Shown here one piece after another: positions 1 to 64,000 of a stretch of DNA of 64,000 bases (positions are counted from its first letter, which is position 1; every line of letters starts with the position of its first letter). The stretch spans positions 1,309,287 through 1,373,286 of the forward strand of contig OZ241910.1 in assembly GCA_965203755.1 (NCBI GenBank). Direction: 5' to 3'. The stretch comes from Phototrophicaceae bacterium. Lineage in GTDB: Bacteria; Chloroflexota; Anaerolineae; Aggregatilineales; Phototrophicaceae. The position numbers and the translations under genes are program-made. The notes beneath the pieces are model-generated. The model did not search any database. It saw nothing but the letters and a program-made list of their open reading frames with translations, and was not told where the DNA came from.

Positions 1-321
1 AATGGCGAAACAATGCGCGGCGCGCAGACGCGGACTGTGAATGCGATTGAAGAATTGGCGCAAAAACACCCCAGCCAGATGATCGCCCTGGTCTTTCATG
101 CCGACCTGATCAAGATGACCTTGGCGCATTACTTGGGGATGCACCTGGATGTTTTTCAGCGCATCGCCGTTTCGCCGGCCTCCATCAGCATCTTGCGGCT
201 TGGACACAGCCGCCCCCTGGTCATCGCCATGAATGACACCGCCCATGTCCAGGAATTAAAGCAGCGGCGCCAGCAGGAAAGCGCAGCGAAAACGCAAGTG
301 GATGGAGACGGCCATGGCTAA
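1..321 (+). CDS. histidine phosphatase (phosphoglycerate-mutase-like) family protein, 5'-truncated by window edge
   Basis: The frame is open to base 1. The C-terminal region (ALVFHADLIKMTLAHYLG...SISILRL) resembles the PGM-like histidine phosphatase fold. It sits in a conserved triad with the DUF3090 and SCO1664-family genes. Confidence 0.6.
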   Translation, partial: NGETMRGAQTRTVNAIEELAQKHPSQMIALVFHADLIKMTLAHYLGMHLDVFQRIAVSPASISILRLGHSRPLVIAMNDTAHVQELKQRRQQESAAKTQVDGDGHG

Positions 322-856
322 TGTAATTGAACTCAATCCAGTCGATTTTGTTACCGTCGGCGCCATCGGCCCCAAAGGACAGCGCACCTTCCACCTGCAA
401 GCCGGACAGGATAACCGCATCGTCTCATTCACCATCGAAAAGGAACAGGCGCAGGCGCTCTCATCGGCTATCGCTGAACTGCTGGAGGATATTGAACACC
501 GCGGCAATGCCAAAACCGAAGCCGATTTCAGCCAGTTGGATATGGACCTGCGCGAGCCTATCGAGCCGCTGTTTCGGATCGCGCAGATGGGACTGGCATA
601 CGAAGCCAGCGAAGACAAAATTGTCCTGATTGCACAGGAATTCGTGCCGCAGTCCGAGGATGAGCATGAGGAAGAGGATGATGGGGACACAGCCGACTTC
701 GGCTTTTTTGACGCTGATGACGGCGACCCCAAAATTGTCCGTATGTGGTGCAGCCGCGAACAGATGCGCGCGCTTGGTTTGCGCGCCATGGATACCGTCA
801 AATCCGGCCGCCCCGACGCCAAGCAGAATGGGCGCATCATCTTTTACTGGACTTAG
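302..856 (+). CDS. DUF3090 family protein
   Basis: 184-aa ORF with VTVGAIGPKGQRTFHLQAG and an acidic central region, typical of DUF3090. It overlaps the upstream stop. An alternative ATG lies at 314. Confidence 0.7.
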   Translation: METAMANVIELNPVDFVTVGAIGPKGQRTFHLQAGQDNRIVSFTIEKEQAQALSSAIAELLEDIEHRGNAKTEADFSQLDMDLREPIEPLFRIAQMGLAYEASEDKIVLIAQEFVPQSEDEHEEEDDGDTADFGFFDADDGDPKIVRMWCSREQMRALGLRAMDTVKSGRPDAKQNGRIIFYWT

Positions 857-902
857 GACGCTGTCTGCCGCGCCGCCATGCAGCCTGTCAAGCGAGCCCA
901 AG

Positions 903-1676
903 ATGAAGGTCACCCGCGTACACACCGCCCAGGCATTGGATCAACCCATCTGCATGCCCTTGGACGACGCCCGCCGCATTATCGAACATGGCGCCGTCGA
1001 CGACGAGGTGGGGCTGATGCGCTGGGGCTCGAACTATACCTTTCTGGTGAATATCGTCCACGGCAGCATCCGACTGATGGCAATTTACAAACCCCGTCGA
1101 GGCGAACGGCCGCTGTGGGATTTTCCCGATGGCACGCTTTGCAACCGCGAAACCGCCGCCTATTTGACCTCGAAAGCGCTGGGTTGGGCCATCGTGCCGC
1201 CGACTGTCCTGCGCGAAGGCACGCGCGGCATCGGCTCGGTGCAGCTCTTCATCGACCATAACCCCGAAGAACACTATTTTACCTTTGACCGACTGCGTCA
1301 CCATACACAGCTGGAGCGCATGGCTGTCTTTGACGTCATCGCCAACAATGCCGACCGCAAAAGCGGCCATTGCCTGCTGGATGATGATGAGCATCTTTGG
1401 GGCATCGACCACGGCCTGACCTTCAACGCCAGCGAAAAACTGCGGACTGTGATTTGGGATTATTCCGGCCAGCCGATTCCCGCGGCCATCCTGGCTGACC
1501 TGGAAACGCTTCGGCAGCGTCTGGCTGATGACCGCGACGACTATACCCAAAGCATGACGAAGCTGCTTTCCCGGGCGGAGATGCGGATGCTCAAGGTGCG
1601 GGTGGAGCGCCTGGTTCACAGCCGCGTCTTTCCGCATCCTGGTTCAGAGCCCAGCCATCCTTGGCCGCCAGTGTAG
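903..1676 (+). CDS. SCO1664 family protein (PI3/4-kinase-like fold)
   Basis: MKVTRVH...GSNYTFLV...AIYKPRRGERPLWDF...DVIANNADRKSGHCL...WGIDHGLTF matches the SCO1664/kinase-like family. The start is set at ATG 903 inside the longer ORF 630..1676. Confidence 0.75.
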   Translation: MKVTRVHTAQALDQPICMPLDDARRIIEHGAVDDEVGLMRWGSNYTFLVNIVHGSIRLMAIYKPRRGERPLWDFPDGTLCNRETAAYLTSKALGWAIVPPTVLREGTRGIGSVQLFIDHNPEEHYFTFDRLRHHTQLERMAVFDVIANNADRKSGHCLLDDDEHLWGIDHGLTFNASEKLRTVIWDYSGQPIPAAILADLETLRQRLADDRDDYTQSMTKLLSRAEMRMLKVRVERLVHSRVFPHPGSEPSHPWPPV

Positions 1677-1750
1677 CCGCGCCGCCAGAATAAACAGCCA
1701 GGCCTGTGTTATAATCAGCGCAATGCTCCAAACAAGAACAGGTGACCATA

Positions 1751-3721
1751 ATGCGATTAAAAGCCGAAGGACGCTGGTTTAAGGACGAAGCCGGGCGCAT
1801 CGTTATCCTGCGCGGCGTCAACTTGGGCGGCAGCAGCAAAGTGCCCGTTTGTCCGCCCGGCGCGACCCACCTGCCCGACAGCCTGGATGAACGCAAAGAC
1901 GTCTCTTTTGTCGGCCGGCCCTTTCCATTGGAAGAAGCCGACGAGCATTTCAGCCGCCTCAAGCATTGGGGATTGGATTTCCTGCGCTTTGTCGTGACTT
2001 GGGAAGCGCTGGAACACGAAGGGCCCGGCATCTATGACGAAGCCTGCATCGACTATATCGCCGCCGTCCTCGAAAAAGCCGCTGAACGCGATATCAGCCT
2101 GTTGATTGACCCGCATCAGGATGTCTGGAGTCGTTTTTCAGGCGGCGACGGCGCGCCCGCCTGGACATTTGACGTCGCCGGGCTGGACATCGACGCCTTC
2201 CATCAAACCGGCGCCGCCGCCCTGCATCAAAAACAGCCCGACGACTTCCCCAACCTGCTCTGGGCGACCAATTACAGCAAGTTCGCCGCCATGACCATGT
2301 TCACCCTGTTTTTTGGCGGCAGCGTCTTCGCGCCCCAGCTGACCCATGACGGCCAAAGCATGCAGGACTTTCTGCAAACGCATTATGTCCATGCCTTTCA
2401 GCATTTGGCGAAACGGATCGCGCATCTGCCCAATGTCATCGGTTTCGGCGCCATGAACGAACCGCATCCAGGGCTGATTGGCCTGTCAGATTTGCGCGGC
2501 TATGACCACGTGCCGCTGAAATATGGCGTCACGCCGACGCCGGCTGAAGCCATCTTCCTGGCGAATGGCTTCCCGCAAAAATGCGCTGACTTTGGCACCA
2601 TGTTCGCTGATTTTCTGCCCGGCCACACCAAAGTCACCCTCGATCCGCAAGGACGGCGGGTTTGGAAAGCCGGCTGTGAGGATATCTGGCGCGCGCAGGG
2701 CATCTGGGATATTGACCGCGGCGGCAGCCCGCGCCTGCTGCGTCCGGGGCACTTTGCCGACGCCGATTTCAGCCAGGATTTTCTCAAGCCCTTTACCCGC
2801 CGCTTCGCCGCCGCCATCCACGAGGCTATGCCGGCGGCGCATATTTTTGTCGAAGCCCAGCCCTTCGCGCCGCCGCCCCGCTATGACAACAGCGCCAGCA
2901 TGGTCTTTGCGCCCCATTTCTATGATGGCATCACCCTCTTTACCAAACGTTTTCATCCACAGGTTAATTTCGACCTGAAGGCTTTCCGCCCATTGTTCGG
3001 CAAACGCGCTATCGAAAATTATATGACGCGGCAAATCGGACAGTTCCGCGGCTTTGCCGACGAGCGAATGGGCGATGTCCCTGTCCTGATAGGGGAGTTT
3101 GGCATTCCCTTTGATATGAACGGCAAAGCCGCTTATCAAAGCGGCGATTTCTCCCGCCAGGCGACCGCTTTGGAGTATAATTATCAGGCGATGGACGATC
3201 ATCTGCTGAATTATACACAGTGGAATTACACGCCCGACAACAGCAACGAACGCGGCGATTTATGGAACGGCGAAGACCTGTCCATTTTTAGCCGCGACCA
3301 GCAAGCCGACCCGTCCGACATCAATTCTGGAGGAAGAGCCTTGTCCGCAGTCGTCCGCCCCTATGCCAAAAAAGTCGCCGGCGAGCCGCTCAATATGCGT
3401 TTTGACCCGGCGCGCGGCCTCTTCACCTTCAGCTTCCGACACGACCGCGCCGTCGCCGAACCCACCGAAATCTACGTCCCAAACTCACAGTTTCCCGACG
3501 GCTACCGCGTCGAGGTCAGCGATGGCGAATGCGAAATCCAGCGCGAGCGGCAGCGGGTGCTGTATCGCCACAGCGACAAAGACGTCCCGCACATGATTCG
3601 CATCATCTCAAACGCGCCGCCCCCGCCCGAACTTTCGCCCTATGGCCGGCTGGCGATTATCGGCGCCGTGATGCTGTTCGCGCTCTTCCTGCTGGGGCGC
3701 ATCGGCAAGAAGAAACCATAG
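1751..3721 (+). CDS. glycoside hydrolase family 5 (endoglycoceramidase/cellulase-like) with C-terminal membrane anchor
   Basis: ILRGVNLGG, HWGLDFLRFVVTWEALE, LIDPHQDVW and GEFGIP are GH5-like. The hydrophobic C-terminus is LAIIGAVMLFALFLLG. ATG 1751 follows AGGTG. Confidence 0.75.
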   Translation: MRLKAEGRWFKDEAGRIVILRGVNLGGSSKVPVCPPGATHLPDSLDERKDVSFVGRPFPLEEADEHFSRLKHWGLDFLRFVVTWEALEHEGPGIYDEACIDYIAAVLEKAAERDISLLIDPHQDVWSRFSGGDGAPAWTFDVAGLDIDAFHQTGAAALHQKQPDDFPNLLWATNYSKFAAMTMFTLFFGGSVFAPQLTHDGQSMQDFLQTHYVHAFQHLAKRIAHLPNVIGFGAMNEPHPGLIGLSDLRGYDHVPLKYGVTPTPAEAIFLANGFPQKCADFGTMFADFLPGHTKVTLDPQGRRVWKAGCEDIWRAQGIWDIDRGGSPRLLRPGHFADADFSQDFLKPFTRRFAAAIHEAMPAAHIFVEAQPFAPPPRYDNSASMVFAPHFYDGITLFTKRFHPQVNFDLKAFRPLFGKRAIENYMTRQIGQFRGFADERMGDVPVLIGEFGIPFDMNGKAAYQSGDFSRQATALEYNYQAMDDHLLNYTQWNYTPDNSNERGDLWNGEDLSIFSRDQQADPSDINSGGRALSAVVRPYAKKVAGEPLNMRFDPARGLFTFSFRHDRAVAEPTEIYVPNSQFPDGYRVEVSDGECEIQRERQRVLYRHSDKDVPHMIRIISNAPPPPELSPYGRLAIIGAVMLFALFLLGRIGKKKP

Positions 3722-3739
3722 CGGATTAGAAATCTAACC

Positions 3740-4567
3740 ATGTTAAACGACGTCAGCATTTTACTTGGCGACTGCGCCCAAGAGCTCGCGCAGCTGGAGT
3801 CCGACTCGGCGCAGTTGATTTTCACCTCGCCGCCCTACGCCGACCAGCGCAAGAAAACCTACGGCGGCGTTCACCCTGACCACTATGTGGCCTGGTTTTT
3901 GCCGATATCAAGTGAATTGAAACGAGTTCTAAAACCGCGCGGCACGTTTATCCTGAACATCAAAGAAAAAGCGGTGAACGGCGAACGGCATACCTATGTG
4001 CTTGACTTGATCAAGGCTTTGCGCCGGCAGGGATGGCTGTGGACGGAAGAATTCATCTGGCACAAGAAAAATGCTTATCCCGGCAAGTGGCCCAACCGCT
4101 TCCGCGATTCATGGGAACGGCTGCTTCAGTTCAATAACGAGAAGCGATTCGATATGTATCAGGAAGAGGTGATGATTCCCGTCGGCGACTGGGCGCAAAC
4201 GCGGCTGCGAAATCTTAGCGAAACCGACCGCATCCGCGACGAATCCAGAGCGGGAAGCGGCTTTGGCAAGAATATATCGAATTGGGTCGGTCGCGGCATG
4301 GTTTATCCCACCAACGTCATCCACATGGCGACCGAAACCGCCAACCGCGGCCACAGCGCCGTCTTCCCGCGGCCGCTGCCGGCATGGTTCATCAAGCTGT
4401 TCACCTTGCCCGGCGACACCGTCCTTGACCCTTTCGCCGGTTCAGGAACGACTTTGTTCGCTGCCTGTGAGATGCGCCGCAAAGCGATAGGCATCGAAAT
4501 GGTGCCCGAATACGTGAAAGCCATCGAAGCGAAATTGAAACACCGCCAGCAGCGGCTGTTTTTCTAA
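3740..4567 (+). CDS. site-specific DNA methyltransferase, beta class (N4-C or N6-A), orphan
   Basis: Motif IV FTSPPY lies near the N-terminus and motif I LDPFAGSGTT near the C-terminus, with HSAVFP between them. SPPY favours m4C. No nuclease gene is adjacent. Confidence 0.85.
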   Translation: MLNDVSILLGDCAQELAQLESDSAQLIFTSPPYADQRKKTYGGVHPDHYVAWFLPISSELKRVLKPRGTFILNIKEKAVNGERHTYVLDLIKALRRQGWLWTEEFIWHKKNAYPGKWPNRFRDSWERLLQFNNEKRFDMYQEEVMIPVGDWAQTRLRNLSETDRIRDESRAGSGFGKNISNWVGRGMVYPTNVIHMATETANRGHSAVFPRPLPAWFIKLFTLPGDTVLDPFAGSGTTLFAACEMRRKAIGIEMVPEYVKAIEAKLKHRQQRLFF

Positions 4568-4606
4568 CGTTCTCAAAATAAGATAGTGACAAGGAGCATC
4601 CATTCC

Positions 4607-5320
4607 ATGCGCTTGACCCAAACCTTCATCCTGCTCGTCTTGTTCCCCATCAGCCTTGTAATGACTGCCCAAGGCGAATCGGACACCATCGCGCTCCCGA
4701 CCGATGATGACGTCCATCTTGCCGGCGACTTCTATCCGCCGCTTGAGCAGCCGGCGCCGCTCATCATCGCCCTGCACATGCTCAACAGCAGCCGCGCCGC
4801 CTACGACGCCGTCATCCCCGATTTGCGGGCCGGCGGCTATGCGCTTCTCAATGTCGATATGCGCGGTCACGGGGCTTCTGGCGGGGTTCGGGATTGGGAT
4901 TTGGCGGTTGACGATCTGCGGCTGTGGATCGACTGGCTGGCGGCGAATGGACATATCAGCGCGCGCGGTCTGGTCATCATGGGCGCCAGCATCGGCGCCA
5001 ATGTCGCCTTGATTGGCTGTGCCGAAAGCGACGTCTGCCGCGGCGCCATCGCGCTTTCGCCGGGGCTGGATTACCGCGGCCTCCAGCCTGAAGCGGCCCT
5101 GGTGGCCGGCCTGGCGGAACGTTCGGCGCTGCTGGTCGCCGCCCATGACGACGCTTACAGCGCCCAAACCATTCGGCAGATGTTTATGAATGCCCAAGGC
5201 GATGTCACCGCCCGCCTGTACCGCGGCCGCGCCCATGGCACGCGCCTCTTTGATTCGGATTATGACAGCCTTAGCCGCTTGATTTTGTCGTGGCTGGCAG
5301 AGCGGTTTAGGGACGAATAG
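4607..5320 (+). CDS. secreted alpha/beta hydrolase
   Basis: Signal-peptide-like N-terminus after AAGGAG-N10-ATG. Contains DMRGHGASGG and a GxSxG nucleophile elbow (GASIG). Confidence 0.7.
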   Translation: MRLTQTFILLVLFPISLVMTAQGESDTIALPTDDDVHLAGDFYPPLEQPAPLIIALHMLNSSRAAYDAVIPDLRAGGYALLNVDMRGHGASGGVRDWDLAVDDLRLWIDWLAANGHISARGLVIMGASIGANVALIGCAESDVCRGAIALSPGLDYRGLQPEAALVAGLAERSALLVAAHDDAYSAQTIRQMFMNAQGDVTARLYRGRAHGTRLFDSDYDSLSRLILSWLAERFRDE

Positions 5321-5385
5321 CCCGTTCATTGAATCGGGCAGAACGTTTATCATACCCGCAGCATGGATGAAGAAAGGAACGAACG

Positions 5386-6042
5386 ATGGAATACGATTTA
5401 AGCTCGGTCGATTATATTTTGGAGACGACTCGCAGCGTCCGCCATCGGCTGGATTTAAGCCGCGCGGTGGATTTTGATGTGGTCATGCGCTGCCTGGACA
5501 TCGCCCTGCAAGCCCCCACCGGCAGCAACCGGCAGGGCTGGAAGTGGCTGATCCTCACCGACGCCGACAAAAAAGCGAAAATCGGCGCCTATTACAAAGA
5601 GGCCTGGTACAGCTATGCCAAAACCGTCCCCCGCTCGGCGCCTGGCAGCGAACCTTCGGCGCAGATGAAACGGGTCATCAGTTCAGCGCGATATCTGGCC
5701 GACCGCATGGGCGAGGTGCCCATGATGATCTTCCCCTGCATCCACGGGCGCGCCGCCAGCCCCAGCCCGGCGGCGAACGCCGGCTTATACGGCTCGATCC
5801 TGCCGGCGGCCTGGTCGCTGATGCTGGCTTTGCGGGCGCGCGGCATCGGCGCCGCCTGGACAACGCTGCATCTGAACTATGAAAAGGAATGCAGCGAAAT
5901 ACTGGGGATTCCCGACGATGTAACCACAGCCGCCTTGCTGCCGGTCGCTTATTTCACCGGCAAGACCTTCAAAAAAGCCAAGCGCATCCCAGCCAGTCAA
6001 CTCGCGTACCGCGAATCGTGGGGGCAGTTAAACATTCCCTGA
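5386..6042 (+). CDS. nitroreductase family protein
   Basis: TRSVRHRL...LDIALQAPTGSNRQGWKW is a typical nitroreductase N-terminus. Length 218 aa. Confidence 0.8.
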   Translation: MEYDLSSVDYILETTRSVRHRLDLSRAVDFDVVMRCLDIALQAPTGSNRQGWKWLILTDADKKAKIGAYYKEAWYSYAKTVPRSAPGSEPSAQMKRVISSARYLADRMGEVPMMIFPCIHGRAASPSPAANAGLYGSILPAAWSLMLALRARGIGAAWTTLHLNYEKECSEILGIPDDVTTAALLPVAYFTGKTFKKAKRIPASQLAYRESWGQLNIP

Positions 6043-6057
6043 CGGCATGCCGCGCGG

Positions 6058-7413
6058 CTATGGCATCTCGACCGATTCACAGTCCGACAGGTCCTGGCTG
6101 ATTTGAAAGGCCGCCAGGCAGACGCTTAACAGCGTTCCAATTTTCTGATGGCCGGCGGTATTCCAATGGCCGTCGTCTGCATAATCAAGCTCGGCGTCAA
6201 GCAGATGAAGCGGATTGATCCAGGGTATCCCAAGGGACTCCATGAATTGCGCCGCAATCTGATAACGTCCCTCCCCAGCGCGCGGCGGCGATGGATCCAT
6301 GCTGGCATCCGCTGCTCCGCGCGCTTGCGAAACATCTTCTTGACCCGGAACTAACAAAACCAGCAGCGCCGTATCCTGCGCCGCCGCCGCATCGCGCAAA
6401 GCCCGCAGATAGCCGCCCGTAACATCCGCCTGCCAATAAACGCGCTGCCGGATGATTCTTGGCTTCACAATTTTCAGCGCCAGCGATCCAAGGCGGGTGA
6501 TTCCGATCAGCCGCTCGATTTCGCTGGCCGGCGGCTCAACATCATGCGCGAGATAATGGAGCGCGCGGTCGTCGGTCTTGATCGCATTCCCCAAGCGGTC
6601 CACTTGATACCGCCGTACAAAATACTCCATGCCCTTGACCCAAAGCCAAGCATCCATCGGCATCATATTGTCCCTAAAATCATTCCGGGAGAAGTTAAGA
6701 ATGGTGATTTGAGGCTGAAGAACAGGCGCATAAATCTGAAACGAGGCCAAGGCGTGATTGGTCCCCACACCCGGCAGCGCGGTATTCCAGACAATGCTCC
6801 GCGGCAAGTTCGATTCGACGGTCTCCACATACGATTTCCCGATCTCGGCGCGCATGCCATAGGCAAATGAATCACCCAGCATCAAAACCCGCATTCGCTC
6901 ATCAAAGTCATCGCCGACAGCAAAATCCTGCGTATCGCTAAAGCCCTGCCGGTTCACAATACAGTGCCGCCCAGAAAGCTCCCCGCTCTCGCAGGCGGCG
7001 ACGGTATGCGCATAAGCATGGCGGCAGCCGAATTCATTGCAGATCCACCAGGGCGCTTCTTCGGGAGGTGTTTCTGGAATAGCGGGCGGGAAATACGTAG
7101 GGATGCCGGCGGCGGCCAAAGCGAACTCAAGAACCATCAGCGCTATAGCGGCGATGAGCAGTCCTGGCGCCGCATGTTGCCTCACATTTGCCAAAACCCG
7201 CCGGCGCGCTTCCGCCCGCCGCAGGCGAAAGGCAATCAGGGACAAGAGCAAACCGGCGGCAATCAGCAAAAGCTGCGGCAGATTCAAGCCGGGGTAAGTC
7301 CCCAAAAGATAATCCATCCCAATGCCGAACAGGGCGATCAGAATGCCCAGCCCGCCGAGCAGCGCGAAGGCTGCATTGAACATGACTGGACGGCATGATG
7401 AAGCGGCTTGCAT
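6058..7413 (-). CDS. membrane-anchored SGNH/GDSL-like hydrolase
   Basis: Several TM helices are followed by LMLGDSFAYG (block I GDS) and DDGHWNTAGH (block V DxxH). The start is uncertain (7593, 7413 or 7383). Confidence 0.6.
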   Translation of the reverse strand: MQAASSCRPVMFNAAFALLGGLGILIALFGIGMDYLLGTYPGLNLPQLLLIAAGLLLSLIAFRLRRAEARRRVLANVRQHAAPGLLIAAIALMVLEFALAAAGIPTYFPPAIPETPPEEAPWWICNEFGCRHAYAHTVAACESGELSGRHCIVNRQGFSDTQDFAVGDDFDERMRVLMLGDSFAYGMRAEIGKSYVETVESNLPRSIVWNTALPGVGTNHALASFQIYAPVLQPQITILNFSRNDFRDNMMPMDAWLWVKGMEYFVRRYQVDRLGNAIKTDDRALHYLAHDVEPPASEIERLIGITRLGSLALKIVKPRIIRQRVYWQADVTGGYLRALRDAAAAQDTALLVLLVPGQEDVSQARGAADASMDPSPPRAGEGRYQIAAQFMESLGIPWINPLHLLDAELDYADDGHWNTAGHQKIGTLLSVCLAAFQISQDLSDCESVEMP

Positions 7414-7652
7414 GCGGCCGATCCTTTCTATTTGACCCATACTGTTCAATAATACAGTCTGGTTGAAACCGACGGACTTTGCCACCGCGCGTAATCTGGC
7501 GGCATGGCTTTGCCCGCTGATGAAATCAATGATTCGAGTTTCCGCCAGCTTCAATACATTACCCAAGGCAGAAGCGGTTTGCACATCGCCCAATCAATAG
7601 TATAGTTAATAAAGACGCATTCATGTGGGTCCTTGACCTGTTCGGATAAACC

Positions 7653-8516
7653 ATGCCCTCATCAAAATACGCCGACGCCATACGCCGTTACTATGCAACA
7701 GACGAAAATCTGCGAATACATGATGAAACACACGAGAAATACGCCGTCCCCAAACGCGACTTCGCCCGTTGGGCATTGGAAACCCTGGATTGGCAGGGAA
7801 ATGAAGCCGTGCTGGACATCGGCGCCGGGCGGGGCGGCTACTTTACGCGCCTGATCGACCTGGCGCCGGGCATCAGCTATTACGCGCTTGACCTTTCTCA
7901 ATATATGCTGGTCAACCATCCGGCCGCCGCCTGCCTGACGCTAAGCGACGCCATGAAACTCCCCTATGCCGACCAGGCCTTTGATGTCGTCATGGCTAAT
8001 CATGTCCTCTATCATCTTGAGGATATCGACGGCGGCCTGGAAGAAATCAAGCGCGTTCTAAAACCCGGCGGCAAGATGCTGGCCGCCACCAACAGCATCC
8101 ATACCATGCCCGAACTGCAAGTGCTGATACGGCGGGCTATTGTGCTGCTTAGCAGCAATGGCGCGGCGCAGGCGCATCCGCCCGGCCTGCCCAGCGATGC
8201 CTTCGCCCTCGAAAATGGCACGCGCATGCTTGCCCGCCATTTCTTTGCCGTGGTTCGCCATGATCTGCCCAGCCAACTGGTGTTCACCGAGATTGAACCC
8301 GCCATAGCCTATCTGGAAAGTATGCGCGGGCTGCGCCAGCAAAGCCTGCCAGACGACGTTGAATGGGACAACATGATGCTGATTATGCGCCAGCAGATCG
8401 CCCAGCTGATACAGCTTATGGGCAAACTGGAAATCAGCCAGATGTCGGGTATGCTGATCGCCAGTGACCGCGGCGGGTTTATCCAGGAATTTGTCGAACG
8501 CGGTCAGAATCAGTAA
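7653..8516 (+). CDS. class I SAM-dependent methyltransferase (small-molecule type)
   Basis: VLDIGAGRGGY (motif I) and LKPGGKMLA (post-II) are present. No DPPY-type DNA MTase motif. Confidence 0.75.
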   Translation: MPSSKYADAIRRYYATDENLRIHDETHEKYAVPKRDFARWALETLDWQGNEAVLDIGAGRGGYFTRLIDLAPGISYYALDLSQYMLVNHPAAACLTLSDAMKLPYADQAFDVVMANHVLYHLEDIDGGLEEIKRVLKPGGKMLAATNSIHTMPELQVLIRRAIVLLSSNGAAQAHPPGLPSDAFALENGTRMLARHFFAVVRHDLPSQLVFTEIEPAIAYLESMRGLRQQSLPDDVEWDNMMLIMRQQIAQLIQLMGKLEISQMSGMLIASDRGGFIQEFVERGQNQ

Positions 8517-8545
8517 CATTCATATCCAGTTCATTGAGGAGCGCC

Positions 8546-9523
8546 ATGGCGACGGTCACAGCGACGGCGAACAGCAAGCAGCTTCGACTCAAGCTGCCTT
8601 CAGGCCAAACGCGCCGCGATGAATTTCTCAATCAATTACGCAGCCGCGGCAAACTCGCCTACAAACGTTATCTGGGGTCGCCCCTCCGTTACGCTGGCGG
8701 GAAAAGCCTAGCCGTCGGTTTTGTCATTGAACTGCTGCCAGAGCCCATGGTGAATCAGCTTGTTTCGCCATTTATAGGCGGCGGGTCGGTCGAGATCGCT
8801 TTAGCAAAGGAATTGGGAGTCAAGGTAATCGGTTATGATGTGTTTGACATCTTGGTGAATTATTGGGATGTGCAGATTAACCATGCACAAGCCTTATGCC
8901 ATCGCTTAGAACAATTCTCTCCCACGCGGGCAGCCTTCGCTTCGGTCAAGCAGCGGCTTAAAGCGCACTGGAACGGGGAAACCGTTTTGGATCGTTATGA
9001 TTTGGCGGCGCATTACTATTTTAATTCGAATACATCCTATGGCCCCCATTTTCTGGGCTGGCCATCTGATGTCTATTTGAACAGAAGGCGCTACGAGAAA
9101 ACGCTTGAAAAAGTGAGGACATTCAAAGCGCCGACTTTGTCTGTTCGATGCGCCGGCTTTGAGGAATCCATACCGCTGCATCAAAATGACTTTTTGTATT
9201 GTGACCCGCCTTACTGTCTTGAACAGGGGAAAACGTTTGCGGGCATGTACCCACACCGGAATTTTCCAATCCACCATCAAGGGTTTCGCCATGACTTGCT
9301 AAGAGACCTGCTGCTGTCCCACAAGGGCGGCTTCATTTTATCTTACAACGACTGCGAGATTATTCGGGACTGGTACGCCGACTGTCATATCTCAACTCCT
9401 GAATGGCAATATACCTTTGGACAAGGGGATACGCGGATAGGCATAAACAGACGGGACAGCAATGGCGGCAGTCACATCAAGAAATCGCATGAACTGCTGA
9501 TATGGAAATATCCCGATGCGTAA
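8546..9523 (+). CDS. Dam-like (D12 class, alpha) N6-adenine DNA methyltransferase, orphan
   Basis: RYAGGKS, SPFIGGGSVE (motif I) then LYCDPPY (motif IV), which is the alpha-class order. GAGGAG lies 4 nt before ATG 8546. Confidence 0.85.
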   Translation: MATVTATANSKQLRLKLPSGQTRRDEFLNQLRSRGKLAYKRYLGSPLRYAGGKSLAVGFVIELLPEPMVNQLVSPFIGGGSVEIALAKELGVKVIGYDVFDILVNYWDVQINHAQALCHRLEQFSPTRAAFASVKQRLKAHWNGETVLDRYDLAAHYYFNSNTSYGPHFLGWPSDVYLNRRRYEKTLEKVRTFKAPTLSVRCAGFEESIPLHQNDFLYCDPPYCLEQGKTFAGMYPHRNFPIHHQGFRHDLLRDLLLSHKGGFILSYNDCEIIRDWYADCHISTPEWQYTFGQGDTRIGINRRDSNGGSHIKKSHELLIWKYPDA

Positions 9524-9559
9524 AACCCGCTACAAGCTGCTCCTTCAAAGGTTAAAACC

Positions 9560-10504
9560 ATGCACCTGCTGTCCTTTGGCGAACTTCTGATTGACTTTGT
9601 GGCGCTGGAAATGGGCGTCGCGGTCGGCGATGCTTCTGGATTTATCAAAGCGCCCGGCGGCGCCCCAGCCAATGTCGCCGTCGCCGCCGCCAGACTAGGG
9701 TATCAAAGCGCGTTTATGGGCCAGGTGGGCGCCGACCCCTTCGGCAGATATTTGGCTGATATCCTCGCTGCCGAAGCGGTCAATATCGACGGCTTGTTAT
9801 TCTCACAGAACGCGCGCACCGCGCTGGCCTTTGTCGCCAACACCGCCGACGGCGACCGCAGCTTTATGTTTTATCGCCATCCATCAGCCGATATGCTGAT
9901 GAAACCCGCCGATGTCAATACCCAGCTGATTGACCAAAGCGCCATACTCCACTTCGGCAGCATCACCCTGATTCACGAACCAGCCAAATCGGCGCTGCTC
10001 AAAGCGCTGGCGCATGCTATCGACAGCGATACATTCATCTCTTACGACCCCAACCTGCGCTTGCCGCTGTGGGAAAGCGCGGCCGCCGCCAAAGCCGGTA
10101 TGCTCGCCGGGCTTGAGTATGCCAACCTGCTGAAAATCAGCGCCGAAGAATTGGAGTTCCTGACCGGCGGCGAAGATGTCCGCCCCCTGTGGCGCGACCG
10201 CACGGAGATAATCTGCGTCACTTATGGCCAGCGCGGCGCCGCCGTCCATTTGAAAGATGAGACCGCAATCAAACATAGTGGTTATGCGGTGTCAGCGCGG
10301 GATACGACCGGCGCCGGCGATGCTTTCGCGGCGGCGATGCTGATTGGCATTCTGGATTATGGCGATGATTATCAGGCGCGCTTGCCCGCGATTCTCGATT
10401 TCGCCAATGCTGTCGGCGCATTGACCTGCATCAAAGAAGGCGCGATTCCCTCACTGCCAACGATGGCCGAGGCGCGGGCCTTTTTGGCGGAACGCCGCGG
10501 TTGA
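9560..10504 (+). CDS. PfkB-family carbohydrate kinase (fructokinase/KDG-kinase-like)
   Basis: GGAPANVAVAAARLG and DTTGAGDAFAAAML are PfkB signatures. Confidence 0.85.
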   Translation: MHLLSFGELLIDFVALEMGVAVGDASGFIKAPGGAPANVAVAAARLGYQSAFMGQVGADPFGRYLADILAAEAVNIDGLLFSQNARTALAFVANTADGDRSFMFYRHPSADMLMKPADVNTQLIDQSAILHFGSITLIHEPAKSALLKALAHAIDSDTFISYDPNLRLPLWESAAAAKAGMLAGLEYANLLKISAEELEFLTGGEDVRPLWRDRTEIICVTYGQRGAAVHLKDETAIKHSGYAVSARDTTGAGDAFAAAMLIGILDYGDDYQARLPAILDFANAVGALTCIKEGAIPSLPTMAEARAFLAERRG

Positions 10505-10513
10505 ACGCCAGCC

Positions 10514-10849
10514 CTAGCTTGTCGGGTCAGGCTCGGGATTGAACCCCATCGGCGGCTTGGGCTGATACGGCACTTCTAAATGTTTGATGATGGCTAGCAG
10601 CATCGTGCGGTTTTCCTGAAGCATTGAACGATTCTCTTGAATCAGCACGCGATTCTCTTGAATCAGCACGCGATTCTCTTGAATCAACTTCCGATTCTCT
10701 TGAATCAGCGCACGATTCTCCTGAATGTTCTTTGCCATCGTCGGCAAGACCTGATCCATGCTGGTCATCAGTTTGTCTTGCGTATGGCGCAAGCTAAGAT
10801 ACTCTTGGTCAATGCGGTCGAAACGTATGTCGATAGTCGCCATGTGCAT
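10514..10849 (-). CDS. small coiled-coil protein with six tandem QENRxLI heptads
   Basis: 111 aa with QENRALI QENRKLI QENRVLI QENRVLI QENRSML QENRTML, encoded by 21-bp DNA repeats. TATAAT lies at 10883..10888 on the minus strand upstream. Confidence 0.6.
   Translation of the reverse strand: MHMATIDIRFDRIDQEYLSLRHTQDKLMTSMDQVLPTMAKNIQENRALIQENRKLIQENRVLIQENRVLIQENRSMLQENRTMLLAIIKHLEVPYQPKPPMGFNPEPDPTS
10608..10733. repeat. 6 x 21-bp tandem repeat (consensus cgattctcttgaatcagcacg) inside CDS 10514..10849
   Basis: Units were counted directly at 10608, 10629, 10650, 10671, 10692 and 10713. Units 2 and 3 are identical. Confidence 0.9.
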
Positions 10850-10990
10850 TCTTTCCTTATGATTTCACACTGTGATGTTACCATTATATTGGAGACGGCT
10901 GAAATTTTACAGGGGTTTGTCGTGCAGCATTGAACTGGAATTGACCACAGAGGACACAGAGCAATTCATAGGGCGGTTGAATCGCTCCTG

Positions 10991-11623
10991 TCAATCACCG
11001 GCCGGCGCCTGCTGATAAAGCAGTTTCGTACATACCGTTTCAATAAATCTTCTGGGGTCGTGCCAATAGCAGCCAATACAAGTCCCATTATAAATCTCGT
11101 CGCCAGCATATTGCGCGATGGGAAATCCAAGCCGGCGGGCATCATAACGCCGATCCGTTTCACGGCACCTTTTGCAGTGCGCGCGTTTGGCGTTATTGAC
11201 CGGTTTGGAAAACGCTTGAAAATCTTCTAATTCGACGCGGTTCGGGTCGCTTAGCCTTGGGTCGTCCAACCTGCCATCCTTATGGTCAATCTCAATTCCA
11301 CTGATGTCCAGCACAGCGCATCGCTTCTCTTTGAACTGTTTTCTGATCCGCGCCGGGATCGGCTTTCTGATCTCTACTTTCTTATACCCTTGCAACTCGA
11401 CGGCTGATATCGCATTGCCATCTTTATGTTTTCGTATGTTATATGCACGCGCAAGCGAGCCATCTCGGCGAACCCAATCCCCGCCGTTTCCAAAACGCAA
11501 TTTTTCATATCGCCCCGTAAATTCTTTGACAGGCACGATGCGGCTAAATCCCTCATTGTCCGGTTGAGCCAGTTCCAGGAACAAATCAGCCTTGCTGCCT
11601 TTTTTCGGTGTCCAGCGGCTCAT
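10991..11623 (-). CDS. HNH/beta-beta-alpha-Me type II restriction endonuclease candidate
   Basis: IEIDHKDGR...NNAKRAHCKRC...CIGC gives an HNH core plus CxxC...CxxC zinc ligands. Its ATG overlaps the MTase stop (ATGA at 11620..11623). Confidence 0.65.
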   Translation of the reverse strand: MSRWTPKKGSKADLFLELAQPDNEGFSRIVPVKEFTGRYEKLRFGNGGDWVRRDGSLARAYNIRKHKDGNAISAVELQGYKKVEIRKPIPARIRKQFKEKRCAVLDISGIEIDHKDGRLDDPRLSDPNRVELEDFQAFSKPVNNAKRAHCKRCRETDRRYDARRLGFPIAQYAGDEIYNGTCIGCYWHDPRRFIETVCTKLLYQQAPAGD

Positions 11624-12342
11624 CGCAGCCGCTCCAGCACGTTGTCGATATAGGCTTGGTTAATATCACAGCCAGCGAATCTCCTTTCAAGCGCCTGCGA
11701 TACAGCCGCCGTGGTACCTCCTCCCAAGAAGGGATCAACGATTAAATCACCAGGGTTGCTGTGAATTCGCACCAATTCGGCAAACAGTTTGTCTGGCTTC
11801 TGCGTCGGGTGTATTCGATTTCCGTTATGCCTTGGTATCGGATGGCGATAGACGCCGTTATGATATTTCGCATTGAAAGTTGGTTTGCCGCCCTTAACGC
11901 CAGCGACAGCGATTTCACGGCTGTTCGATAAGTAAGTTCGCTTGGAGTTGAGCGGCACCGGATTGGTTTTCTGCCATACAATCAGCCGCATCATAGAAAA
12001 TCCGGCGGCTTCCAAAGCGGACTTCAGCCGTTCGATCTTCCACAGATCATAAAACACAATGACTGTGCCGCCTTGGCGGAGGACGCGGTGACCTTGGACG
12101 GCTAAGGCCGATAAATCAATTTCGCAGTGATCCCACTTGCCAAAATCCATCGAAACCGCGAATCGCTTCACACTGCGTTTCCCAACGGATTGAAAACCCG
12201 TGGCGCGGCTTATCGCATAAGGCGGATCGGTAAGGATCAAATCAACCGCATCACTGTCAAACCCGCTTAAAAAATCTCGATAATCGGCGCATTCAATTCG
12301 GACTGCCCCTTCGCATATTGGGTCCAATGCCAGCTGTTTCAT
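11620..12342 (-). CDS. site-specific DNA methyltransferase, beta class (cognate M of the R-M operon)
   Basis: LILTDPPYAI (motif IV) then HPTQKP and VDPFLGGGTT (motif I). Translationally coupled to the downstream nuclease gene. Confidence 0.85.
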   Translation of the reverse strand: MKQLALDPICEGAVRIECADYRDFLSGFDSDAVDLILTDPPYAISRATGFQSVGKRSVKRFAVSMDFGKWDHCEIDLSALAVQGHRVLRQGGTVIVFYDLWKIERLKSALEAAGFSMMRLIVWQKTNPVPLNSKRTYLSNSREIAVAGVKGGKPTFNAKYHNGVYRHPIPRHNGNRIHPTQKPDKLFAELVRIHSNPGDLIVDPFLGGGTTAAVSQALERRFAGCDINQAYIDNVLERLR

Positions 12343-12435
12343 CTTTTACCCAATCAAACGCCCAAGCATTCCAGTAAACGCTTGAACAGCGTATACTGAT
12401 ATGGAAAGCCCTCGGGGTTTTCAATATTTTTGCGG

Positions 12436-12480
12436 TTTCCTGTGGCAGACTGGACTGCCAATCTCAACTGCCACAGGAAA
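12436..12480 (-). promoter_or_regulatory. 13-bp perfect inverted repeat (TTTCCTGTGGCAG/CTGCCACAGGAAA) in the leader of the M-R operon
   Basis: Arms at 12436..12448 and 12468..12480 with a 19-nt loop. The loop contains a second CTGCCA (12455..12460) that could pair alternatively with TGGCAG. Confidence 0.5.
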
Positions 12481-12494
12481 CTCCTGCACAAAAG

Positions 12495-12569
12495 CCATGA
12501 AAAAATTCATCGCCGCATAAAGCATACCCTGTTTTTATCTTCTTTGCAAGTCATGTCCGCCCCAATTCG
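12495..12569 (-). promoter_or_regulatory. promoter/leader element copy A (-35 TTGCAA, 17 bp, -10 TATGCT)
   Basis: -35 at 12544..12549 and -10 at 12521..12526 on the minus strand. About 75 nt aligns with copy B at 14033..14110. Confidence 0.55.
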
Positions 12570-12606
12570 TATGCGCCCGCCAACCTTGAAGAGGCAAACC
12601 CTGTCC

Positions 12607-14031
12607 TTATCCAGACATTCTTGCCCCGCGCCGCTTCCCGTATCTTGGCGGCAGCTTCAGCGGCTTGTCTTGCAGCAGATCTTCAATGCTGTAGCCTTGA
12701 ATGACCGGATAGGTTTCGTAGTCATCCGACCATGTTTCCTGGCTTCGCTGATTTTCGACAGTGCCCATTTGCCGGTCAAAGCAAACCATAATCCCGGCGA
12801 CCGCTTCCAGCCGGCGTACCGTTTCGCTAAGCGCTTTAACCGAGTCGGGGGTTACATTTCCGCCTTTGACTTGAATGATGACGTATTCCTCGTGGACTTT
12901 CCCCTTGCGAATAACATCCATTTCCATGACGCCATCAACGCCGCCATCCGCGCCTCGTTCGCCAGGATTCTTGTACATCCCATTAGCGCCGATAGCGCCG
13001 CAAACCCACTTTTCAAATTCAAACGGCTTATCGCTGGCAAGCTGTCGGGCTTCCTCGACCGTGGCCGGCGCGCCCCACATATAGATGTCGTCGGGTTTCA
13101 GATATTGGAAGTTATGGCGAATGCGCTCGCGTATTAAACCAGCGCTGAAGGGCGATATATCGATCCCAATCCATTGCCGGTTCAGCGATTCCGCCGCGTG
13201 AACAGTTGTGCCACAGCCGCAGAATGTGTCAAGCACCAAGTCGCCCGGATTGCTGGATGCTTTGATGACGCGTTCTAAAAGCGCGAGTGGTTTTTGCGTC
13301 GGATAGCCAAGCCGTTCTTTTGAAACATTGATAACCGCTTTAATGTCAGTCCAAACATCGCGCACATACACATCAGCATAATATCTGCCATCCTCATCCT
13401 CATTTGTAGTAAAAAATGGCTTGTCATAGTAAATTCTTTCAGTTAAAGGATTATGCAGCGTATTGTTAGATTTCCCATAACAAAGAATAACATCATGTTT
13501 ACGCGGCCACCTCTTTTTGCTTACTCCTCCTGTTCGATACCCCCACACAATTTCATTCCTGAAGTTTTTATATCCAAACACAGCATCCATAGCCAGCTTG
13601 AGATAATGCCCAGCAGTCGGGTCACAATGCAGATAAATGCTGCCCGTCTCTTTCAGCACGCGGCGCATCGCCCGCAGTCGCAGTATCATATTCATCAGAT
13701 AGGCCGCCAAACTCGATCTGCCCTTTGCCCGGCCTGTTTGTTCGACCTCTTGTGCAAATTTGACAATGGCCGCCAGCGAACGGGTAAGCGGATTTTTTTC
13801 TAATCTTCGCAAATTATCCGCATCTTGGGCCGTCCATTCCCACGTATCATTGAATGCTTCGGCCGGGCGCAGCGACCTGTCCTTGTTTTTGAAGGGCAAG
13901 CTGTAATGGCTGTTGGAATTGAACGGCGGGTCAAGATAAATCAAGTCGATGGACTGGTCAGAGATATACTCGTTCATAATGTCCAGGCAATCCCCGGTGT
14001 ATAACGCGCGCTTCACATCATCTCCAAACAT
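12607..14031 (-). CDS. beta-class DNA methyltransferase fused to C-terminal Mrr-like PD-(D/E)xK nuclease domain
   Basis: YLDPPFNSN (IV), YPTQKPLALLERVI and LDTFCGCGTT (I), followed by GADGGVDG...VIIQVKGG, which is Mrr_cat-like (D...QxK). Confidence 0.8.
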   Translation of the reverse strand: MFGDDVKRALYTGDCLDIMNEYISDQSIDLIYLDPPFNSNSHYSLPFKNKDRSLRPAEAFNDTWEWTAQDADNLRRLEKNPLTRSLAAIVKFAQEVEQTGRAKGRSSLAAYLMNMILRLRAMRRVLKETGSIYLHCDPTAGHYLKLAMDAVFGYKNFRNEIVWGYRTGGVSKKRWPRKHDVILCYGKSNNTLHNPLTERIYYDKPFFTTNEDEDGRYYADVYVRDVWTDIKAVINVSKERLGYPTQKPLALLERVIKASSNPGDLVLDTFCGCGTTVHAAESLNRQWIGIDISPFSAGLIRERIRHNFQYLKPDDIYMWGAPATVEEARQLASDKPFEFEKWVCGAIGANGMYKNPGERGADGGVDGVMEMDVIRKGKVHEEYVIIQVKGGNVTPDSVKALSETVRRLEAVAGIMVCFDRQMGTVENQRSQETWSDDYETYPVIQGYSIEDLLQDKPLKLPPRYGKRRGARMSG

Positions 14032-14032
14032 T

Positions 14033-14110
14033 CCACATGGAAGAATTCATCGTAGCATTAAGCATAGCCTGTTTTGATCTCCGCTGCAAGTCATGTCCGC
14101 CCCCGATTCG
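14033..14110 (-). promoter_or_regulatory. promoter/leader element copy B (-35 TTGCAG, 17 bp, -10 TATGCT)
   Basis: -35 at 14084..14089 and -10 at 14061..14066 on the minus strand. It lies immediately upstream of ATG 14031 and is homologous to copy A. Confidence 0.55.
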
Positions 14111-14233
14111 CGCTTTATTTTGCATGCTGTGATATGCTTATGCTAACCATGGCCGCTGGATTAGGCTGGGCGTTTTGCTTGCATCGCCCAAAAGTTATGC
14201 TACTATTTAATTGACAGTGAGCGAGAAAATAGC

Positions 14234-15865
14234 ATGGCCGAACTCAACTTCAAGAACCGCACGCTCTATCACGGCGACAACCTCGACTTCCTGCGCGGCA
14301 TGAACAGCGAAACCGTGCATCTCATCGCCACCGACCCGCCTTTCAACAAGAACCGCGATTTCCACGCCACGCCCGACAGCCTGGCGAAAGGCGCCAGTTT
14401 CAAAGACCGCTGGTCATGGGAACGCGATGTGCATGAGGAATGGACCGACAGCATCATCGACGACTGGCCCGACGTTTGGGAAGTGATTACGGCGGCGCGG
14501 GCGGCTTATGGCGACGATATGGGCGCGTTTTTGTGCTGGCTGGGCGTGCGCCTGATGGAAATGCACCGCGTCTTGCGGCCAGACGGGAGTATCTATCTGC
14601 ACTGCGACTCGACGGCGAGCCATTACATCAAGGCGATGATGGATGCGATTTTCGGCTGGAAAAACTTTTTCAATGAGATTACTTGGAAACGTTATGCTGT
14701 TCATAGTTTGAGTGAGAACGGTTTTGACAATGTTGTTGACCATGTTTTTTTCTATGCCAAAGACTATAAAAAAGTGAGTTTCAGAAAAATTTACGGAGAA
14801 GTAGATGAAGACACGCTGTCGTCGCGTTTTCCCCACATTGAACCTGAAACCGGCAGGAGATTTCAGCACATTGCGTTGGAACAGTCATCAAACCAATCAA
14901 GTGCAGGTGAAATCCGTTCCATACAAGGTAGAACGGTGATTAGTAAAATAGGGTGGAGATGGACACAAGAGACATTTGACGAAAGATTGTCTCATAATCC
15001 ACTTTTGATTTACTGGACAAAAAATGGCAGACCGCGATATAAGAAATATGCTGATGAATATGCAGGGACGCCATTAGGCAACATCTGGACTGATATAAAA
15101 TACTTGGCGGCTGGAGATGCCGAACGCACCGGCTACCCGACGCAAAAGCCGCTCGCTCTCTATGAACGCATCATCAAGGCATCCTCGAACGAAGGCGACC
15201 TCGTGCTTGACCCCTTCTGCGGCTGCGCCACCACAACGATTGCCGCCGAAAGGCTGGGGCGACAGTGGGTGGGCATGGACATCTGGAACGAAGCGCATCC
15301 CGTCACGCTGAAGCGGCTGGCGGAAGAGGGCATGGTGACCGCCGACAGCGAACACAAGCAGATGTTCCCGCATATCGTCCATTACGAAACCGCGCCGCCC
15401 GTACGCACAGATGACAATGAGATGGCCGCGCCGACCCTTGAGCTAAGAATCCAGCGCCCGGTGGAACCTTGGCAGCGACTGACGCACAAGCAAATGGTGC
15501 GCGTGCTAGCCTTCGCGCAGCAGTCAAACGGCGGCGTCATCTGCGCCGGCTGCGGGCGCGTGCTGGAAGTCGAGTTCATGCAGCTTGACCACATCACGCC
15601 CAAAGCCGACCGCGGCGAAAATCACATCCTCAATCGCATCCTGCTCTGCGGCCCCTGCAATCGCCGCAAGCGCGACAATTTGACCCTGCGCGGTCTGCTG
15701 CGCGAAAACAGGAAGAAGACAGTCGGCTGGATGAAGGACGAAGACATGGCGAAGCTGATACAGGAACATGCCCGCGAAAAAGCGGAATGGGTGCGCGATC
15801 ATTTTGACAGCGCCGAGTGTCAGGCGCTGATTAAAGGCGGCGCAAGCCCCCGCCTTACTGCTTAA
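14234..15865 (+). CDS. beta-class DNA methyltransferase fused to C-terminal HNH nuclease domain
   Basis: ATDPPFNKN (IV), YPTQKPLALYERII and LDPFCGCATT (I), followed by CAGCG...LDHITPKADRGENHILNRILLCGPCNRRK (HNH). Confidence 0.8.
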   Translation: MAELNFKNRTLYHGDNLDFLRGMNSETVHLIATDPPFNKNRDFHATPDSLAKGASFKDRWSWERDVHEEWTDSIIDDWPDVWEVITAARAAYGDDMGAFLCWLGVRLMEMHRVLRPDGSIYLHCDSTASHYIKAMMDAIFGWKNFFNEITWKRYAVHSLSENGFDNVVDHVFFYAKDYKKVSFRKIYGEVDEDTLSSRFPHIEPETGRRFQHIALEQSSNQSSAGEIRSIQGRTVISKIGWRWTQETFDERLSHNPLLIYWTKNGRPRYKKYADEYAGTPLGNIWTDIKYLAAGDAERTGYPTQKPLALYERIIKASSNEGDLVLDPFCGCATTTIAAERLGRQWVGMDIWNEAHPVTLKRLAEEGMVTADSEHKQMFPHIVHYETAPPVRTDDNEMAAPTLELRIQRPVEPWQRLTHKQMVRVLAFAQQSNGGVICAGCGRVLEVEFMQLDHITPKADRGENHILNRILLCGPCNRRKRDNLTLRGLLRENRKKTVGWMKDEDMAKLIQEHAREKAEWVRDHFDSAECQALIKGGASPRLTA

Positions 15866-15962
15866 TTATACCGTTGACTGTTATTGTCCGAAGCTATTCC
15901 AGCAGCCTTTCGCTAAAATCTATCTATCCTTATAAACGAGGGCTGTTGGGGAGGAGATTAAG

Positions 15963-17135
15963 ATGTATTCAGCGCCACTGACAATCGGAATTGAAGAAGA
16001 ATACCAACTGGTCGATCCAACCACTGGCGATTTGGCGACCGTCGTGCAGCAGCTGCTCCATGATGAGCGCATTATGGATATCGGCGAGCAGGTCAAACCG
16101 GAATTTATGCAGTCGCAGATTGAGATTGGCAGCAACATCTGCCGCAATGTGCAAGAGGCGCGCATGGAGTTGGTGCGCCTGCGCCGCGAAGTGAACGAGG
16201 TAGCCGAACGGCACGGCTACTGCATCATCGCCGCCAGCACGCATCCCTTCGCCCGTTGGGAAGATCAGATCGCCAACGAGGGCGAACGTTATGATGACCT
16301 CAAAGATTATACGCAAGAGGTCGGGCGGCAGCTGCTTATCTTCGGGATGCACATTCACGTCGGCTTTGGCACCGATGCCCCGCAGCTGGACCTGATGATT
16401 GACATTCAAAATCAACTGCGCTATTTCCTGCCCCATATCCTGACCTTCACCACCAGTTCGCCCTTCTGGCATGGGCATCCAACCGGGCTGAAGAGCTATC
16501 GCAGCATCATATTCGAAAACCTGCCGCGCACCGGCATCCCGCCTATTTTTTCGTCCTTCAGTGATTATCATGCCCTCGTCGATACCTTTGGGCGCACCGG
16601 CGCGCTTGGCAAGGGGCGCAAAGACGGCAAACCCGACTATACAAAAATCTGGTGGGACTGCCGCCCGCAGGAAGATTTCGGCACCCTTGAAATCCGCGTC
16701 TGCGATATCTGCACGACCATTGATGAAGCCGTCGCCATCGCCGCCTTGGTGCAAGCGCTTTGCGCCAAGCTCATTGAGCTCCGCAATCAAAACCTTAGCT
16801 GGCGGATTTATCGCAACGAACTCATTGCCGAAAACAAATGGCGCGCGGTGCGCTATGGCTTGGATGGCAAGCTGATTGATTATGGCCAGCGAGAAGCGAT
16901 CCCCATGCGCTTCCTGACGCGCGAACTGCTGGAGTTGGTCGATGACTGCGTTGATGACCTTGGCTCGCGCGAGGAAATCAATTACATCCACACCATCCTG
17001 GAAAAAGGCACAAGCTCCGACCGTCAGCTGGATATCTACCGCCGATGCAAAGCCGACGGCGCCGATAATGAAGAAGCGCTAAAAGCCGTGGTGGAACACC
17101 TGCGCCAAGAAACCATGCTGGGCACGACGCATTAG
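15963..17135 (+). CDS. carboxylate-amine ligase, YbdK/GCS2 family
   Basis: TIGIEEEYQLVD near the N-terminus and overall GCS2 family features. 390 aa. Confidence 0.85.
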   Translation: MYSAPLTIGIEEEYQLVDPTTGDLATVVQQLLHDERIMDIGEQVKPEFMQSQIEIGSNICRNVQEARMELVRLRREVNEVAERHGYCIIAASTHPFARWEDQIANEGERYDDLKDYTQEVGRQLLIFGMHIHVGFGTDAPQLDLMIDIQNQLRYFLPHILTFTTSSPFWHGHPTGLKSYRSIIFENLPRTGIPPIFSSFSDYHALVDTFGRTGALGKGRKDGKPDYTKIWWDCRPQEDFGTLEIRVCDICTTIDEAVAIAALVQALCAKLIELRNQNLSWRIYRNELIAENKWRAVRYGLDGKLIDYGQREAIPMRFLTRELLELVDDCVDDLGSREEINYIHTILEKGTSSDRQLDIYRRCKADGADNEEALKAVVEHLRQETMLGTTH

Positions 17136-17169
17136 CGCCGCCGCAGCTTCGCTTTTCATGCGATAAGCC

Positions 17170-18291
17170 CTATTTATAACGGCGGTCATAGCGAACCGGC
17201 AGCCCGTCCAAGCAAGCCGCAATATGAATGGCGGCCGCCTGCAGGGCGGTTGAGACCTCCGCCGGCGCCAGCGCGGTCACGCCGACCGCGCGGTTCTTTT
17301 CGGCGTACCGGTCAAGGCCGGGCAAGAGCGCGTCGGTGAGCTTCCCGTCCTCCACAATCACGCGCTGGAACCGGCCGTTGATGAGATGCAGATTGATCTC
17401 ACTGTGATGGACAGTCGGGCGCCGCCCGCGCTTCTTCACCAACTCGCTGGCATACACCGACTGAACGCCATTGGCATTGACCTTCCAGCATACTTTGTGA
17501 CCGCGGCGGGCGATAATGCTTCGTTCGTATGAGCTTATGAGAATCGTGTCCGGCTGGCGCAGAATATGCCAAATCCGCTGCCCAATCAGCAAAATCAGCA
17601 GGATGGCCGCGCCAATCCCCAGATACGGCAAAATCCGCGGGTCGGGAATCAGGGTGCCGGTATTGGGCAAAGCCAGTTCGCTGATTATTGAAGCGGTCGC
17701 GACCCAGGCATAAAGCGCAGCCAGCAGGACATACCAGGCGATTTGACGCATTTTCGCCCGCATCCAGCTTTTGGAACGCAAGAACCACAGTTCACCCGCC
17801 GCCGCGCCGGGCTGCAAACGCCAGATGCCGACCTCAAGCGGCAAGTCAATCAGGGGAATCGGTTCGGGCGGCGGAGCTTCTTCCGGCGGCTTGGTCACAA
17901 AGGGCTTGTTGCCCAGCGCCCGCGCCAATGCCAGCCCGACATTTTTAGCGTCCCGCTTATAAACCGACCGGTCAGGGTCCCAAAACCGCAGCGCTTCACA
18001 GCGGCGGCTCGACCGCGCCGCCGCCAAATCGGGGGACAAGAGGATGTTTAACTGCCAAGCGTCAGTCTTATATGACCAGCCCAGAGTCACCGCGGTAATA
18101 TCATCGGCGGCGATTTCGCCTTCATCCGGCAAGCCGCGCATGTTGGCAAAAAGACTGTTATAGCAAAAGCCGCCGCCAGCATCGACCGTGACCTTCGCGG
18201 CCTGTTCCCCGCGGTCGCTGATGCGAATCAAGCGCCATCGCAGGCTGCCGTACTCAACAGCAAAATTATTGGATATTTTGATTTTTGTCAT
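17170..18291 (-). CDS. hypothetical membrane protein (two central TM helices)
   Basis: Long ORF with coding-like composition. TM segments are IAWYVLLAALYAWVATASII and LPYLGIGAAILLILLIG. No family was recognised. Confidence 0.5.
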   Translation of the reverse strand: MTKIKISNNFAVEYGSLRWRLIRISDRGEQAAKVTVDAGGGFCYNSLFANMRGLPDEGEIAADDITAVTLGWSYKTDAWQLNILLSPDLAAARSSRRCEALRFWDPDRSVYKRDAKNVGLALARALGNKPFVTKPPEEAPPPEPIPLIDLPLEVGIWRLQPGAAAGELWFLRSKSWMRAKMRQIAWYVLLAALYAWVATASIISELALPNTGTLIPDPRILPYLGIGAAILLILLIGQRIWHILRQPDTILISSYERSIIARRGHKVCWKVNANGVQSVYASELVKKRGRRPTVHHSEINLHLINGRFQRVIVEDGKLTDALLPGLDRYAEKNRAVGVTALAPAEVSTALQAAAIHIAACLDGLPVRYDRRYK

Positions 18292-18403
18292 AACCTGCCA
18301 GCGACTCAAGATGTGTATCGGCAATAACTGTTTATTATGACAGACTTTATCCAAAAAAAGCAGGCGGGATTTCCGCCGTTTTCGCCAAGCCGACAGCCAC
18401 AGT

Positions 18404-19435
18404 TCAGCGTTTTTCCTTAATCGATTTTTGATAGCGGCGGCGGATGAGGATCAGCAGGCAGAAAAGCAGCCCCATCAGCCCCAGAGCCAAGGTGCCAACG
18501 CCGCGCGCCGGCGAGGGTTCAAGCTGGCTGATGGCAACCGCAGTCAAGCCAAACAGGAACGAAAATCCATAGAGAATCAAAAGCGTTTGCCGCTGCGTAA
18601 AGCCAATGGACATAATACGGTGCGACACATGATCCTTACCGCCCTGCATCAGGGGGCGCCGCTCGACAAGGCGGGTTAGGACAGCCAGGTTGATATCCAT
18701 AATCGGCAAAGCCAAAGCGAAAATCGGCACCATCCAGGTTACATTGAGCGGCTGTGTCTCAAACTTGAGCTTAATCGCCAGGACAGCTAAGATAAATCCC
18801 AAGGTATAAGCGCCCATGTCCCCCATGAAAGTGCTGGAGGGATTGAAATTGTAGGTCAGGAAGCCGATGACGCCGCCAAAAATAGCCGCCGCCAGCATAC
18901 TGACGAGGATTTGCCCCTGTGTCACCGCAATCAGCAGGAAGAAACCGGATGCAATCGCCGAACTGCCGGCCGCCAGCCCGTCCATATTATCAATCCAGTT
19001 GATGGCATTGATGAGGGCGACAATCCAGAACAGGGTCAGGGGAATATCAACCAGCGCGCTGCCAAACAGCTGAATTTGGACGCCGGCCAAGGCGGCGACC
19101 AAAGCCGCCAAAGTCATCGCCAGCAGTCGAATGCGCGGGCTGAGGTCCCGGCGGTCATCCAGATAGCCAATCCACGCCAGCAAGGTCGCGCCGGCTACAA
19201 TCGCGCCCAGTTCCTCCAGATACCCCGGCGGACTAAAAAGCAGCGTCGACAGCGCAAAGGCCAGATAAATCGCCACGCCGCCCATCAACGGCATGCGCTG
19301 GGTATGGATATTCCGTTTGCTCGGCGCAGCCATAACCCCCAGACGCATCGCAATCTGACGGGTGATGGGCGTTAAGCCCAAGGCCGCGGCAAACCCGACA
19401 ATCATCATCGGTATGAATTGCAGGCTCGGATCCAT
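18404..19435 (-). CDS. glycosyltransferase family 4 (MraY/WecA-like polyprenyl-phosphate sugar-1-P transferase)
   Basis: Polytopic membrane protein with YLDDRRDL and NAINWIDNMDGLAAG motifs. Confidence 0.85.
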   Translation of the reverse strand: MDPSLQFIPMMIVGFAAALGLTPITRQIAMRLGVMAAPSKRNIHTQRMPLMGGVAIYLAFALSTLLFSPPGYLEELGAIVAGATLLAWIGYLDDRRDLSPRIRLLAMTLAALVAALAGVQIQLFGSALVDIPLTLFWIVALINAINWIDNMDGLAAGSSAIASGFFLLIAVTQGQILVSMLAAAIFGGVIGFLTYNFNPSSTFMGDMGAYTLGFILAVLAIKLKFETQPLNVTWMVPIFALALPIMDINLAVLTRLVERRPLMQGGKDHVSHRIMSIGFTQRQTLLILYGFSFLFGLTAVAISQLEPSPARGVGTLALGLMGLLFCLLILIRRRYQKSIKEKR

Positions 19436-19507
19436 AGCTTCAGTATAAAATGGAACATCCCAAGCTGAAAGAGGGCAAGCGAAGTCGATGACGGCGAGGA
19501 CGCCAAA

Positions 19508-19888
19508 TCACAGCGCCAGCAGCGAGACCGCAACCAAGGCCGCAAAGAGCGCCGCCGCCAGCATCCCCATATTGCGGAGGTCTTGAATCACAAAGCTGTA
19601 ATCGGCGCGCAAGTCTTCCTCGCTGACCGCCTTGCTTGGGTTCGCCAGCATTTCGGCGACATAGTCGGCGTCAAGCGCGCCTTCGCTTTTGCGTTTTTCC
19701 AGCTGCGTCGATTGCAGGTCGCGCCGGCGCCGGCGAGGTTTCGTCACGGCATTGGCGAGAGCCGCTTCCGGCTTTGGCGGCCTGTCGGCCGCGCTTTGGG
19801 ATTCTGCGCGGCTGCCGCCCGCATCCTGGCGGGCCTGCTCCAGCGCCGCCTTCGAGATATTGGGTTTTTTGCGTCTGCGTTTTGCCAT
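19508..19888 (-). CDS. hypothetical tail-anchored protein with basic N-terminus
   Basis: MAKRRRKKPN... and a C-terminal TM (MLAAALFAALVAVSLLAL). It lies in an operon-like run downstream of 19919..20323. Confidence 0.45.
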   Translation of the reverse strand: MAKRRRKKPNISKAALEQARQDAGGSRAESQSAADRPPKPEAALANAVTKPRRRRRDLQSTQLEKRKSEGALDADYVAEMLANPSKAVSEEDLRADYSFVIQDLRNMGMLAAALFAALVAVSLLAL

Positions 19889-19918
19889 CGCGCGAATTCT
19901 CCATCCCTTGCCAAAACT

Positions 19919-20323
19919 TTATCTGACTTTCATACGGCGCAGCCCTTGATAGGCTGGATTGCCCTGAATAGCCTTCCAGCGGGCTTCGCCGCCATCGGTA
20001 TGCCATTCGACAACAAACAAGCCCTGGCTGTCCTGATAAGTGAAGCTGGGCTTCAAGCCGAGCAGAATTTGACGCATGGTGCCGATAATCTCTTTGCGCT
20101 CCTCACCCATCCGCAAAGTGAAGTATTGTCCGGCGACAAATTCAAAAAACATCGGCATCCCATCAAGGCTGCCCTCCATCTTCACCGGCGCCTCGGCCTG
20201 CATGCAGCTCATAAAAACATTTTGCAGCCGATTGTTCCACAACGTATGGTTGACGCGCTCTTCAATGTAATACGGACGGGGTTCAGGAGTTGAATAAAAC
20301 CATTTGCGCGATGTGGTTGCCAT
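19919..20323 (-). CDS. hypothetical protein, divergent from the LexA-like gene
   Basis: 134-aa ORF. It is the first gene on the minus strand side of the SOS-box intergenic region. No family was recognised. Confidence 0.45.
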   Translation of the reverse strand: MATTSRKWFYSTPEPRPYYIEERVNHTLWNNRLQNVFMSCMQAEAPVKMEGSLDGMPMFFEFVAGQYFTLRMGEERKEIIGTMRQILLGLKPSFTYQDSQGLFVVEWHTDGGEARWKAIQGNPAYQGLRRMKVR

Positions 20324-20445
20324 CGTTCAGTTTCTCCACCGGCTCAAGCCATCACCATAATATCAGTATACCTCAAAATCCCAAGCTGCGGAAAGGGCAA
20401 GTCTTCACCAGGACGGACGCGGCGTTGACCGCCTTTCGATATATC

Positions 20446-20461
20446 TAGAACAAATGTTCTA
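20446..20461. promoter_or_regulatory. SOS (LexA) box TAGAAC-N4-GTTCTA
   Basis: TAGAACAAATGTTCTA matches the Gram-positive/Chloroflexi-type GAAC-N4-GTTC operator. An extended -10 TGcTATGAT lies at 20468..20476. Confidence 0.7.
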
Positions 20462-20511
20462 AAACTGTGCTATGATAAAACCATTGTGACGTCAATGAGA
20501 GGCGAGCATCA

Positions 20512-20802
20512 ATGAAATACCGCGATAACCGCACCAAACGCATCTTTGAGTTTATTTGTCAGTATGTCCGGCGGCAGGGCTTTCCGCCGACCTTGGGCGA
20601 GATTGCCCGATATGAGGGTTTCAAGTCCAATTCCGGTGTGATCCGTCATCTGGACAAGCTGGAAAAATGGGGTTGGATCGAACGTTTTCATGGTCGCGCC
20701 CGCACCATCCGCATCCTGCGGCAATGCGATTCACCGGCGAGGACAAGCCATGTCAGGCGAGGTAATAAGCCCGCTTCTCGCTTATCTTCTCGGCGGCGAT
20801 AA
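20512..20802 (+). CDS. LexA N-terminal (winged-helix DNA-binding) domain protein lacking the S24 peptidase domain
   Basis: RIFEFICQYVRRQGFPPTLGEIARYEGFKSNSGVIRHLDKLEKWGWIER aligns with the LexA DNA-binding domain. It is only 96 aa, and its tail overlaps the convergent gene. Confidence 0.65.
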   Translation: MKYRDNRTKRIFEFICQYVRRQGFPPTLGEIARYEGFKSNSGVIRHLDKLEKWGWIERFHGRARTIRILRQCDSPARTSHVRRGNKPASRLSSRRR

Positions 20803-21295
20803 CCACGCCCGACTGCGGCAAGACATACAGCTGATACAATTCGCCGGCGGCGAATTGCTTTGGCAGCGCCGCATCCAGCAATTTATAATTCTGCACTTCG
20901 ACGCGCAGCGTCGTGTAAAGCGGGTGAGTTCGCATGGCATAGCGGCTTGTGCGCCCTTTGACAATCCGCACCGTTTCTGATTCGCGGTCAAGCGCTAATT
21001 GCTGGACAAATCGATTGAAGTCAGCGGCGGCGTAAATCATAAGGCTTATGACCGCGATTTCAATCATCATCGCCACCGGCAGCAGCACGACCCGAACAAA
21101 GGACAAGATGACCACCACCGCCGTGATCATCGCCGCCACCGCGACGCTGCGCCGGACAAACCGCGCCATCCGCGCCTGAAACAGGCTGATATGCTGTTCA
21201 AGCGCGCGTATCTGCGTCTGGCTCATCAAGCCGAGACGGTTGTTTTTCAGGTCATTCTCGCTGGCGGCGATGATCTGCCGGCTTGGCTGTCCCAT
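20753..21295 (-). CDS. hypothetical membrane protein
   Basis: 180 aa with two adjacent TM helices (VAVAAMITAVVVILSF / LLPVAMMIEIAVISLMIYAA). Upstream promoter-like TTGAGA-16-TATGCT. Confidence 0.5.
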   Translation of the reverse strand: MGQPSRQIIAASENDLKNNRLGLMSQTQIRALEQHISLFQARMARFVRRSVAVAAMITAVVVILSFVRVVLLPVAMMIEIAVISLMIYAAADFNRFVQQLALDRESETVRIVKGRTSRYAMRTHPLYTTLRVEVQNYKLLDAALPKQFAAGELYQLYVLPQSGVVIAAEKISEKRAYYLA

Positions 21296-21486
21296 ACCTA
21301 ATCATCCTGCCGGTTCCGTTTGCCTATAAGCATACCACAAATAACGCCCATCTCAATTCCTGTCCGTTCCCGGACAATGAAATCCAATTTCATCGATTTT
21401 GCTTGAATAATCGTTTGGCAAAGGCATATTGATTTGTTATTATTCAGACAGTTCAATTTATTTCGCGAGTAGGCTGGAGGAAAAGC

Positions 21487-23148
21487 ATGTTCAAATCAAC
21501 TAAACCATCAGGAAAAATGGTTTTTGTCCTCATTATGAGTCTCTTGTTATTGTCTCTGTCGCCGGTCCTTGCCGCCGATATCGCCGTCGATGCGAACTGC
21601 ACCCTGGCACAGGCGATCACCTCCGCCAATACTGACACCGCCGCTGATGGTTCATCCTGCACAGCCGGCAGCGGCGCCGATACCATTACCCTGTCGGCAG
21701 ACGTCACACTGTCCGAAGCGCTTCCATCCATTACATCCGAGATTAAAATCGAGGGCGGCAACTATGCCATCAGCGGGGATGATGCCCATCGAATTTTTGA
21801 TGTAGCCGCGGCTGGCGATCTTATGATTGTTAATCTGGCGATGACCCTCGGATCCGCTAACTCCGGCGGCGCCATCGCAAGTTCAGGCAGCCTGACCATC
21901 ATCGGCAGCGCCTTTTCTACCAATTCAGCCACCGTGGACGGCGGCGGCATCGCCATTAATTCGGGCGTCGCCATCATCACCGGCAGCACCTTCTTCGCTA
22001 ATTCAGCCAGCCGCAATGGTGGTGGACTTGCTGTCAATTCGGGCGTCGCCATCATCACAAGCAGCAATCTTTCTGCCAATTCAGCCACCGTGGACGGCGG
22101 CGGCATCGCCGTCAATTCGGGCATCGTGACCATCGAAAACAGTAACATTTCCAACAATTCAACAGAACGAGACGGCGGCGCAATATACAGCAGCGGCAAC
22201 CTGACCCTCACCAACAGCACCGTTTCCGAAAACGGCGCGCCCAATGGCCGTGGCGGCGGGCTCTATGCCGCCACCGCCAGCGGCATAGCCTCTCTGACCC
22301 ATCTGACCTTCTTTGGCAACAGCGCGGCGGCGGCCGCCGGCGGCGCCGTGCAGGTCAATGAAGCCACCGTTCATCTGCGGAACAGCATCCTGTATGGAAG
22401 CATCGCAAGCAGTGAAAGCGCAGACGGCGATGAAAGCGCCGCCGGCAATGACTGTGTGGGCGTATTGACACAGGACGTCAGCAATCTTATCGGGAGCGGT
22501 GATTGCAGCGCGACCGCAATCACCAGCGATCCCAAGCTCGGCGGCCTGACCGGCTCGCCGGCCTACTACCCAATAGACGATGACAGCCCGGCATTTGACG
22601 CCGCCGATTCGACCTTATGCACCACCGCCGACCAGATTGGAACACCGCGGCCTCAAGAGGCCGCCTGCGATATTGGCGCTTTTGAATATGTCAAACCGAT
22701 AGAGGCGCAGGCGCAGCAGCTGCAGCAGGCAGAGCAGCAGGTCGAGACAACCGAAGAGCCAGGGACGCCCGTACCAACACCAACACTGACGCCAACACCA
22801 ACTCCAACACTGATGCCATCAACCTGCCTGTCGCTTCCCGAAAGCATTGTGGTCGCGGGTTTCAACAACTCGACGCAGTGCCAGCGGCTTGACGCCGGCG
22901 GCATCGGGGTTCCAGCGATCATTGACGCCGGCTTTATTGATGCGGTGGATATTTGGAGCTATGTCACGCCCGGGATACAAGTCTGCTTCCGACAGAGCGG
23001 CGGCTCGTTCCTCTTCCTGGATGCAGCGGACATACCGCGCACCGCCAGCGAACTGTCATTGTCCTACCGCATCGAGGACGACATCTCGGAGATGATATGC
23101 ACCCAGATTGACCGCGCCGGTTCGGTCATTCTTATGCCGGAATCGTAG
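21487..23148 (+). CDS. secreted CSLREA-domain / right-handed beta-helix repeat protein
   Basis: Signal peptide, then CTLAQAITSAN (CSLREA-like motif). Repeated NSAxxDGGGIA coils resemble PMP/PbH1 repeats. A TP-rich linker is PTPTLTPTPTPTL. Confidence 0.7.
   Translation: MFKSTKPSGKMVFVLIMSLLLLSLSPVLAADIAVDANCTLAQAITSANTDTAADGSSCTAGSGADTITLSADVTLSEALPSITSEIKIEGGNYAISGDDAHRIFDVAAAGDLMIVNLAMTLGSANSGGAIASSGSLTIIGSAFSTNSATVDGGGIAINSGVAIITGSTFFANSASRNGGGLAVNSGVAIITSSNLSANSATVDGGGIAVNSGIVTIENSNISNNSTERDGGAIYSSGNLTLTNSTVSENGAPNGRGGGLYAATASGIASLTHLTFFGNSAAAAAGGAVQVNEATVHLRNSILYGSIASSESADGDESAAGNDCVGVLTQDVSNLIGSGDCSATAITSDPKLGGLTGSPAYYPIDDDSPAFDAADSTLCTTADQIGTPRPQEAACDIGAFEYVKPIEAQAQQLQQAEQQVETTEEPGTPVPTPTLTPTPTPTLMPSTCLSLPESIVVAGFNNSTQCQRLDAGGIGVPAIIDAGFIDAVDIWSYVTPGIQVCFRQSGGSFLFLDAADIPRTASELSLSYRIEDDISEMICTQIDRAGSVILMPES
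21922..22233. repeat. 4 x 78-bp (26-aa) tandem coding repeats (beta-helix coils)
   Basis: aattca(g/a)c... recurs at 21922, 22000, 22078 and 22156 with exact 78-bp spacing. Confidence 0.8.
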
Positions 23149-23170
23149 CCGGTTCAGCGCGGCCGCAGCA

Positions 23171-23944
23171 TCACATCCCGGATTCCAGCGCCGGCATAAA
23201 CCGCGTCAGATACCATGCCAGCTGGTCGCGGGTGAAGACATAAATCTGTCTTTCGACAGCTTCAAGCAATGCTTTGGGGATATGCCGCCACAAACGCTGA
23301 TTCATCTCGGTCGGATCATCCAGCGCCGAGCGGATCAAAGCCGGCGTCAGCCCCAGCCGTTTGCCAAAAATTTCAAGGGTGCGGCTTTTGCCATCCGGCA
23401 TCAGCTGTCCAACAATCAAGTCGCGCCAGGCGCACAGCGCCTCAACCGACATAAACGGCAGCCATTCGCCCGGCTGACAGCTGCCCAGCGTTTCCGCCTG
23501 CCAGCCCTCAAGTTCGGCTTGGTCGCGTTCGTCCATCGCCGTCAGAATCAGATGCAAGGCGAAGAATTGGTCCCGCCGTTCAACCGCCGGCCATTCGCGG
23601 CCGGCGAAATGCGGGCGCACCATCTTGAGCGCCCAGGCTTCGTCAGCCGCCAAATGGGCTGCATAACCAGCCAAAAAAGCCAGATGCGCCTGGTCGCGCG
23701 CGCAGGCCAAAGTCGGATGTTCATTGAGCAGCCGACGCCAGGGACGTTCGGTGATATAGCGGTCATAAGCATAAAAGTGGGTCACTTCGCGCCCGACCCC
23801 GCTTGCCACCCGCGCGTCCGCGGCAATGCTGCCCAACTGAAACGCCGGGCGATGACTGAACAGCAGACCGCGGTATATCGGCGCCAGACGGCTGTCCCCA
23901 AGCAGGTCTTGCGCGATCTTGAGATGGGTGAATGGTGTTGGCAT
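23171..23944 (-). CDS. zinc-dependent phospholipase C-like family protein (tentative)
   Basis: N-terminal PTPFTHLKIAQDLL and AAHLAADEAW histidine motifs resemble the PLC-like Zn family. The assignment is by eye only. Confidence 0.45.
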   Translation of the reverse strand: MPTPFTHLKIAQDLLGDSRLAPIYRGLLFSHRPAFQLGSIAADARVASGVGREVTHFYAYDRYITERPWRRLLNEHPTLACARDQAHLAFLAGYAAHLAADEAWALKMVRPHFAGREWPAVERRDQFFALHLILTAMDERDQAELEGWQAETLGSCQPGEWLPFMSVEALCAWRDLIVGQLMPDGKSRTLEIFGKRLGLTPALIRSALDDPTEMNQRLWRHIPKALLEAVERQIYVFTRDQLAWYLTRFMPALESGM

Positions 23945-24037
23945 GGGCTGAATTGTAGAGGGCATCGCCCCTGATGACGAGAGGCAAGTCGCCGGCCAGG
24001 CGCTTGGGCGGCGGCGGCAAAATGTTCGGCGGCATCC

Positions 24038-26596
24038 TTATTCGCCGCGCAGCGCCGCCGCCGGTTTGAGGCGGCCGAGCTTCAGCGCTGGATACAGGCC
24101 GGCCAGCAAGGCCGCCGCGACCGCCACCAAAAATGCCTCGACAAACTCGCCCGGCAAAGGCGCGAACCGCATCGTCCAGCCAAAGGAGCGCACATTGATG
24201 ACATCAATCAGCGCCAGCGACAGCGCCACGCCAATCGGCAGCGCCAGAACGCCAGCCGTCAAGCCCATCAGCCCGGTCTGAATCAAGGTGAATTGGGTTA
24301 GTTGACCGGCGGTCATGCCATTGGCGCGCATCAAGCCATATTCGCGGGTATGTTCCAGCTGCAGCGCCATCAACGCTGACAGGATCCCAATAAACGCGAC
24401 CACAGTCGTTAGCAGGCGCAGGGCAATCGTAATGGCAAAGGTGCGGTCAAACACTTCCAGCGCCCCCCGACGCAGGCTCTCGTTATCCTGCGCCACCAAA
24501 TCAAAATCCGCCAGCGCAGCGCGCAAATCCCCGATGACCGCATTCGGGCGGGCATTCGGCTCAATAAAAACACCTAGGGAAGTGATAAACGGATCATCGA
24601 AAAATCGGTCATACACCGCCCGCGACATATACACCGCGCCCTGGTCGGTGCTGTAATCGAAGTAGACGCCAAAGACCTCAAAGGTTTGGTCGCCGCGGTC
24701 GGTCGTCAGCGTGATGCGGCTGTTCGCTGGCGTGATGCCACGCCGAAAAGCAAAAGGCTCGCTGACCATGACCTGGCCGCCATCCAATGCGGCTTGATGT
24801 TCTTGGGGCGGCGCCTGCGTCCATTTGAAACGCCGGTTGCCGCCGGCAATGTCAAAATCGCTGGCTAAGAGGTTGACCGGCGGCATATCCGGATAATCGG
24901 GCGCGGCGACGCTGACATGCCGCGCCGATGAAACCGCCCGGACTCCCGCGACGCGGCCGGCAAGCTCAAGGACGGCTGAATCGACATCCACGCTGGCGAG
25001 GTTTGAGGTGAACAAAGGCGGCGAGACAAAAATCTGCGCGCCCAGCGAACTGTCCAGCCAATCGGAGACCGTCGTCCGAAAACTGGCGATCATGCCGCTG
25101 ACGCCGACAATGACGCTGACGGCAATCGTCAGCGCGGCGACCGCCACCGAAGTTCGGCTCAATGACCGCGTGACAGCCCGCGGCGCCATCCGTCCCAGCG
25201 CGCCAAAGAGCCGGCTGGTCAGTGGCAGCAGCAGGCGCATCGCCAGCAGGAGCGCCGCCGGCGTGAACAGGGCGCTGCCGGCAATAATAAAGAACAGCGC
25301 CGCAAAACTCACCGACACGTCCTTGGTCGGCAGCTGCAAGAGAGCCAAGCCCAGCAGGTTCATGCCAGCCGCCAGCGCCGTGAGCGCGGGAAGGCGGCGG
25401 CGGGTTTGCGCTTCTTCGCTGGAACGTTTCATCGCGCCGGCCGGCGGCGTGCGGGTGGCATCATACGAGGGTAAAACGGCGGCGCCAACACTCGCTGTCA
25501 AGCCAATCGCGGCGCCTTTGACCAGCGTCAGAGGGGCAATGGCGATGCTCTGCACATTGACCGCAAAATACAAATCGCTGATGGTCTGTGACACCAGCGT
25601 CACCGCCCCGCGGCCAAAGACAGCCCCCAGCCCGATGCCCAGCGCCGTCCCAAGCAGGCCAAGCATAAAAGCCTCGCCCAGGACCAGCGCGAATATCTGG
25701 ACTTTGGTCGCCCCTAAAGAACGCAGAATCCCGATCACATGGCGCCGCTGCGCCACGCTAAAGGTCACCGTGTTGTAAATCAGAAAAAGCCCAACTACCA
25801 ATGCCAGCAGACTCAAAGCCTGCAAGTTGATCTCGAAGGCGGCGATCATCTGGTCCAAGGCGCTTTCGCGGCTGACATCCACCAGCGAAACCCCAGCCGG
25901 CAAGACCTCGATAATCCGCTGGATGTCATCGGCATCCAAGATAAGGTCAATGCGATGGATGCGTCCAGCCAAGCCGGCGATCTCTTGGGCTGTGGCGATG
26001 TCGGCGATCATCAGGTCATCAAGCGCCTGGCGGCTGGCATCGTTTTGCGGCTGCATGATGCCGACAACCCGCCCCGAAGTGAATCGGCCGCCGGCGCTGA
26101 TATCGAGCGCGTCGTTCAGCTTGAGGCTGAATGCCTGTGCCAGCGAATCGCTGATGACGACCGCGCCCGGCTCGGCGATCAGACGATGGAGGGCGGCAAA
26201 ATCAGCGCGGTCATCCCCGTCGGGATCCGCCGCCAGATAAGGACGAAACGGCGCTTCGACAAAGGGGTCAATCCCCAGCAGGCGCAAGGGACGGCCGCTT
26301 GCGGCTATGCGGACAAGCTCGGATATGACCGGCGCGCTGGACTTGATGCCCAAATCAATCCGCAGCGAGGCATACAGCGCCGAATCCAGTCCATTGGGGC
26401 CGCCGACAATCTGATGAGTCGCCCGGCCGCTGATGCTTTCAGCGCTCAAGGCAAAGGCGCGGCTGGCAGAACCGTTGGCGATATCGATGGCGATGACCAC
26501 GGCGACGCCCAGCGCGACGCCGAGGACAAACATCGCGCTTTGGAAAAGACGGCGGCTGATATAACGCCAGCCAAGACGGATTATGACCGGCTGCAC
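24038..26596 (-). CDS. ABC transporter permease, double FtsX-domain (MacB-like)
   Basis: 852 aa with two FtsX-type four-helix blocks separated by large extracytoplasmic domains. No ATPase gene is adjacent. Confidence 0.8.
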   Translation of the reverse strand: MQPVIIRLGWRYISRRLFQSAMFVLGVALGVAVVIAIDIANGSASRAFALSAESISGRATHQIVGGPNGLDSALYASLRIDLGIKSSAPVISELVRIAASGRPLRLLGIDPFVEAPFRPYLAADPDGDDRADFAALHRLIAEPGAVVISDSLAQAFSLKLNDALDISAGGRFTSGRVVGIMQPQNDASRQALDDLMIADIATAQEIAGLAGRIHRIDLILDADDIQRIIEVLPAGVSLVDVSRESALDQMIAAFEINLQALSLLALVVGLFLIYNTVTFSVAQRRHVIGILRSLGATKVQIFALVLGEAFMLGLLGTALGIGLGAVFGRGAVTLVSQTISDLYFAVNVQSIAIAPLTLVKGAAIGLTASVGAAVLPSYDATRTPPAGAMKRSSEEAQTRRRLPALTALAAGMNLLGLALLQLPTKDVSVSFAALFFIIAGSALFTPAALLLAMRLLLPLTSRLFGALGRMAPRAVTRSLSRTSVAVAALTIAVSVIVGVSGMIASFRTTVSDWLDSSLGAQIFVSPPLFTSNLASVDVDSAVLELAGRVAGVRAVSSARHVSVAAPDYPDMPPVNLLASDFDIAGGNRRFKWTQAPPQEHQAALDGGQVMVSEPFAFRRGITPANSRITLTTDRGDQTFEVFGVYFDYSTDQGAVYMSRAVYDRFFDDPFITSLGVFIEPNARPNAVIGDLRAALADFDLVAQDNESLRRGALEVFDRTFAITIALRLLTTVVAFIGILSALMALQLEHTREYGLMRANGMTAGQLTQFTLIQTGLMGLTAGVLALPIGVALSLALIDVINVRSFGWTMRFAPLPGEFVEAFLVAVAAALLAGLYPALKLGRLKPAAALRGE

Positions 26597-26622
26597 AGCT
26601 TGCCCTTTCGGTCGATTTTTGT

Positions 26623-27483
26623 CTAAAGCCCGAAGCGCCGCTTGAAGGTTCGCAGACGTTCCAGGTAATCATCAAGTCGGTCGCCGTGCGGATACACCGC
26701 CAGTTCAGTCGCGCCCAGCCGGTCCCAGCCAGCGACATAGGCCTCCCACTCGCGTTCGGGCAGACCTTCGGTAATCAGGCGGGTATGCAGACCAACGCGG
26801 TCGGCTCGACCGCATGCTTCGGCAAATGCCCAGTATTTGTCGGTGAGCCTTTGCGCCTGCGGCGGCGGCCCGGCATGCGCCACCCAGCCATCGCTCCGCT
26901 GCGCCGCCCGCTGCAAAACCACATCCGCGGTTCCTCCAATCCAAATCGGAATCGGCTGTTGGGGCGGCAGCGGATTGATGCCGGCATCGTCGATTTGGTC
27001 AAATTGTCCGTCGAGCTTGACCAAATCCCGCGTCCATAATTTCCGCAAAACCTCAATCTGCTCTTCAATCCGGGCGCCGCGCGTCCGAAAGTCACAGCCA
27101 AGCGAGTTGTATTCAACCGCATTCCAGCCGACGCCCGCCCCCAGCCGCAGCCGGCCGCCGGAAAGCAGATCCACCTGCGCCGCCTGCTTGGCGACCAGCG
27201 CCGTTTGACGCTGCGGCAAAATCAAGACGCCGGTCATCAAGCCAATGGTTTCGGTCAAGCCCGCCAGATACGCGAACAGGGTAAATGGCTCGTGGAACCT
27301 GTCTTTATAGGTGTATGGATTGCCGGCGCGCCAGCCTTCGCGTTCAGGATTAGCGCCCAGCACATGGTCATAAGCCAGCAAATGATGATAGCCCATGCCT
27401 TCGGCCGCCTGTGCAAAATCGCGAATCGCGACCGGGTCAGCGTCCAGTTGATTTTGCGGAAACACCACGCCAAATTTCATCAT
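26623..27483 (-). CDS. LLM-class (luciferase-like) F420-dependent oxidoreductase
   Basis: MMKFGVVFPQ..., GYHHLLAYDHV and GGRLRLGAGVGW are typical of LLM/F420 enzymes. The start is set at 27483. Confidence 0.8.
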   Translation of the reverse strand: MMKFGVVFPQNQLDADPVAIRDFAQAAEGMGYHHLLAYDHVLGANPEREGWRAGNPYTYKDRFHEPFTLFAYLAGLTETIGLMTGVLILPQRQTALVAKQAAQVDLLSGGRLRLGAGVGWNAVEYNSLGCDFRTRGARIEEQIEVLRKLWTRDLVKLDGQFDQIDDAGINPLPPQQPIPIWIGGTADVVLQRAAQRSDGWVAHAGPPPQAQRLTDKYWAFAEACGRADRVGLHTRLITEGLPEREWEAYVAGWDRLGATELAVYPHGDRLDDYLERLRTFKRRFGL

Positions 27484-27616
27484 CGCCCTCCCTTCATCCG
27501 CCAATGCTGCCCATGCTAACCAAGACCAGCCGATTATGCCAGAGGACACCCCTTGCATCTGCCCTGCTTTGTGCTAAGTTTCCCCAAGTCAGCCAGCCCA
27601 AGGACAAGACGCGGCG

Positions 27617-28465
27617 ATGCCGGATTTGTCGGTGGTGATTGTCAATTACAACACGCGCGACCTGCTGCGGAACTGTCTGCGTTCGCTGCGCGCCAGCGTC
27701 GGACTCGCGCTTGAGGTCATCGTGGTCGATAACGCCTCATCTGACCAGAGCGCCGACATGGTTCGGGACGAATTTCCCGAAGCGCTTTTGCTGGCGCAGC
27801 CCCAAAACACCTGGTACTGCGGCGGGAACAACATTGGCATCAGCCGCGCCAGCGCCGATTATGTGCTGCTGTTAAATCCCGATACCGTCGTCGCGCCGCC
27901 GGCTTTGGCGCGGATGCGGCGCTTCCTGATGAACAGGCCTGATTTTGCGGGCGTCACCGCACAGATGCGCTATCCCGATGGCCGCATTCAGCATACCTGT
28001 TCCAAAATCCCCGGCTATCGCAGCCTGATGCTGGATTATACTGTGCTTGGCTGCCTGTTCCCGACAGCGAAAAACCGCATCCACGCCGACTTGTTCTATG
28101 CCGATTGGGACCGCCGCAGCAGCCGCGGCGTCGAGGTGATTCCCGGCTCTTGCATGCTGATGCGCCGCCAGGACATTCGGCTGGACGATGACCTGCTGCT
28201 TTATTTTCCCGAAGACGCGCTGGCGCAAAGCCATCGGCGGCCGGCGTATTTTCTGGCGGATGCCAAAGTTGAACACCATGAAAAATCCTCCACTCGAACG
28301 CGGCTCGCCACGACTGTATTCTTCCGCGATATGTCGGTCTACTGCCGCAAGCGGTACGGCATCTTGCCCATGCTGCTGCTGTGGTGCTTGAGCCGGCCGG
28401 TGTATTGGGCGATGTGGCTGAAAAACCGGCAAGCCGCCGCCAGCCATATTCCAAGACCAACATAG
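27617..28465 (+). CDS. glycosyltransferase family 2
   Basis: LSVVIVNYNTRDLL...VVDNASSDQS...LLNPDT are GT2 motifs. Confidence 0.85.
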   Translation: MPDLSVVIVNYNTRDLLRNCLRSLRASVGLALEVIVVDNASSDQSADMVRDEFPEALLLAQPQNTWYCGGNNIGISRASADYVLLLNPDTVVAPPALARMRRFLMNRPDFAGVTAQMRYPDGRIQHTCSKIPGYRSLMLDYTVLGCLFPTAKNRIHADLFYADWDRRSSRGVEVIPGSCMLMRRQDIRLDDDLLLYFPEDALAQSHRRPAYFLADAKVEHHEKSSTRTRLATTVFFRDMSVYCRKRYGILPMLLLWCLSRPVYWAMWLKNRQAAASHIPRPT

Positions 28466-28534
28466 TCGCACAAGGCGGCAAAACATGGTAAGATTTGACA
28501 TAATGCGTCCAGCCAGCCGGCGAGAAAAATCAAT

Positions 28535-29266
28535 ATGCGAATTCTAATCATCTCGGATATTCATGCCAATTACACAGCTTTCGAAGCCGTCTTGCGGCAC
28601 AGCGGCGGCGATTGGGATTTTGTCTGGTGTTTGGGGGATGTGGTCGGCTATGGACCCGACCCCAATGAATGCGTCGAGCGGCTGAAAACCCTGCCGCAGC
28701 TGTGTTTGGCCGGCAACCATGACTGGGCGGCGCTGGACCGGCTGGACACGCGCACCTTTAACCCCGACGCCCGCCATGCGGTTGAATGGACGCGGAAAAC
28801 CCTGACCGCGCAAAACACAAAATTTCTGGAGGACTTGCCGGTAACCTTTGTCATCGGGGACTATACCCTAGTTCATGCCAGCCCGCGCGAGCCGATTTGG
28901 GAATACATCCTAGAGCCTTTGGTGGCGGCGTTGAACTTCCCGCACTTTGAAACGCCGTACTGCTTTGTTGGTCATACCCACCAGCCCGTGATTTATACCC
29001 TGATGGATGAAGACGGCGAGGCGCAGGCTTCCCCGCCGCGATACAGCCAGCCGCATTCCCTCAATAGCAAGCGGCAGATTATCAATCCCGGCAGCATCGG
29101 GCAGCCGCGCGACCAGAATCCAGATGCCGCCTATGGCATCCTCGATATGACCAGCGGCGTCTTTGAGCATCGCCGCATCCCATACGACATCAAAGACGTC
29201 CAAAGCCGAATGCAGGCGCACAGCTTGCCCAAGCGGCTCATCAGCCGTTTGGAGCACGGATTATAA
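28535..29266 (+). CDS. metallophosphoesterase family protein
   Basis: MRILIISDIHAN, GDVVGYGP, GNHD and GHTH motifs. Confidence 0.85.
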   Translation: MRILIISDIHANYTAFEAVLRHSGGDWDFVWCLGDVVGYGPDPNECVERLKTLPQLCLAGNHDWAALDRLDTRTFNPDARHAVEWTRKTLTAQNTKFLEDLPVTFVIGDYTLVHASPREPIWEYILEPLVAALNFPHFETPYCFVGHTHQPVIYTLMDEDGEAQASPPRYSQPHSLNSKRQIINPGSIGQPRDQNPDAAYGILDMTSGVFEHRRIPYDIKDVQSRMQAHSLPKRLISRLEHGL

Positions 29267-29303
29267 TTGCCCTCATGCACACAGAACAGGCATAAGCAAA
29301 GCC

Positions 29304-29993
29304 ATGTCAAGCGAACTTAGCAGCAAGATGCGCGCCTATCTGGCAGAAATCTATCGGCTGGTGGACCGTCAGCCGGAATCAGTGGCTTATGTCGGCACCT
29401 CGAAACTTGCTGACCTGCTGTTTGTCAGCCAGCCGGCGGTCAACCGCATGGTCAGCAAACTCAATCAGCTGGGGCTGCTGAATCATGTGCCGTATCAAGG
29501 CATCGCCATGACCGACAAAGGGCGCATTGAAGCCCTGAAACACATCCGCCGTCAGCGAATCGCCGAAGTTTTTTTGGTGCGGGTCATGGGCATTAGCTGG
29601 CTTCATGTCTACGGCGAGGCACAGCGCCTTAGCGGCGGCCTCAGCGAACGGGTCGCCAAACGCATGTATGCGATGAGCGGCAAACCAGCCTTCTGCCCGC
29701 ATGGCGAACCCATCCCGAATGAGCACGGCTTCGTCAAGCCGATGCAAGACCGGTTATTGGCACAGGTCAAAGCCGGGCAGACCGTCCGCATCAGCCGCTT
29801 GATTACCCGCGAATTGGACCGTTTGCAGTACATCGGCGCCCTGGGCTTAACCCCCAGCAGCATCTGCGCCGTCATTCATGTGGCGCCATTTAATGGCCCG
29901 ATGCAAATCAAGCTGGATCGAGAATACCGCATTATCGGCAACAGCCTGGCGCGCTTGATTCGGGTACAGGAAATGGACGCAATGGCATCTTGA
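29304..29993 (+). CDS. DtxR/MntR-family metal-dependent transcriptional regulator
   Basis: YLAEIYRL...VSQPAVNRMVSKL (HTH), a dimerisation/metal site region and a C-terminal FeoA/SH3-like segment. Confidence 0.8.
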   Translation: MSSELSSKMRAYLAEIYRLVDRQPESVAYVGTSKLADLLFVSQPAVNRMVSKLNQLGLLNHVPYQGIAMTDKGRIEALKHIRRQRIAEVFLVRVMGISWLHVYGEAQRLSGGLSERVAKRMYAMSGKPAFCPHGEPIPNEHGFVKPMQDRLLAQVKAGQTVRISRLITRELDRLQYIGALGLTPSSICAVIHVAPFNGPMQIKLDREYRIIGNSLARLIRVQEMDAMAS

Positions 29994-30054
29994 GCCCGAT
30001 GCCCTTTGCCTTCATAATATGCGGCGAATATCATCGGCGGCCCGAGGCAAAACC

Positions 30055-30633
30055 ATGAAAATCGGCGTACTCGCCCTGCAAGGCGCATTTATTGAACACA
30101 TTCAAATGCTGGAGCAGCTTGGCATGGAGACGGCCGAGGTGCGCCTGCCGCCGCATTTGGAGGGCCTGCATGGCTTGATTATCCCTGGCGGCGAAAGCAC
30201 CACCATCGGCAAGCTGGCGGTCTCTTATGGCCTGATTGAACCCTTGCGCCAATTCGTCAAAGCGAAGCCCGCTTGGGGCACCTGCGCCGGCATGATCTTT
30301 TTGGCAAAGGACATCGGCAGCGATGAACAGCCCATCCTGGCGGCGATGGATATTCAAGTCAATCGCAATGCCTTCGGGCGGCAGATCGACAGCTTTGAAA
30401 CCGACTTGAGCGTCAAGGGGCTGCCCGGCGAGCCCTTTCATGCGGTGTTTATCCGCGCGCCGGTCGTCACCCAAGCCGATGTGCATGTCAACGTCCTGGC
30501 GCGCCTGGCGGACGGGCGCATCGCCGCCGTTCAGCAGGGTCATTTGCTGGCAACCGCATTTCACCCGGAATTAACCGCCGATTTAAGGCTTCATGCCTAT
30601 TTTTGCGATATAGTAACAAAGACCGCAAGCTAA
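30055..30633 (+). CDS. pdxT: pyridoxal 5'-phosphate synthase glutaminase subunit PdxT
   Basis: MKIGVLALQGAFIEH, GGESTTI, GTCAGMI and FHPELT are hallmark PdxT motifs. Confidence 0.9.
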   Translation: MKIGVLALQGAFIEHIQMLEQLGMETAEVRLPPHLEGLHGLIIPGGESTTIGKLAVSYGLIEPLRQFVKAKPAWGTCAGMIFLAKDIGSDEQPILAAMDIQVNRNAFGRQIDSFETDLSVKGLPGEPFHAVFIRAPVVTQADVHVNVLARLADGRIAAVQQGHLLATAFHPELTADLRLHAYFCDIVTKTAS

Positions 30634-31194
30634 GTGAGACCGGGAGACGCCGCTATGGCATTCAGCCAGGATATCCATTGGGACGCCGAGCAGCCTGATG
30701 ACGATAAGGAAGACACGGCATCGGCATTGATGGATTTGATGATGAACGATCTTGGGGATGCCCTGTCGGGCCTCGATGACATTGAAGAGCCATCCCCCGA
30801 AGACCTTGCCAAACTGGACGACGAGTTTGAGCTTGAGGCCGAAGCGCCGCTGGCATTGCTGCCGGCGTTTGAAGAGCCAGAGTTGGTCTCGCTGGAAGGC
30901 CTTGATGACATCAATGAGCTTGACGAGCTTGATGAGCTCGATGAGCTCGATGAGATGGACGATGAGCAGCTTGCTGACGTGGACGACTTCATTGACCAGG
31001 TGGCGGCCGGCAATTATATGGATATTGACAGCGAAGAACTCAATGATGAGGGCTATGATCTGGACGAAGCCGATGATATCGACGACTATCATGCGCTCTA
31101 TGGCGCCGATGACAGCATCATTCCCTCATTCCGCGACGAGGATTTGGATAACGATGATGAAGGCGCCGTCGCGTTTTATGACGACCTGCGCTAA
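30634..31194 (+). CDS. extremely acidic hypothetical protein
   Basis: About 69 D/E versus 4 K/R in the 179 aa from ATG 30655 (my count), with ELDELDELDELDEMDDE runs. GTG 30634 or ATG 30655 may be the start. Confidence 0.5.
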   Translation: MRPGDAAMAFSQDIHWDAEQPDDDKEDTASALMDLMMNDLGDALSGLDDIEEPSPEDLAKLDDEFELEAEAPLALLPAFEEPELVSLEGLDDINELDELDELDELDEMDDEQLADVDDFIDQVAAGNYMDIDSEELNDEGYDLDEADDIDDYHALYGADDSIIPSFRDEDLDNDDEGAVAFYDDLR

Positions 31195-31209
31195 TTCGGA
31201 GCAGCCGGC

Positions 31210-31923
31210 ATGGATGGCATAATTATGGCGGCGGGCAAGGGCCGCCGAATGCGCCCGCTGACATTGAATACCCCCAAACCCCTGCTAAGCCTGCAAGGCC
31301 GTCCTATCCTCGCCTGGTCATTGATGAGCCTGCACGGGATCGTTGACCGGCTGCTGGTCGCCGTCAGCTATCTGAAAGCCCAAATCGAAGCCTTTATGGC
31401 GCGTCAAACCCTGTTTGCAGCTTATACATTGGTCGAGCAGCTGCCCCAGCCCTTGGGCACCGGGCACGCGCTGCAATGCTGTCAGGATCATCTCCAAAGC
31501 GACGATTTTCTGGTCGTGAACGGCGATGACCTCTACAGTCATGCCGCCCTGCGTCAGCTTAGCCAGCAGAAATTGGGCATCCTGTCGATGCTCAAAGACA
31601 GCTATGGCGGCTATGGCGTCATCCGGCGCAGCGAACAGGGGCATTTCATCGGCATCGACGAAAAGCCGCCCCAAGACCGATTCCGCCCGCCGGCCGCCTG
31701 CAATACCGGCGCTTACAAGCTGACGGCCGCGGTGTTTGATTACACCTTGGAAAAATCGCCGCGCGGTGAATATGAGATTAGCGATTATGTGAGTCAGGCA
31801 GCCCAGCATCAAGCCGTCGCGGTGATTGATTCTCCTTTTTGGCTGCCGATTGGCAATCCCGCCGCCCTGCATGAGGCGCAGTCGGTGGACATCCGCCGCT
31901 GGATTCCCGAACGCGAACCATAA
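31210..31923 (+). CDS. sugar-phosphate nucleotidyltransferase
   Basis: IIMAAGKGRRMRPLTLNTPKPLL is the NTP_transferase signature. Confidence 0.8.
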   Translation: MDGIIMAAGKGRRMRPLTLNTPKPLLSLQGRPILAWSLMSLHGIVDRLLVAVSYLKAQIEAFMARQTLFAAYTLVEQLPQPLGTGHALQCCQDHLQSDDFLVVNGDDLYSHAALRQLSQQKLGILSMLKDSYGGYGVIRRSEQGHFIGIDEKPPQDRFRPPAACNTGAYKLTAAVFDYTLEKSPRGEYEISDYVSQAAQHQAVAVIDSPFWLPIGNPAALHEAQSVDIRRWIPEREP

Positions 31924-32016
31924 ACCAAGCTGCATGGACAAGGCTTGGAAGCGCCGGGCAGATATGCGACAATGGGCTTGTACTATTTTTCACAATAGGG
32001 AGAATTGGCAATCAGC

Positions 32017-32625
32017 ATGATTCGCATCACCTATTCGACAGCGCAGCGGCGGCTCGCCGAGCGAATCCGCGATGATTTGGCTAACCAAGCCGCGCCGCCG
32101 GTCTTGCTGGTGCTGGTCTCGCCGCAATCCAACAGCGATCCGGCGGTACAGGCGGAAATCAGGCGCGCGCGGCAAACGCGCATCCACATCATCCCGATTC
32201 TGGCAGAACCCACCGCGCTGCCAGAGTCGCTGGATGGCTGCAAAGCGCTCAATTTTGCCGCCGGCTACAGCCGCGAGCGTCTGTGGCGGCGTTTGTCGCA
32301 GGCGGCGATGACCTCGGCCGATGTCCGCCAGGCAAACCGCCGCGCCCTGATGGTGATCGGCGGCATCGCCTTGTTGATGTTTGGGCTGGCGATTATCGGC
32401 CTGATGAGCGGCCAGGTCGCCTTCCCAGTGGATGAATACAACGAGGAAGCCACCTTTCAGGCGCAGTGGATCCACGGCATGATTGGGGAAACCCTAGCCT
32501 TCGCGCAGCCGCGCAGCGCCGATGACGCCATCCATTTCGAGGCGACCCTGCAAGCCGCGCCGACCCGCCTGCTCCTCTATATTCGCGAGACGGCCACCGC
32601 GATGCCCAGCATGCAGGAGGAATAA
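32017..32625 (+). CDS. TIR-like domain membrane protein (tentative)
   Basis: IRITYS...AERIRDDL...LLVLVSPQSNSDPAVQAEI...IIPIL resembles TIR_2 layout. It is followed by one TM helix. The stop overlaps the next ATG (TAATG). Confidence 0.4.
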   Translation: MIRITYSTAQRRLAERIRDDLANQAAPPVLLVLVSPQSNSDPAVQAEIRRARQTRIHIIPILAEPTALPESLDGCKALNFAAGYSRERLWRRLSQAAMTSADVRQANRRALMVIGGIALLMFGLAIIGLMSGQVAFPVDEYNEEATFQAQWIHGMIGETLAFAQPRSADDAIHFEATLQAAPTRLLLYIRETATAMPSMQEE

Positions 32626-33854
32626 TGCCCACCGCAGACGTGCTTGTCATCGGCGCTGGACCAGCCGGCATCAACGCTGCCTATGCGCTGCGGCAAGCCG
32701 GGCTGGAATACCGCGTCATTGACCGCGCAGCGACACTGGCGCCAACCTGGAGCAGCCTGTATCCATCGCTCCGTTTGAATACATCGCGCTTCTTCAGCCA
32801 CTTTCCCGAACGCAGATTCCCGCTGCATTATGGACTGTTCCCATCGGCGAAGCAGTATCACAGCTATCTGGTGAAGTGGGTCCATGACCAGGATTTGCAG
32901 ATTGACTTTGGTCTGGATGTCTATCGAGTGGCGCCGCGTGCGGATGGCCTGTGGCAGGTCGAAACCAGCGCCGGCATGGAAAGCTATCGGGCGGTCATAC
33001 CGGCGACCGGCGTGTTCAATAACCCCCAAATGCCCGCGATTGAAGGGATGGAGAGCTTCGCCGGCGATATGATGCACTCCAGCGACTTCCGCCATCCCCA
33101 TCAAGTCAAGGGCAAGCGGGTCATGGTCGTCGGCAATGGCCCCAGCGGCGCCGACATTTCCGTCGCCGTCGGGCCAGTGGCGGCCGATGGATTCGCTTAT
33201 CTGGCGATACGAACCGGGGTCGATTTGCGCCCGCGCTATCCTTATGGGCTGCCCCGTCACGCCTGGATGCTGCTGGGAAGTTATCTGCCAGATAAAATTT
33301 GTCAATGGATTCAGCGGCAGACGGAATCCATCAAATACAATACAGCCGACCTTGACGTCTGGGAAGCGCCGCCCAACACCGGCAGCGCCGTCGCCTATCG
33401 CGGCCCCGAACTCTTGAATGCCTTGCGCGCGGGGCAGGTCAAAGCCATGCCGCATCCGATCCGTTTTGATACGAAAGGCGCCGAACTGGCGGACGGCAGC
33501 TATCTGGAACTAGATGCGGTGATTATGGCGACTGGATTCCTGCCGGTCTTGCATCAGTACCTTGATATTGACATGCAGTTCAGCCGTGAGATGGCTTATC
33601 CCGCCGCCGGCTGTGATTGGGACATCGGCCCAAACGGCGTGCGCGGCTGGCCTTTGCGCGATGTCAGCCGGCATCCGAATGGTCGGCAAGCGCTGGGGCA
33701 TGAGGGTTTGTATCTGGTTGGGGTTTTTTACAAGGGGCGCGGCGCGTTTTATAATATGACCGTTGAAGCCGCCATCGCCGCCGAACAAATCACCGAGCAG
33801 CTTGCCCGGCGGCAATATGTCGGCGTTGCTGTGGATGCGGCGATGGGCGATTAG
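32625..33854 (+). CDS. flavin-containing monooxygenase-like NAD(P)/FAD-dependent oxidoreductase
   Basis: Two dinucleotide-binding motifs, VIGAGPAG and VVGNGPSG, in FMO-like spacing. Confidence 0.8.
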   Translation: MPTADVLVIGAGPAGINAAYALRQAGLEYRVIDRAATLAPTWSSLYPSLRLNTSRFFSHFPERRFPLHYGLFPSAKQYHSYLVKWVHDQDLQIDFGLDVYRVAPRADGLWQVETSAGMESYRAVIPATGVFNNPQMPAIEGMESFAGDMMHSSDFRHPHQVKGKRVMVVGNGPSGADISVAVGPVAADGFAYLAIRTGVDLRPRYPYGLPRHAWMLLGSYLPDKICQWIQRQTESIKYNTADLDVWEAPPNTGSAVAYRGPELLNALRAGQVKAMPHPIRFDTKGAELADGSYLELDAVIMATGFLPVLHQYLDIDMQFSREMAYPAAGCDWDIGPNGVRGWPLRDVSRHPNGRQALGHEGLYLVGVFYKGRGAFYNMTVEAAIAAEQITEQLARRQYVGVAVDAAMGD

Positions 33855-33858
33855 GACA

Positions 33859-34659
33859 TCAGGGCTGATTTGCCCTTTGTTTTATCCCCCACAGCGCATA
33901 GTTCAATTTATCAATTCGCTTATCGATGATATCGCAATAGACGGGATTCAACTCAAAGCCAATACATTTTCTATCAGAACCCAAGCAAGCCGCTATGGTT
34001 GTTCCCGAACCGCAAAATGGGTCTAACACCATGCCATTCGGCGGACAGCTTGCCTTGACCATTCTTTCGATAATCTCCAAGGGCTTTTGCGTCGGATGAT
34101 CTTCGCGCTCTTTATGCTGACGGTGCAGGCGCGAAACACTCCACACATCTTTTGGATTGCAGCCCTTCTCCAGCCACTTGCTGCCGACAAAGACAGCCCG
34201 CGTTCTTGCCTTTTTTGTCTGCTCGTCATACGGGATTCGCACCGCGTCAATGTCAAAATAGTAATTTTTGCTTAGGGCAAAATAGCCGATGGTGTCATGC
34301 ACCGACGAAAACCGTCGGGTCGACCCGCCCATGCTGGGGACGCGCCGGTCCCAAATAATTTCATTGATCATCATTAACTTTTTCTTCATAAAATAGAATA
34401 TCTCCGGCGAGCGCCGCCAGGTCGCGAAGATGTACAGGCTGCCGGTTTTCTTTAACTTGGGGATAACCAGATCGACCCATTCGATTGTCCAGTCCACCAG
34501 TTCTTCAGCGCTTTTCATATCCGAATCATTGCCATAATCTTTCCCCAATCCGTATGGCGGATCGGCAATCACAAGGTCAACTGATTCATCGGGTATCAGA
34601 TGGGCATGGGACAAGAAATCCTTGTTGTGCAGTTCGTATGTCATCATAGGCTGATACAC
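33859..34659 (-). CDS. site-specific DNA methyltransferase, beta class, orphan, low-GC
   Basis: VIADPPYGL (IV), HPTQKPLEIIERMV and LDPFCGSGTT (I). GC is visibly below the flanks. Confidence 0.85.
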   Translation of the reverse strand: MYQPMMTYELHNKDFLSHAHLIPDESVDLVIADPPYGLGKDYGNDSDMKSAEELVDWTIEWVDLVIPKLKKTGSLYIFATWRRSPEIFYFMKKKLMMINEIIWDRRVPSMGGSTRRFSSVHDTIGYFALSKNYYFDIDAVRIPYDEQTKKARTRAVFVGSKWLEKGCNPKDVWSVSRLHRQHKEREDHPTQKPLEIIERMVKASCPPNGMVLDPFCGSGTTIAACLGSDRKCIGFELNPVYCDIIDKRIDKLNYALWGIKQRANQP

Positions 34660-34777
34660 TCTGACTTTTCTTTCAGACTATCCCGCTAATTTAGCAGCAT
34701 ACAGACCAACAGCTGATTTTGCAATTTACTGTCGAGCGTCGGGTTAGTATCGGACTATCCGACTGAAACGCCGTCAA

Positions 34778-35428
34778 TCAGTCCCGATGTTTGACCTCTT
34801 CCATGAAATGCCAGTCTTTCGAGTGTTCTTCGACCAGATAAATGCCTGGAACCGAGATAAGCCCGACGGCAAGCCGCGCCACCGTCGCCGTCGCAAACAG
34901 CGGCGCCATCTCCTCCAGCGACATCAGACCGGCGAAAGCCAAAAGCAAAAACAGAAGCCGGTCGGCCGGGATGCTGATGACATTGCTCAACAGCGCCCGC
35001 CCCCACTGCTTCCGCTGTCCATAGCGTTTCTTCCACCAAGTGTACAACTCGGTATCCAACAGTTGAGAGACAACCGTCGCCGCAACCGCCGCCAGCAGAA
35101 AACGCCAGTCGGTTTGCAGCAGTTCGCCCAAAACCGTCTGCTCTTCAGCCGTCATTTCGGGCGGCAGCTGTGAAATCAGCCAGAAAAAGCCCTGCGTCAG
35201 CAGATAGATGAGGGCCGAGGTGATGATAATCGTCCGCGCCACATTCGGGCCAGCCAGCTTGTGCGCCATATCGCGCAGGGTGAACGTGAGCGGATAAACC
35301 AGCGTGAAGGCATTAAAGCTCAAGCCGGCAATCGCCAAACCGCGCAGGCTGGTGATATCGGCAAGCATCTGCGCCGCAACATACATCACGCAGACAACAA
35401 TCAGCACATGCAAGTTTCGGATTCTCAT
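34778..35428 (-). CDS. yhhQ: queuosine-precursor transporter, VUT/YhhQ family
   Basis: Polytopic protein with YPLTFTLRDM and the overall DUF165/YhhQ pattern. TATAAT lies at 35457..35462 on the minus strand upstream. Confidence 0.7.
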   Translation of the reverse strand: MRIRNLHVLIVVCVMYVAAQMLADITSLRGLAIAGLSFNAFTLVYPLTFTLRDMAHKLAGPNVARTIIITSALIYLLTQGFFWLISQLPPEMTAEEQTVLGELLQTDWRFLLAAVAATVVSQLLDTELYTWWKKRYGQRKQWGRALLSNVISIPADRLLFLLLAFAGLMSLEEMAPLFATATVARLAVGLISVPGIYLVEEHSKDWHFMEEVKHRD

Positions 35429-35483
35429 GGTTCGCCCCCGATAAACAGACACCCGCATTATAACAAAACGCCGGCGAGTCTAG

Positions 35484-36047
35484 TCAGGGATTCTTGCCGT
35501 TCCGCTCGCGGTCAAGGAGAGCTTGCTTGCGGTCGATCCCCCAGCGATACCCGCCCAGGCCTTGATCCTGGCGAATAACGCGATGGCAGGGAATCACCAG
35601 CGCGGCCGGATTGCTGGCGCAGGCGCGGGCGACGGCGCGGCTGGCCTTCGGCTGGCCAATGGCGGCGGCAACCTCGCTGTAGCTGCGCGTTTCGCCAACG
35701 GGTATCTGCCGCAGCTGCCGCCAGACCTTGATTTGGAAAGCGGTTGCCTGAATATCCAGCGGCAAATCAAGCGGCGGCTGCCCGGCTTCCAGATAAGCGA
35801 TGATCTGCTCGACCCAACAGCCCAGCCTCTCATCATCCCGAATCCGTTCAGCCTTTGCGAATTCGGCTGCCATCTCCGCCGTCAGCGTTTCGGCGCTGGC
35901 CCCCAGGCTGACTTTGCAGATGCCGCGTTCGGTCACGGCCACCAGCAGCTGTCCCAGCGGACAGGGGCGAACGCTATAGAAAATCTTCGCGCTTTTTTTA
36001 AGCATCCCGGTCGTCTTGTCAATCGGTACCTGTTGGATATAGGGCAT
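35484..36047 (-). CDS. ogt: methylated-DNA--protein-cysteine methyltransferase
   Basis: Active-site PCHRVI and a C-terminal GGYRWG motif. Confidence 0.85.
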   Translation of the reverse strand: MPYIQQVPIDKTTGMLKKSAKIFYSVRPCPLGQLLVAVTERGICKVSLGASAETLTAEMAAEFAKAERIRDDERLGCWVEQIIAYLEAGQPPLDLPLDIQATAFQIKVWRQLRQIPVGETRSYSEVAAAIGQPKASRAVARACASNPAALVIPCHRVIRQDQGLGGYRWGIDRKQALLDRERNGKNP

Positions 36048-36093
36048 AAGACCGCCGCGCTAAAATAATACAGGGGCTTGAATGCAGCCTTAT

Positions 36094-37026
36094 TTATGAT
36101 TTATGCAGGCGCGGATCAAGCGCGTCCCGCAGACCGTCGCCAATGAAGTTGACGCATAACACCGTCAGCGAAATCAGCATACCAGGCCAGAACACCAGCG
36201 TCCAGGTAATGGTCAGATAATCTTTGCCATCAAAGAGCAGACGCCCCCAAGTTGGAAAATCGGGCGGGAAGCCCAGCCCCAGAAACGACAGCGCCGATTC
36301 GGTAATGATGGCGCTGGCGATGCTGAATGTCGCCGCCACAATCACCGGACTCAGCACATTCGGCAGGATATGGTAGCGGACGATGCGGCGGTTTTGCGCG
36401 CCCAGGGCGTTGGCGGCGGTGATGAACTCGCGCGATTTGACCGTCAGCACCTCGCCGCGCACCAAACGCGCCGTCGGCATCCATTGCAGCCCGCCGATGA
36501 TGATCATCATCAGAATGAAGACGCCGCCTTCAGGCCCAAAGGCGGCTCTCAGCGTCTCGCGGAAGAGCGTCGACAAGACCAGCAGAAGCGGCAGCTGCGG
36601 CAGCGAGAGAAAAATGTCGGTCATCCGCATCAGGGGATCATCAAGCCGGGCAAAGTATCCTGAAAGCAGGCCAATCACTGTGCCGATGGAAATCGATAGC
36701 ATCATCGCCGATACGCCAATCGCCAGCGAGACTCGCCCGCCCTGCAAGGCGCGTGCCAGGGTGTCGCGGCCGAGGTTGTCTGTCCCCCAGGGATGCTCCG
36801 GCGAGGAAACCTGATAGTCGTCGATGATGTCAATATAGGTTGGGTCAAGCGTCCAGAAGGCCGGTCCGATGAGGACGCCAAGCACGATGACGGCCAGCAC
36901 GCCGACAGCGATGATCGCCAGCCGATGACGGCGGAACTGGCGCCAGGTATCGCCCACAAAGGTGCGGGGCTTCTGCATCTGCGCCGCGTCGACGTCCATT
37001 CGCTTGATTTTCACTGTTGAAGTCAT
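36094..37026 (-). CDS. peptide/nickel ABC transporter permease (DppC/OppC-like)
   Basis: BPD-type permease with the N-terminal OppC-like extension. Confidence 0.85.
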   Translation of the reverse strand: MTSTVKIKRMDVDAAQMQKPRTFVGDTWRQFRRHRLAIIAVGVLAVIVLGVLIGPAFWTLDPTYIDIIDDYQVSSPEHPWGTDNLGRDTLARALQGGRVSLAIGVSAMMLSISIGTVIGLLSGYFARLDDPLMRMTDIFLSLPQLPLLLVLSTLFRETLRAAFGPEGGVFILMMIIIGGLQWMPTARLVRGEVLTVKSREFITAANALGAQNRRIVRYHILPNVLSPVIVAATFSIASAIITESALSFLGLGFPPDFPTWGRLLFDGKDYLTITWTLVFWPGMLISLTVLCVNFIGDGLRDALDPRLHKS

Positions 37027-37038
37027 AATCTGTCACAT

Positions 37039-38052
37039 TCAACTGTAGCTGATGCGCGGGTCAAGCAGGCCGTAAATCACATCGGCGACGATGTTGAATA
37101 GCACCACCAGCACCCCATAGATAAAAAGCACTGTCACCACCGTCGGATCGTCGCCGCCCTCAATGGCGATGATGAGATAGTGTCCGATGCCGTTGACGCG
37201 GAAAATCTGCTCGGTGATCAGCGCGCCGGAAAAGACGCCGGGGACGCCCAGCGCCAGCAGCGTCACCACCGGGATTAAACTGTTGCGGACCGCATGGCGG
37301 GTCACCACCGTGCGCTCGCTCAAGCCTTTGGAGCGCGCCGTGCGGATGTAATCCTGCTGGAGATTATCGAGGGTCGAGGCGCGGGTATAGCGGCCTAGCT
37401 GGGCAGTATAAAACAGGGTCAGCACCGCCACCGGCATAAACATCTGCCGCAGCTGCACTTGCAGCGATTCGATATCGGTGACTACGTGGGTGGTGTCATA
37501 GAGCGAGGGAAACCACTTGAGATTGACGCTGAAGATGATGATGAACATCAAGCCGGTGAAGAAGGTCGGCACTGAAAAGCCGAGCATCATCGTGAAGGTG
37601 CCCACCTGGTCAAACAGCGAATACTGCTTGTAGGCGGAAAACACGGCGATGGGCACAGCAATCAAGGTGCCCAGAATATAGGCCGAGCCGACCACCCACA
37701 GGGTTTGCGGCAGACGTTCGGCAATGATGTCCATAATCGGCCCGCGCGTCTGATAAGAGATGATGCGGGTTCGGTCTTCGGAGCCGGGCAGGGTGACGCC
37801 GGTCGCGGTTTCAAACAAATTCATGGGTTCGGAAATAAAGAACTGTCTGATCCATTTGAGGTATTTGACGGCGAAGGGATCGTCGGCGCCCAGGGCATCG
37901 CGGATTCTTTGCCGCGTTTCCTGCGGGATGGTCATTGGCAGGCCGCTAGTCGGGTCGGCCGGCGACAACTCCACAATCACAAAAATAATAAAACTCATAA
38001 CAAGGATGGTCGGTATGGCGGTCAACAAACGTCTAATAATGTATTTGCCCAT
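37039..38052 (-). CDS. peptide/nickel ABC transporter permease (DppB/OppB-like)
   Basis: MGKYIIRRLL... N-terminus and an EAA-loop region typical of DppB. Confidence 0.85.
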   Translation of the reverse strand: MGKYIIRRLLTAIPTILVMSFIIFVIVELSPADPTSGLPMTIPQETRQRIRDALGADDPFAVKYLKWIRQFFISEPMNLFETATGVTLPGSEDRTRIISYQTRGPIMDIIAERLPQTLWVVGSAYILGTLIAVPIAVFSAYKQYSLFDQVGTFTMMLGFSVPTFFTGLMFIIIFSVNLKWFPSLYDTTHVVTDIESLQVQLRQMFMPVAVLTLFYTAQLGRYTRASTLDNLQQDYIRTARSKGLSERTVVTRHAVRNSLIPVVTLLALGVPGVFSGALITEQIFRVNGIGHYLIIAIEGGDDPTVVTVLFIYGVLVVLFNIVADVIYGLLDPRISYS

Positions 38053-38087
38053 AGCCTCACCTTATCAATGACTTGGCTGGCGTTCAA

Positions 38088-38114
38088 AAGAGGGCGGCGA
38101 CCGGCCGCCCTCTT
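38088..38114 (-). terminator. intrinsic terminator/attenuator between SBP and permease genes
   Basis: 11-bp GC-rich stem (AAGAGGGCGGC/GCCGCCCTCTT) with a 5-nt loop, running into TTTT on the minus strand. Confidence 0.5.
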
Positions 38115-38143
38115 GCTTGCATTTTATAGATTGGAAGGCCGCG

Positions 38144-39856
38144 CTAGTTACGCGTCCATTCAGCGATATTCCAAAGTTCGGAATCCCAGGCATTTATAGC
38201 AGCGCCGGACAGCGAATTTGAAATAGCCGAGACACTGGCGCGGAAGACCAGCGGGATAAACGCGCCGTTCTGAACCATCAGATCATTCATCTGAACCGCC
38301 AGAGCAATGCGGTCTTCCAGCGGGAATGTCGTTGCCATTTCGTCCAGCAGCGCGTCATACTCTTCGCTGTAGAAGCGCGGATTGTTTGAACCTGACCACT
38401 TGTTCCAGGGACCGGTGATTTCGGTCGTGCGCCAGCTGCCCAAATAAGGCTCTGGATCAGGGCCATTAGAACCGTTGGTGTACATTTCGATATCGGTGTA
38501 GAACTTGTTGTAGGTATCCGGGCTGGCGACATCGCCGCCAAAAAACACCGACGCGCTGATGTTGCGGAGTTCGGTTTCGATGCCGATCTCTCCCCACCAC
38601 TGCTTGATCAATGCCTGCGTGCTTTGACGAACGGCATTGGTCGAGGTCTGATAGGTAACGCTTAGCGGAACGCCGTTGAACTCGCGCACGCCGTCGCCGT
38701 CGCTGTCGACGATGCCGGCTTCGTCCAGCATAGCATTGGCGCCATCAATATCCTGCGTCAAGCAAGCATCATTGTTGGGTGAAGCATACCATGCAGGTCC
38801 AGAAACAACGTTGCAGGTCGCTACACCGCCCTTGCCATATAGCTGTTCAGCAATGATATTGCGGTCAATCGCCATCGACATCGCCTGCCAAACGGCCGGT
38901 TCGGTCAAGAAGGGGTGCGCGTTAGAGCCATCCTCCATCCAGACCGAGCGGGTATCTTCATCCAGCATCGGATCGGGATTGGTCTGGTTGACAAGCAGGC
39001 GCTCGACGTTGTTCGCATATTCGGCGACAACGGTGCCAAGCCCAGCCGCTTCCATAGCATTCAGCACCGCCGGCGAAATCTGCAAGTTCCAGGCATAGTC
39101 GGCTTCGCCGGTTTCCAGCACGGCGCGGGCCGCCGATTCGGCATCGCCGCCGCCCTTGAAGACCATGCGGTCAAAGTACGGCTGCCCTTCGACGCGGTAA
39201 TTCGGATTGGCGGTGTAGGTGACCACATCATTGACGCGGAATTCATCAACGACGAAGGGACCAGTGCCAATCGGCGCGAAGTTGTCTTCCGAGCATTCGA
39301 GCGACGCGGCGCCGATGCAGTCCTCAAACTGCGCTTTTTGGATAATCGGCGTCAGGTAGCCGACGAAAGGTCCATAGACAAATGCTTTAGGAACAGTGAA
39401 GTTGATCTTGACGGTAAGATCATCCAAAGCCTCGAAGGATTCCACGCCGTCAAACTGGTTCAATACAGAGCAGCCAGTGTCTGGGTGCATGCAAAATTCG
39501 CCGCTGAAGACGACATCATCGGCCGTCAATGGCGAGCCATCCGACCAGAGGATGCCCTCTTGCAGCGTCCAGGTGACAGAAGTCAGATCTTCCGCTACTC
39601 CGCCATTTTCGAGAGTCGGGATCTCGGCCGCCAGCCATGGCACCATCTCACCGGCGGGGTCATACCGCGCCAGTGGCTCGAGCACCGAAGCCGCCGCCTC
39701 GAATTCTTTAGTGCCAGAAGCCAAATAGGGGTTCATCTGCGACGCCGCCTGCCAGAACAGGATGTTGACGGTGTCGGCGCTTTGCGCCACAGCGATGCCG
39801 CCAAACGACGACAGCACCATAACGACGACCAATAAAAGAGTTAGTTTAGTTTTCAT
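38144..39856 (-). CDS. ABC transporter substrate-binding protein, family 5 (peptide/nickel)
   Basis: Signal peptide MKTKLTLLLVVVMVLSS... and SBP_bac_5-like length and motifs. The start is set at 39856. Confidence 0.85.
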   Translation of the reverse strand: MKTKLTLLLVVVMVLSSFGGIAVAQSADTVNILFWQAASQMNPYLASGTKEFEAAASVLEPLARYDPAGEMVPWLAAEIPTLENGGVAEDLTSVTWTLQEGILWSDGSPLTADDVVFSGEFCMHPDTGCSVLNQFDGVESFEALDDLTVKINFTVPKAFVYGPFVGYLTPIIQKAQFEDCIGAASLECSEDNFAPIGTGPFVVDEFRVNDVVTYTANPNYRVEGQPYFDRMVFKGGGDAESAARAVLETGEADYAWNLQISPAVLNAMEAAGLGTVVAEYANNVERLLVNQTNPDPMLDEDTRSVWMEDGSNAHPFLTEPAVWQAMSMAIDRNIIAEQLYGKGGVATCNVVSGPAWYASPNNDACLTQDIDGANAMLDEAGIVDSDGDGVREFNGVPLSVTYQTSTNAVRQSTQALIKQWWGEIGIETELRNISASVFFGGDVASPDTYNKFYTDIEMYTNGSNGPDPEPYLGSWRTTEITGPWNKWSGSNNPRFYSEEYDALLDEMATTFPLEDRIALAVQMNDLMVQNGAFIPLVFRASVSAISNSLSGAAINAWDSELWNIAEWTRN

Positions 39857-40216
39857 AACATTCCTCGCTAATAGATTGAACAGATTACGATAGTACAGCA
39901 TTAATAATATACTAACAAAAGGAATTATCCGCAAATCCTATTTTTGAGAAAATGATATACTCTTTATGTTTCAGCGAAAGTCCTAATCCTAATTTCGCGC
40001 TTGCGGGACAGGATGAGGCGCGGGACTGGCATAGAAGAATATGCAATGGTATGAGCGCCTGGTCAGCACCCACTAACTGGCGTTTTGTCAGTGAATCCCG
40101 AGTTGATGGGACTTGTTGATCAATTCATTGACTGGCGCTGAACAGTCGGACGCGAACTTAAAGCCGGGCTAGACAGCGGCGCCGAGCGAGTTGGAATGCG
40201 AGGAAACGCGGTCTTG

Positions 40217-40288
40217 TGAGCACGGCAGGATTCGAACCTGCAACCAATTGATTAAAAGTCAACTGCGCTGCCATTGCGCCACGTGCCC
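40217..40288 (-). tRNA. tRNA-Lys (anticodon UUU)
   Basis: Minus-strand sequence GGGCACG-TG-GCGC..GCGC-A-GTTGA-CTTTTAA-TCAAT-..GCAGG-TTCGAAT-CCTGC-CGTGCTC-A folds as a cloverleaf. CCA is not encoded. Confidence 0.9.
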
Positions 40289-40425
40289 GTATCGCCAAGA
40301 AGTATATCGAAACGCATCGCCGGAATCAAGCCGCAGTTGAAGCGGCGAACTTGCGCGGGGCCGCATCAGCGGCATACAGATGGTTCAATATGGAAAAACA
40401 GCTAAGTTAAATTGCCGTAATCTGA

Positions 40426-40455
40426 ATGACAATGTTATACTTGATTGGTTATAAT
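40426..40455 (+). promoter_or_regulatory. promoter-like -35 ATGACA / 18 bp / -10 TATAAT upstream of STAND gene
   Basis: Hexamers at 40426..40431 and 40450..40455, about 38 nt before ATG 40493. Confidence 0.45.
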
Positions 40456-40492
40456 ATACTGATTAAGTCGATCATTCATGGTTGGGGGAACT

Positions 40493-43198
40493 ATGGCAGA
40501 GCTTAAACCCCTTGAAGCGCCGGTCACTGCGGTAGCTGATTTGCCCTTGCGCCGTCCCGGGCGGCCCTTTGGGCGCGACAGCATCCTCAAGACGGTTCTT
40601 TCGGAGTTGCAGCAAAATCAAAAGGTGGCGCTGCATGGCGCATCGGGTATTGGCAAAACAACGATTGCGGCGACGATTGCCAGTGTCTATGCACAGCAAG
40701 CCAATCAGTCGGTTTTGTGGCTGAACAGCCATAACCCGCCGCTGTCAGAATTGATGGTGCGGATCGGACGCGCCTACCGCGTGCCTGACATGAGCGCCAG
40801 CCAAAACCCGCTCGGCAAAGCCCCGGCCCTTGCCAGCCGCTTCAATCAGCACAAACCCCTGCTTGTCCTCGACGGTGAGATCCAAGCATCGGTTTTATCC
40901 GCGCTGATCGAGCGCTGCGCGGCTGATATTCCCGTCCTGGTCACGACGACCGCGGCGCTTGACGGCGGCAGCTGGCGCAATCGCTTGATTGGCAGATTAG
41001 CCGATTCGGATGCGGTCCGGCTGTTCAAACAGAAAGCCGGCATTCAAAAAAATCAATTTGACACCATTGTGTACTCAATTGCCGAGCGCGTCAATTTTGA
41101 AGCCTTCCCCCTGGCATTAGCCGCCCGGTCGATGATTATCTCCCGCCAGTCTCCCCACGATTTCAACGAAACCCTGCACGAACTGCTTGACAGTCTGGAC
41201 AACCGCGGCACCATCGCCGCCTTGACAGCCAGCTATCGCTCCTTGAACCAAAGACTGCGCGATTTACTGCTGGCCGTGGGCGGCACCCTGCGCGGCGAGG
41301 GGTCAGCCGCATTCCTAAGCCAGGTGAGCGGCGTGACCGCGGCAAGTTTTGACCAGGCGATGACTATTTTATCGCGCCTGTTCCTTGTCGACCGATTCCA
41401 ACGTTATGGCGAACCCTACTACCGTCTGCATCCGCTGGTGCATGATTTCCTCAAAACCTGGTCGCAAAATGTCAACAGCATCGATCTGATACGTTCCGAC
41501 ATCAAAGACGCCATCCGCGGCTATTTGGCGACCTACAGCCAAAGCCCCGATGCCAATAGGCGTCTGGCGGCCGAGATGGATAATTTCATCGCCACGGCGT
41601 ATTGGGCAGCCGAGCATGGCGACCGCGGTCTGGCGGCGGCCATTGGCGCCGTTTTATCACAGCAGGATGACTTTGTGCAGTCGGCGGGTTACAGCTATGA
41701 ACTTTCGTTCTTGCAGGCCATCAGCGCCGGGACAGCCGCCGAGTTTCTGGCGGACAGCAATGAGGAAGTCCCCGCCGCCGAAGCCGCGGCAGATGATACG
41801 GCGGCGGAAGACCTGGCGCATGACGCCGAAGACGAATCGGAACTTGAGGCCGCTGAAGACACGGTGGACGCTGAAGAAGCCGCCGCCGGTGACTCGGCGC
41901 TTGTCCCGGCCGGCGATGTCAGTCTCCAGTCGATGAATATCGACCAGCTTCGCACAGCGCTCGACCTTGCCCGTCAGAATGATGAGACAGACCGCCAGCT
42001 TGAGATCCTGAAAGCCATTGCCGGGCTGCAAATCAGTCAGGGAGACGAAAGCGAAGCCCTGGCAGCCTATGGCGAAGCGCTGGAGATTTATGAAAGCGGC
42101 GAGGATAAGGAAGGCGTTCTGGAAACGTTGGATGCGCTGGCTGGATTATTGATCAATTCCGAAGCGGCGCCGGCGGCCATAGAACAGGTCAGGCTGCGTA
42201 CCGCGCTGAGTCTTGCCCGCCAGCATCAGGACACCACGCGCCGGCTGCATATTTTGCAAGCCATTGGCAAGGCGCAAATCAGTCAGGGAGACGAAAGCGA
42301 AGCCGTGGCCACGTACAGCGAAATACTGAACATCTATGAAGCCGACGAAGACCGGCAAGGCATCCTGGACACCCTGGATATGCTGGCGGGGCTGCTGATT
42401 CGCACCGAAGCTATCCTGACGGCTTTTACGCATATCCAGCGCGGGCTGCACCTGGCGGAAGAGCTTGGCGATGAGGACACCGAAATGCACCTGCAAACCA
42501 CGCGCGGGGATGCTCATCAGGAATTGGGTGAATCCGTGTCGGCGGTCGAGGCTTATGAACTGGCTTTGTCTGTTGCCCGCGACCGCGACGACAAGCAGAA
42601 TGAAGCGCTGATTTTACATAAGCTGGGGCTGGCGCATCTGGACGCCGGGGATGCCGCCCGCGCCATTCAGGCATTGGAACAGGCGAACGATCTCTTCAAG
42701 CAGCAGTCCAGACGGGCGATGGAAGGTCAAGCGCTGCGCGGCTTGGGCTCCGCCCATGCCGCCTTGGAACGTTGGAGCGAAGCGGTCAACTTTCATACAT
42801 CGGCGCTGCATATCGCCCGTGAAATTGGCAATGACGACCAAGAGGCGCGGCAGCTGCGGCAGCTTGGTCAGCTTTTAATCGAAGCCAATCGTCTGCCCGA
42901 AGCCCTGACGCGCTATCGTCAGGCGCTTCACATGGCTTACCAAGCAGAAGCGGCAGAAGATATCGTCGCCGTGATTGTGGAACTGGTCACGTTGATGATG
43001 AGGAACGCGTTCCTGGCATCGATTGCTGAATTATTGATTGATGATGCCATGAGCTACGGCGCCGACAATCGGGATGTGCTGCGGCTGCGGGACGAAATCG
43101 CTTTGGCGAAAAAACAGGCACAAGAAAACAGCGCCGCCTTGGCCGAAGTGGCCGGCACCGCCCGAGATTACGCCGCCAACGCCTACCGCTTGAGTTGA
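40493..43198 (+). CDS. STAND NTPase: NB-ARC-like ATPase + acidic linker + TPR array, no N-terminal effector domain
   Basis: Walker A GASGIGKTT, Walker B LLVLDG, VLVTTT, a FPLALA (GxP-like) motif and LHPLVHDF. The C-terminus carries TPR-like repeats. GGGGGA precedes ATG 40493, and the ORF also opens at 40478. Confidence 0.75.
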   Translation: MAELKPLEAPVTAVADLPLRRPGRPFGRDSILKTVLSELQQNQKVALHGASGIGKTTIAATIASVYAQQANQSVLWLNSHNPPLSELMVRIGRAYRVPDMSASQNPLGKAPALASRFNQHKPLLVLDGEIQASVLSALIERCAADIPVLVTTTAALDGGSWRNRLIGRLADSDAVRLFKQKAGIQKNQFDTIVYSIAERVNFEAFPLALAARSMIISRQSPHDFNETLHELLDSLDNRGTIAALTASYRSLNQRLRDLLLAVGGTLRGEGSAAFLSQVSGVTAASFDQAMTILSRLFLVDRFQRYGEPYYRLHPLVHDFLKTWSQNVNSIDLIRSDIKDAIRGYLATYSQSPDANRRLAAEMDNFIATAYWAAEHGDRGLAAAIGAVLSQQDDFVQSAGYSYELSFLQAISAGTAAEFLADSNEEVPAAEAAADDTAAEDLAHDAEDESELEAAEDTVDAEEAAAGDSALVPAGDVSLQSMNIDQLRTALDLARQNDETDRQLEILKAIAGLQISQGDESEALAAYGEALEIYESGEDKEGVLETLDALAGLLINSEAAPAAIEQVRLRTALSLARQHQDTTRRLHILQAIGKAQISQGDESEAVATYSEILNIYEADEDRQGILDTLDMLAGLLIRTEAILTAFTHIQRGLHLAEELGDEDTEMHLQTTRGDAHQELGESVSAVEAYELALSVARDRDDKQNEALILHKLGLAHLDAGDAARAIQALEQANDLFKQQSRRAMEGQALRGLGSAHAALERWSEAVNFHTSALHIAREIGNDDQEARQLRQLGQLLIEANRLPEALTRYRQALHMAYQAEAAEDIVAVIVELVTLMMRNAFLASIAELLIDDAMSYGADNRDVLRLRDEIALAKKQAQENSAALAEVAGTARDYAANAYRLS

Positions 43199-43216
43199 TG
43201 CGGAAGTGAAAAGCGA

Positions 43217-43243
43217 CCGGGCGAGCTATGAAGCGTCGCCCGG
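43217..43243 (-). terminator. hairpin between convergent genes (possible terminator)
   Basis: 8-bp stem CCGGGCGA/TCGCCCGG with an 11-nt loop. On the minus strand it is followed by TCGCTTTTC. Confidence 0.3.
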
Positions 43244-43269
43244 CAAAAGTTCAAACCTGGAGCCGGCGG

Positions 43270-43662
43270 CTAATTCTGCGATGCCCGGCGGTTGATGTGG
43301 TCGGGGATATGCTGGAAGAACTGCGTCAGCGAGGTCTGATTGTCCAGGTGATCGCTAATCATGTCAAAGGGCGAAGTCAGGTTTTGCTCGCCGAAGGCGA
43401 TCATCCAGTGATTTCCGTTTCCCTTGACCCACTGGCCCCCATAATGACGGCGGATGGTCTCGCCCAGGAAGGCGCCGAATTTTTCCCTAAGCACGGTTTT
43501 GTCGCCTTCATTTAACTTGGCGCGATGCCGGTCAATGTAAGTATCCAGCCATAAAATCGAATCAGCCGAAAAATCCAGCCGAACATCTTCTTTGTCGCTG
43601 ATGACCTCAATGACCAACTGCGCGTCTTCATGCAGTTCAGATGCTTTTGCCGCGGTATTCAA
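43270..43662 (-). CDS. hypothetical protein (130 aa)
   Basis: TTG start 8 nt after AGAGGAG. No family was recognised by eye. It is the last gene of the minus-strand low-GC run. Confidence 0.45.
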   Translation of the reverse strand: MNTAAKASELHEDAQLVIEVISDKEDVRLDFSADSILWLDTYIDRHRAKLNEGDKTVLREKFGAFLGETIRRHYGGQWVKGNGNHWMIAFGEQNLTSPFDMISDHLDNQTSLTQFFQHIPDHINRRASQN

Positions 43663-43677
43663 GAGACATACTCCTCT

Positions 43678-43902
43678 TTAAGATAGATAGACTTCGGGCG
43701 TGATATGCAGAAAATCGGTTTTCGGACGTAAAAACCTTGCAGTGCGTTTATTTGCTAATGAGCGCCACAGTTTGGATACACTCACAGCGAAAAATCTTAC
43801 AAAGGAAATAGGAAAATTTGATAAAATGTGATTGCTTGCCGCAATACTCCACAGCGTGTCACCAGACCGAACTTCATAACTTGCGCGGCTCAATATGCAC
43901 AT
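43678..43902 (-). CDS. LysM-like small ORF, possibly an endolysin remnant
   Basis: YEVRSGDTLWSIAA matches the first half of a LysM motif. The second half is interrupted or divergent, and there is no catalytic domain. Confidence 0.35.
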   Translation of the reverse strand: MCILSRASYEVRSGDTLWSIAASNHILSNFPISFVRFFAVSVSKLWRSLANKRTARFLRPKTDFLHITPEVYLS

Positions 43903-43908
43903 TAGCCA

Positions 43909-44073
43909 TCACTCATCGCGCATTGCCTGCGTATGCTCAATCACCTCCTCGACCGAAACACAGACGTTGTCGATGAACTGGGCCGCTGGCGGCGCCGCTA
44001 TCGCCAAAGCCACCACAACCGCCGTCAAAGTCCGAATGAATTCTTTCCCATGCTCTTTGATAAAATCCTGCAT
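43909..44073 (-). CDS. unlisted 54-aa single-TM protein (holin-like position)
   Basis: AGGAGG-N7-ATG, translating to MQDFIKEHGKEFIRTLTAVVVALAIAAPPAAQFIDNVCVSVEEVIEHTQAMRDE. It falls below the ORF-track size cut-off. Confidence 0.5.
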   Translation of the reverse strand: MQDFIKEHGKEFIRTLTAVVVALAIAAPPAAQFIDNVCVSVEEVIEHTQAMRDE

Positions 44074-44091
44074 GCCAAGCCTCCTAAAGTT

Positions 44092-44346
44092 TCAATTCCG
44101 ATAACGCAGTTCCCTTATCAGATACGACACACCGAATACAGTTAATAACAGCGCCACCAAGACAAAATTGATCTCGACTGTCCGCTGTACGGTTGTGCTT
44201 TCATAGAGCGGAAGGATTTCCTTCACAAGATGATAACAGACTGTATCAAGGCAAGCAAAAAGATCATCACATACATTGTCAAGTACGACAATGAAAGGTT
44301 CACATAACGGATTAGAGAACGGATCGGTATCAAGCCACTCATCCAT
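44092..44346 (-). CDS. small protein with C-terminal TM helix (holin-like position)
   Basis: 84 aa with TM INFVLVALLLTVFGVSYLI. It overlaps the stop of the upstream fibre-like gene by 8 nt. Confidence 0.45.
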   Translation of the reverse strand: MDEWLDTDPFSNPLCEPFIVVLDNVCDDLFACLDTVCYHLVKEILPLYESTTVQRTVEINFVLVALLLTVFGVSYLIRELRYRN

Positions 44347-44941
44347 AAACGCCCACTTCCAAAGCCGTTAGGATCATCAGACTTGGATTGACAAGCTGAA
44401 CACTTTTAGTCGGTTCATTATCATGGAAACGAATTGTTGGCGAGATGGTTATTTCAGTATCGCGGGTTACCGGCAACGGCGTCTGATAAGTGATTAGTGT
44501 ATTCTCACGAGCCGGCAATCCGCGAAAAACAATATCTGAAGTTTGCCCCGCATTGCCAGATATCATTGCCGTCTGTTGCAAAGAAATATCAGTCGAACCT
44601 TTTTTCAGTCCTAAGATAAACCGTTCACCGTGAATGCTATACGCGATAAACTGCACAGCAAACAGCACTTCATCAGTTTGCGGGGTGAAAGTGAGCTTGC
44701 AGTTGGCATGCCAGGCCGTCAGTGACTGCGGATTGGTCAGAGTAACTGTGCTGTTGATGCCAATCACCGCCTTAAACAGCTTGCTAGCTTGATACACGCC
44801 TGGATACAGCGCATTGACTTTCGGCTGCATGTCCTGCGTCTGGGCGCGCAGAGCATTCAAATTGTCCCGAAACTGCGTGTTGTAATCGCTGGCGATAAGC
44901 GGGTCATTCGTCACCCACGTCTTCGGATTCGTCCACGCCAT
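44339..44941 (-). CDS. phage tail-fibre-like protein, paralog 1
   Basis: N-terminus MAWTNPKTWVTNDPLIASDYNTQFRDNLNALRAQ is shared with 45004..45510. GGAAGGAG RBS. Confidence 0.5.
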   Translation of the reverse strand: MAWTNPKTWVTNDPLIASDYNTQFRDNLNALRAQTQDMQPKVNALYPGVYQASKLFKAVIGINSTVTLTNPQSLTAWHANCKLTFTPQTDEVLFAVQFIAYSIHGERFILGLKKGSTDISLQQTAMISGNAGQTSDIVFRGLPARENTLITYQTPLPVTRDTEITISPTIRFHDNEPTKSVQLVNPSLMILTALEVGVYG

Positions 44942-45003
44942 GCTTAAAACTCCTTCCTGGCCACACGTTCTAATCTAAAAATATCATACTACGTTTACGT
45001 AGA

Positions 45004-45510
45004 CTACAGTTCCATGGCCCAAATCAGATGATCTGCCACACCCAGACTCATCGGTCCGCCAGCCGTGAAGGTCACCGTGAAGGTCACCTCGCCGGCCGCA
45101 AAGCCCAGAAAAACCGTCGACGGCATCAGCGATACCCAGCTGTTGCCCTGCATAAAGCTGTCCAGATACACATCAACCGTCTTTGCCGGGTTAGCCTGAT
45201 AACAGCGCAGACGTAGCTCAAAGCCCACCGTTCCAGACGACGTTGTCTGGAAAGCTACCTGGCACCCCGCCATAATGTTGGCCGATGATTTTGCCACCGT
45301 CAAAACCAGCGCCGGTGAGCCAAACACATCATTGCCAGTCGACATTGACACCGCCGAACTCGACACCGACCGCACCCGCGATACCAGATTCGAAGCCTGA
45401 CCATCCGCTTGAGCTTTCAAATACTCCTGATTGTCACGCACGTATGTATTTAGATTCGCCGCGTTCAGCGGGTCATTTCTTGCCCACGTCTTTGGATTCG
45501 TCCACGCCAT
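45004..45510 (-). CDS. phage tail-fibre-like protein, paralog 2
   Basis: N-terminus MAWTNPKTWARNDPLNAANLNTYVRDNQEYLKAQ, with a divergent C-terminal part. It starts 1 nt after the upstream stop. Confidence 0.5.
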   Translation of the reverse strand: MAWTNPKTWARNDPLNAANLNTYVRDNQEYLKAQADGQASNLVSRVRSVSSSAVSMSTGNDVFGSPALVLTVAKSSANIMAGCQVAFQTTSSGTVGFELRLRCYQANPAKTVDVYLDSFMQGNSWVSLMPSTVFLGFAAGEVTFTVTFTAGGPMSLGVADHLIWAMEL

Positions 45511-45511
45511 A

Positions 45512-46993
45512 TCATATCCCTACCACTACTTCACCAACTTCTTCATGCCCGGTCACGCCGACCAAGCCATAATTGTATTCCGTAAACGGCCACAAGCCAA
45601 TTTTTAGCTTTGATATCCCCGCCGCATAAGACCATTCCATCGACTGAATATACGCCGCCTCGTCGATATCGCCCTTCTTCAAATCAACAATATCCATTAG
45701 ATCATAAGCCCGCGCATCCTGAAGCGCCGCCCCCATCAGATAAATCGCGCCAAGCTCATTTTGACTTTGGAAACCTTGGATGTAATGCTCAAGCAGCTCC
45801 TCCTCCTCGCCGCCCAAGTTGGCCAATTCCAGCATGGCTTGACGCCCGCCGCGATTGCCTGTCCGCACCACCTGCCGCGAAACCGATTCAATCTGAACCG
45901 TGTCTGCATAAATCGCCAGTTCCTCGATAATAACCCGTTCTCGCCCCGCGTTCTCAAATCGCAGGTACAGATGAAAGCCATTAAACGAAGGGAAGCACTG
46001 CACGCCATCCGGCAGCCCTTCAAGACGAATGCCGCCGGTAATCTCAACCGGATACCCATTGACATAACTCTCGAACTCAAAAAACGACCCGCCCGGCGGC
46101 AGATGAAAGTTCCGCAGCGTCTTGAACAGCATATCACTTCGCTCAACGCTGGCCGGCGAAAGCGCCGCCAGTTCAGAAACCCGCTCATGCCAAGACGCAT
46201 AATCAACCCCGTTCCAAGACGTCAGCGTTTCACTGTAACCCGCAGTCCGAACGAACGTCTTGCCATAGCGACCGCGGAAAGCGATATTGTGATTGTAACG
46301 CCCGCCCGCCTCGACAAACAAATAACCCGCTTCGCTCAAAATTGCCTTGGATAAGAGGCTGAATACGCTGCCCGACCGGTCCGCGCTGTCAACGTCCAGC
46401 ATAATCGCATCCACCCGCCCCAACCGCTGATAGCTGGCTTCAAAATGTCCGCGTGGATAATACGCCCCTAACAGCGTCATGGCGCCAAGCGCAGAATCGC
46501 CCAGCACACCGTAACGATACGTTCCCGGCGCCAGCCCATGCGGATTCACCCGAACTTGATGCCACGGCGCCGAAACTGACCCTCGCGTCAGCGCATCAAT
46601 AATCATATCCGACGCCAGAAAATTGATATACGTCGCCGTATCATCATCATGATGCAGCCACGCCAGCGCGTAATCCGCCGTCACCGACAGCTTGCCAGCC
46701 GGCAGACGCGCCACCTCCCGGATGTAACCAGTGTACAAATAAGGATCGTCAAATGTAGGTGTCCGCACCCTTGCCAGCCGTCCGCGAAGCGCAATCCGCC
46801 GACCATGCTTGAACAGCTTAAGAAATTCGTCGTCATAGCTTTCAAATACCGCCTCCAGCCGACCAACCGTCTGTATCCGACCGACCATATCCATCGAGCG
46901 AACCACGTTGAACGACTGCATCGAAGCCGAAACATTGTATTCAGCGAAATTGTCTTCATTGACGTCTAGATAACAGTCAAACCTAAGCGACAT
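45512..46993 (-). CDS. phage tail/baseplate-like protein (tentative)
   Basis: About 490-513 aa ORF heading the fibre genes and tightly coupled to them. The function is inferred from context only. Confidence 0.4.
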   Translation of the reverse strand: MSLRFDCYLDVNEDNFAEYNVSASMQSFNVVRSMDMVGRIQTVGRLEAVFESYDDEFLKLFKHGRRIALRGRLARVRTPTFDDPYLYTGYIREVARLPAGKLSVTADYALAWLHHDDDTATYINFLASDMIIDALTRGSVSAPWHQVRVNPHGLAPGTYRYGVLGDSALGAMTLLGAYYPRGHFEASYQRLGRVDAIMLDVDSADRSGSVFSLLSKAILSEAGYLFVEAGGRYNHNIAFRGRYGKTFVRTAGYSETLTSWNGVDYASWHERVSELAALSPASVERSDMLFKTLRNFHLPPGGSFFEFESYVNGYPVEITGGIRLEGLPDGVQCFPSFNGFHLYLRFENAGRERVIIEELAIYADTVQIESVSRQVVRTGNRGGRQAMLELANLGGEEEELLEHYIQGFQSQNELGAIYLMGAALQDARAYDLMDIVDLKKGDIDEAAYIQSMEWSYAAGISKLKIGLWPFTEYNYGLVGVTGHEEVGEVVVGI

Positions 46994-47090
46994 AACATTC
47001 CAGCCTGAAGTTAATCCCAATGTAGAGATCGCCAGCCCACTTCTGAAGCCCAACCGTCGCTTGAATCACCGACAGCGATAGTTTGAGAGA

Positions 47091-47162
47091 AGCGGGTAAC
47101 GAGATTCGAACTCGTGACCTTTTCCTTGGCAAGGAAATGTTCTACCGCTGAACTATACCCGC
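47091..47162 (-). tRNA. tRNA-Gly (anticodon GCC)
   Basis: GCGGGTA-TA-GTTC..GAAC-A-TTTCC-TTGCCAA-GGAAA-..ACGAG-TTCGAAT-CTCGT-TACCCGC-T folds as a cloverleaf. Confidence 0.9.
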
Positions 47163-47240
47163 ATATATCGCATAGCATAAACAATGGGCATCCCTTTGAC
47201 AAGCCCTTTTTTGGCAAACTTGGCAAAGTGGCGAAGTTTG

Positions 47241-47269
47241 TTGACAAACGCCATCCAATATATCATAAT
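47241..47269 (+). promoter_or_regulatory. strong sigma70-like promoter TTGACA-17-CATAAT for the sugar ABC operon
   Basis: Hexamers at 47241..47246 and 47264..47269, about 120 nt upstream of ATG 47391. Confidence 0.55.
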
Positions 47270-47390
47270 GGTGAATCAGTTTATCCAGTCGGCAAACGGC
47301 TTGTTTGGCAATGAAATTAAGGAGGTGTTCAAGGCGAATCTTGAAACTGTTTTTGAATAAGCAGCTTGTTGGTCTGTTAAGGAGAGAAAA

Positions 47391-48776
47391 ATGACGGAAC
47401 ATAAAGAAGCAGGACGCACAAGGAATCCAATCAGCCGCCGTGAATTATTGAAGATGCTTGGCGGCGGCGCGGCCGGCATAAGCCTGACAAAGCTGGCTGG
47501 CATTGGCGGGGCGGCCTCGGTTTTGCTGCGGGGGATGCCGGCCGCCGCCCAAAGCCGCGTCGAAATCTGGACCGGCTTCGGGCAAGGACGCATGGCTGAT
47601 GCGATGACCGGGGCTATCGAGCAATTCGCGGCGGCGAATTCCGACTATGTCCCTGAGCATATCATTGTGCCATGGGGCGAGATTCACGACCGCGTGATCG
47701 CCGCCACCGCCGCCGGTTCACCGCCGGACGCATATCGCGGCTGGGCTTGGATCGTCGGCGACGCCGCCATCGGCGCGCTGACCAACTTACAGCCCTATGT
47801 CGACGCCGAGAATGTTGACCTGATGGACTTCTGGCCGGCGACGCTCAATCAAATGAAATACCAAGGCGATGTGCACGCCATGAGCATCTCGACCATCGTG
47901 CAGTTTTTGTTCTACAACAAAGACCGCATGAGAGAGGCCGGCTTGGATCCGGACAGCCCGCCGACGACCATCGCCGATCTGGATGAGCAGGGCGCGGCGC
48001 TCAATGATATCGGCGACGATGGCGAAATCCTGCGCCTGGGCTTTTCGCCGACATTGCCGAGCAAGCAAATCTGGGAGTGGGGCGCTGCACACGGCAGTCA
48101 ATACTGGGACGAGGCCGAGGGCAATATCGCCGTCGACGAAGAAGCGATGATCGCGCTGCTGAACTGGTACAAGGATTACGCCGACAAATTTGGCGTCGAA
48201 AACCTGGCAGCCTATGCCAACACCTACGGCGGCAACGGCTTTGGGCGCAACACGCCGCAAGGCATCTACTATACCGGCTTGATCAGCTTCTGGGTTATTG
48301 GCAGCTGGCTGTTCAACGACATGGGCGAATACGGACCGGATGTCGATTTCGACGTCGTGCCGATCCCGACGCTGGCAAGCGCCGACGATGCCACGCCGGG
48401 CACATCAATCGCCAATATGTACTTCGTGCCGGCCAATTGCGCCAACCCCGACGGCGGCTTCGCCTTCGCCAACTTTATGAGCGAATCGCCCTGGGTGGCT
48501 GTCAACAAGGCGCTGGTGGACAGCGTGATGCCATCGCGCAAGAGCCTGGCGAGCTTGCCGGAGGTGGAAGAGCGCGAAGGCGGCTGGACAATCCTGGCGC
48601 GCGACGAGATTCTGCCCAATACGTTGGAAAGACCGAGCTTCCCCGGCAACGGCTTCTTGGGCGAGGCGTTGAACGACGCCGTTGATGAAGTGATGTTCAA
48701 CAATGCTGACCCAGCGACCGTGCTGGCGGATGCGATTGAGCGCTCACGCCGCGAGGTTGAGCGCCTGCGGGGCTAA
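47391..48776 (+). CDS. sugar ABC transporter substrate-binding protein with Tat signal
   Basis: SRRELLKMLGGGAAGISL is a twin-arginine signal. Overall SBP_bac_1-like. Confidence 0.85.
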   Translation: MTEHKEAGRTRNPISRRELLKMLGGGAAGISLTKLAGIGGAASVLLRGMPAAAQSRVEIWTGFGQGRMADAMTGAIEQFAAANSDYVPEHIIVPWGEIHDRVIAATAAGSPPDAYRGWAWIVGDAAIGALTNLQPYVDAENVDLMDFWPATLNQMKYQGDVHAMSISTIVQFLFYNKDRMREAGLDPDSPPTTIADLDEQGAALNDIGDDGEILRLGFSPTLPSKQIWEWGAAHGSQYWDEAEGNIAVDEEAMIALLNWYKDYADKFGVENLAAYANTYGGNGFGRNTPQGIYYTGLISFWVIGSWLFNDMGEYGPDVDFDVVPIPTLASADDATPGTSIANMYFVPANCANPDGGFAFANFMSESPWVAVNKALVDSVMPSRKSLASLPEVEEREGGWTILARDEILPNTLERPSFPGNGFLGEALNDAVDEVMFNNADPATVLADAIERSRREVERLRG

Positions 48777-48797
48777 AGCCAGTATCGCATTCAAGTT

Positions 48798-48837
48798 TGC
48801 CATGCCGGTCAAAATGGCTGGCGTGGCATCCCTTTTG
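48798..48837 (+). terminator. intrinsic terminator/attenuator after SBP gene
   Basis: 9-bp stem TGCCATGCC/GGCGTGGCA (one G-U pair) with a 13-nt loop, then TCCCTTTTG. Confidence 0.5.
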
Positions 48838-48918
48838 CGCGGCGGACCGCCAGGAAAGGCCTCAAGCTGGCGGCGTCGCAAGTCAAAATTTAGCGGCCGA
48901 CCTCGTTAGTGGTTCAAG

Positions 48919-49836
48919 ATGAGCATCAAGCGCAAGAGCGATAAGCCTGCAAACAGTTGGCGCACGGACAATTTGCCTGTTTGGGGCTTGTTCTTTGTGA
49001 TGCCGTGGATCATCGGCTTCCTGGCATTCACCGTTTATCCCTTTTTCGCCTCGCTCTATTTTAGCTTCACTAACTTCAACATCATCAACTTCAGCCCGCG
49101 CTGGGTGGGCCTGGACAATTATATCGAGCTCTTCACCGCCGATCCGCTGTTTTGGATTTCGATTGGCAACTCCATAAAATACGCGGCCTTGCTCCTTGTC
49201 GCCGCCACTATATTTGATATCTTCATCGCCTATCTATTGAGCTTGAATGTTAGATTCCTGTCGATTTATCGCACGATTTTCTTCTTTCCGGTGCTGGTGC
49301 CGGTGGTGGCGGCCAGCTTGACCTGGATCTGGATTCTTAATCCGCGCTTCGGGCTGATGAATGGCTTGCTGGATGGGATTGGCATCAAGGGGCCCAACTG
49401 GCTGGCATCCCCGCAGACGGCGATGCTTTCGCTGATATTCATCGCCGTCTGGGGCAGCGGCCGCCAGGTGATCGTTTATCTTTCCGGCTTCAATGACATT
49501 CCGCGCCAGCTGTATGAAGCAGCCGATATCGACGGCGCCTCTGGCTTGCAGAAGTTTCGCGCCATCACCCTGCCTTTGCTGTCGCCGCAGATCTTTTTTA
49601 ATGTCGTTACCCTCATCATCTTTTCTTTGCAGTCTTTCTCCGAAGTCTACATCATGACACAAGGCGGTCCGGCCAATTCAACCCTGCTCTACGCCGTTAA
49701 TTTGTATGACCGCGCTTTCCGCGATTACGCCATGGGGTATGCCTCCGCCCTGGCATGGATCATGTTCCTGCTGATCTTGGGCTTGACCCTGATCATCTTC
49801 AAGTTTTTGAGCGGGCGAGTCATTTATGAACGTTAG
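48919..49836 (+). CDS. carbohydrate ABC transporter permease (MalF-like)
   Basis: Six-TM BPD permease with an EAA loop (YEAADIDGASGLQKFRAITLP). Confidence 0.85.
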   Translation: MSIKRKSDKPANSWRTDNLPVWGLFFVMPWIIGFLAFTVYPFFASLYFSFTNFNIINFSPRWVGLDNYIELFTADPLFWISIGNSIKYAALLLVAATIFDIFIAYLLSLNVRFLSIYRTIFFFPVLVPVVAASLTWIWILNPRFGLMNGLLDGIGIKGPNWLASPQTAMLSLIFIAVWGSGRQVIVYLSGFNDIPRQLYEAADIDGASGLQKFRAITLPLLSPQIFFNVVTLIIFSLQSFSEVYIMTQGGPANSTLLYAVNLYDRAFRDYAMGYASALAWIMFLLILGLTLIIFKFLSGRVIYER

Positions 49837-50743
49837 GAAAGGCGCGAAAATGGCTGGAGTCTTGCAACCCACCACCGCCAATCGCCGCACAATCAGCCCT
49901 GAAGAGCGCAATTATCTGCTCAAGCGGCGACTGAAATCCATTGTCACACACGCCGCCTTGATTGTTTTTGGCATCATCTTCATGCTGCCCTTTATCTGGA
50001 TGGTCAGCAGTTCGCTGAAGCCGAATGTTGATATCTTCGAGCTGCCGGTGCGTTTGATACCCAAGACCTTTCGCCTCGAAAATTACATTGACGCCACCAA
50101 CGCCATCCCCTTCTGGCGCTATCTGTACAATTCAGCCTATTACACGGTCTTTGCGACCATAGGCTCTGTGCTTTCCAACACTTTCATCGCCTACGGCTTT
50201 GCCCGCGTGCGCTGGCGCGGGCGCAACGCGCTCTTCATTATCGTTATCGCCACCATGATGCTGCCGTTTCAGGTCCGCATGATTCCGCTCTTTATCCTGT
50301 TTTCCAAGCTCGGCTGGCTCAATACCTTCCTGCCTCTGATCGTCCCCAACTTCTTTGGCAACGCCTTTTATATCTTTTTGATGCGGCAGTTTATGATGAC
50401 CCTGCCGCGCGAACTGGACGACGCCGCCCGCATCGACGGCGCCAGCGAATGGGGCATCTTTTGGCGGATTGCCGTTCCCTTGTCCAAGCCGGCGATCCTG
50501 ACGGTGGCCATTTTTGAGATTATCCACACCTGGCACGACTTCATCGGCCCGCTGGTCTACCTGCGGCATCCCACCAAGTATACGCTGTCAATCGGCTTGA
50601 GGCTGTATTTCACGCAGTACGGCGCCGAATGGGGCTTGCTAATGGCGGCCGCCGCCATGTTCACCATACCGATGGTGATCTTCTTTTTCCTCGCCCAACG
50701 CGCCTTCATCGAAGGCATCACCCTGACCGGGCTGAAAGGCTAG
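49826..50743 (+). CDS. carbohydrate ABC transporter permease (MalG-like)
   Basis: EAA loop LDDAARIDGASEWGIFWRIAVP. An alternative start lies at 49850. Confidence 0.85.
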   Translation: MNVRKGAKMAGVLQPTTANRRTISPEERNYLLKRRLKSIVTHAALIVFGIIFMLPFIWMVSSSLKPNVDIFELPVRLIPKTFRLENYIDATNAIPFWRYLYNSAYYTVFATIGSVLSNTFIAYGFARVRWRGRNALFIIVIATMMLPFQVRMIPLFILFSKLGWLNTFLPLIVPNFFGNAFYIFLMRQFMMTLPRELDDAARIDGASEWGIFWRIAVPLSKPAILTVAIFEIIHTWHDFIGPLVYLRHPTKYTLSIGLRLYFTQYGAEWGLLMAAAAMFTIPMVIFFFLAQRAFIEGITLTGLKG

Positions 50744-50747
50744 CCGC

Positions 50748-52382
50748 ATGAGCCGCCTGGTGTTCCAGCCGCAGGCGCGGCAAGCCCTCAAACGCGGCAT
50801 CGACGCGGTTGCCGGCGCGGTAGCTCCAACGTTGGGGCCAACGGCGCGGCATGTCGCCATGGAAGACGCGATACGAACCCGTTCACCGGAACTGCTGGAT
50901 GATGGCGGGGTGATCGCCCGCCGGCTGCTTCAGCTGCCGCATCGAAGCGCCGATGTGGGCGCGATGCTGCTGCGCGAGACCTTGTGGAGGCAAAGGGCGG
51001 CTTATGGCGATGGCGCGGCGACCGCCGCCGTCTTGTATCAAACCGTTTTTGAAGAGGGCTGCCGCTTTATCGCCGCCGGCGGCAATGCCATGCTGCTGCG
51101 GAAGCGCCTTGAACGCGGCATGAAAGCGATGCTGGAAGCCCTGAAGCGGCAAGTCAGGATGATTGCCGAACCAGCAGAGATCGAGCGCCTCGCCTATTCA
51201 ATTTGCGGCGACAGCGACATCGCCAAACAGCTGGCCGACATCTTTGAAGTTCTGGGCCCTCACCATCCGATTGAAGTCCGCGCGGGCGGGCGCGAACTCC
51301 GGCATGAATTTTTCATCGGCTCTTATTGGGATGCCAAAATCCCATCGGCGACTGCCTTTGAGGGGCGGCTTGAGCTTCAGCATACCGCCTGGGTCATCAG
51401 CGACTTCGACTTGGAGGATTTGGCGGCGCTGGTCAGGCTGGTGACTGCTGTTTACCGCGCCGGATTCTCATCGCTGGTCATTGTCGCCAAGTCATTTTCA
51501 CAGCAAATCATTGCGGCGCAGGGAGCCAACAGCCGCCTGGCGGATTTTAAGCTGGTCTATCTGGAGCCGACCGGGCTGCTGGATGAACAGACGGCGGCGC
51601 TGGAGGACCTGGCGCTGATGACCGGCGGGCAGGTCTTGCGGCAGATCACCGGACATCAGCCCAACCGGATCCCGGCGGAACTGTGGGGACAAACTGAACT
51701 GGCGTGGGTGGACAGCAATCGCTTCGGCATTATTGCCGGCAAGGGCGACCGCGCTGCCATCCAGCGAGAAACCGCGGCTTTGGAGCGCCGCTTTGCCAGC
51801 GGCATGAACAGCATGGATGAACGTCAAGCGGCGCTTAGCCGTATTCGCATTGGTCGGCTGCGGGGCGGCTCGGCGGTGATTTGGTGCGGCGGCAGCGCCG
51901 AAAGCGAAATGCGCTGTCAAATGGAATTGGTCACGCGGACGACTGCCGCCATCCGCTCGGCTTTGCTGGAAGGATGCCTGCCCGGCGGCGGGACAGCCCT
52001 GCTCCGTTGTCTAAGGCAGCTGCAAGCCGGTTATGATGCCAGCAGCGACATCCATGAACGCGCCGCCGGCCGGATACTGATGACGGCGGCCGCGGCGCCT
52101 TGCAAGACATTGCTTGTCAACGCCGGGCATGAGGCGCCGGGCGCCATTGTCAATGACATTCAAGCCAGTCACAACGGGCTGGGATATGATTTGCAGACGC
52201 GTCAGTTTGTGGATATGGAGCAGGCCGGCGCCGTCGATTCGGCCGCGGCCTTGATGGCGGCGGTTCGCCATGGCATCGGCGGCGCGGCGCTGGCGCTGAC
52301 TGTTGATGTCATTATTCATCGAGTGAATCCGCCGCTGGCAATGAACCCGGATGGTCTAGCATCATCATCGCCTTCAGCTTAA
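50748..52382 (+). CDS. divergent chaperonin Cpn60/GroEL-family paralog
   Basis: ALKRGIDAVAGAVAPTLGPTARHV, GDGAATAAVL (GroEL has GDGTTTATVL) and GGSAVIWCGG...LPGGGTALL are colinear with GroEL. No groES is adjacent and there is no GGM tail. Confidence 0.7.
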   Translation: MSRLVFQPQARQALKRGIDAVAGAVAPTLGPTARHVAMEDAIRTRSPELLDDGGVIARRLLQLPHRSADVGAMLLRETLWRQRAAYGDGAATAAVLYQTVFEEGCRFIAAGGNAMLLRKRLERGMKAMLEALKRQVRMIAEPAEIERLAYSICGDSDIAKQLADIFEVLGPHHPIEVRAGGRELRHEFFIGSYWDAKIPSATAFEGRLELQHTAWVISDFDLEDLAALVRLVTAVYRAGFSSLVIVAKSFSQQIIAAQGANSRLADFKLVYLEPTGLLDEQTAALEDLALMTGGQVLRQITGHQPNRIPAELWGQTELAWVDSNRFGIIAGKGDRAAIQRETAALERRFASGMNSMDERQAALSRIRIGRLRGGSAVIWCGGSAESEMRCQMELVTRTTAAIRSALLEGCLPGGGTALLRCLRQLQAGYDASSDIHERAAGRILMTAAAAPCKTLLVNAGHEAPGAIVNDIQASHNGLGYDLQTRQFVDMEQAGAVDSAAALMAAVRHGIGGAALALTVDVIIHRVNPPLAMNPDGLASSSPSA

Positions 52383-52437
52383 CTGCCTTATCGTCAATCA
52401 GCTTATCCAAGACTTATTCAAGAAAAGGAGCGTCATA

Positions 52438-53292
52438 ATGAGTTGGAAGCCCAGCGCAGAACAGTTGCAGCAGTGGGAAGAGCGCGGCTATTTTGTGGTC
52501 GAAAATGTGGTCCCGCGTCAGGTGGCCGCCGAGATGCTTGGAGTCATCAAAAACGCCATCATGATGCCGGAAACCGGCGATGTCCACACCGATGCCGACC
52601 CCATGGATCCGATGAACGATGACACGCCCGACGCGCGGGCGGCGCGTTTTCGCAAGCTCAACCGCTTTAACCAGCGCGCGCCGCTTATCTGGCATAATGT
52701 GCATGGCGGCGCGGCGGTGCTGGAAATCGCGCGGTATTTTTTGGGCGCCGACATCCTCTTGAAGTACGACAGCTGTTTCCTCAAGCCGGCGCGGTCGGGG
52801 AGCGCCACCCCCTGGCATCAGGACAATGGCCTCTGGCGCGACGGTGACACTGCCCCCTTCAACTTCTGGATGGCGCTTGATCCGGCAACGATTGAAAATG
52901 GCTGTTTGCAGATGATCCCCGGCAGCTATAAAACCGAGATTGTGCCGCATGTGCTGTATGAGGACAGCATCCATGGCGAACTGCCGCGCGAACGGGTGGA
53001 AGAGATGCTTGACACTTATGGCCTTGAGCATATTGAAGTCAAACCGGGCGGCATTGTCTGCTGGCAAAGCAGCGCTTGGCATTACAGCCCGCCCAATCGG
53101 AGCGAGAAGGGGCGGATCGCCATCGCCGGCGTCTACAGCAGCCCGCAGATTGTCGAAAACGGGCTGGGCTTGGACGTGGGCTACAAGTGGGTGATGAAAA
53201 ATGGCGCCGTCCTTACCGACTTCCCGGCGCGGGATTATGAAATGCAGAACGTGACCGGCTGGCGGCCGCCGCCCCATCCCCGCGTCAGTTAA
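52438..53292 (+). CDS. phytanoyl-CoA dioxygenase (PhyH) family Fe(II)/2OG oxygenase
   Basis: WEERGYFVVENV and PWHQDN (HxD) are PhyH-like. Confidence 0.8.
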   Translation: MSWKPSAEQLQQWEERGYFVVENVVPRQVAAEMLGVIKNAIMMPETGDVHTDADPMDPMNDDTPDARAARFRKLNRFNQRAPLIWHNVHGGAAVLEIARYFLGADILLKYDSCFLKPARSGSATPWHQDNGLWRDGDTAPFNFWMALDPATIENGCLQMIPGSYKTEIVPHVLYEDSIHGELPRERVEEMLDTYGLEHIEVKPGGIVCWQSSAWHYSPPNRSEKGRIAIAGVYSSPQIVENGLGLDVGYKWVMKNGAVLTDFPARDYEMQNVTGWRPPPHPRVS

Positions 53293-53469
53293 ACCCCGAA
53301 GGGCAAAGCCGATGCTGCGCTGGAATCTGCTTGGATGAGGGCGATGGCATCATCATCTGAATCATCTGCTTGAGGGGCATGTCTCGCCCCCCTTGGTTTT
53401 CAGTATCCTATCCACCATGTATTCTGCTACAATGCACAGCAGGACACACGGCGAAAGAAGGAAACAGCT

Positions 53470-54924
53470 ATGGAAAATCAAGCGGACATTGGGCTCATCG
53501 GCTTGGCAGTGATGGGACAGAACCTGGCGCTGAACATCAACGATCACGGTTTCAGAGCGGCGGTATTCAACCGAACGACGGCAAAGGTTGAGCGCTTTAT
53601 CGCCAACGAGGCGCAAGGCACGGACATTATTGGCGTCTATTCGGTTGAAGCGCTGGTGAGGGCATTGAAGCGTCCGCGCAAGGTGATTCTGATGATACAG
53701 GCCGGCGGGGCGGTTGACAAACTCATTGCCCAGCTTGAGCCTTTGCTTGATGAGGGCGATATCATCATTGACGGCGGCAACTCCAACTTCCATGACACCA
53801 TCCGCCGCGCCCGGGCGGTTGAAGCGCGGGGCAAGCTGTACATTGGCGCCGGCATCAGCGGCGGTGAAGAAGGCGCGCGTTTCGGGCCGTCGATCATGCC
53901 GGGCGGCTCGCCGGCGGCCTGGGCAGAGGTCAAGCCGATCTTGCAGTCGGTCGCCGCCAAAGTCGAAGATGGCGCGCCCTGCTGTGATTGGGTGGGCGAA
54001 GATGGCGCCGGCCATTTTGTCAAGATGGTGCACAACGGCATTGAATATGGCGACATGCAGCTGATATGTGAAGCCTACCATCTGATGTCGCAAGTTCTGA
54101 AGATGGACGAGCTTGAAATCAGCGCGGTCTTCCAGGACTGGAACGGCGGCCTCCTTGAATCCTTCCTGATTGAAATCACGGGCAATATCCTGGCGTTTAG
54201 GGATGAGGATGGAACGGCGCTGCTGCCAAAAATCCTCGATGCCGCCAGCCAAAAAGGCACCGGCAAGTGGACGGCTGTGACCGCGCTGGAGGAAGGCGCG
54301 CCGCTGACCTTGATTGGCGAAGCGGTGTTCGCGCGCTGCTTATCATCCCTCAAGGAACAGCGCGTTGCCGCCGCCAAGGCGCTGCCGGGGCCGACGGCGC
54401 CGTTTGTCGGCGACCGGGAGCCGTTCATCCGCGCTTTGGAGCAGGCGGTCTATGCCGCCAAAATCATCAGCTATACCCAAGGCTATATGCTGATGCGCGC
54501 CGCCGCCCAAACCTATGCCTGGAATCTCAACTATGGCGGCGTCGCCTTGATGTGGCGCGAGGGCTGCATCATTCGGTCGGTCTTTCTGGACAAAATTCAG
54601 CAGGCTTATGCTCGCAAGCCCGATTTGGAGAATTTGCTGCTGGACGCTTATTTCCAAGATGCCGTCGTCAAGGCGCAAGCCGCCTGGCGGCACACCGCCG
54701 TTACTGGCATCGCCCACGGCATCCCCCTGCCGATTATGTGCAGCGCCCTGGCATTTTATGACGGCTATCGTTCCGCGACCCTGCCGGCCAACCTGTTGCA
54801 GGCGCAGCGCGATTATTTTGGCGCCCATACCTACGAGCGCGTGGACCGCGAACGAGGGGAGTATTTTCATACCAACTGGACCGGGACCGGCGGCGATGTC
54901 ACCGCCGGCAGCTACCATGCCTAG
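53470..54924 (+). CDS. gnd: NADP-dependent 6-phosphogluconate dehydrogenase (decarboxylating)
   Basis: IGLIGLAVMGQNLALN, GHFVKMVHNGIEYGDMQLI and RDYFGAHTYERVD are hallmark Gnd motifs. Confidence 0.95.
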   Translation: MENQADIGLIGLAVMGQNLALNINDHGFRAAVFNRTTAKVERFIANEAQGTDIIGVYSVEALVRALKRPRKVILMIQAGGAVDKLIAQLEPLLDEGDIIIDGGNSNFHDTIRRARAVEARGKLYIGAGISGGEEGARFGPSIMPGGSPAAWAEVKPILQSVAAKVEDGAPCCDWVGEDGAGHFVKMVHNGIEYGDMQLICEAYHLMSQVLKMDELEISAVFQDWNGGLLESFLIEITGNILAFRDEDGTALLPKILDAASQKGTGKWTAVTALEEGAPLTLIGEAVFARCLSSLKEQRVAAAKALPGPTAPFVGDREPFIRALEQAVYAAKIISYTQGYMLMRAAAQTYAWNLNYGGVALMWREGCIIRSVFLDKIQQAYARKPDLENLLLDAYFQDAVVKAQAAWRHTAVTGIAHGIPLPIMCSALAFYDGYRSATLPANLLQAQRDYFGAHTYERVDRERGEYFHTNWTGTGGDVTAGSYHA

Positions 54925-55031
54925 CCGCGGCCTGCGGGCAGTTCAGACGCAAATTGGCAGCCAAGCTCCCGTTTAGCCTTCCCAGCTAACAGACTGCAAA
55001 ATCCGCCAGTTTGCCCTCTATGGCATCGCGG

Positions 55032-56057
55032 CTAGTCAAAGCTCAATATGGCTTTGATGACGGCCTCGGCCGGGTCAAGCCAGGTGGGGAAATCGGCGGC
55101 GATGCTTTCGGGCGATGCGCGATGGGTAATCCAGGGATCCAGGTTGATGGCGCCGGCGCCCAAAGCGCTGATGACCTGGCTAAAGTCTTCGGCGGTGGCG
55201 TTGCGGCTGGCAATCAGTGACATCTCGCGCGAATGGAAATGCGGATCCCGAAATTTGAGCGCCCCTTTGATATGCCCGACCAGCACCAATGAACCGCCGT
55301 GGGCTACATAGTCAAAAGCGGCGTGCATCGACAGCGCGTTGCCGGTGCAGTCAAACACGAGCGTTGGCAATTCGCCGGCCAGCAAGCGGTCGATTTGCCC
55401 CTGCGGGTCCTTTCGGGCATCAACCAGCCGGTCCATGCCAAGGGCGTCAGCGCAAAACGCAAGCCGATTTTCATTGACTTCCATGACGATCACATCGGCG
55501 CCGGCGGCTTTGGCAAACTGGGCGGTCGCCATGCCAATCGGACCAGCGCCAATCACCAGCGCGTTTTCGCCGGCGGCGATGTCGGCGCGTTTGGCGGCAT
55601 GAGCGCCGATGCACAGCATTTCGACCAGCGCCAGCTGCTCCAGCGGGATGCCATCGGCTTTCAAGAGTTTATCCGCCGGCAGGATGAACTGTTCGCGCAG
55701 GCCGCCATCGACATGCACGCCCAAGACCTGCATCTGGGCGCAGCAGTTGGTTTTGCCGCGCCGACAGGCGATGCACGTTCCACAGTGCAGATACGGGATA
55801 ACGCAGCACAGGTCGCCGACTGTGCATGCCAGGCTGTGGCTGGTCTCGCCGATGGACAGGACTTCAACCGCCAGTTCGTGTCCCATGATGCGCGGATAGC
55901 TGAAGAAATTCTGATGGCCGCCAAAGGCATGCAAATCTGTGCCGCAGATGCCGACCCGCCTGACCCGCACCAGCGCCTCATCGCGCCCGACCGAGCCGGG
56001 CCAATCCACTTGTCTAAGTTTGAGTTGTCCGGGCTGTTCTAATACGATTGCCTTCAC
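55032..56057 (-). CDS. zinc-dependent MDR-family alcohol/polyol dehydrogenase
   Basis: GICGTDLH, the structural-zinc Cys cluster CGTCIACRRGKTNCC and GAGPIG (Rossmann). Confidence 0.85.
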   Translation of the reverse strand: MKAIVLEQPGQLKLRQVDWPGSVGRDEALVRVRRVGICGTDLHAFGGHQNFFSYPRIMGHELAVEVLSIGETSHSLACTVGDLCCVIPYLHCGTCIACRRGKTNCCAQMQVLGVHVDGGLREQFILPADKLLKADGIPLEQLALVEMLCIGAHAAKRADIAAGENALVIGAGPIGMATAQFAKAAGADVIVMEVNENRLAFCADALGMDRLVDARKDPQGQIDRLLAGELPTLVFDCTGNALSMHAAFDYVAHGGSLVLVGHIKGALKFRDPHFHSREMSLIASRNATAEDFSQVISALGAGAINLDPWITHRASPESIAADFPTWLDPAEAVIKAILSFD

Positions 56058-56234
56058 CAGATATTCTCCTCCATCCTATCACACCGACTGACAAAACCCG
56101 CTGGCAGTGTGGATGCCCATGCGAATTATACCGCAAGCTGGGCGATATCACCTCAGTTGCCGGCTGGATTCGCTTATGCTATATTCCCATTCCCTGATAT
56201 AAGTCCAGCGGAGCGGCATGATTTTGGATCCAGG

Positions 56235-56665
56235 ATGAAACGGGTTATTGTCAAGGATAAACAGCAGGCCGGCATCGTCAGCGGCAAAATCCCCAAAGCC
56301 AAAGAACTCGGCGCGGCGGCGACAAGTCGGTTGATTGCGCTGGCGCGGCGGCGGCGCATCGTCTGTGCATTGATGCCACTCGGCGCAAGGGGCAGGCTGC
56401 TTTTGTGGGTGAATGCAGCGACGACACCGTCTTACGCATTAGCCCCGATATGATTCGCAAAGGTTTGACCTTGATTGGCTCCTGGCATTATAACCTGGCC
56501 GATTCGCTGCGAATGATGGCCATGATTGCCGATATCGGCAATCAACTGGACCAGTTTATCAGCCACCGTTTTTCGATGGATGATATTCAGCAAGCCTGGG
56601 AAACCCAGCTTTCGGGTCAATGCGCCAAAGTGATTTTGAAGCCTTGGGAGGAACGCGATGTATAA
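56235..56665 (+). pseudogene. internally deleted, frameshifted MDR dehydrogenase
   Basis: About 25 N-terminal codons (MKRVIVKDKQQAGIV...) lie in one frame. The C-terminal ~115 aa (VDCAGAAAAHRL...KVILKPWE) lie in another. The catalytic and Rossmann core is missing. Confidence 0.6.
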
Positions 56666-57069
56666 ATCAGCCATTGCTGCCGTGAGCGGTCGCCGCGTCA
56701 GAGACAGATCAGCGCCGATGAGCTTGCCGCTTTTTTCAGGGACGGCTCATTGCGCTGTGAAGCTGCCCGCGCTATGCTTGAGACGATGGCTTAACCTGAC
56801 CGGAGGACGATCATGGGAAGACTAAAGGACAAGAACGTCAGCCTGGCGCCGCGCGTGAACATTAACCTGATTTCCATGGTGCCGACCCGCGAGTAAGCCA
56901 GCGGCGCATGGGCGGCTTTGAATCGGTGAGGCTGCTATGAGCGAACTGGCGATTTTTGTCAAACCGTGGCCAACGTTCCATCTTGCTATGCTCGCCTTAT
57001 CCACTTCGCATGTCATTGAATTGTACCCCTCTCCAGACAGAAACCGCTCCATGATATTGTTGGAACCGC

Positions 57070-57462
57070 TTACGATACGGTTTCCACATCGGCGGGCGCT
57101 TTGCCCATGACCCCTCTGCCTTCCAAAAAGCCCAGCATCCGCGCCTGTTCCTTCTCCACATTTTGCAAGCCTTCACCAAGACTCTTAACCTCGACCTGCA
57201 ACTGATCCAAGCGTCCGTCCATGCGATCCAGGCGCTCCTCAACACGGGCTTGCCGCTGTTCCAGCCGGCCCATGCGCTCATCAAGGCGCGTGATGCGGTC
57301 ATCCATGCGGTCAAAACGGTCGTTCATGCGGTCGCCCATGCGGTCAAAACGGTCGTTAATGCGGTCGCCCATGCGGTTAAACTGGCGAGTCACATAAACC
57401 ATCCCAGCCAAACCCAGACCCAGCGCCGCAACAAAAAACGCGCCAACTTGCAGCCAGTCCAT
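57070..57462 (-). CDS. TM-anchored hendecad/heptad coiled-coil protein, array copy 1 (130 aa)
   Basis: N-terminal TM WLQVGAFFVAALGLGLAGMVYV, then FNRMGDRINDR/FDRMGDRMNDR/FDRMDDRITRL 11-mers followed by heptads. Confidence 0.7.
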   Translation of the reverse strand: MDWLQVGAFFVAALGLGLAGMVYVTRQFNRMGDRINDRFDRMGDRMNDRFDRMDDRITRLDERMGRLEQRQARVEERLDRMDGRLDQLQVEVKSLGEGLQNVEKEQARMLGFLEGRGVMGKAPADVETVS

Positions 57463-57565
57463 CTCTTATCCAGCTTCTCCAATCATGTTCGCGATACTGC
57501 TTCAAGCGCAGCGCGATCCGCGCGCCATGCCAAGTTTCCCGCCCGTTGGCATCTACTGGAACCGC

Positions 57566-57925
57566 TTACGATACGGTTTCCACATCGGCAGGCGCTTTGC
57601 CCATGACCCCTCTGCCTTCCAAAAAGCCCAGCATACGCGCCTGTTCCTTCTCCACATTTTGCAAGCCTTCACCGAGACTCTTAACCTCGACCTGCAACTG
57701 ATCCAAGCGCCCGTCCATGCGATCCAGGCGCTCCTCGACACGGGCTTGCCGCTGTTCCAGCCGGCCCATGCGCTCATCAAGGCGCGTGATGAGGTCATCC
57801 ATGCGGTCAAAACGGTCGTTCATGCGGTCGCCCATGCGGTTAAACTGGCGAGTCACATAAACCATCCCAGCCAAACCCAGACCCAGCGCCGCAACAAAAA
57901 ACGCGCCAACTTGCAGCCAGTCCAT
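57566..57925 (-). CDS. array copy 2 (119 aa)
   Basis: Identical to copy 1 apart from one missing 11-aa module and a few substitutions. Confidence 0.7.
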   Translation of the reverse strand: MDWLQVGAFFVAALGLGLAGMVYVTRQFNRMGDRMNDRFDRMDDLITRLDERMGRLEQRQARVEERLDRMDGRLDQLQVEVKSLGEGLQNVEKEQARMLGFLEGRGVMGKAPADVETVS

Positions 57926-58028
57926 CTCTTATCCAGCTTCTCCAACCATGTTCGCGATACTGCTTCAAGTGCAGCGCGATCCGCGCGCCATGCCAAGTTT
58001 CCCGCCCGTTGGCATCTACTGGAACCGC

Positions 58029-58442
58029 TTACGATACGGTTTCCACATCGGCGGGCGCTTTGCCCATGACCCCTCTGCCTTCCAAAAAGCCCAGCATACG
58101 CGCCTGTTCCTTCTCCACATTTTGCAAGCCTTCACCGAGACTCTTAACCTCGACCTGCAACTGATCCAAGCGTCCATCCATGCGATCCAGACGTTCATCC
58201 ACGCGATCCAGGCGCTCCTCGACACGGGTTTGCCGCTGTTCCAGCCGGCCCATGCGCTCCTCAAGGCGCGTCATACGGACGTCTATGCGCTCCTCAAGGC
58301 GCGTCATGCGGTCATCCATACGGTCAAAACGGTCGTTAATGCGGTCGCCCATGCGGTTAAACTGGCGAGTCACATAAACCATCCCAGCCAAACCCAGACC
58401 CAGCGCCGCAACAAAAAACGCGCCAACTTGCAGCCAGTCCAT
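58029..58442 (-). CDS. array copy 3 (137 aa)
   Basis: Carries an extra IDVRMTRLEER (11 aa) relative to copy 4. It has DRVDERL (7 aa), which copies 1 and 2 lack. Confidence 0.7.
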   Translation of the reverse strand: MDWLQVGAFFVAALGLGLAGMVYVTRQFNRMGDRINDRFDRMDDRMTRLEERIDVRMTRLEERMGRLEQRQTRVEERLDRVDERLDRMDGRLDQLQVEVKSLGEGLQNVEKEQARMLGFLEGRGVMGKAPADVETVS

Positions 58443-58545
58443 CTCTTATCCAGCTTCTCCAATTATGTTCGCGATACTGCTTCAAGTGCAGCGCGGCCCG
58501 CGCGCCATGCCAAGTTTCCCGCCCGTTGGCATCTACTGAAACCGC

Positions 58546-58926
58546 TTACGATACGGTTTCCACATCGGCGGGCGCTTTGCCCATGACCCCTCTGCCTTCC
58601 AAAAAGCCCAGCATACGCGCCTGTTCCTTCTCCACATTTTGCAAGCCTTCACCAAGACTCTTAACCTCAACCTGCAACTGATCCAAGCGTCCGTCCATGC
58701 GATCCAGACGTTCATCCACGCGATCCAGGCGCTCCTCGACACGGGCTTGCCGCTGTTCCAGCCGGCCCATGCGCTCCTCAAGGCGCGTCATGCGGTCATC
58801 CATACGGTCAAAACGGTCGTTAATGCGGTCGCCCATGCGGTTAAACTGGCGAGTCACATAAACCATCCCAGCCAAACCCAGACCCAGCGCCGCAACAAAA
58901 AACGCGCCAACTTGCAGCCAGTCCAT
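58546..58926 (-). CDS. array copy 4 (126 aa)
   Basis: Same termini as the other copies. It lies immediately downstream of the Mo-oxidoreductase gene on the minus strand. Confidence 0.7.
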   Translation of the reverse strand: MDWLQVGAFFVAALGLGLAGMVYVTRQFNRMGDRINDRFDRMDDRMTRLEERMGRLEQRQARVEERLDRVDERLDRMDGRLDQLQVEVKSLGEGLQNVEKEQARMLGFLEGRGVMGKAPADVETVS

Positions 58927-59011
58927 CTTTTATCCAGCTTCTCCAACCATGTTTGCGATACCGCTTCAAGTGCAGCGCGACCCACGCGCCATGCCAAGTT
59001 CCCGCCGCAGA

Positions 59012-60694
59012 TTAAGCCTCGGCATCCGCGGCTTCGAGATCGGCAAACGCGGGCATGGACGCCCTCAAGGAATGCACGCCGGTCGCCCCATCGGGACGGG
59101 TGCCGCGGCTTTCCAGGCTTTGCAGGCTGCCATTGCCATCATAGGCGCGGACGGCAAACTTATGATCGCCTTCGGCAAAGCGCCAGTCATAACGCCAGAT
59201 GACCCAGGTCAGTTCGGACAGAGGCTGACGCAGCTGCGCCGCCTGCCAGTCGCCGTCATCGACGCTGACTTCGACGCCGGCAATCTGCTTGGCGCCGGCG
59301 TAAGCAATGCCGCCAATCGGCACGATGTACTCATCGCCGTCCGCCGCGATGGAATCAACGGCAGCCACATCCACCACAGAGACCGTGTTCACCATCGCTT
59401 CCACGCTCCAGCCACGGCGCACCCAATAGCCTTCTTGCCAGGCATCGACAAATTCGATGCTCTCAATCCACTTGGGCTGCTTCATGCCATAGCGGTCTGG
59501 AATGTAAATCCGCAGCGGGAAACCGTGTTTCTGCTTGAGCGGCTGATCATCCCACTCATAGGCGAACATAATGCGCTCATCGGCCGCAATCACATCCATC
59601 ATGACATACTCGTCGAAGTTGTCAGCGCCGGTGATTTTGAGGGCAACAGCGTCGGCCTGGGGCTGAACCAGGTCCAGGAAATCACTCATGCGGAAACCGG
59701 ACCACTTGGTGGTGCTGATAAGCGAGCCGCCGATGCGGTTGCTGATGCAGGACAGGGTAACGAAGCGGTCCACCCGCTCAAATTGGTCGTAGAGGTCTTG
59801 CAGCGACAGGCTCACCGGATTATCCACCAAACCGGTGACATCAAGCCGCCATTCGCTGGAGTTAATCACCGGCGGGCGCGAGCTAATATCAATGCGGTAA
59901 TGGTCATCGAGCGGGGTGTATTCGGGCCGGGTTCCCGGCGCCGGCTGCAAGTTATCGTCCATATTGGGCAAATCATCGGCAGCAGCCGCTTCAGGCGCAC
60001 CGGCGGCGGCTGGCTGGCTTTCCTCTGGACGATTGCCAAGCAAAGCGCCCAGACCGGCGCCAGCCACGGTCAGAGTGGCGCTTGCCCCGCCAACGCGCAC
60101 CATAAACTGACGGCGGTTGAGCGCGGTCACGGTCATGGCTTTATCGGTTTTCTCATCGACTTGGGTCTGCGCTTCGCTGTGCGCCAGCTGGCCGTAGATC
60201 CAATTTGCCGCTGCGCCCCAGCCGATGAAGACCAGCAAGACCCAGGCCGACTGCACGGCAAAAGGCGCGGTCGCTGTCACATTGACTTGGCTCGAAATCA
60301 GCAGCATGAATACGCCGAAGCCCAATCCCAGCGCGATGCCGGGATACAGATTGCCGGCGCGGGCCCGACGGCGGTTCAACAGCCCATAAAAGAGCGCGGT
60401 CGCGACCAAGCCCAAAACCAGGAAGCCCCCCAGCCCCATCAGCTGCTCGGCGGTTTTGGCGGCGGTGGAGGTTTCGCCCAGGTCAAAGGCAATAATAATG
60501 TCCACCATGATATCGATGCCGAAGGTCAAGAGCGCCCCGGGCAGATTCCGCGATACAAAGTCAAAGACATCAAAGGGGATAAACGGCAGACCCGCGATTT
60601 GGTCAGCTGCGAACAAGAGCGCCATCAGCGCCGGGGTGAGCAAAGCGCCGACGGCGGCGCCCAGCCACATAGAGGGTTTTTTGATATTTTCCAT
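59012..60694 (-). CDS. molybdopterin-dependent oxidoreductase (sulfite-oxidase/MsrP-like fold) fused to N-terminal polytopic membrane domain
   Basis: C-terminal part FVTLSCISNRIGG...GFPLRIYIPDRYGMKQPKWI is Oxidored_molyb-like. There is an internal NRRQFMVRVGG twin-arginine-like motif. Confidence 0.75.
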   Translation of the reverse strand: MENIKKPSMWLGAAVGALLTPALMALLFAADQIAGLPFIPFDVFDFVSRNLPGALLTFGIDIMVDIIIAFDLGETSTAAKTAEQLMGLGGFLVLGLVATALFYGLLNRRRARAGNLYPGIALGLGFGVFMLLISSQVNVTATAPFAVQSAWVLLVFIGWGAAANWIYGQLAHSEAQTQVDEKTDKAMTVTALNRRQFMVRVGGASATLTVAGAGLGALLGNRPEESQPAAAGAPEAAAADDLPNMDDNLQPAPGTRPEYTPLDDHYRIDISSRPPVINSSEWRLDVTGLVDNPVSLSLQDLYDQFERVDRFVTLSCISNRIGGSLISTTKWSGFRMSDFLDLVQPQADAVALKITGADNFDEYVMMDVIAADERIMFAYEWDDQPLKQKHGFPLRIYIPDRYGMKQPKWIESIEFVDAWQEGYWVRRGWSVEAMVNTVSVVDVAAVDSIAADGDEYIVPIGGIAYAGAKQIAGVEVSVDDGDWQAAQLRQPLSELTWVIWRYDWRFAEGDHKFAVRAYDGNGSLQSLESRGTRPDGATGVHSLRASMPAFADLEAADAEA

Positions 60695-60804
60695 GATCTT
60701 CTACTCCTAAATAAAAACAGGCGCTTACAGTATAATATAGAATAAGCGGGAAACATATTGCAGCCAGATCACAATGTTCCCGATTGCTCCCAAAGCCAAG
60801 GCTG

Positions 60805-61116
60805 TCAAGGTTTCGAGGTTTGATACGGGCGGTATTCCTGCTTCTTGAGACCTTCAATGGCCGATTCAGCCGTGAAGCGGTCTACATCAGCCGCATTCAT
60901 CAGCCTTTGCAGCGCCTCGTCATATCGTTCGGCGCGGACAAGCTCCCGCAATTCGGCGGTATCCAGTCGCGGGTCCATGAGCGACAACGGCCGGCGCAGA
61001 CGGCCGGCAGAACGGACTTTGCGTTTGTCATCCACCTGCATAAATTGATGCATGCCAACCAGAAAAAAGGCGCTCATCATCAAAAGATTGCAACTGATGA
61101 ATAACAGGATGTCCAT
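60805..61116 (-). CDS. hypothetical small membrane protein
   Basis: 103 aa with an N-terminal TM helix. No family was recognised. Confidence 0.4.
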   Translation of the reverse strand: MDILLFISCNLLMMSAFFLVGMHQFMQVDDKRKVRSAGRLRRPLSLMDPRLDTAELRELVRAERYDEALQRLMNAADVDRFTAESAIEGLKKQEYRPYQTSKP

Positions 61117-61382
61117 CTGCGTCCTCCCGCGCTGGATGATGCCGGGCAGACTGCGTCCTTGCCTTCGCTGCCAAAGGAATCAATGTTTATCTCTGCCCTC
61201 CATTATATCCAATAACCATCAGGCGGCTACAATGAACATCGTATCATAATTTGGTGAACGTCTTGCCAGCGCAGCGCGCTTCATTATGATCATTGGACGA
61301 CGGTTTCATTCACCATCAGGCGACTTTCTGCTACAATAATCGTTAGCCGCGAGGAAAAGGAAAAAAGGAGACCGCGAGGAGC

Positions 61383-62846
61383 ATGACTTTGCAGATATTC
61401 AACGTGCTTGGGCGCGAAAAACAGGAGTTCAAAGCCATTGATGAAGGGCGCGTCGGCATGTATGTCTGTGGCCCAACGGTGTATGACCATTCGCATTTGG
61501 GGCATGCCAAAACCTATGTGTCCTTTGATGTGATTGTGCGCTATCTGCGTTACCGCGGCCTGGATGTGCTTTATGTTCAGAATATCACCGATGTCGGTCA
61601 TCTCCAGGCGGATGAAGAGGATAAGGTGCTGGTCCGGGCGGCGCAGCTGAATGCTCGGCCGATGCAGATTGTGGAAACCTATGCCCGCAGTTATTTTGAA
61701 GATATGGACGCGCTGGGGGTGGTTCGGCCGGACATTTCGCCCCGCGCCAGCGCGCATGTGCCGGAACAAATCGAAATGATCGCGACGCTGATCGCCAGCG
61801 AAAACGCCTATGCGGCCGATGGCAATGTCTATTTTGATGTGACCCGTCATCCTGACTATGGCAAGCTGTCCAATCGGCGGCTTCAAGACCAGCAGGATGA
61901 ATCCCGCGAGCTTGTCGGCAGCGGCAAACGTCATCCAGCCGATTTCGCGCTCTGGAAAAAGGCAGACCCCAAGCACATCCTGCGCTGGAACAGCCCTTGG
62001 GGCGCGGGATTCCCCGGCTGGCATATTGAATGCTCGGCGATGGCGCGCAAGTACCTGGGCGCCAACTTTGACATTCACGGCGGCGGCATCGACAACATCT
62101 ATCCGCATAATGAAAATGAAATCGCTCAAAGTGAATGCGCCAACGGCGAGCCCTTTGCCAATTACTGGATGCTGACCGGCAGCCTGAATGTACTTGATCC
62201 TCTGGAAGGGGTCCCGGTCAAGATGAGCAAGTCGCTGGGAAACTTCGTTACGGTCAAGGATGCCCTGCAAGCCTATCGCCCGCAGGAACTGCGTTACTTC
62301 CTCCTGACATCTCATTACAGCAGCGCGGTGGTCTACAGTGAAGATTCACTGGCTTCTGCCAAATCGGGCTGGGAGCGGCTGATGAATGCGGTTCGTCTGA
62401 CCCGACAGCAGATGAACTATGCCGTCGAAAGCGACGCTGGCAGCGGCTTCCGCCAACGGCTGGAAAAAGCGAAAACCGCCTTCGGCGAAGTGATGGACGA
62501 TGACTTCAATTCGCCGCGGGCGATTGCCGTCTTGCAGGATTTGACCCGCGATGTCAATACGCTGCTGAACAGCGACGCCGAGCTTGGTCTGTCGACGCTG
62601 GCGGCGATTAACGAGACTTATACCGACATCGGCGGCGATGTCTTGGGTTTGGTGCCGGCGGTTGAAGCCGCCGAAAGGGATAACGGGCAGCGCGAAGCCG
62701 GGCTGATTCAGATTTTGATCGAACTGCGGGCGCAGGCGCGGGCGGACAAGGATTATGCCCGCAGCGATCACATTCGCGACCAACTGGCTGGGCTGGGGAT
62801 TGCCTTGGAAGACCGCGCCGATGGAACGATTTGGAAATTGGGGTAA
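61383..62846 (+). CDS. cysS: cysteine--tRNA ligase
   Basis: [16 protein letters not shown] (HIGH region) and KMSKSLGN. 487 aa. Confidence 0.95.
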
Positions 62847-62950
62847 GGTGGGTTAAATTGTGTTTGTCCTCACAAATATGGGGCAAACCGCGCCGGCGGC
62901 GTTTTTGCGCGCGCACCTTATTTTCCCTGCCAACGGGGGGTAGGCCTCGT

Positions 62951-63712
62951 ATGCCGGAATTTTTGTACGGACACTGGGCGGTCATTGAGGCGATGCGTTC
63001 GGGTCGCCGGCGGCTGGATGCGCTTATGGTTCACGAACGCGCCGAAAGACGCGGCTCGGTTGGCGAGACTATGAGCATGGCTGAAGAATTGAACGTTCCG
63101 ATTCAACGGGTGCAGCGGCGTATTCTCGATGACCTGGCGAACCGCGGGAATCATCAGGGTTTGGTCATGCGCGTGGGCCCCTATCCTTATTGCCATCTGG
63201 AGGATATTCTTGACACGGCCGCCAAGCGCCGCGAAAAGCCCTTCATCCTGCTGCTGGATTTGTTAAAAGACCCGCAAAATGTCGGCGCCTTGATTCGGGT
63301 CAGTGATGCCGTTGGCGTCCATGGCATTGTGATTCAAGAGCGGCGCAGCGTTGCCGTGACTCCGTCGGTGGTCAAGGCCTCGTCCGGGGCGGTTGAGCAT
63401 ATTCATGTGGCGCAAGTGACCAATCTGGTCAATGCGATGAGAGAACTGAAAAGCCAGGACATCTGGCTGGTGGGGCTCGACGTGGGGCCCAATATCCCGG
63501 CGCTCGACAAAACCGACCTCAGCATGGCGCTGGGCTTGGTTATGGGGAGCGAGGGCGAGGGACTGCGCCGGCTGGTGCGGGATACCTGTGATTTGCTGCT
63601 GACCCTTCCCATGCGCGGCAAAGTGGGCAGCTTGAATGTGGCTACCGCCGGCGCGGTGGCGCTCTATTCAGCCTGGGGCGCCCGCGCATGGGAAGGCTGG
63701 GTTCACGCCTAG
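62951..63712 (+). CDS. rlmB: TrmH/SpoU-family 23S rRNA 2'-O-ribose methyltransferase (RlmB-like)
   Basis: SpoU substrate-binding N-terminal region, then DPQNVGALIRVSDA, GSEGEGL and SLNVATA motifs. It lies downstream of cysS, as in many genomes. Confidence 0.8.
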   Translation: MPEFLYGHWAVIEAMRSGRRRLDALMVHERAERRGSVGETMSMAEELNVPIQRVQRRILDDLANRGNHQGLVMRVGPYPYCHLEDILDTAAKRREKPFILLLDLLKDPQNVGALIRVSDAVGVHGIVIQERRSVAVTPSVVKASSGAVEHIHVAQVTNLVNAMRELKSQDIWLVGLDVGPNIPALDKTDLSMALGLVMGSEGEGLRRLVRDTCDLLLTLPMRGKVGSLNVATAGAVALYSAWGARAWEGWVHA

Positions 63713-63820
63713 GTATCCCTATTTGTCCATGAAGTTGGAAATTGCGCGATAAGTATGATATCATATTCATACAGTGTATATGATTGGCGCAGGCTGCGCC
63801 GATGATGGGGGGATGGGTTA

Positions 63821-64000
63821 TGAGCGAGCAGCCGATAAACGAGCGCGACCGCACGTTGGGCAAACTGGAAGGCAAAATGGAATCGCTGGCGACAAAAGAT
63901 TTTGTGCGCGAGCAGAACGCGGAACTTAGCCGACAAATTGCACAGCAAACAAAAGAACTACAGGAAGCCATTGAAAGTATTAACGAGAAAGTGGAAGGCG
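63821..64000 (+). CDS. coiled-coil protein, 3'-truncated by window edge
   Basis: ATG after GGGGGGA, translating to MSEQPINERDRTLGKLEGKMESLATKDFVREQNAELSRQIAQQTKELQEAIESINEKVEG, open to the window end. Confidence 0.35.

Follow-up and report, generated by a model that had tools for sequence, protein, structure and literature searches.

Mod-like DNA methyltransferases with C-terminal Mrr-type or HNH nuclease domains: candidate single-chain restriction-modification enzymes in a Chloroflexota genome

Introduction

Two divergently transcribed genes (hereafter A and B), located in a 64,000-nucleotide stretch of a Phototrophicaceae genome (phylum Chloroflexota; the whole stretch is referred to as the window), each encode a DNA methyltransferase joined to a putative nuclease domain. 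They raise the question of whether such proteins are self-contained enzymes that both modify and cut DNA, parts of one two-gene system, or methyltransferases whose tails serve some other purpose. We analyzed the domain architecture of both proteins, the distribution and variability of their homologues, and their genomic contexts.

Domain architecture of the two fusion proteins

Each gene is one continuous ORF in the ORF list of the window (Table 1); for A, the start codon is assigned with an uncertainty of five codons, its closest database homologue among the matches listed being called at 469 aa. Pfam searches identified an N6_N4_Mtase domain (PF01555; cut-off 26.7) in both proteins, with E = 1.8e-44 (152.8 bits) for A and, at residues 28-356, E = 6.5e-42 (144.4 bits) for B, and two different C-terminal nuclease domains, namely Mrr_cat in A (PF04471; E = 4.8e-6, 27.1 bits; cut-off 21) and HNH in B (PF01844; E = 1.5e-8, 35.1 bits; cut-off 21.4). 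A weak match of A to the "inactive restriction endonuclease" family (PF22722; E = 1.1e-3) fell below the cut-off. By BLASTP, the paralogy of A and B is confined to the methyltransferase part (35% identity, E = 6e-50), their C-termini being unrelated. These results bear out a preliminary description of the locus, which had proposed a common beta-class scaffold ending in two different nuclease folds, and all motifs quoted there were found (DPPFN, IYLHCD, GYPTQKPLAL..., FCGC.TT, GADGGVDG...IIQVKGG, and CAGCG...LDHITPK...LLCGPCNRRK).

Table 1. Coordinates of the two fusion genes, their domains and adjacent features in the window
Feature	Position	Strand	Remarks
Adjoining classical Type II system	10991..12342	-	ORFs, Pfam
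Gene A: beta-class (DPPF) methyltransferase + C-terminal Mrr-family nuclease	12607..14031	-	474 aa; ORF, Pfam
Gene A, Mrr_cat nuclease domain, residues 335-417	12781..13029	-	FEFEKW, GADGGVDG, QVKGG
Gene A, methyltransferase domain, residues 28-294	13150..13950	-	motif IV DPPF 34-37, motif I FCGCG 270-274
Gene A, hypervariable central segment, residues ~161-238, presumed target-recognition domain	13318..13551	-	
Divergent intergenic region, 202 bp	14032..14233	.	no homopolymer tract, no convincing promoter consensus
Gene B: beta-class (DPPF) methyltransferase + C-terminal HNH nuclease	14234..15865	+	543 aa; ORF, Pfam
Gene B, hypervariable central segment, residues ~151-294, presumed target-recognition domain	14684..15115	+	
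Gene B, conserved linker, residues 353-430	15290..15523	+	partly predicted unstructured
Gene B, HNH domain, residues 437-481	15542..15676	+	C437xxC440, D452-H453, N467, C472xxC475-N476
Gene B, conserved C-terminal helical tail, residues 485-534	15686..15835	+	

The N-terminal two-thirds of each protein is a predicted beta-class N6-adenine methyltransferase of the DPPF type. In A, DPPF lies N-terminal, the recognition segment in the middle and FCGCG C-terminal, which is the beta-class motif order, and residues D34, P35, P36, F270 and G272 are invariant in 121/121 sequences; B has the same permuted order, with DPPF at 34-37 and FCGCA at 328-332 (with little or no variation among 121 sequences). 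A recognition domain is presumed to be inserted in the middle of the methyltransferase, where both families become hypervariable: mean identity in the central segment is 35% in A, compared with 65-85% in the flanking core (family length range 77-162 aa), and 16% in B, compared with 85-86% in the methyltransferase core. Between A and B these domains show no relationship, so that different specificities are presumed.

By sequence, the nuclease active site is complete in both proteins, being of the Mrr-type PD-(D)QxK kind in A and of the HNH kind in B. The Mrr signature consists of a motif I Glu, a motif II D-x-G-x-D with a hydrophobic residue before the second Asp, and a motif III Q-x-K (PMC2790908), and A retains all of it (E338/E340, D362-G-G-V-D366, Q387-V-K389). 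The catalytic residues proposed in the preliminary description are present on alignment: those of Mrr are invariant across 121 sequences save one E338D, and in B the cysteines of the CxxC...CxxC zinc site (C437, C440, C472 and C475) and the catalytic residues of the beta-beta-alpha-metal fold (D452, H453, N467 and N476) are invariant in 121/121. The linker of B also has invariant residues (P389, R391, D393, R408 and W413). Structure models by AF2 (pLDDT 84.8 and pTM 0.84 for A; 81.7 and 0.77 for B) had EcoP15I Mod as their best PDB fold match (4zcf, E = 2e-16 for A; E = 3.7e-16 for B) in whole-model searches, which are dominated by the methyltransferase part. With regard to the C-termini, a sequence profile of that of A gave no significant PDB match and a profile of that of B gave only the generic HNH cores of Cas9 and IscB, the HNH segment aligning with the catalytic core of Cas9 HNH. 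When used alone as a homologue query, the C-terminus of A retrieved mostly short fragments of same-family fusions and no new domain contexts.

Relation to known restriction-modification systems

Like the Type IIC/IIG enzymes (MmeI, Eco57I, BpuSI and BcgI families), A and B combine nuclease and methyltransferase in one chain with one recognition module, presumed in A and B, for both activities; such enzymes also often lack a partner gene, exchange recognition modules and may occur in several copies per genome (PMC4081073). However, their order is an N-terminal PD-(D/E)xK nuclease, a gamma-class (NPPY) methyltransferase and a C-terminal or separate specificity module (PMC4081073), whereas A and B have a beta-class (DPPF) methyltransferase, an internal recognition domain and a C-terminal nuclease, which in B is HNH rather than PD-(D/E)xK; the contrast with classical topology had been pointed out before and is upheld here. 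A precedent for the arrangement of A is BtgZI, an atypical Type IIC enzyme with an N-terminal methyltransferase and a C-terminal variant of PD-(D/E)xK that has Q in place of E (PMC4081073). As far as the review describes it, BtgZI shares the domain order and D...QxK chemistry of A, but its methyltransferase is alpha-class (PMC4081073) and that of A is beta-class and Type III Mod-like.

The predicted scaffold of both proteins is like a Type III Mod subunit bearing a C-terminal cutting module. Mod proteins (EcoP15I Mod, 4zcf; H. pylori Mod, 6k0w) are the best fold matches of A and B (E about 1e-16), with which they have in common the order of the beta-class motifs, a variable recognition domain at the centre and an inserted helical element behind motif IV; repeat tracts, through which mod genes commonly vary in phase, also occur in relatives of A. 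Type III systems require, in addition, a Res subunit (helicase-type ATPase plus nuclease). We found no helicase, Res or specificity gene within ~10 kb of A and B, in agreement with the preliminary description, and no helicase or Res ORF within ~10 kb at locus L002 or other loci; with no Res and the nuclease fused to the methyltransferase, cleavage would be ATP-free. The nuclease signature of A (E; D-x-G-x-D; Q-x-K) is identical to that of LlaGI/Type ISP and E. coli Mrr (PMC2790908). Nevertheless, in LlaGI the nuclease comes first in the chain, ahead of a helicase and a gamma-class methyltransferase, and E. coli Mrr has a winged-helix reader, has no methyltransferase and cuts methylated DNA.

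Distribution of the fusions and exchange of their central segments

The architecture had been considered unusual, which does not hold with regard to its frequency: homologue searches gave at least 8000 candidates for each protein, and the two-domain layout is the same in 120/120 of the matches listed for A and in 120/120 of those listed for B. Full-length homologues of each fusion number in the thousands, the majority of them in Chloroflexota genomes from sponge metagenomes, and close homologues are present in Acidimicrobiia, Alphaproteobacteria and Thermodesulfobacteriota from the same sponge habitat. The HNH tail alone forms 224 clusters at 50% identity. Mrr-type fusions were also detected on plasmids of a cultured Mesorhizobium and the uncultured symbiont Candidatus Megaera, and in the genome of a cultured Pseudomonas. 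Several paralogues may occur per genome, P0051, P0128, P0130 and P0214 all being on one 3.15-Mb contig. A phage origin was considered and rejected, as viral contigs contained only distant relatives of the A tail (at most 31% identity) and no B tail. Full-text literature searches, outside REBASE, found no characterised homologue of either fusion and no paper describing this architecture; a Metamycoplasma paper was set aside as a precedent because its HNH gene is merely adjacent to a methyltransferase gene, with no fusion.

Comparison of close relatives indicates that putative recognition-domain cassettes are swapped within scaffolds that are ~97% identical. Homologue P0131 is 95-99% identical to B outside the central segment and only 12% identical inside it (79 aa vs 144 aa), and at locus L144 a tandem copy of B shows 88-90% nucleotide identity in the two flanks, the central segment between them having been replaced. 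Specificity swapping by recognition-module exchange is known in MmeI-family, Type I and Type III systems (PMC4081073).

Homopolymer tracts in relatives of gene A

Among 80 A-type loci, about 24 have a G8-G17 tract at codon ~100; in about 10 others the tract is C9-C21 and lies at or just 5' of the gene start. G or C runs of at least 9 are 19-fold enriched in A-type genes compared with their flanks, and in most of the split A-type genes examined the reading frame is broken only once, the break coinciding with the tract. In the window, no run of at least 8 occurs in A, B or the intergenic region, and A keeps only an interrupted relic of the tract, GGCCGGGCAAAGGGC. No switch tract was found inside B-type genes at the 12 loci examined; at one B-type locus (L087), a G10 run lies 58 nt upstream of the start. 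By the repeat-tract test, many relatives of A, and neither A nor B itself, have the mark of a phase-variable gene.

Pairing of A and B in related genomes

A and B had been described as two alternative versions side by side, and the possibility that they form one two-gene system, through mutual protection or as a heteromer, was examined by synteny. They are adjacent and divergent, have paralogous methyltransferase cores and share a 202-bp control region (a promoter scan of which gave sites no more numerous than expected by chance), and loci L010, L040 and L069 contain both types within 4-8 kb. However, the pairing is missing in the closest relatives: L001 and L003 have a 92%-identical A with no B nearby, L144 has a 93%-identical B beside a second B with no A, and the block at 10507-14190, which includes A, is an indel relative to L144. 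Furthermore, at 76/80 A-type loci B is missing from the surrounding 10 kb, no partner gene is conserved, the fusion gene stands alone among housekeeping genes in L145, L146 and the majority of the 80 loci, and the unrelated recognition domains of A and B also speak against joint action. We therefore rejected the two-gene unit, to which we assign the lowest probability of all the alternatives considered; the head-to-head pairing is an incidental co-location in a variable island.

Proposed function and alternative explanations

A and B are each most likely an autonomous single-polypeptide restriction-modification enzyme, a reading that had already been offered for the pair and that we favor with moderate confidence, both nuclease folds having intact catalytic residues. 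The central domain would read one short DNA sequence, serving both activities; methylated sites of the host would be protected, and the tethered nuclease would cut near unmethylated foreign sites. Dimerisation would probably come first, as it does for Mod dimers and Type IIS/IIG enzymes, since a single chain carries one nuclease site only. Neither of the two enzymes would depend on the other. In relatives of A, the poly-G or poly-C tracts may switch expression, disabling methylase and nuclease together, and the tract-free A and B of the window would be fixed in the "on" state. Several indirect lines of evidence argue for such autonomous enzymes: the domains are intact and constrained, with catalytic residues conserved in the methyltransferase as well as in the Mrr and HNH parts; conserved flanks enclose a hypervariable central segment that contains indels; there is neither a conserved partner gene nor a helicase or Res gene nearby; several paralogues occur per genome; the best fold matches are EcoP15I Mod and H. 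pylori Mod; A-type relatives have switch tracts; and the surrounding island is low in GC and variable in content between relatives. On the other hand, we found no family member with reported methylation or cleavage, and switch tracts were not seen inside B-type genes. In addition, a single methyltransferase acting on an asymmetric site would leave one daughter duplex unmethylated after replication, and we infer, purely by reasoning, that self-protection at such a site would need an extra rule, such as a two-site requirement.

An alternative is that A and B are orphan or regulatory methyltransferases, with a non-cutting, nuclease-derived tail for DNA binding or oligomerisation. CcrM has an accessory C-terminal domain, which would be comparable to such a tail. 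Homologues are labelled only "DNA methyltransferase" in the databases, and this methyltransferase-only annotation in all sources, which counts against autonomous restriction enzymes, would fit orphan methyltransferases, as would the weak PF22722 match of A. Moreover, a distant Mrr-type clade (Pseudomonas, Mesorhizobium) has YQFQWW as motif I and S/NxK as motif III, and the Pfam "inactive REase" model scores about equal to or above Mrr_cat there, suggesting that cleavage may be lacking in some of the fusions. Epigenetic regulation by phase-variable methyltransferases (phasevarions) is also established (PMC12707154). However, the catalytic residues of both nuclease types are kept in the clades of the window (the single E338D aside), and such constraint argues against a pure binding module because metal-binding and general-base residues would then be free to drift. 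The scaffold has also acquired two unrelated nuclease folds at one and the same position, an indication that cleavage itself was selected for. We consider an orphan or regulatory role of this kind unlikely.

The second reading offered in the preliminary description was that the methyltransferases are coupled to modification-dependent nucleases. Such nucleases would resemble Type IV Mrr or McrA and attack incoming DNA bearing other modifications, with the fused methyltransferase in a separate role. Mrr_cat and HNH are indeed the catalytic domains of Type IV Mrr and McrA. Nevertheless, modification is recognised in Type IV enzymes by reader domains distinct from the nuclease, such as winged helix, SRA, EVE and others (PMC12707154), and neither Pfam searches nor the AF2 models revealed a modification-reader domain or any domain beyond methyltransferase, central segment and nuclease in A or B, the rest of the chains being methyltransferase fold and linker. 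The Mrr-type motif serves the host-protective LlaGI too (PMC2790908), and a methyltransferase fused to a cutter of methylated DNA would endanger its own host. This reading is unsupported, and we regard it as very improbable.

Implications for restriction-modification systems of sponge symbionts

It is also quite possible, and we advance this more tentatively than the function of the individual enzymes, that A and B belong to a large unrecognised class in which a Mod-like beta-class methyltransferase scaffold combines with interchangeable Mrr or HNH cutters and swappable recognition cassettes, with multiple copies in marine-sponge symbionts and a tract-switched Mrr branch. If A and B both cut and methylate, they would represent a new build plan for single-chain restriction enzymes (beta-class methyltransferase first, nuclease last), among them, we believe, the first version with HNH. 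The families also contain hundreds of recognition cassettes exchanged in nature between nearly identical scaffolds, a useful source for the discovery or engineering of new specificities. Restriction-modification enrichment has been noted as a trait of sponge microbiomes (PMC5099237, PMC5649159), and counts of restriction systems in Chloroflexota and sponge microbiomes would be underestimates because standard pipelines name these proteins plain methyltransferases. As the homopolymer switches of the Mrr branch suggest, host-adapted pathogens may not be alone in turning restriction or methylation on and off; the branch may give non-pathogenic symbionts of animals a phase-variable system for restriction or epigenetic control.

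The surrounding restriction-modification island

A and B sit in a variable, low-GC restriction-modification island (GC 0.49-0.52, vs 0.55-0.60 around it) whose content differs among relatives (L001/L003, L144). A PADLOC scan matched generic Type II, Type III and orphan methyltransferase models only and no named defence system. Such a setting could suggest that the two genes are mainly selfish mobile cassettes, whose nuclease cuts genomes or alleles without the methylation of the cassette and in this way aids their maintenance or spread. The same chromosomal slot is variably occupied in close relatives, close homologues are found across unrelated phyla in the same sponge habitat, and HNH domains are common in homing endonucleases. 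However, no integrase, transposase or repeat boundary flanks A and B in the window, and viral contigs have distant relatives only. Addictive behavior is general among restriction-modification systems, and a selfish component would thus be compatible with autonomous restriction-modification enzymes; as the main explanation, we consider it very improbable.

Gene A adjoins a complete small Type II system, which the preliminary description had missed. It consists of a beta-class methyltransferase (11620-12342; 240 aa), whose gene overlaps by 4 nt with that of an ICEA/NlaIII-like restriction endonuclease (10991-11623; 210 aa; PF05315, E = 1.5e-48), and it travels with gene A in L001/L003 and L005. 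A D12/Dam-like methyltransferase gene was also observed at 8534-9523.

Domain organization of A and B

ORF calling and Pfam searches for PF01555, PF04471, and PF01844 confirmed the coordinates, strands, and domain pairs of the two open reading frames recognized in the preliminary description, namely A (methyltransferase with C-terminal Mrr_cat) and B (methyltransferase with C-terminal HNH), and set their domain borders; the Mrr_cat score of A lies above the curated Pfam cut-off. The two proteins are 35% identical (E 6e-50), with the similarity confined to the methyltransferase part, their C-termini being unrelated and the middle insert being far larger in B. Both have the beta-class motif order, with DPPF at residues 34-37 and FxGxG toward the end of the methyltransferase domain. 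From established motif knowledge, DPPF presumably indicates N6-adenine methylation.

In the C-terminal part of A, motif I contains Glu (FEFEKW: E338 and E340), motif II is D362-G-G-V-D366, and motif III is Q387-V-K389; the Mrr-family nuclease signature, as experimentally defined for LlaGI and Mrr (PMC2790908), is complete. The HNH residues of B include CxxC (437 and 440), D452-H453, N467, and CxxC-N (472, 475, and 476), in a segment that can be aligned position by position with the Cas9 HNH core. When 121 sequences were aligned for each family, the nuclease and methyltransferase motif residues were present in all 121 at most positions and in 119-120 of 121 at six. AlphaFold yielded confident models (pLDDT 84.8 and pTM 0.84 for A; 81.7 and 0.77 for B), whose top fold matches in the PDB were EcoP15I Mod of Type III (E ~1e-16) and H. 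pylori Mod, followed by M.RsrI, CcrM, and M.MboIIA. Judged from these motifs and predicted folds, both nuclease domains are real and intact, as had been proposed. The possibility that the nuclease-derived C-terminal domain is a non-cutting accessory domain is weakened by full conservation of the catalytic residues in these clades, although it may still hold in a distant clade where the motifs are changed to YQFQWW and S/NxK. The linker of B is mostly unstructured by prediction, yet P389, R391, D393, R408, and W413 are invariant in 54 sequences.

Features of the window and of related loci in other genomes or assemblies (L-numbers)
Feature	Position	Strand	Details
Gene A	12607-14031	minus	474 aa; N6_N4_Mtase residues 28-294, E 1.8e-44; Mrr_cat residues 335-417, E 4.8e-6 (Pfam)
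Gene B	14234-15865	plus	543 aa; N6_N4_Mtase residues 28-356, E 6.5e-42; HNH residues 437-481, E 1.5e-8 (Pfam)
Linker of B	15290-15523		residues 353-430
Complete small Type II system beside A	10991-12342	minus	240-aa beta-class methyltransferase, 4-nt overlap with ICEA-family endonuclease (PF05315, E 1.5e-48)
Methyltransferase genes without adjoining endonuclease	3740-4567; 8534-9523; 33859-34659	plus; plus; minus	two small beta-class N6_N4 and one D12/Dam-like
Heptad-repeat ORF	10514-10849	minus	111 aa
Tandem B-type genes	L144 8522-11629		477 and 542 aa
Poly-G tracts in A-type genes	~9200-9420 per locus; 397 in L015		L006, L007, L008, L015, L018, L020, L025, L029, L030, L032, L044, L051/L052, L059, L073
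Poly-C tracts at A-type loci	L047 (9084), L063 (9016), L045 (8881), L048 (8923), L023 (8925), L050 (9425); L010-L012 (8833-8927)
Transposase insertions	L021 8063-9404; L022 8061-9406		1.3 kb each
G16 run	L144 16159		within an unrelated 123-aa gene

Abundance and carriers of both fusions

The architecture was initially considered unusual. However, full-length searches with A and with B each returned at least 8000 candidates, so that the fusion of a methyltransferase with a nuclease is not rare but very common. Among the matches listed, all 120 for A span the full length and most are labelled PF01555 plus PF04471, and all 120 for B carry PF01555 plus PF01844. An exhaustive search with the B tail (residues 352-543; E ≤1e-10) gave 224 clusters at 50% identity; the match is C-terminal in every full-length protein found, and a methyltransferase precedes it in 9 of 10 representatives tested. 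Mrr-type fusions with 35-42% identity were detected on plasmids of Mesorhizobium japonicum MAFF303099, which is cultured, and of Candidatus Megaera, an uncultured symbiont. A Pseudomonas genome contains one that is more distant (26-28% identity over the tail), and each of these proteins is annotated as a plain methylase. Database names for both families are solely "DNA methyltransferase" or "site-specific DNA-methyltransferase", and literature searches found no characterised member of, or publication on, methyltransferase-Mrr or methyltransferase-HNH fusions. It is the families, not this particular pair, that are of interest: both are abundant, uncharacterised, and hidden by the methyltransferase label, their recognition cassettes are swappable, and one branch (A-type) has homopolymer switches in sponge symbionts.

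Scanning genomes with the tail of A identified 212 relatives, the best 80 of which are nearly all from Chloroflexota metagenome-assembled genomes (Phototrophicaceae, Aggregatilineales, Anaerolineae, Caldilineaceae, and Dehalococcoidia), with a few from Acidimicrobiia, Alphaproteobacteria, Thermodesulfobacteriota, and taxa named Poriferihabitaceae or Porisulfidus. A search of a large metagenome collection gave six clear B-type matches, five full-length and one cut by the contig end. All of them are located on LXNI01 or MKWU01 contigs, which belong to the metagenomes of Mediterranean sponges published by Horn et al. 2016 and Slaby et al. 2017. Restriction-modification systems are enriched in sponge symbionts according to these studies (PMC5099237, PMC5649159), in which the A/B-type family is not reported. 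The window itself is 92% identical across 14 kb to an ENA scaffold (L002), and its nearest named relatives are Phototrophicaceae genome bins.

Independence of A and B within a variable island

The side-by-side arrangement of A and B had been taken as meaningful, and a cooperative two-gene system would be one explanation for it, which is contradicted by synteny. In the Phototrophicaceae sequence OZ251572, a 92%-identical A is located downstream of small methyltransferase and ICEA genes, and B is absent nearby. At L144, the same slot, flanked by the PfkB kinase and GCS2 ligase genes, is filled by a 93%-identical B orthologue beside a second B-type gene, and the window block 10507-14190 (with A, a small ORF, and the ICEA endonuclease together with its methyltransferase) is wholly missing. 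B is absent within 10 kb at 76 of the 80 A-type loci, B-type genes are also found singly among metabolic genes, and the GC content is 0.49-0.52 in the island vs 0.55-0.60 in its flanks. Thus, the head-to-head genes are cassettes independent of each other, located in a variable restriction-modification island.

The endonuclease of the small Type II system beside A belongs to a family that includes H. pylori IceA1 and NlaIII, and CATG-type specificity is therefore likely for this system. The system is also linked to A, in a different gene order, in L005 and in L001/L003 (with 92%-identical A); in L002, its methyltransferase ORF is broken in two and the endonuclease is intact. In total, the 64-kb window contains six DNA methyltransferase genes. 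The 111-aa ORF flanked by the PfkB gene and the ICEA endonuclease carries (L/M)(I/L)QENRx heptads, approximately seven in tandem (such as LIQENRV), and had no match in a Pfam search; it is kept in L002 and lies within the block absent from L144.

Replacement of presumed recognition domains

The central part of the methyltransferase, spanning residues ~161-238 of A and ~151-294 of B, is hypervariable and rich in indels, with a length of 76-167 aa across the families, and is flanked by conserved segments. Exchange of recognition-domain cassettes in a fixed catalytic scaffold is known to change specificity in MmeI-type, Type I, and Type III enzymes (PMC4081073). P0131, a close homologue of B, shares with it 97% identity in the N-core, 95% in the C-terminal methyltransferase motifs, 97% in the linker, and 99% in the HNH part, and 12% in the middle (79 aa vs 144 aa). 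The two tandem B-type genes of L144, located between the PfkB and GCS2 genes, are ~88-90% identical at the nucleotide level on either side of a wholly different central segment, which is a clear example of duplication followed by exchange of the presumed recognition domain. Against B of the window, the tandem copy likewise shows 88-90% nucleotide identity on each flank of the exchanged middle.

Relationship to known systems and putative mode of action

To our knowledge, the characterised Type IIC enzymes include none with an HNH domain. The behaviour that we propose for A and B would resemble that of Type IIC/IIG enzymes, but they do not share the defining build of an N-terminal PD-(D/E)xK nuclease and a gamma-class NPPY methyltransferase (PMC4081073). 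The nearest precedent for their layout is BtgZI, in which, according to the same review, an alpha-class methyltransferase is N-terminal and a PD-(D/E)xK variant with Q replacing E is C-terminal (PMC4081073). The scaffold is Mod-like as in Type III systems but the Res subunit is absent, and the nuclease of A is of the same type as in Mrr and LlaGI but is accompanied by neither the Mrr reader domain nor the LlaGI helicase. Considering these differences, we class A and B as a variant of single-chain restriction-modification enzymes outside those families.

We found no conserved partner gene or helicase near A- or B-type genes in the window, L002, or other loci, in agreement with the initial impression that no helicase is nearby. 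Several copies may occur per genome: on one 3.15-Mb contig, a single A-type gene is accompanied by three of B-type, and at least three A-type and two B-type genes lie on a chromosome from Aggregatilineales. On related scaffolds, the same position is taken by two nuclease folds that are unrelated to each other, and the methyltransferase core of some distant Mrr-type members is nearer to B than to A, which points to selection for the cutting module as such. Together with domain swapping, these observations are best fitted by A and B being autonomous one-protein restriction-modification enzymes, one of the two readings first offered. In such enzymes, the central segment would steer both methylation and cleavage; cleavage would take place close to the site, methylated sites would be spared, and two chains would have to meet for both strands to be cut. 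The other reading, that the nuclease domains are modification-dependent, is disfavoured because a reader domain is missing and such a fusion would damage its own host. Selfish-cassette behaviour is compatible with autonomous enzymes and does not compete with them as an explanation.

Homopolymer tracts in A-type relatives

At about 20 of the 80 loci, the A-type gene is in two pieces, a ~100-aa N-terminal ORF and the remainder, and in 14 of these ~20 the frame break corresponds to residues ~97-108 of A. The DNA at the break is a run of G8-G17 (e.g., G16 in L006, G17 in L044, and G15 in L025, single lengths from long-read assemblies being possibly in error), and most split genes examined have a single disruption only, at the tract. 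The tract is in frame at three loci (L013, L017, and L031), and GGG or GGGG is found at this point in 14 of 120 intact family proteins. About ten further A-type loci have a poly-C run (C9-C21) in place of poly-G; at some it is directly 3' of an upstream start codon, and in L010-L012 it lies within a 13-codon leader ORF (e.g., MMILPPPPPENMF in L012), 60-120 nt upstream of the methylase start. Compared with 1.3 Mb of flanking DNA, A-type genes have a 19-fold higher density of G or C runs of at least 9. Since the tracts are seen in independent assemblies, including those with SPAdes- or MEGAHIT-style contig names (L015 and L073), the tracts themselves are real.

The tracts match the usual build of slipped-strand phase variation, as described for Type III mod and other restriction genes in host-adapted pathogens (PMC12707154), and the poly-G tracts look like slipped-strand phase variation of the fused methylase-nuclease in sponge-associated Chloroflexota. 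A frameshift at the poly-G or poly-C site removes methylase and nuclease together, which is a safe off-switch for a fused enzyme. At the poly-G spot, A of the window has only an interrupted, degenerate relic (GAACAAACAGGCCGGGCAAAGGGC); no homopolymer tract was found in A, B, or their intergenic region, nor inside the ORF of the B-type genes examined. The gene of unknown function with a G16 run in L144 implies that long homopolymer tracts are not exclusive to methylase-nuclease genes in these genomes. In one Dehalococcoidia genome, two paralogous A-type genes (L021 and L022) are broken at the poly-G tract by an insertion that is flanked by a G run on each side and codes for a DDE transposase (PF01609).

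Follow-up and report, generated by a model that had tools for sequence, protein, structure and literature searches.

Organization of the gene array

The window analysed here, a 64,000-nucleotide stretch of DNA from a Phototrophicaceae bacterium, contains four minus-strand genes arranged head to tail at positions 57070-58926. The open reading frame listing gives proteins of 126, 137, 119 and 130 amino acid residues, which matches the four-copy tandem array of a preliminary description of this DNA (lengths given there from the other end, 130/119/137/126). Copy A (58546..58926, minus strand, 126 residues) is the first in transcription order and consists of a membrane helix, a rod and a conserved head. 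Copy B (58029..58442, minus strand, 137 residues) has an extra 33-bp duplication at about 58245-58310 on the same strand (RMTRLEERIDV / RMTRLEERMGR) and a 21-bp ERLDRVD module. Copy C (57566..57925, minus strand, 119 residues) is the shortest and lacks all three modules, while copy D (57070..57462, minus strand, 130 residues) contains a 33-bp tandem repeat at 57293-57381 (GDRINDRFDRM / GDRMNDRFDRM). Tandem Repeats Finder reports a period of 463 bp, 3.5 copies and a score of 2300 over 57324-59006, and internal repeats of 33 bp (57293-57381) and 21 bp (58163-58214 and 58680-58731). The long open reading frames on the plus strand across the array (187-212 residues) were set aside as antisense shadows of the repeats.

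In the protein alignment the first 34 and the last 55 residues are identical in all four window proteins; the identity of the ends is as first described, except that it covers 55 rather than 52 residues at the C-terminus. Between these ends the copies differ by the presence or absence of GDRINDRFDRM (11 residues), a duplication of RMTRLEERIDV/IDVRMTRLEER (11 residues) and DRVDERL/ERLDRVD (7 residues). The copies had been said to differ only by such modules. The modules are real, but the restriction does not hold, since there are also point substitutions: I35M, R45L, RMTRLEER versus RITRLDER, and A to T in RQTRVE.

The conserved spacer of about 103 bp that had been reported is seen as three nearly identical 103-bp spacers. 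Spacer A-B (58443..58545, minus strand) consists of about 28 nt of 3' flank, the element GGGAAACTTGGCA (with TTGGCA at 58513-58508), 17 nucleotides, TGCACT, a leader and GGAGA. The same elements are present in spacer B-C (57926..58028, minus strand; TTGGCA at 57996-57991, TGCACT at 57973-57968) and in spacer C-D (57463..57565, minus strand; TTGGCA at 57533-57528, TGCGCT at 57510-57505). About 75 nt of the spacer sequence also stand before the first copy, where the promoter-like element and leader of copy A (58927..59003, minus strand; TTGGCA at 58997-58992, 17 nt, TGCACT, then GGAGA) are located between the stop codon of a molybdenum-dependent (Mo-) oxidoreductase gene and copy A.

The promoter-like element was recognised solely through comparison between species, in which GGGAAACTTGGCA-N17-TATACT followed by GGAGA is found upstream of the family genes at tandem and dispersed loci alike. 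The hexamer TATACT is replaced by TGCACT in the lineage of the window. The motif occurs four times in the array, while 0.5 occurrences would be expected by chance in the whole window. A scan of the spacers for sigma-70 promoter and terminator consensus sequences gave no match; the -10 hexamer in this lineage, with G or C at position 2, lies outside what the sigma-70 scan allows. Neither Rfam families nor tRNAs were found in the spacers and flanks. A reading of GGGAAAC-N16 as an ECF-sigma promoter was dropped because no conserved CGTC-like -10 follows it. As judged from these elements, each unit is a self-contained cassette of promoter-like element, leader of about 45 nt and coding sequence.

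The same four-gene array is found in three further close-strain assemblies from three other samples (L001/L002, L003 and L047), in L001/L002 on a 3.15-Mb contig labelled 89x, and this agreement in copy number and order argues that the array is not an assembly artefact. Each positional copy also has private SNPs. A collapsed or falsely expanded repeat is suggested only by the run of N inside the array of a relative, the short-read scaffold L048, which indicates that the repeat does break short-read assemblies; the artefact reading is already effectively refuted. Copies A to C keep their lengths in all four strains. Copy D, however, is 119 residues long in L001, where the 33-bp (11-residue) module is gone, so that this strain has two equal copies of 119 residues. 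The variant sites among strains and copies form a patchwork.

Genomic neighbourhood

The conserved upstream neighbour of the array is the Mo-oxidoreductase gene (59012..60694, minus strand), which encodes 560 residues with Oxidored_molyb and Mo-co_dimer domains, an N-terminal multi-pass membrane domain and an RRQF twin-arginine-like motif. Window neighbours are cysS, this gene and an alcohol dehydrogenase. Of 37 family loci, 24 follow the Mo-oxidoreductase gene immediately on its downstream side, one per genome, and in most genomes this locus holds a single copy. The usual order is Mo-oxidoreductase, family gene or genes and, usually, a gene for an FG-GAP/UnbV_ASPIC protein, all in the same direction and close together (a gap of 85 bp in the window). 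Further family loci, up to five per genome, are found among unrelated housekeeping genes such as those for SAM synthetase, glutamine synthetase, RelA and a release factor.

The decayed gene fragments noted beside the array, on its downstream side, are confirmed. They derive from a Zn-alcohol-dehydrogenase paralog, of which L048 has an intact version, and at their site a 2.77-kb stretch of L001 is absent from the window. Insertion or expansion at this site had been proposed. Expansion in situ, from one copy to several, agrees with the comparison of loci, but insertion does not, as the slot is occupied in 24 of 37 loci; by this synteny the site downstream of the Mo-oxidoreductase is ancestral.

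Predicted protein structure

The AlphaFold2 model of the monomer is a single helix spanning residues 3-122 (mean pLDDT 82), followed by a disordered tail at residues 123-137. The membrane helix is conserved and glycine-rich (LGLGLAG) and ends at the juxtamembrane motif Y-x-T-R-Q-x-N-R. Hydrophobic residues recur every 3.6-3.67 positions near the membrane, which is hendecad-like, and every 3.5 positions further on, as in heptads. The switch from hendecads to heptads that had been described along the rod is borne out by this periodicity, with just two or three hendecads adjoining the membrane and heptads in the remainder. At its end the rod carries an invariant stretch of about 25 residues, QNVEKEQARMLGFLEGRGVMGKAP, beyond which there is a disordered acidic tail. 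The general plan first put forward, a fixed membrane anchor, a coiled-coil rod of variable length and a fixed C-terminal head, is supported. A reading of GRGVMGKA in the head as a Walker-A motif was dropped; relatives differ at the G and K positions (GRGIMGRAP, GRGVMTKAT), and the tip of a helix cannot give the required strand-loop-helix frame.

The distribution of charge indicates the orientation of the protein. The N-terminal flank contains any Lys or Arg in just 3 of 156 family proteins, with a mean of 0.03 Lys and Arg versus 1.07 Asp and Glu, while the 15 residues past the membrane helix have on average 3.4 Lys and Arg, including the invariant Arg26 and Arg30. In addition, there are versions of 74 residues without membrane helix or signal peptide, which keep the same head and the same slot after the Mo-oxidoreductase, and this argues that the head works in the cytoplasm. 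From the positive-inside rule and the anchor-less variants, the short acidic N-terminus is predicted to be outside and the rod and head to be cytoplasmic.

Family, rod length and selection

The search for homologs gave 156 distinct sequences, found only in metagenome-assembled genomes of Chloroflexota (Anaerolineae, Aggregatilineales, Phototrophicaceae), at single-copy and multi-copy loci. Apart from the anchor-less versions, members have the invariant N-terminal membrane helix and the invariant C-terminal motif EQARMLGFLEGRGVMG. The family is defined by three landmarks, a helix ending in Y-x-T-R-x-x-N-R, a central LEQxQAR and a C-terminal EQARMLG[FY]LEGRG[VI]MG. They are invariant or nearly so in an alignment of 36 sequences and present in the 156 distinct proteins; all four window proteins contain the three landmarks of this anchor-rod-EQARMLGFLEGRG-head family. 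A profile search of 1.84 billion representative proteins gave just about 15 true clusters, the remainder being noise from coiled coils. Three remote look-alikes, P0168, P0235 and P0272, resemble the family at the C-terminus (for example QARMAGLLEGLALTG in P0235), but their context is uninformative. Several related metagenome bins have names consistent with sponge species sampled in PMC8163846.

The rod ranges from 28 to 210 residues over the 156 proteins, including near-rodless members of 66 and 86 residues, and the orthologs range in total length from 66 to 266 residues with no preferred set. Close relatives are separated by 873 internal gaps, among which 417 have a length of 7 and 202 a length of 11 residues, and lengths composed of 7s and 11s make up 90%. 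Indels of just these two sizes leave the hydrophobic seam of a coiled coil in phase. The rod is built from DNA repeats of 21 and 33 bp, and it grows or shrinks by entire heptads and hendecads.

Strong purifying selection acts on the anchor and head. Pairwise comparison of the head codons of 50 genes gave 6821 synonymous and 378 nonsynonymous differences, all six nucleotide differences among the window copies in the C-terminal part are synonymous, and third codon positions account for 48% of the substitutions in the conserved ends. As judged by this pattern of codon differences, the minus strand is really translated in the frame given here.

In five arrays from different species the ends of paralogs are 94-100% identical, versus 76-85% for orthologs. 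Tandem copies that stay so similar within a genome suggest gene conversion, unequal crossover or a fast turnover of copies by birth and death. The suggestion that unequal recombination or gene conversion is ongoing gains support from these identities, from the 33-bp indel between strains and from the patchwork of variant sites; concerted evolution of the tandem paralogs, with continuing recombination, is thus supported.

Proposed function and alternatives

We propose that these proteins are cytoplasmic, membrane-tethered coiled-coil stalks that present a conserved docking motif, an explanation which appears about equally likely to be right or wrong. The array would be the local amplification of one self-contained cassette. 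Each product would be a single-pass membrane protein with one continuous α-helix forming a coiled-coil rod in the cytoplasm; the anchor would fix the protein in the membrane and probably oligomerise it. The rod would serve as a stalk, the exact length of which may be weakly constrained and may drift through repeat slippage, unequal crossover and gene conversion. The head would do the actual work, most likely by docking a conserved partner in the cytoplasm. Having four copies would mainly raise the dosage, and rods differing by up to 18 residues (about 2.7 nm) would be a by-product of slippage.

Two features are in tension with this proposal. The conserved slot after the Mo-oxidoreductase may mean a specific functional tie, which the tether explanation ignores. 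The proteins could then be dedicated to the oxidoreductase as accessory subunits, assembly factors or regulators, and bind its N-terminal membrane domain through the head or the membrane helix. The conserved order in the same direction, once per genome, the retention of the slot by the anchor-less variants and the unusual conservation of the membrane helix, which packing of helix against helix would predict, are in its favour. However, every copy has its own promoter-like element and up to five other loci per genome lie among unrelated genes. The oxidoreductases are also 70-82% identical, so the species are close enough that the synteny could be simple inheritance, and a dedicated accessory role seems rather unlikely. 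Furthermore, the length differs for nearly all copies within arrays (8 arrays, 23 genes, only 2 equal-length neighbours), and this could mean that length diversity is selected, contradicting a weakly constrained rod. Selection would then maintain a graded set that holds the same head at several defined distances from the membrane. The lengths of 126/137/119/130 in the window, 119/144/144/154 in L004, 192/137/119 in L044 and 181/159 in L016, all with homogenised ends, and the stability of copies A to C in four strains would fit such a set. Against it, most genomes have a single copy at the Mo-oxidoreductase locus, orthologs show no preferred lengths, L001 has two equal copies, and indels stand in a similar ratio to substitutions whether paralogs or strains are compared, in keeping with neutral slippage; we regard a selected set as unlikely. 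A broader form, a lineage-specific tether system multiplexed by length, in which deliberately diversified heptad/hendecad rods form a graded ruler set for several defined distances and which could link to the Mo-oxidoreductase and to a host-associated, possibly sponge-associated, lifestyle in Aggregatilineales, is quite unlikely. If true, the ruler set would organise a cytoplasmic or membrane-proximal structure.

In-frame variation of repeat length among tandem paralogs is a typical trait of surface proteins in bacteria, and this, with the sponge-like names of related bins, could suggest surface fibrils with the N-terminus inside and the C-terminus outside, varying in length so as to interact with a host or to escape recognition by phage or host, in host-associated, possibly sponge-associated, bacteria. 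Fibrils are very unlikely, however, as in 153 of 156 proteins the distribution of charge predicts the reverse orientation, variants exist without anchor or signal peptide, and it is the invariant part that would be exposed at the tip, contrary to the outcome of diversifying selection. Weak matches to XhlA (28.6 bits), phrog_12015 (function unknown, E = 1e-11) and phage 'hemolysin' PHROGs (E around 1e-4) might indicate phage-derived holin-like or haemolysin-like peptides of the XhlA/BhlA type, a membrane toxin, or stress protectants resembling LEA or YtxH proteins. Every one of these matches is below the curated cut-off and confined to the coiled coil, and the XhlA membrane helix is at the opposite, C-terminal end. 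No relative is encoded on the viral contigs scanned, and the family genes are surrounded by housekeeping genes, a lysis cassette being absent. PADLOC gave only coiled-coil-type matches of 11-17 bits to the SMC-like JetC, LmuB and ZorA models. This origin is highly improbable.

Pull-down experiments have a well-delimited target in the invariant head of 16 residues and could reveal a new partner. The 156 natural rods between invariant ends, with near-exclusive steps of 7 and 11, form a data set on heptad-hendecad transitions and the tolerance of stalk length. The array also illustrates clearly, in a bacterium, how tandem paralogs evolve in concert while gaining and losing modules at the strain level. 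The practical significance is limited until a function is found.

Comparison with known protein families

The statement that these proteins belong to no described family is consistent with the Pfam, NCBIfam, PHROG and PADLOC matches, all below threshold and driven by the coiled coil, and with the PDB-profile matches, and literature searches found no description. The family is thus undescribed, without a Pfam, NCBIfam, PHROG or PDB relative, and apparently confined to one Chloroflexota order known almost solely from metagenomes. The PDB-sequence profile search gave generic coiled coils alone (tropomyosin, GCN4 fusions, haemagglutinin HA2 and autotransporter stalks), and Foldseek found no match in the PDB for the single-helix model, as expected for one long helix. 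Resemblances to LEA-3, apolipoprotein, YtxH and BhlA proteins had been suggested from the eleven-residue periodicity and the N-terminal helix. These are not supported, with only two or three hendecads present where 11-residue amphipathic repeats would be expected along most of a LEA_3, apolipoprotein or YtxH protein: LEA_3, apolipoprotein and YtxH models are absent among the best Pfam and NCBIfam matches, and Holin_BhlA is absent from the 25 best Pfam matches (weakest E = 0.009 to 0.028), the PHROG holin match having E = 0.009.

The best Pfam match is DUF1664 (PF07889), plant membrane-anchored coiled-coil proteins, with 28.2 and 31.2 bits versus a gathering cut-off of 34.6. Residues 7-113 align to profile positions 17-124, through the membrane helix and rod, but the invariant head lies outside the model. 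DUF1664 is without known function, and membership would therefore explain nothing. The second-best match is the XhlA haemolysin (PF10779), at 22.2 and 28.6 bits versus a cut-off of 34.7, with only the coiled coil aligned. The XhlA and BhlA proteins of Bacillus prophages are likewise small, with one membrane helix and a charged coiled coil, but XhlA has its helix at the C-terminus and would be expected in a prophage lysis cassette, whereas the helix here is N-terminal and the context is not that of a phage.

Trimeric autotransporter stalks mix heptads with longer periods. As in these stalks, in the Braun lipoprotein Lpp and in streptococcal M proteins, the length of the rod is set in whole coiled-coil repeats (reviewed in PMC5082667) and the number of repeats shifts by recombination. 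Those proteins are extracytoplasmic and their spacer length is usually conserved within a species, while the rod of the present family is predicted to lie in the cytoplasm and varies in length.

Close parallels in architecture are also seen with two cytoplasmic coiled coils. YhcB (DUF1043; LapD or ZapG) of Gammaproteobacteria is anchored at the N-terminus, which is outside, and has a cytoplasmic coiled coil with a disordered, interacting C-terminal end. The window proteins are similar in size (about 130 residues), in the single N-terminal membrane helix, in the cytoplasmic coiled coil and in the disordered C-terminal end. However, they belong to another phylum and DUF1043 is not among the Pfam matches listed; YhcB is single-copy and is not known to have variation of repeat length or a comparable invariant C-terminal motif. 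Subunit b of the F-type ATP synthase contains hendecads in a right-handed coiled coil and tolerates experimental indels of about 7-14 residues. It shares with the window proteins the N-terminal anchor, the long cytoplasmic helix, the hendecad periodicity and a partner-docking C-terminal end, the docking being putative here. Subunit b (PF00430) is not among the Pfam matches listed and no atp genes are among the called neighbours, and the present family differs from it in being multi-copy and in its far wider variation of rod length, from 28 to 210 residues.

Results and Discussion

The array (window 57070-58926) consists of four minus-strand genes, which in order of transcription are copy A (58546-58926, 126 aa), copy B (58029-58442, 137 aa), copy C (57566-57925, 119 aa) and copy D (57070-57462, 130 aa); the ORF listing agrees exactly with the lengths in the preliminary description. 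A 463-bp period was detected by Tandem Repeats Finder across 57324-59006 (score 2300), with 33-bp and 21-bp repeats nested within the genes, and the units are 97-99% identical in DNA, spacers included. All four proteins share the same first 34 and last 55 residues; their lengths are set apart by two distinct 11-aa duplications and one 7-aa module. A handful of amino-acid substitutions accompanies these indels, so that the statement that the copies differ only by modules was slightly overstated. No difference is found among the copies over the coding start of about 110 nt, and the C-terminal part has six nucleotide differences, none of which changes an amino acid. In the rod, the variable coiled-coil stretch between the membrane anchor and the conserved C-terminal head, the peak of hydrophobic periodicity moves from 3.6-3.67 close to the membrane to 3.5 in the distal zone, confirming the proposed switch from hendecads to heptads. 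Long ORFs of 187-212 aa lie antisense to the array genes on the plus strand (57485-58069, 57948-58586 and 58639-59202). They were rejected as genes, since elsewhere they recur only as repeat shadows and codon statistics favour the minus strand.

The same four-gene locus was found in three other assemblies from three separate samples, and the array is not an assembly artefact. The copy lengths of the close strains L003 and L047 (126/137/119/130) are those of the window, while the close strain L001/L002 has 126/137/119/119 on a 3.15-Mb contig labelled 89x. Short reads do fail at such arrays, as seen in a related species (locus L048), where a run of N at about 4840-4940 forms a scaffold gap inside the array of a short-read assembly and the two copies seen there are a minimum. 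Copies at the same position in the window and L003 have 0, 2, 3 and 8 differences. As such copies are the closest relatives across strains, the array is older than the strain split. The 33-bp module of the last copy has been gained or lost between strains, and the mosaic distribution of variant sites such as RINDR/RMNDR over the copies suggests gene conversion among them.

Family extent and conservation

A search of 5.8 billion proteins gave 169 relatives, and those carrying a name are hypothetical proteins from Chloroflexi/Chloroflexota metagenome bins. Scanning one genome per species of GTDB release 232 gave 34 family loci, all Chloroflexota and labelled Anaerolineae, Aggregatilineales or Phototrophicaceae. 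Among 1.84 billion representatives, a profile search picked up only about 15 true clusters, the rest being coiled-coil noise. This is a narrow family that has no name. The bin names COS, RHO and APA (several bins) match sponge species sampled in PMC8163846, and from the names only a link of these bins with sponge hosts may be inferred.

Three landmarks are evident in the family alignment, separated by variable repeats: the N-terminal membrane helix with invariant W3, L16, L18, Y23, T25, R26, N29 and R30, a central LEQxQAR motif, and a C-terminal EQARMLG[FY]LEGRG[VI]MG motif. Rod length ranges from 28 to 210 residues in 156 distinct proteins. Internal gaps between close relatives (n=873) measure 7 aa in 417 cases and 11 aa in 202, and 90% of them are sums of 7s and 11s. 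The head codons, with 6821 synonymous versus 378 nonsynonymous pairwise differences, point to very strong purifying selection on the head, and this synonymous excess proves the minus-strand frame to be the translated one. The conserved ends are 94-100% identical within every tandem array versus 76-85% between species, which means concerted evolution or rapid copy turnover. Together, the comparisons show that the array evolves as units of 21 bp and 33 bp are duplicated and deleted in tandem and as copies exchange sequence, with anchor and head under purifying selection.

At most loci, dispersed ones included, the family genes are preceded by a conserved promoter-like element (GGGAAACTTGGCA, 17 nt, TATACT, a leader of about 45 nt, GGAGA), the hexamer being TGCACT or TACACT in the window lineage. 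Because the element also stands ahead of the first array copy, the repeated unit is a complete predicted expression cassette. Elsewhere in the window, next to tRNA-Gly and ahead of the gene at 47391, a copy of the GGAAACTTGGCA motif with one mismatch (47214-47225, plus strand) adjoins a canonical promoter, TTGACA-N17-TATCAT, probably by chance.

Genomic site

In 24 of 37 loci, and once per genome, one or several family genes directly follow an ortholog (70-82% identical) of the 560-aa membrane Mo-oxidoreductase at window 59012-60694 (minus strand), and they usually precede a 540-aa FG-GAP/UnbV_ASPIC protein. The site is ancestral and not a point of insertion, contrary to one suggestion of the preliminary description. 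This slot holds one copy in most species, two in L005, and four in L004 and the window lineage. Up to five extra loci occur in some genomes, where they hold one gene or a tandem pair or triplet and are scattered among housekeeping genes (for example the tandem locus L044, 192/137/119 aa). Five or six separate loci occur in single genomes: OZ251572.1 carries L005, L008, L014, L023, L025 and L027, and OZ251576.1 carries L007, L011, L016, L026 and L033. Most of these share the promoter-like element and a conserved TAAGCyGyTyC immediately 3' of the stop codon; inspection by eye found no terminal repeats at them.

The Mo-oxidoreductase has an unusual domain layout, with about five N-terminal membrane helices, an internal twin-arginine-like motif RRQF and a hydrophobic segment near residue 195, then Oxidored_molyb and Mo-co_dimer; it scores below every NCBIfam equivalog cut-off (SorA, SoxC, MsrP). 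Upstream of it lies a predicted small membrane protein of 103 aa (60805-61116, minus strand) with no Pfam match, 76-80% identical in L004 and L007 and missing from more distant loci. The decayed fragments noted downstream of the array proved to be both termini of a second Zn-alcohol-dehydrogenase paralog (56109-56665, plus strand). An extra 2.77 kb in L001 (8115-10887), which the window lacks, contains most of the ADH_N part and five small unannotated ORFs, and the paralog is intact in L048 (5978-7012, 344 aa).

Topology and possible function

AlphaFold2 with the family alignment predicts one helix (residues 3-122, mean pLDDT 82) and disorder in the tail that follows GRG. The flank before the membrane helix contains K or R in just 3 of 156 proteins, while the flank after it has 3.4 K+R on average. 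Some lineages have in the slot after the Mo-oxidoreductase a 74-aa protein without membrane helix or signal peptide (8001-8225 in both L038 and L040), in which the EQARMLGFLEGRGVMGKAP head is identical and a short coiled coil remains. On these grounds rod and head are predicted to be cytoplasmic. Rod length is not critical, as shown by family members of 66 and 86 aa that have almost no rod.

We consider it about an even chance that the protein acts as a membrane tether whose stalk length is loosely constrained, and in which the conserved C-terminal patch (M-L-G-F-L and the invariant glycines) would dock a cytoplasmic partner or drive assembly. By established coiled-coil principles, indels of 7 or 11 residues leave the hydrophobic seam continuous, and they may survive for this reason. 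An accessory factor of the adjacent Mo-oxidoreductase, the neighbour at most loci, is a lesser and rather doubtful possibility. Rods selected as a graded ruler set are slightly less probable again. A surface fibril is improbable, and a holin, toxin or stress protein a little more so; an artefact of assembly is practically negligible given the recurrence of the locus.

Comparison with known systems

No described family had been recognized in the preliminary description, and none was found in the searches of Pfam, NCBIfam, PHROG, PADLOC, PDB profiles, Foldseek and viral contigs. DUF1664 scored 31.2 against a cut-off of 34.6, and XhlA, whose topology is opposite to that of the array proteins, 28.6 against 34.7. 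The suggested resemblance to BhlA, LEA, apolipoprotein and YtxH was not borne out, as none of these models, nor ATP-synt_B, stood among the best matches of the Pfam and NCBIfam scans. PHROG matches were to families of unknown function, and the PADLOC, PDB, Foldseek and viral contig searches gave nothing specific.

The array is genuine and reproducible, and represents an undescribed, lineage-restricted family in which rod length is strikingly quantised and the ends are invariant. Repeat-driven length variation with concerted evolution of tandem paralogs is a known kind of phenomenon; the novelty lies in the protein family and in its head motif. In architecture the proteins most closely resemble, by analogy only, the YhcB-type N-anchored cytoplasmic coiled coils and the ATP synthase b stalk.
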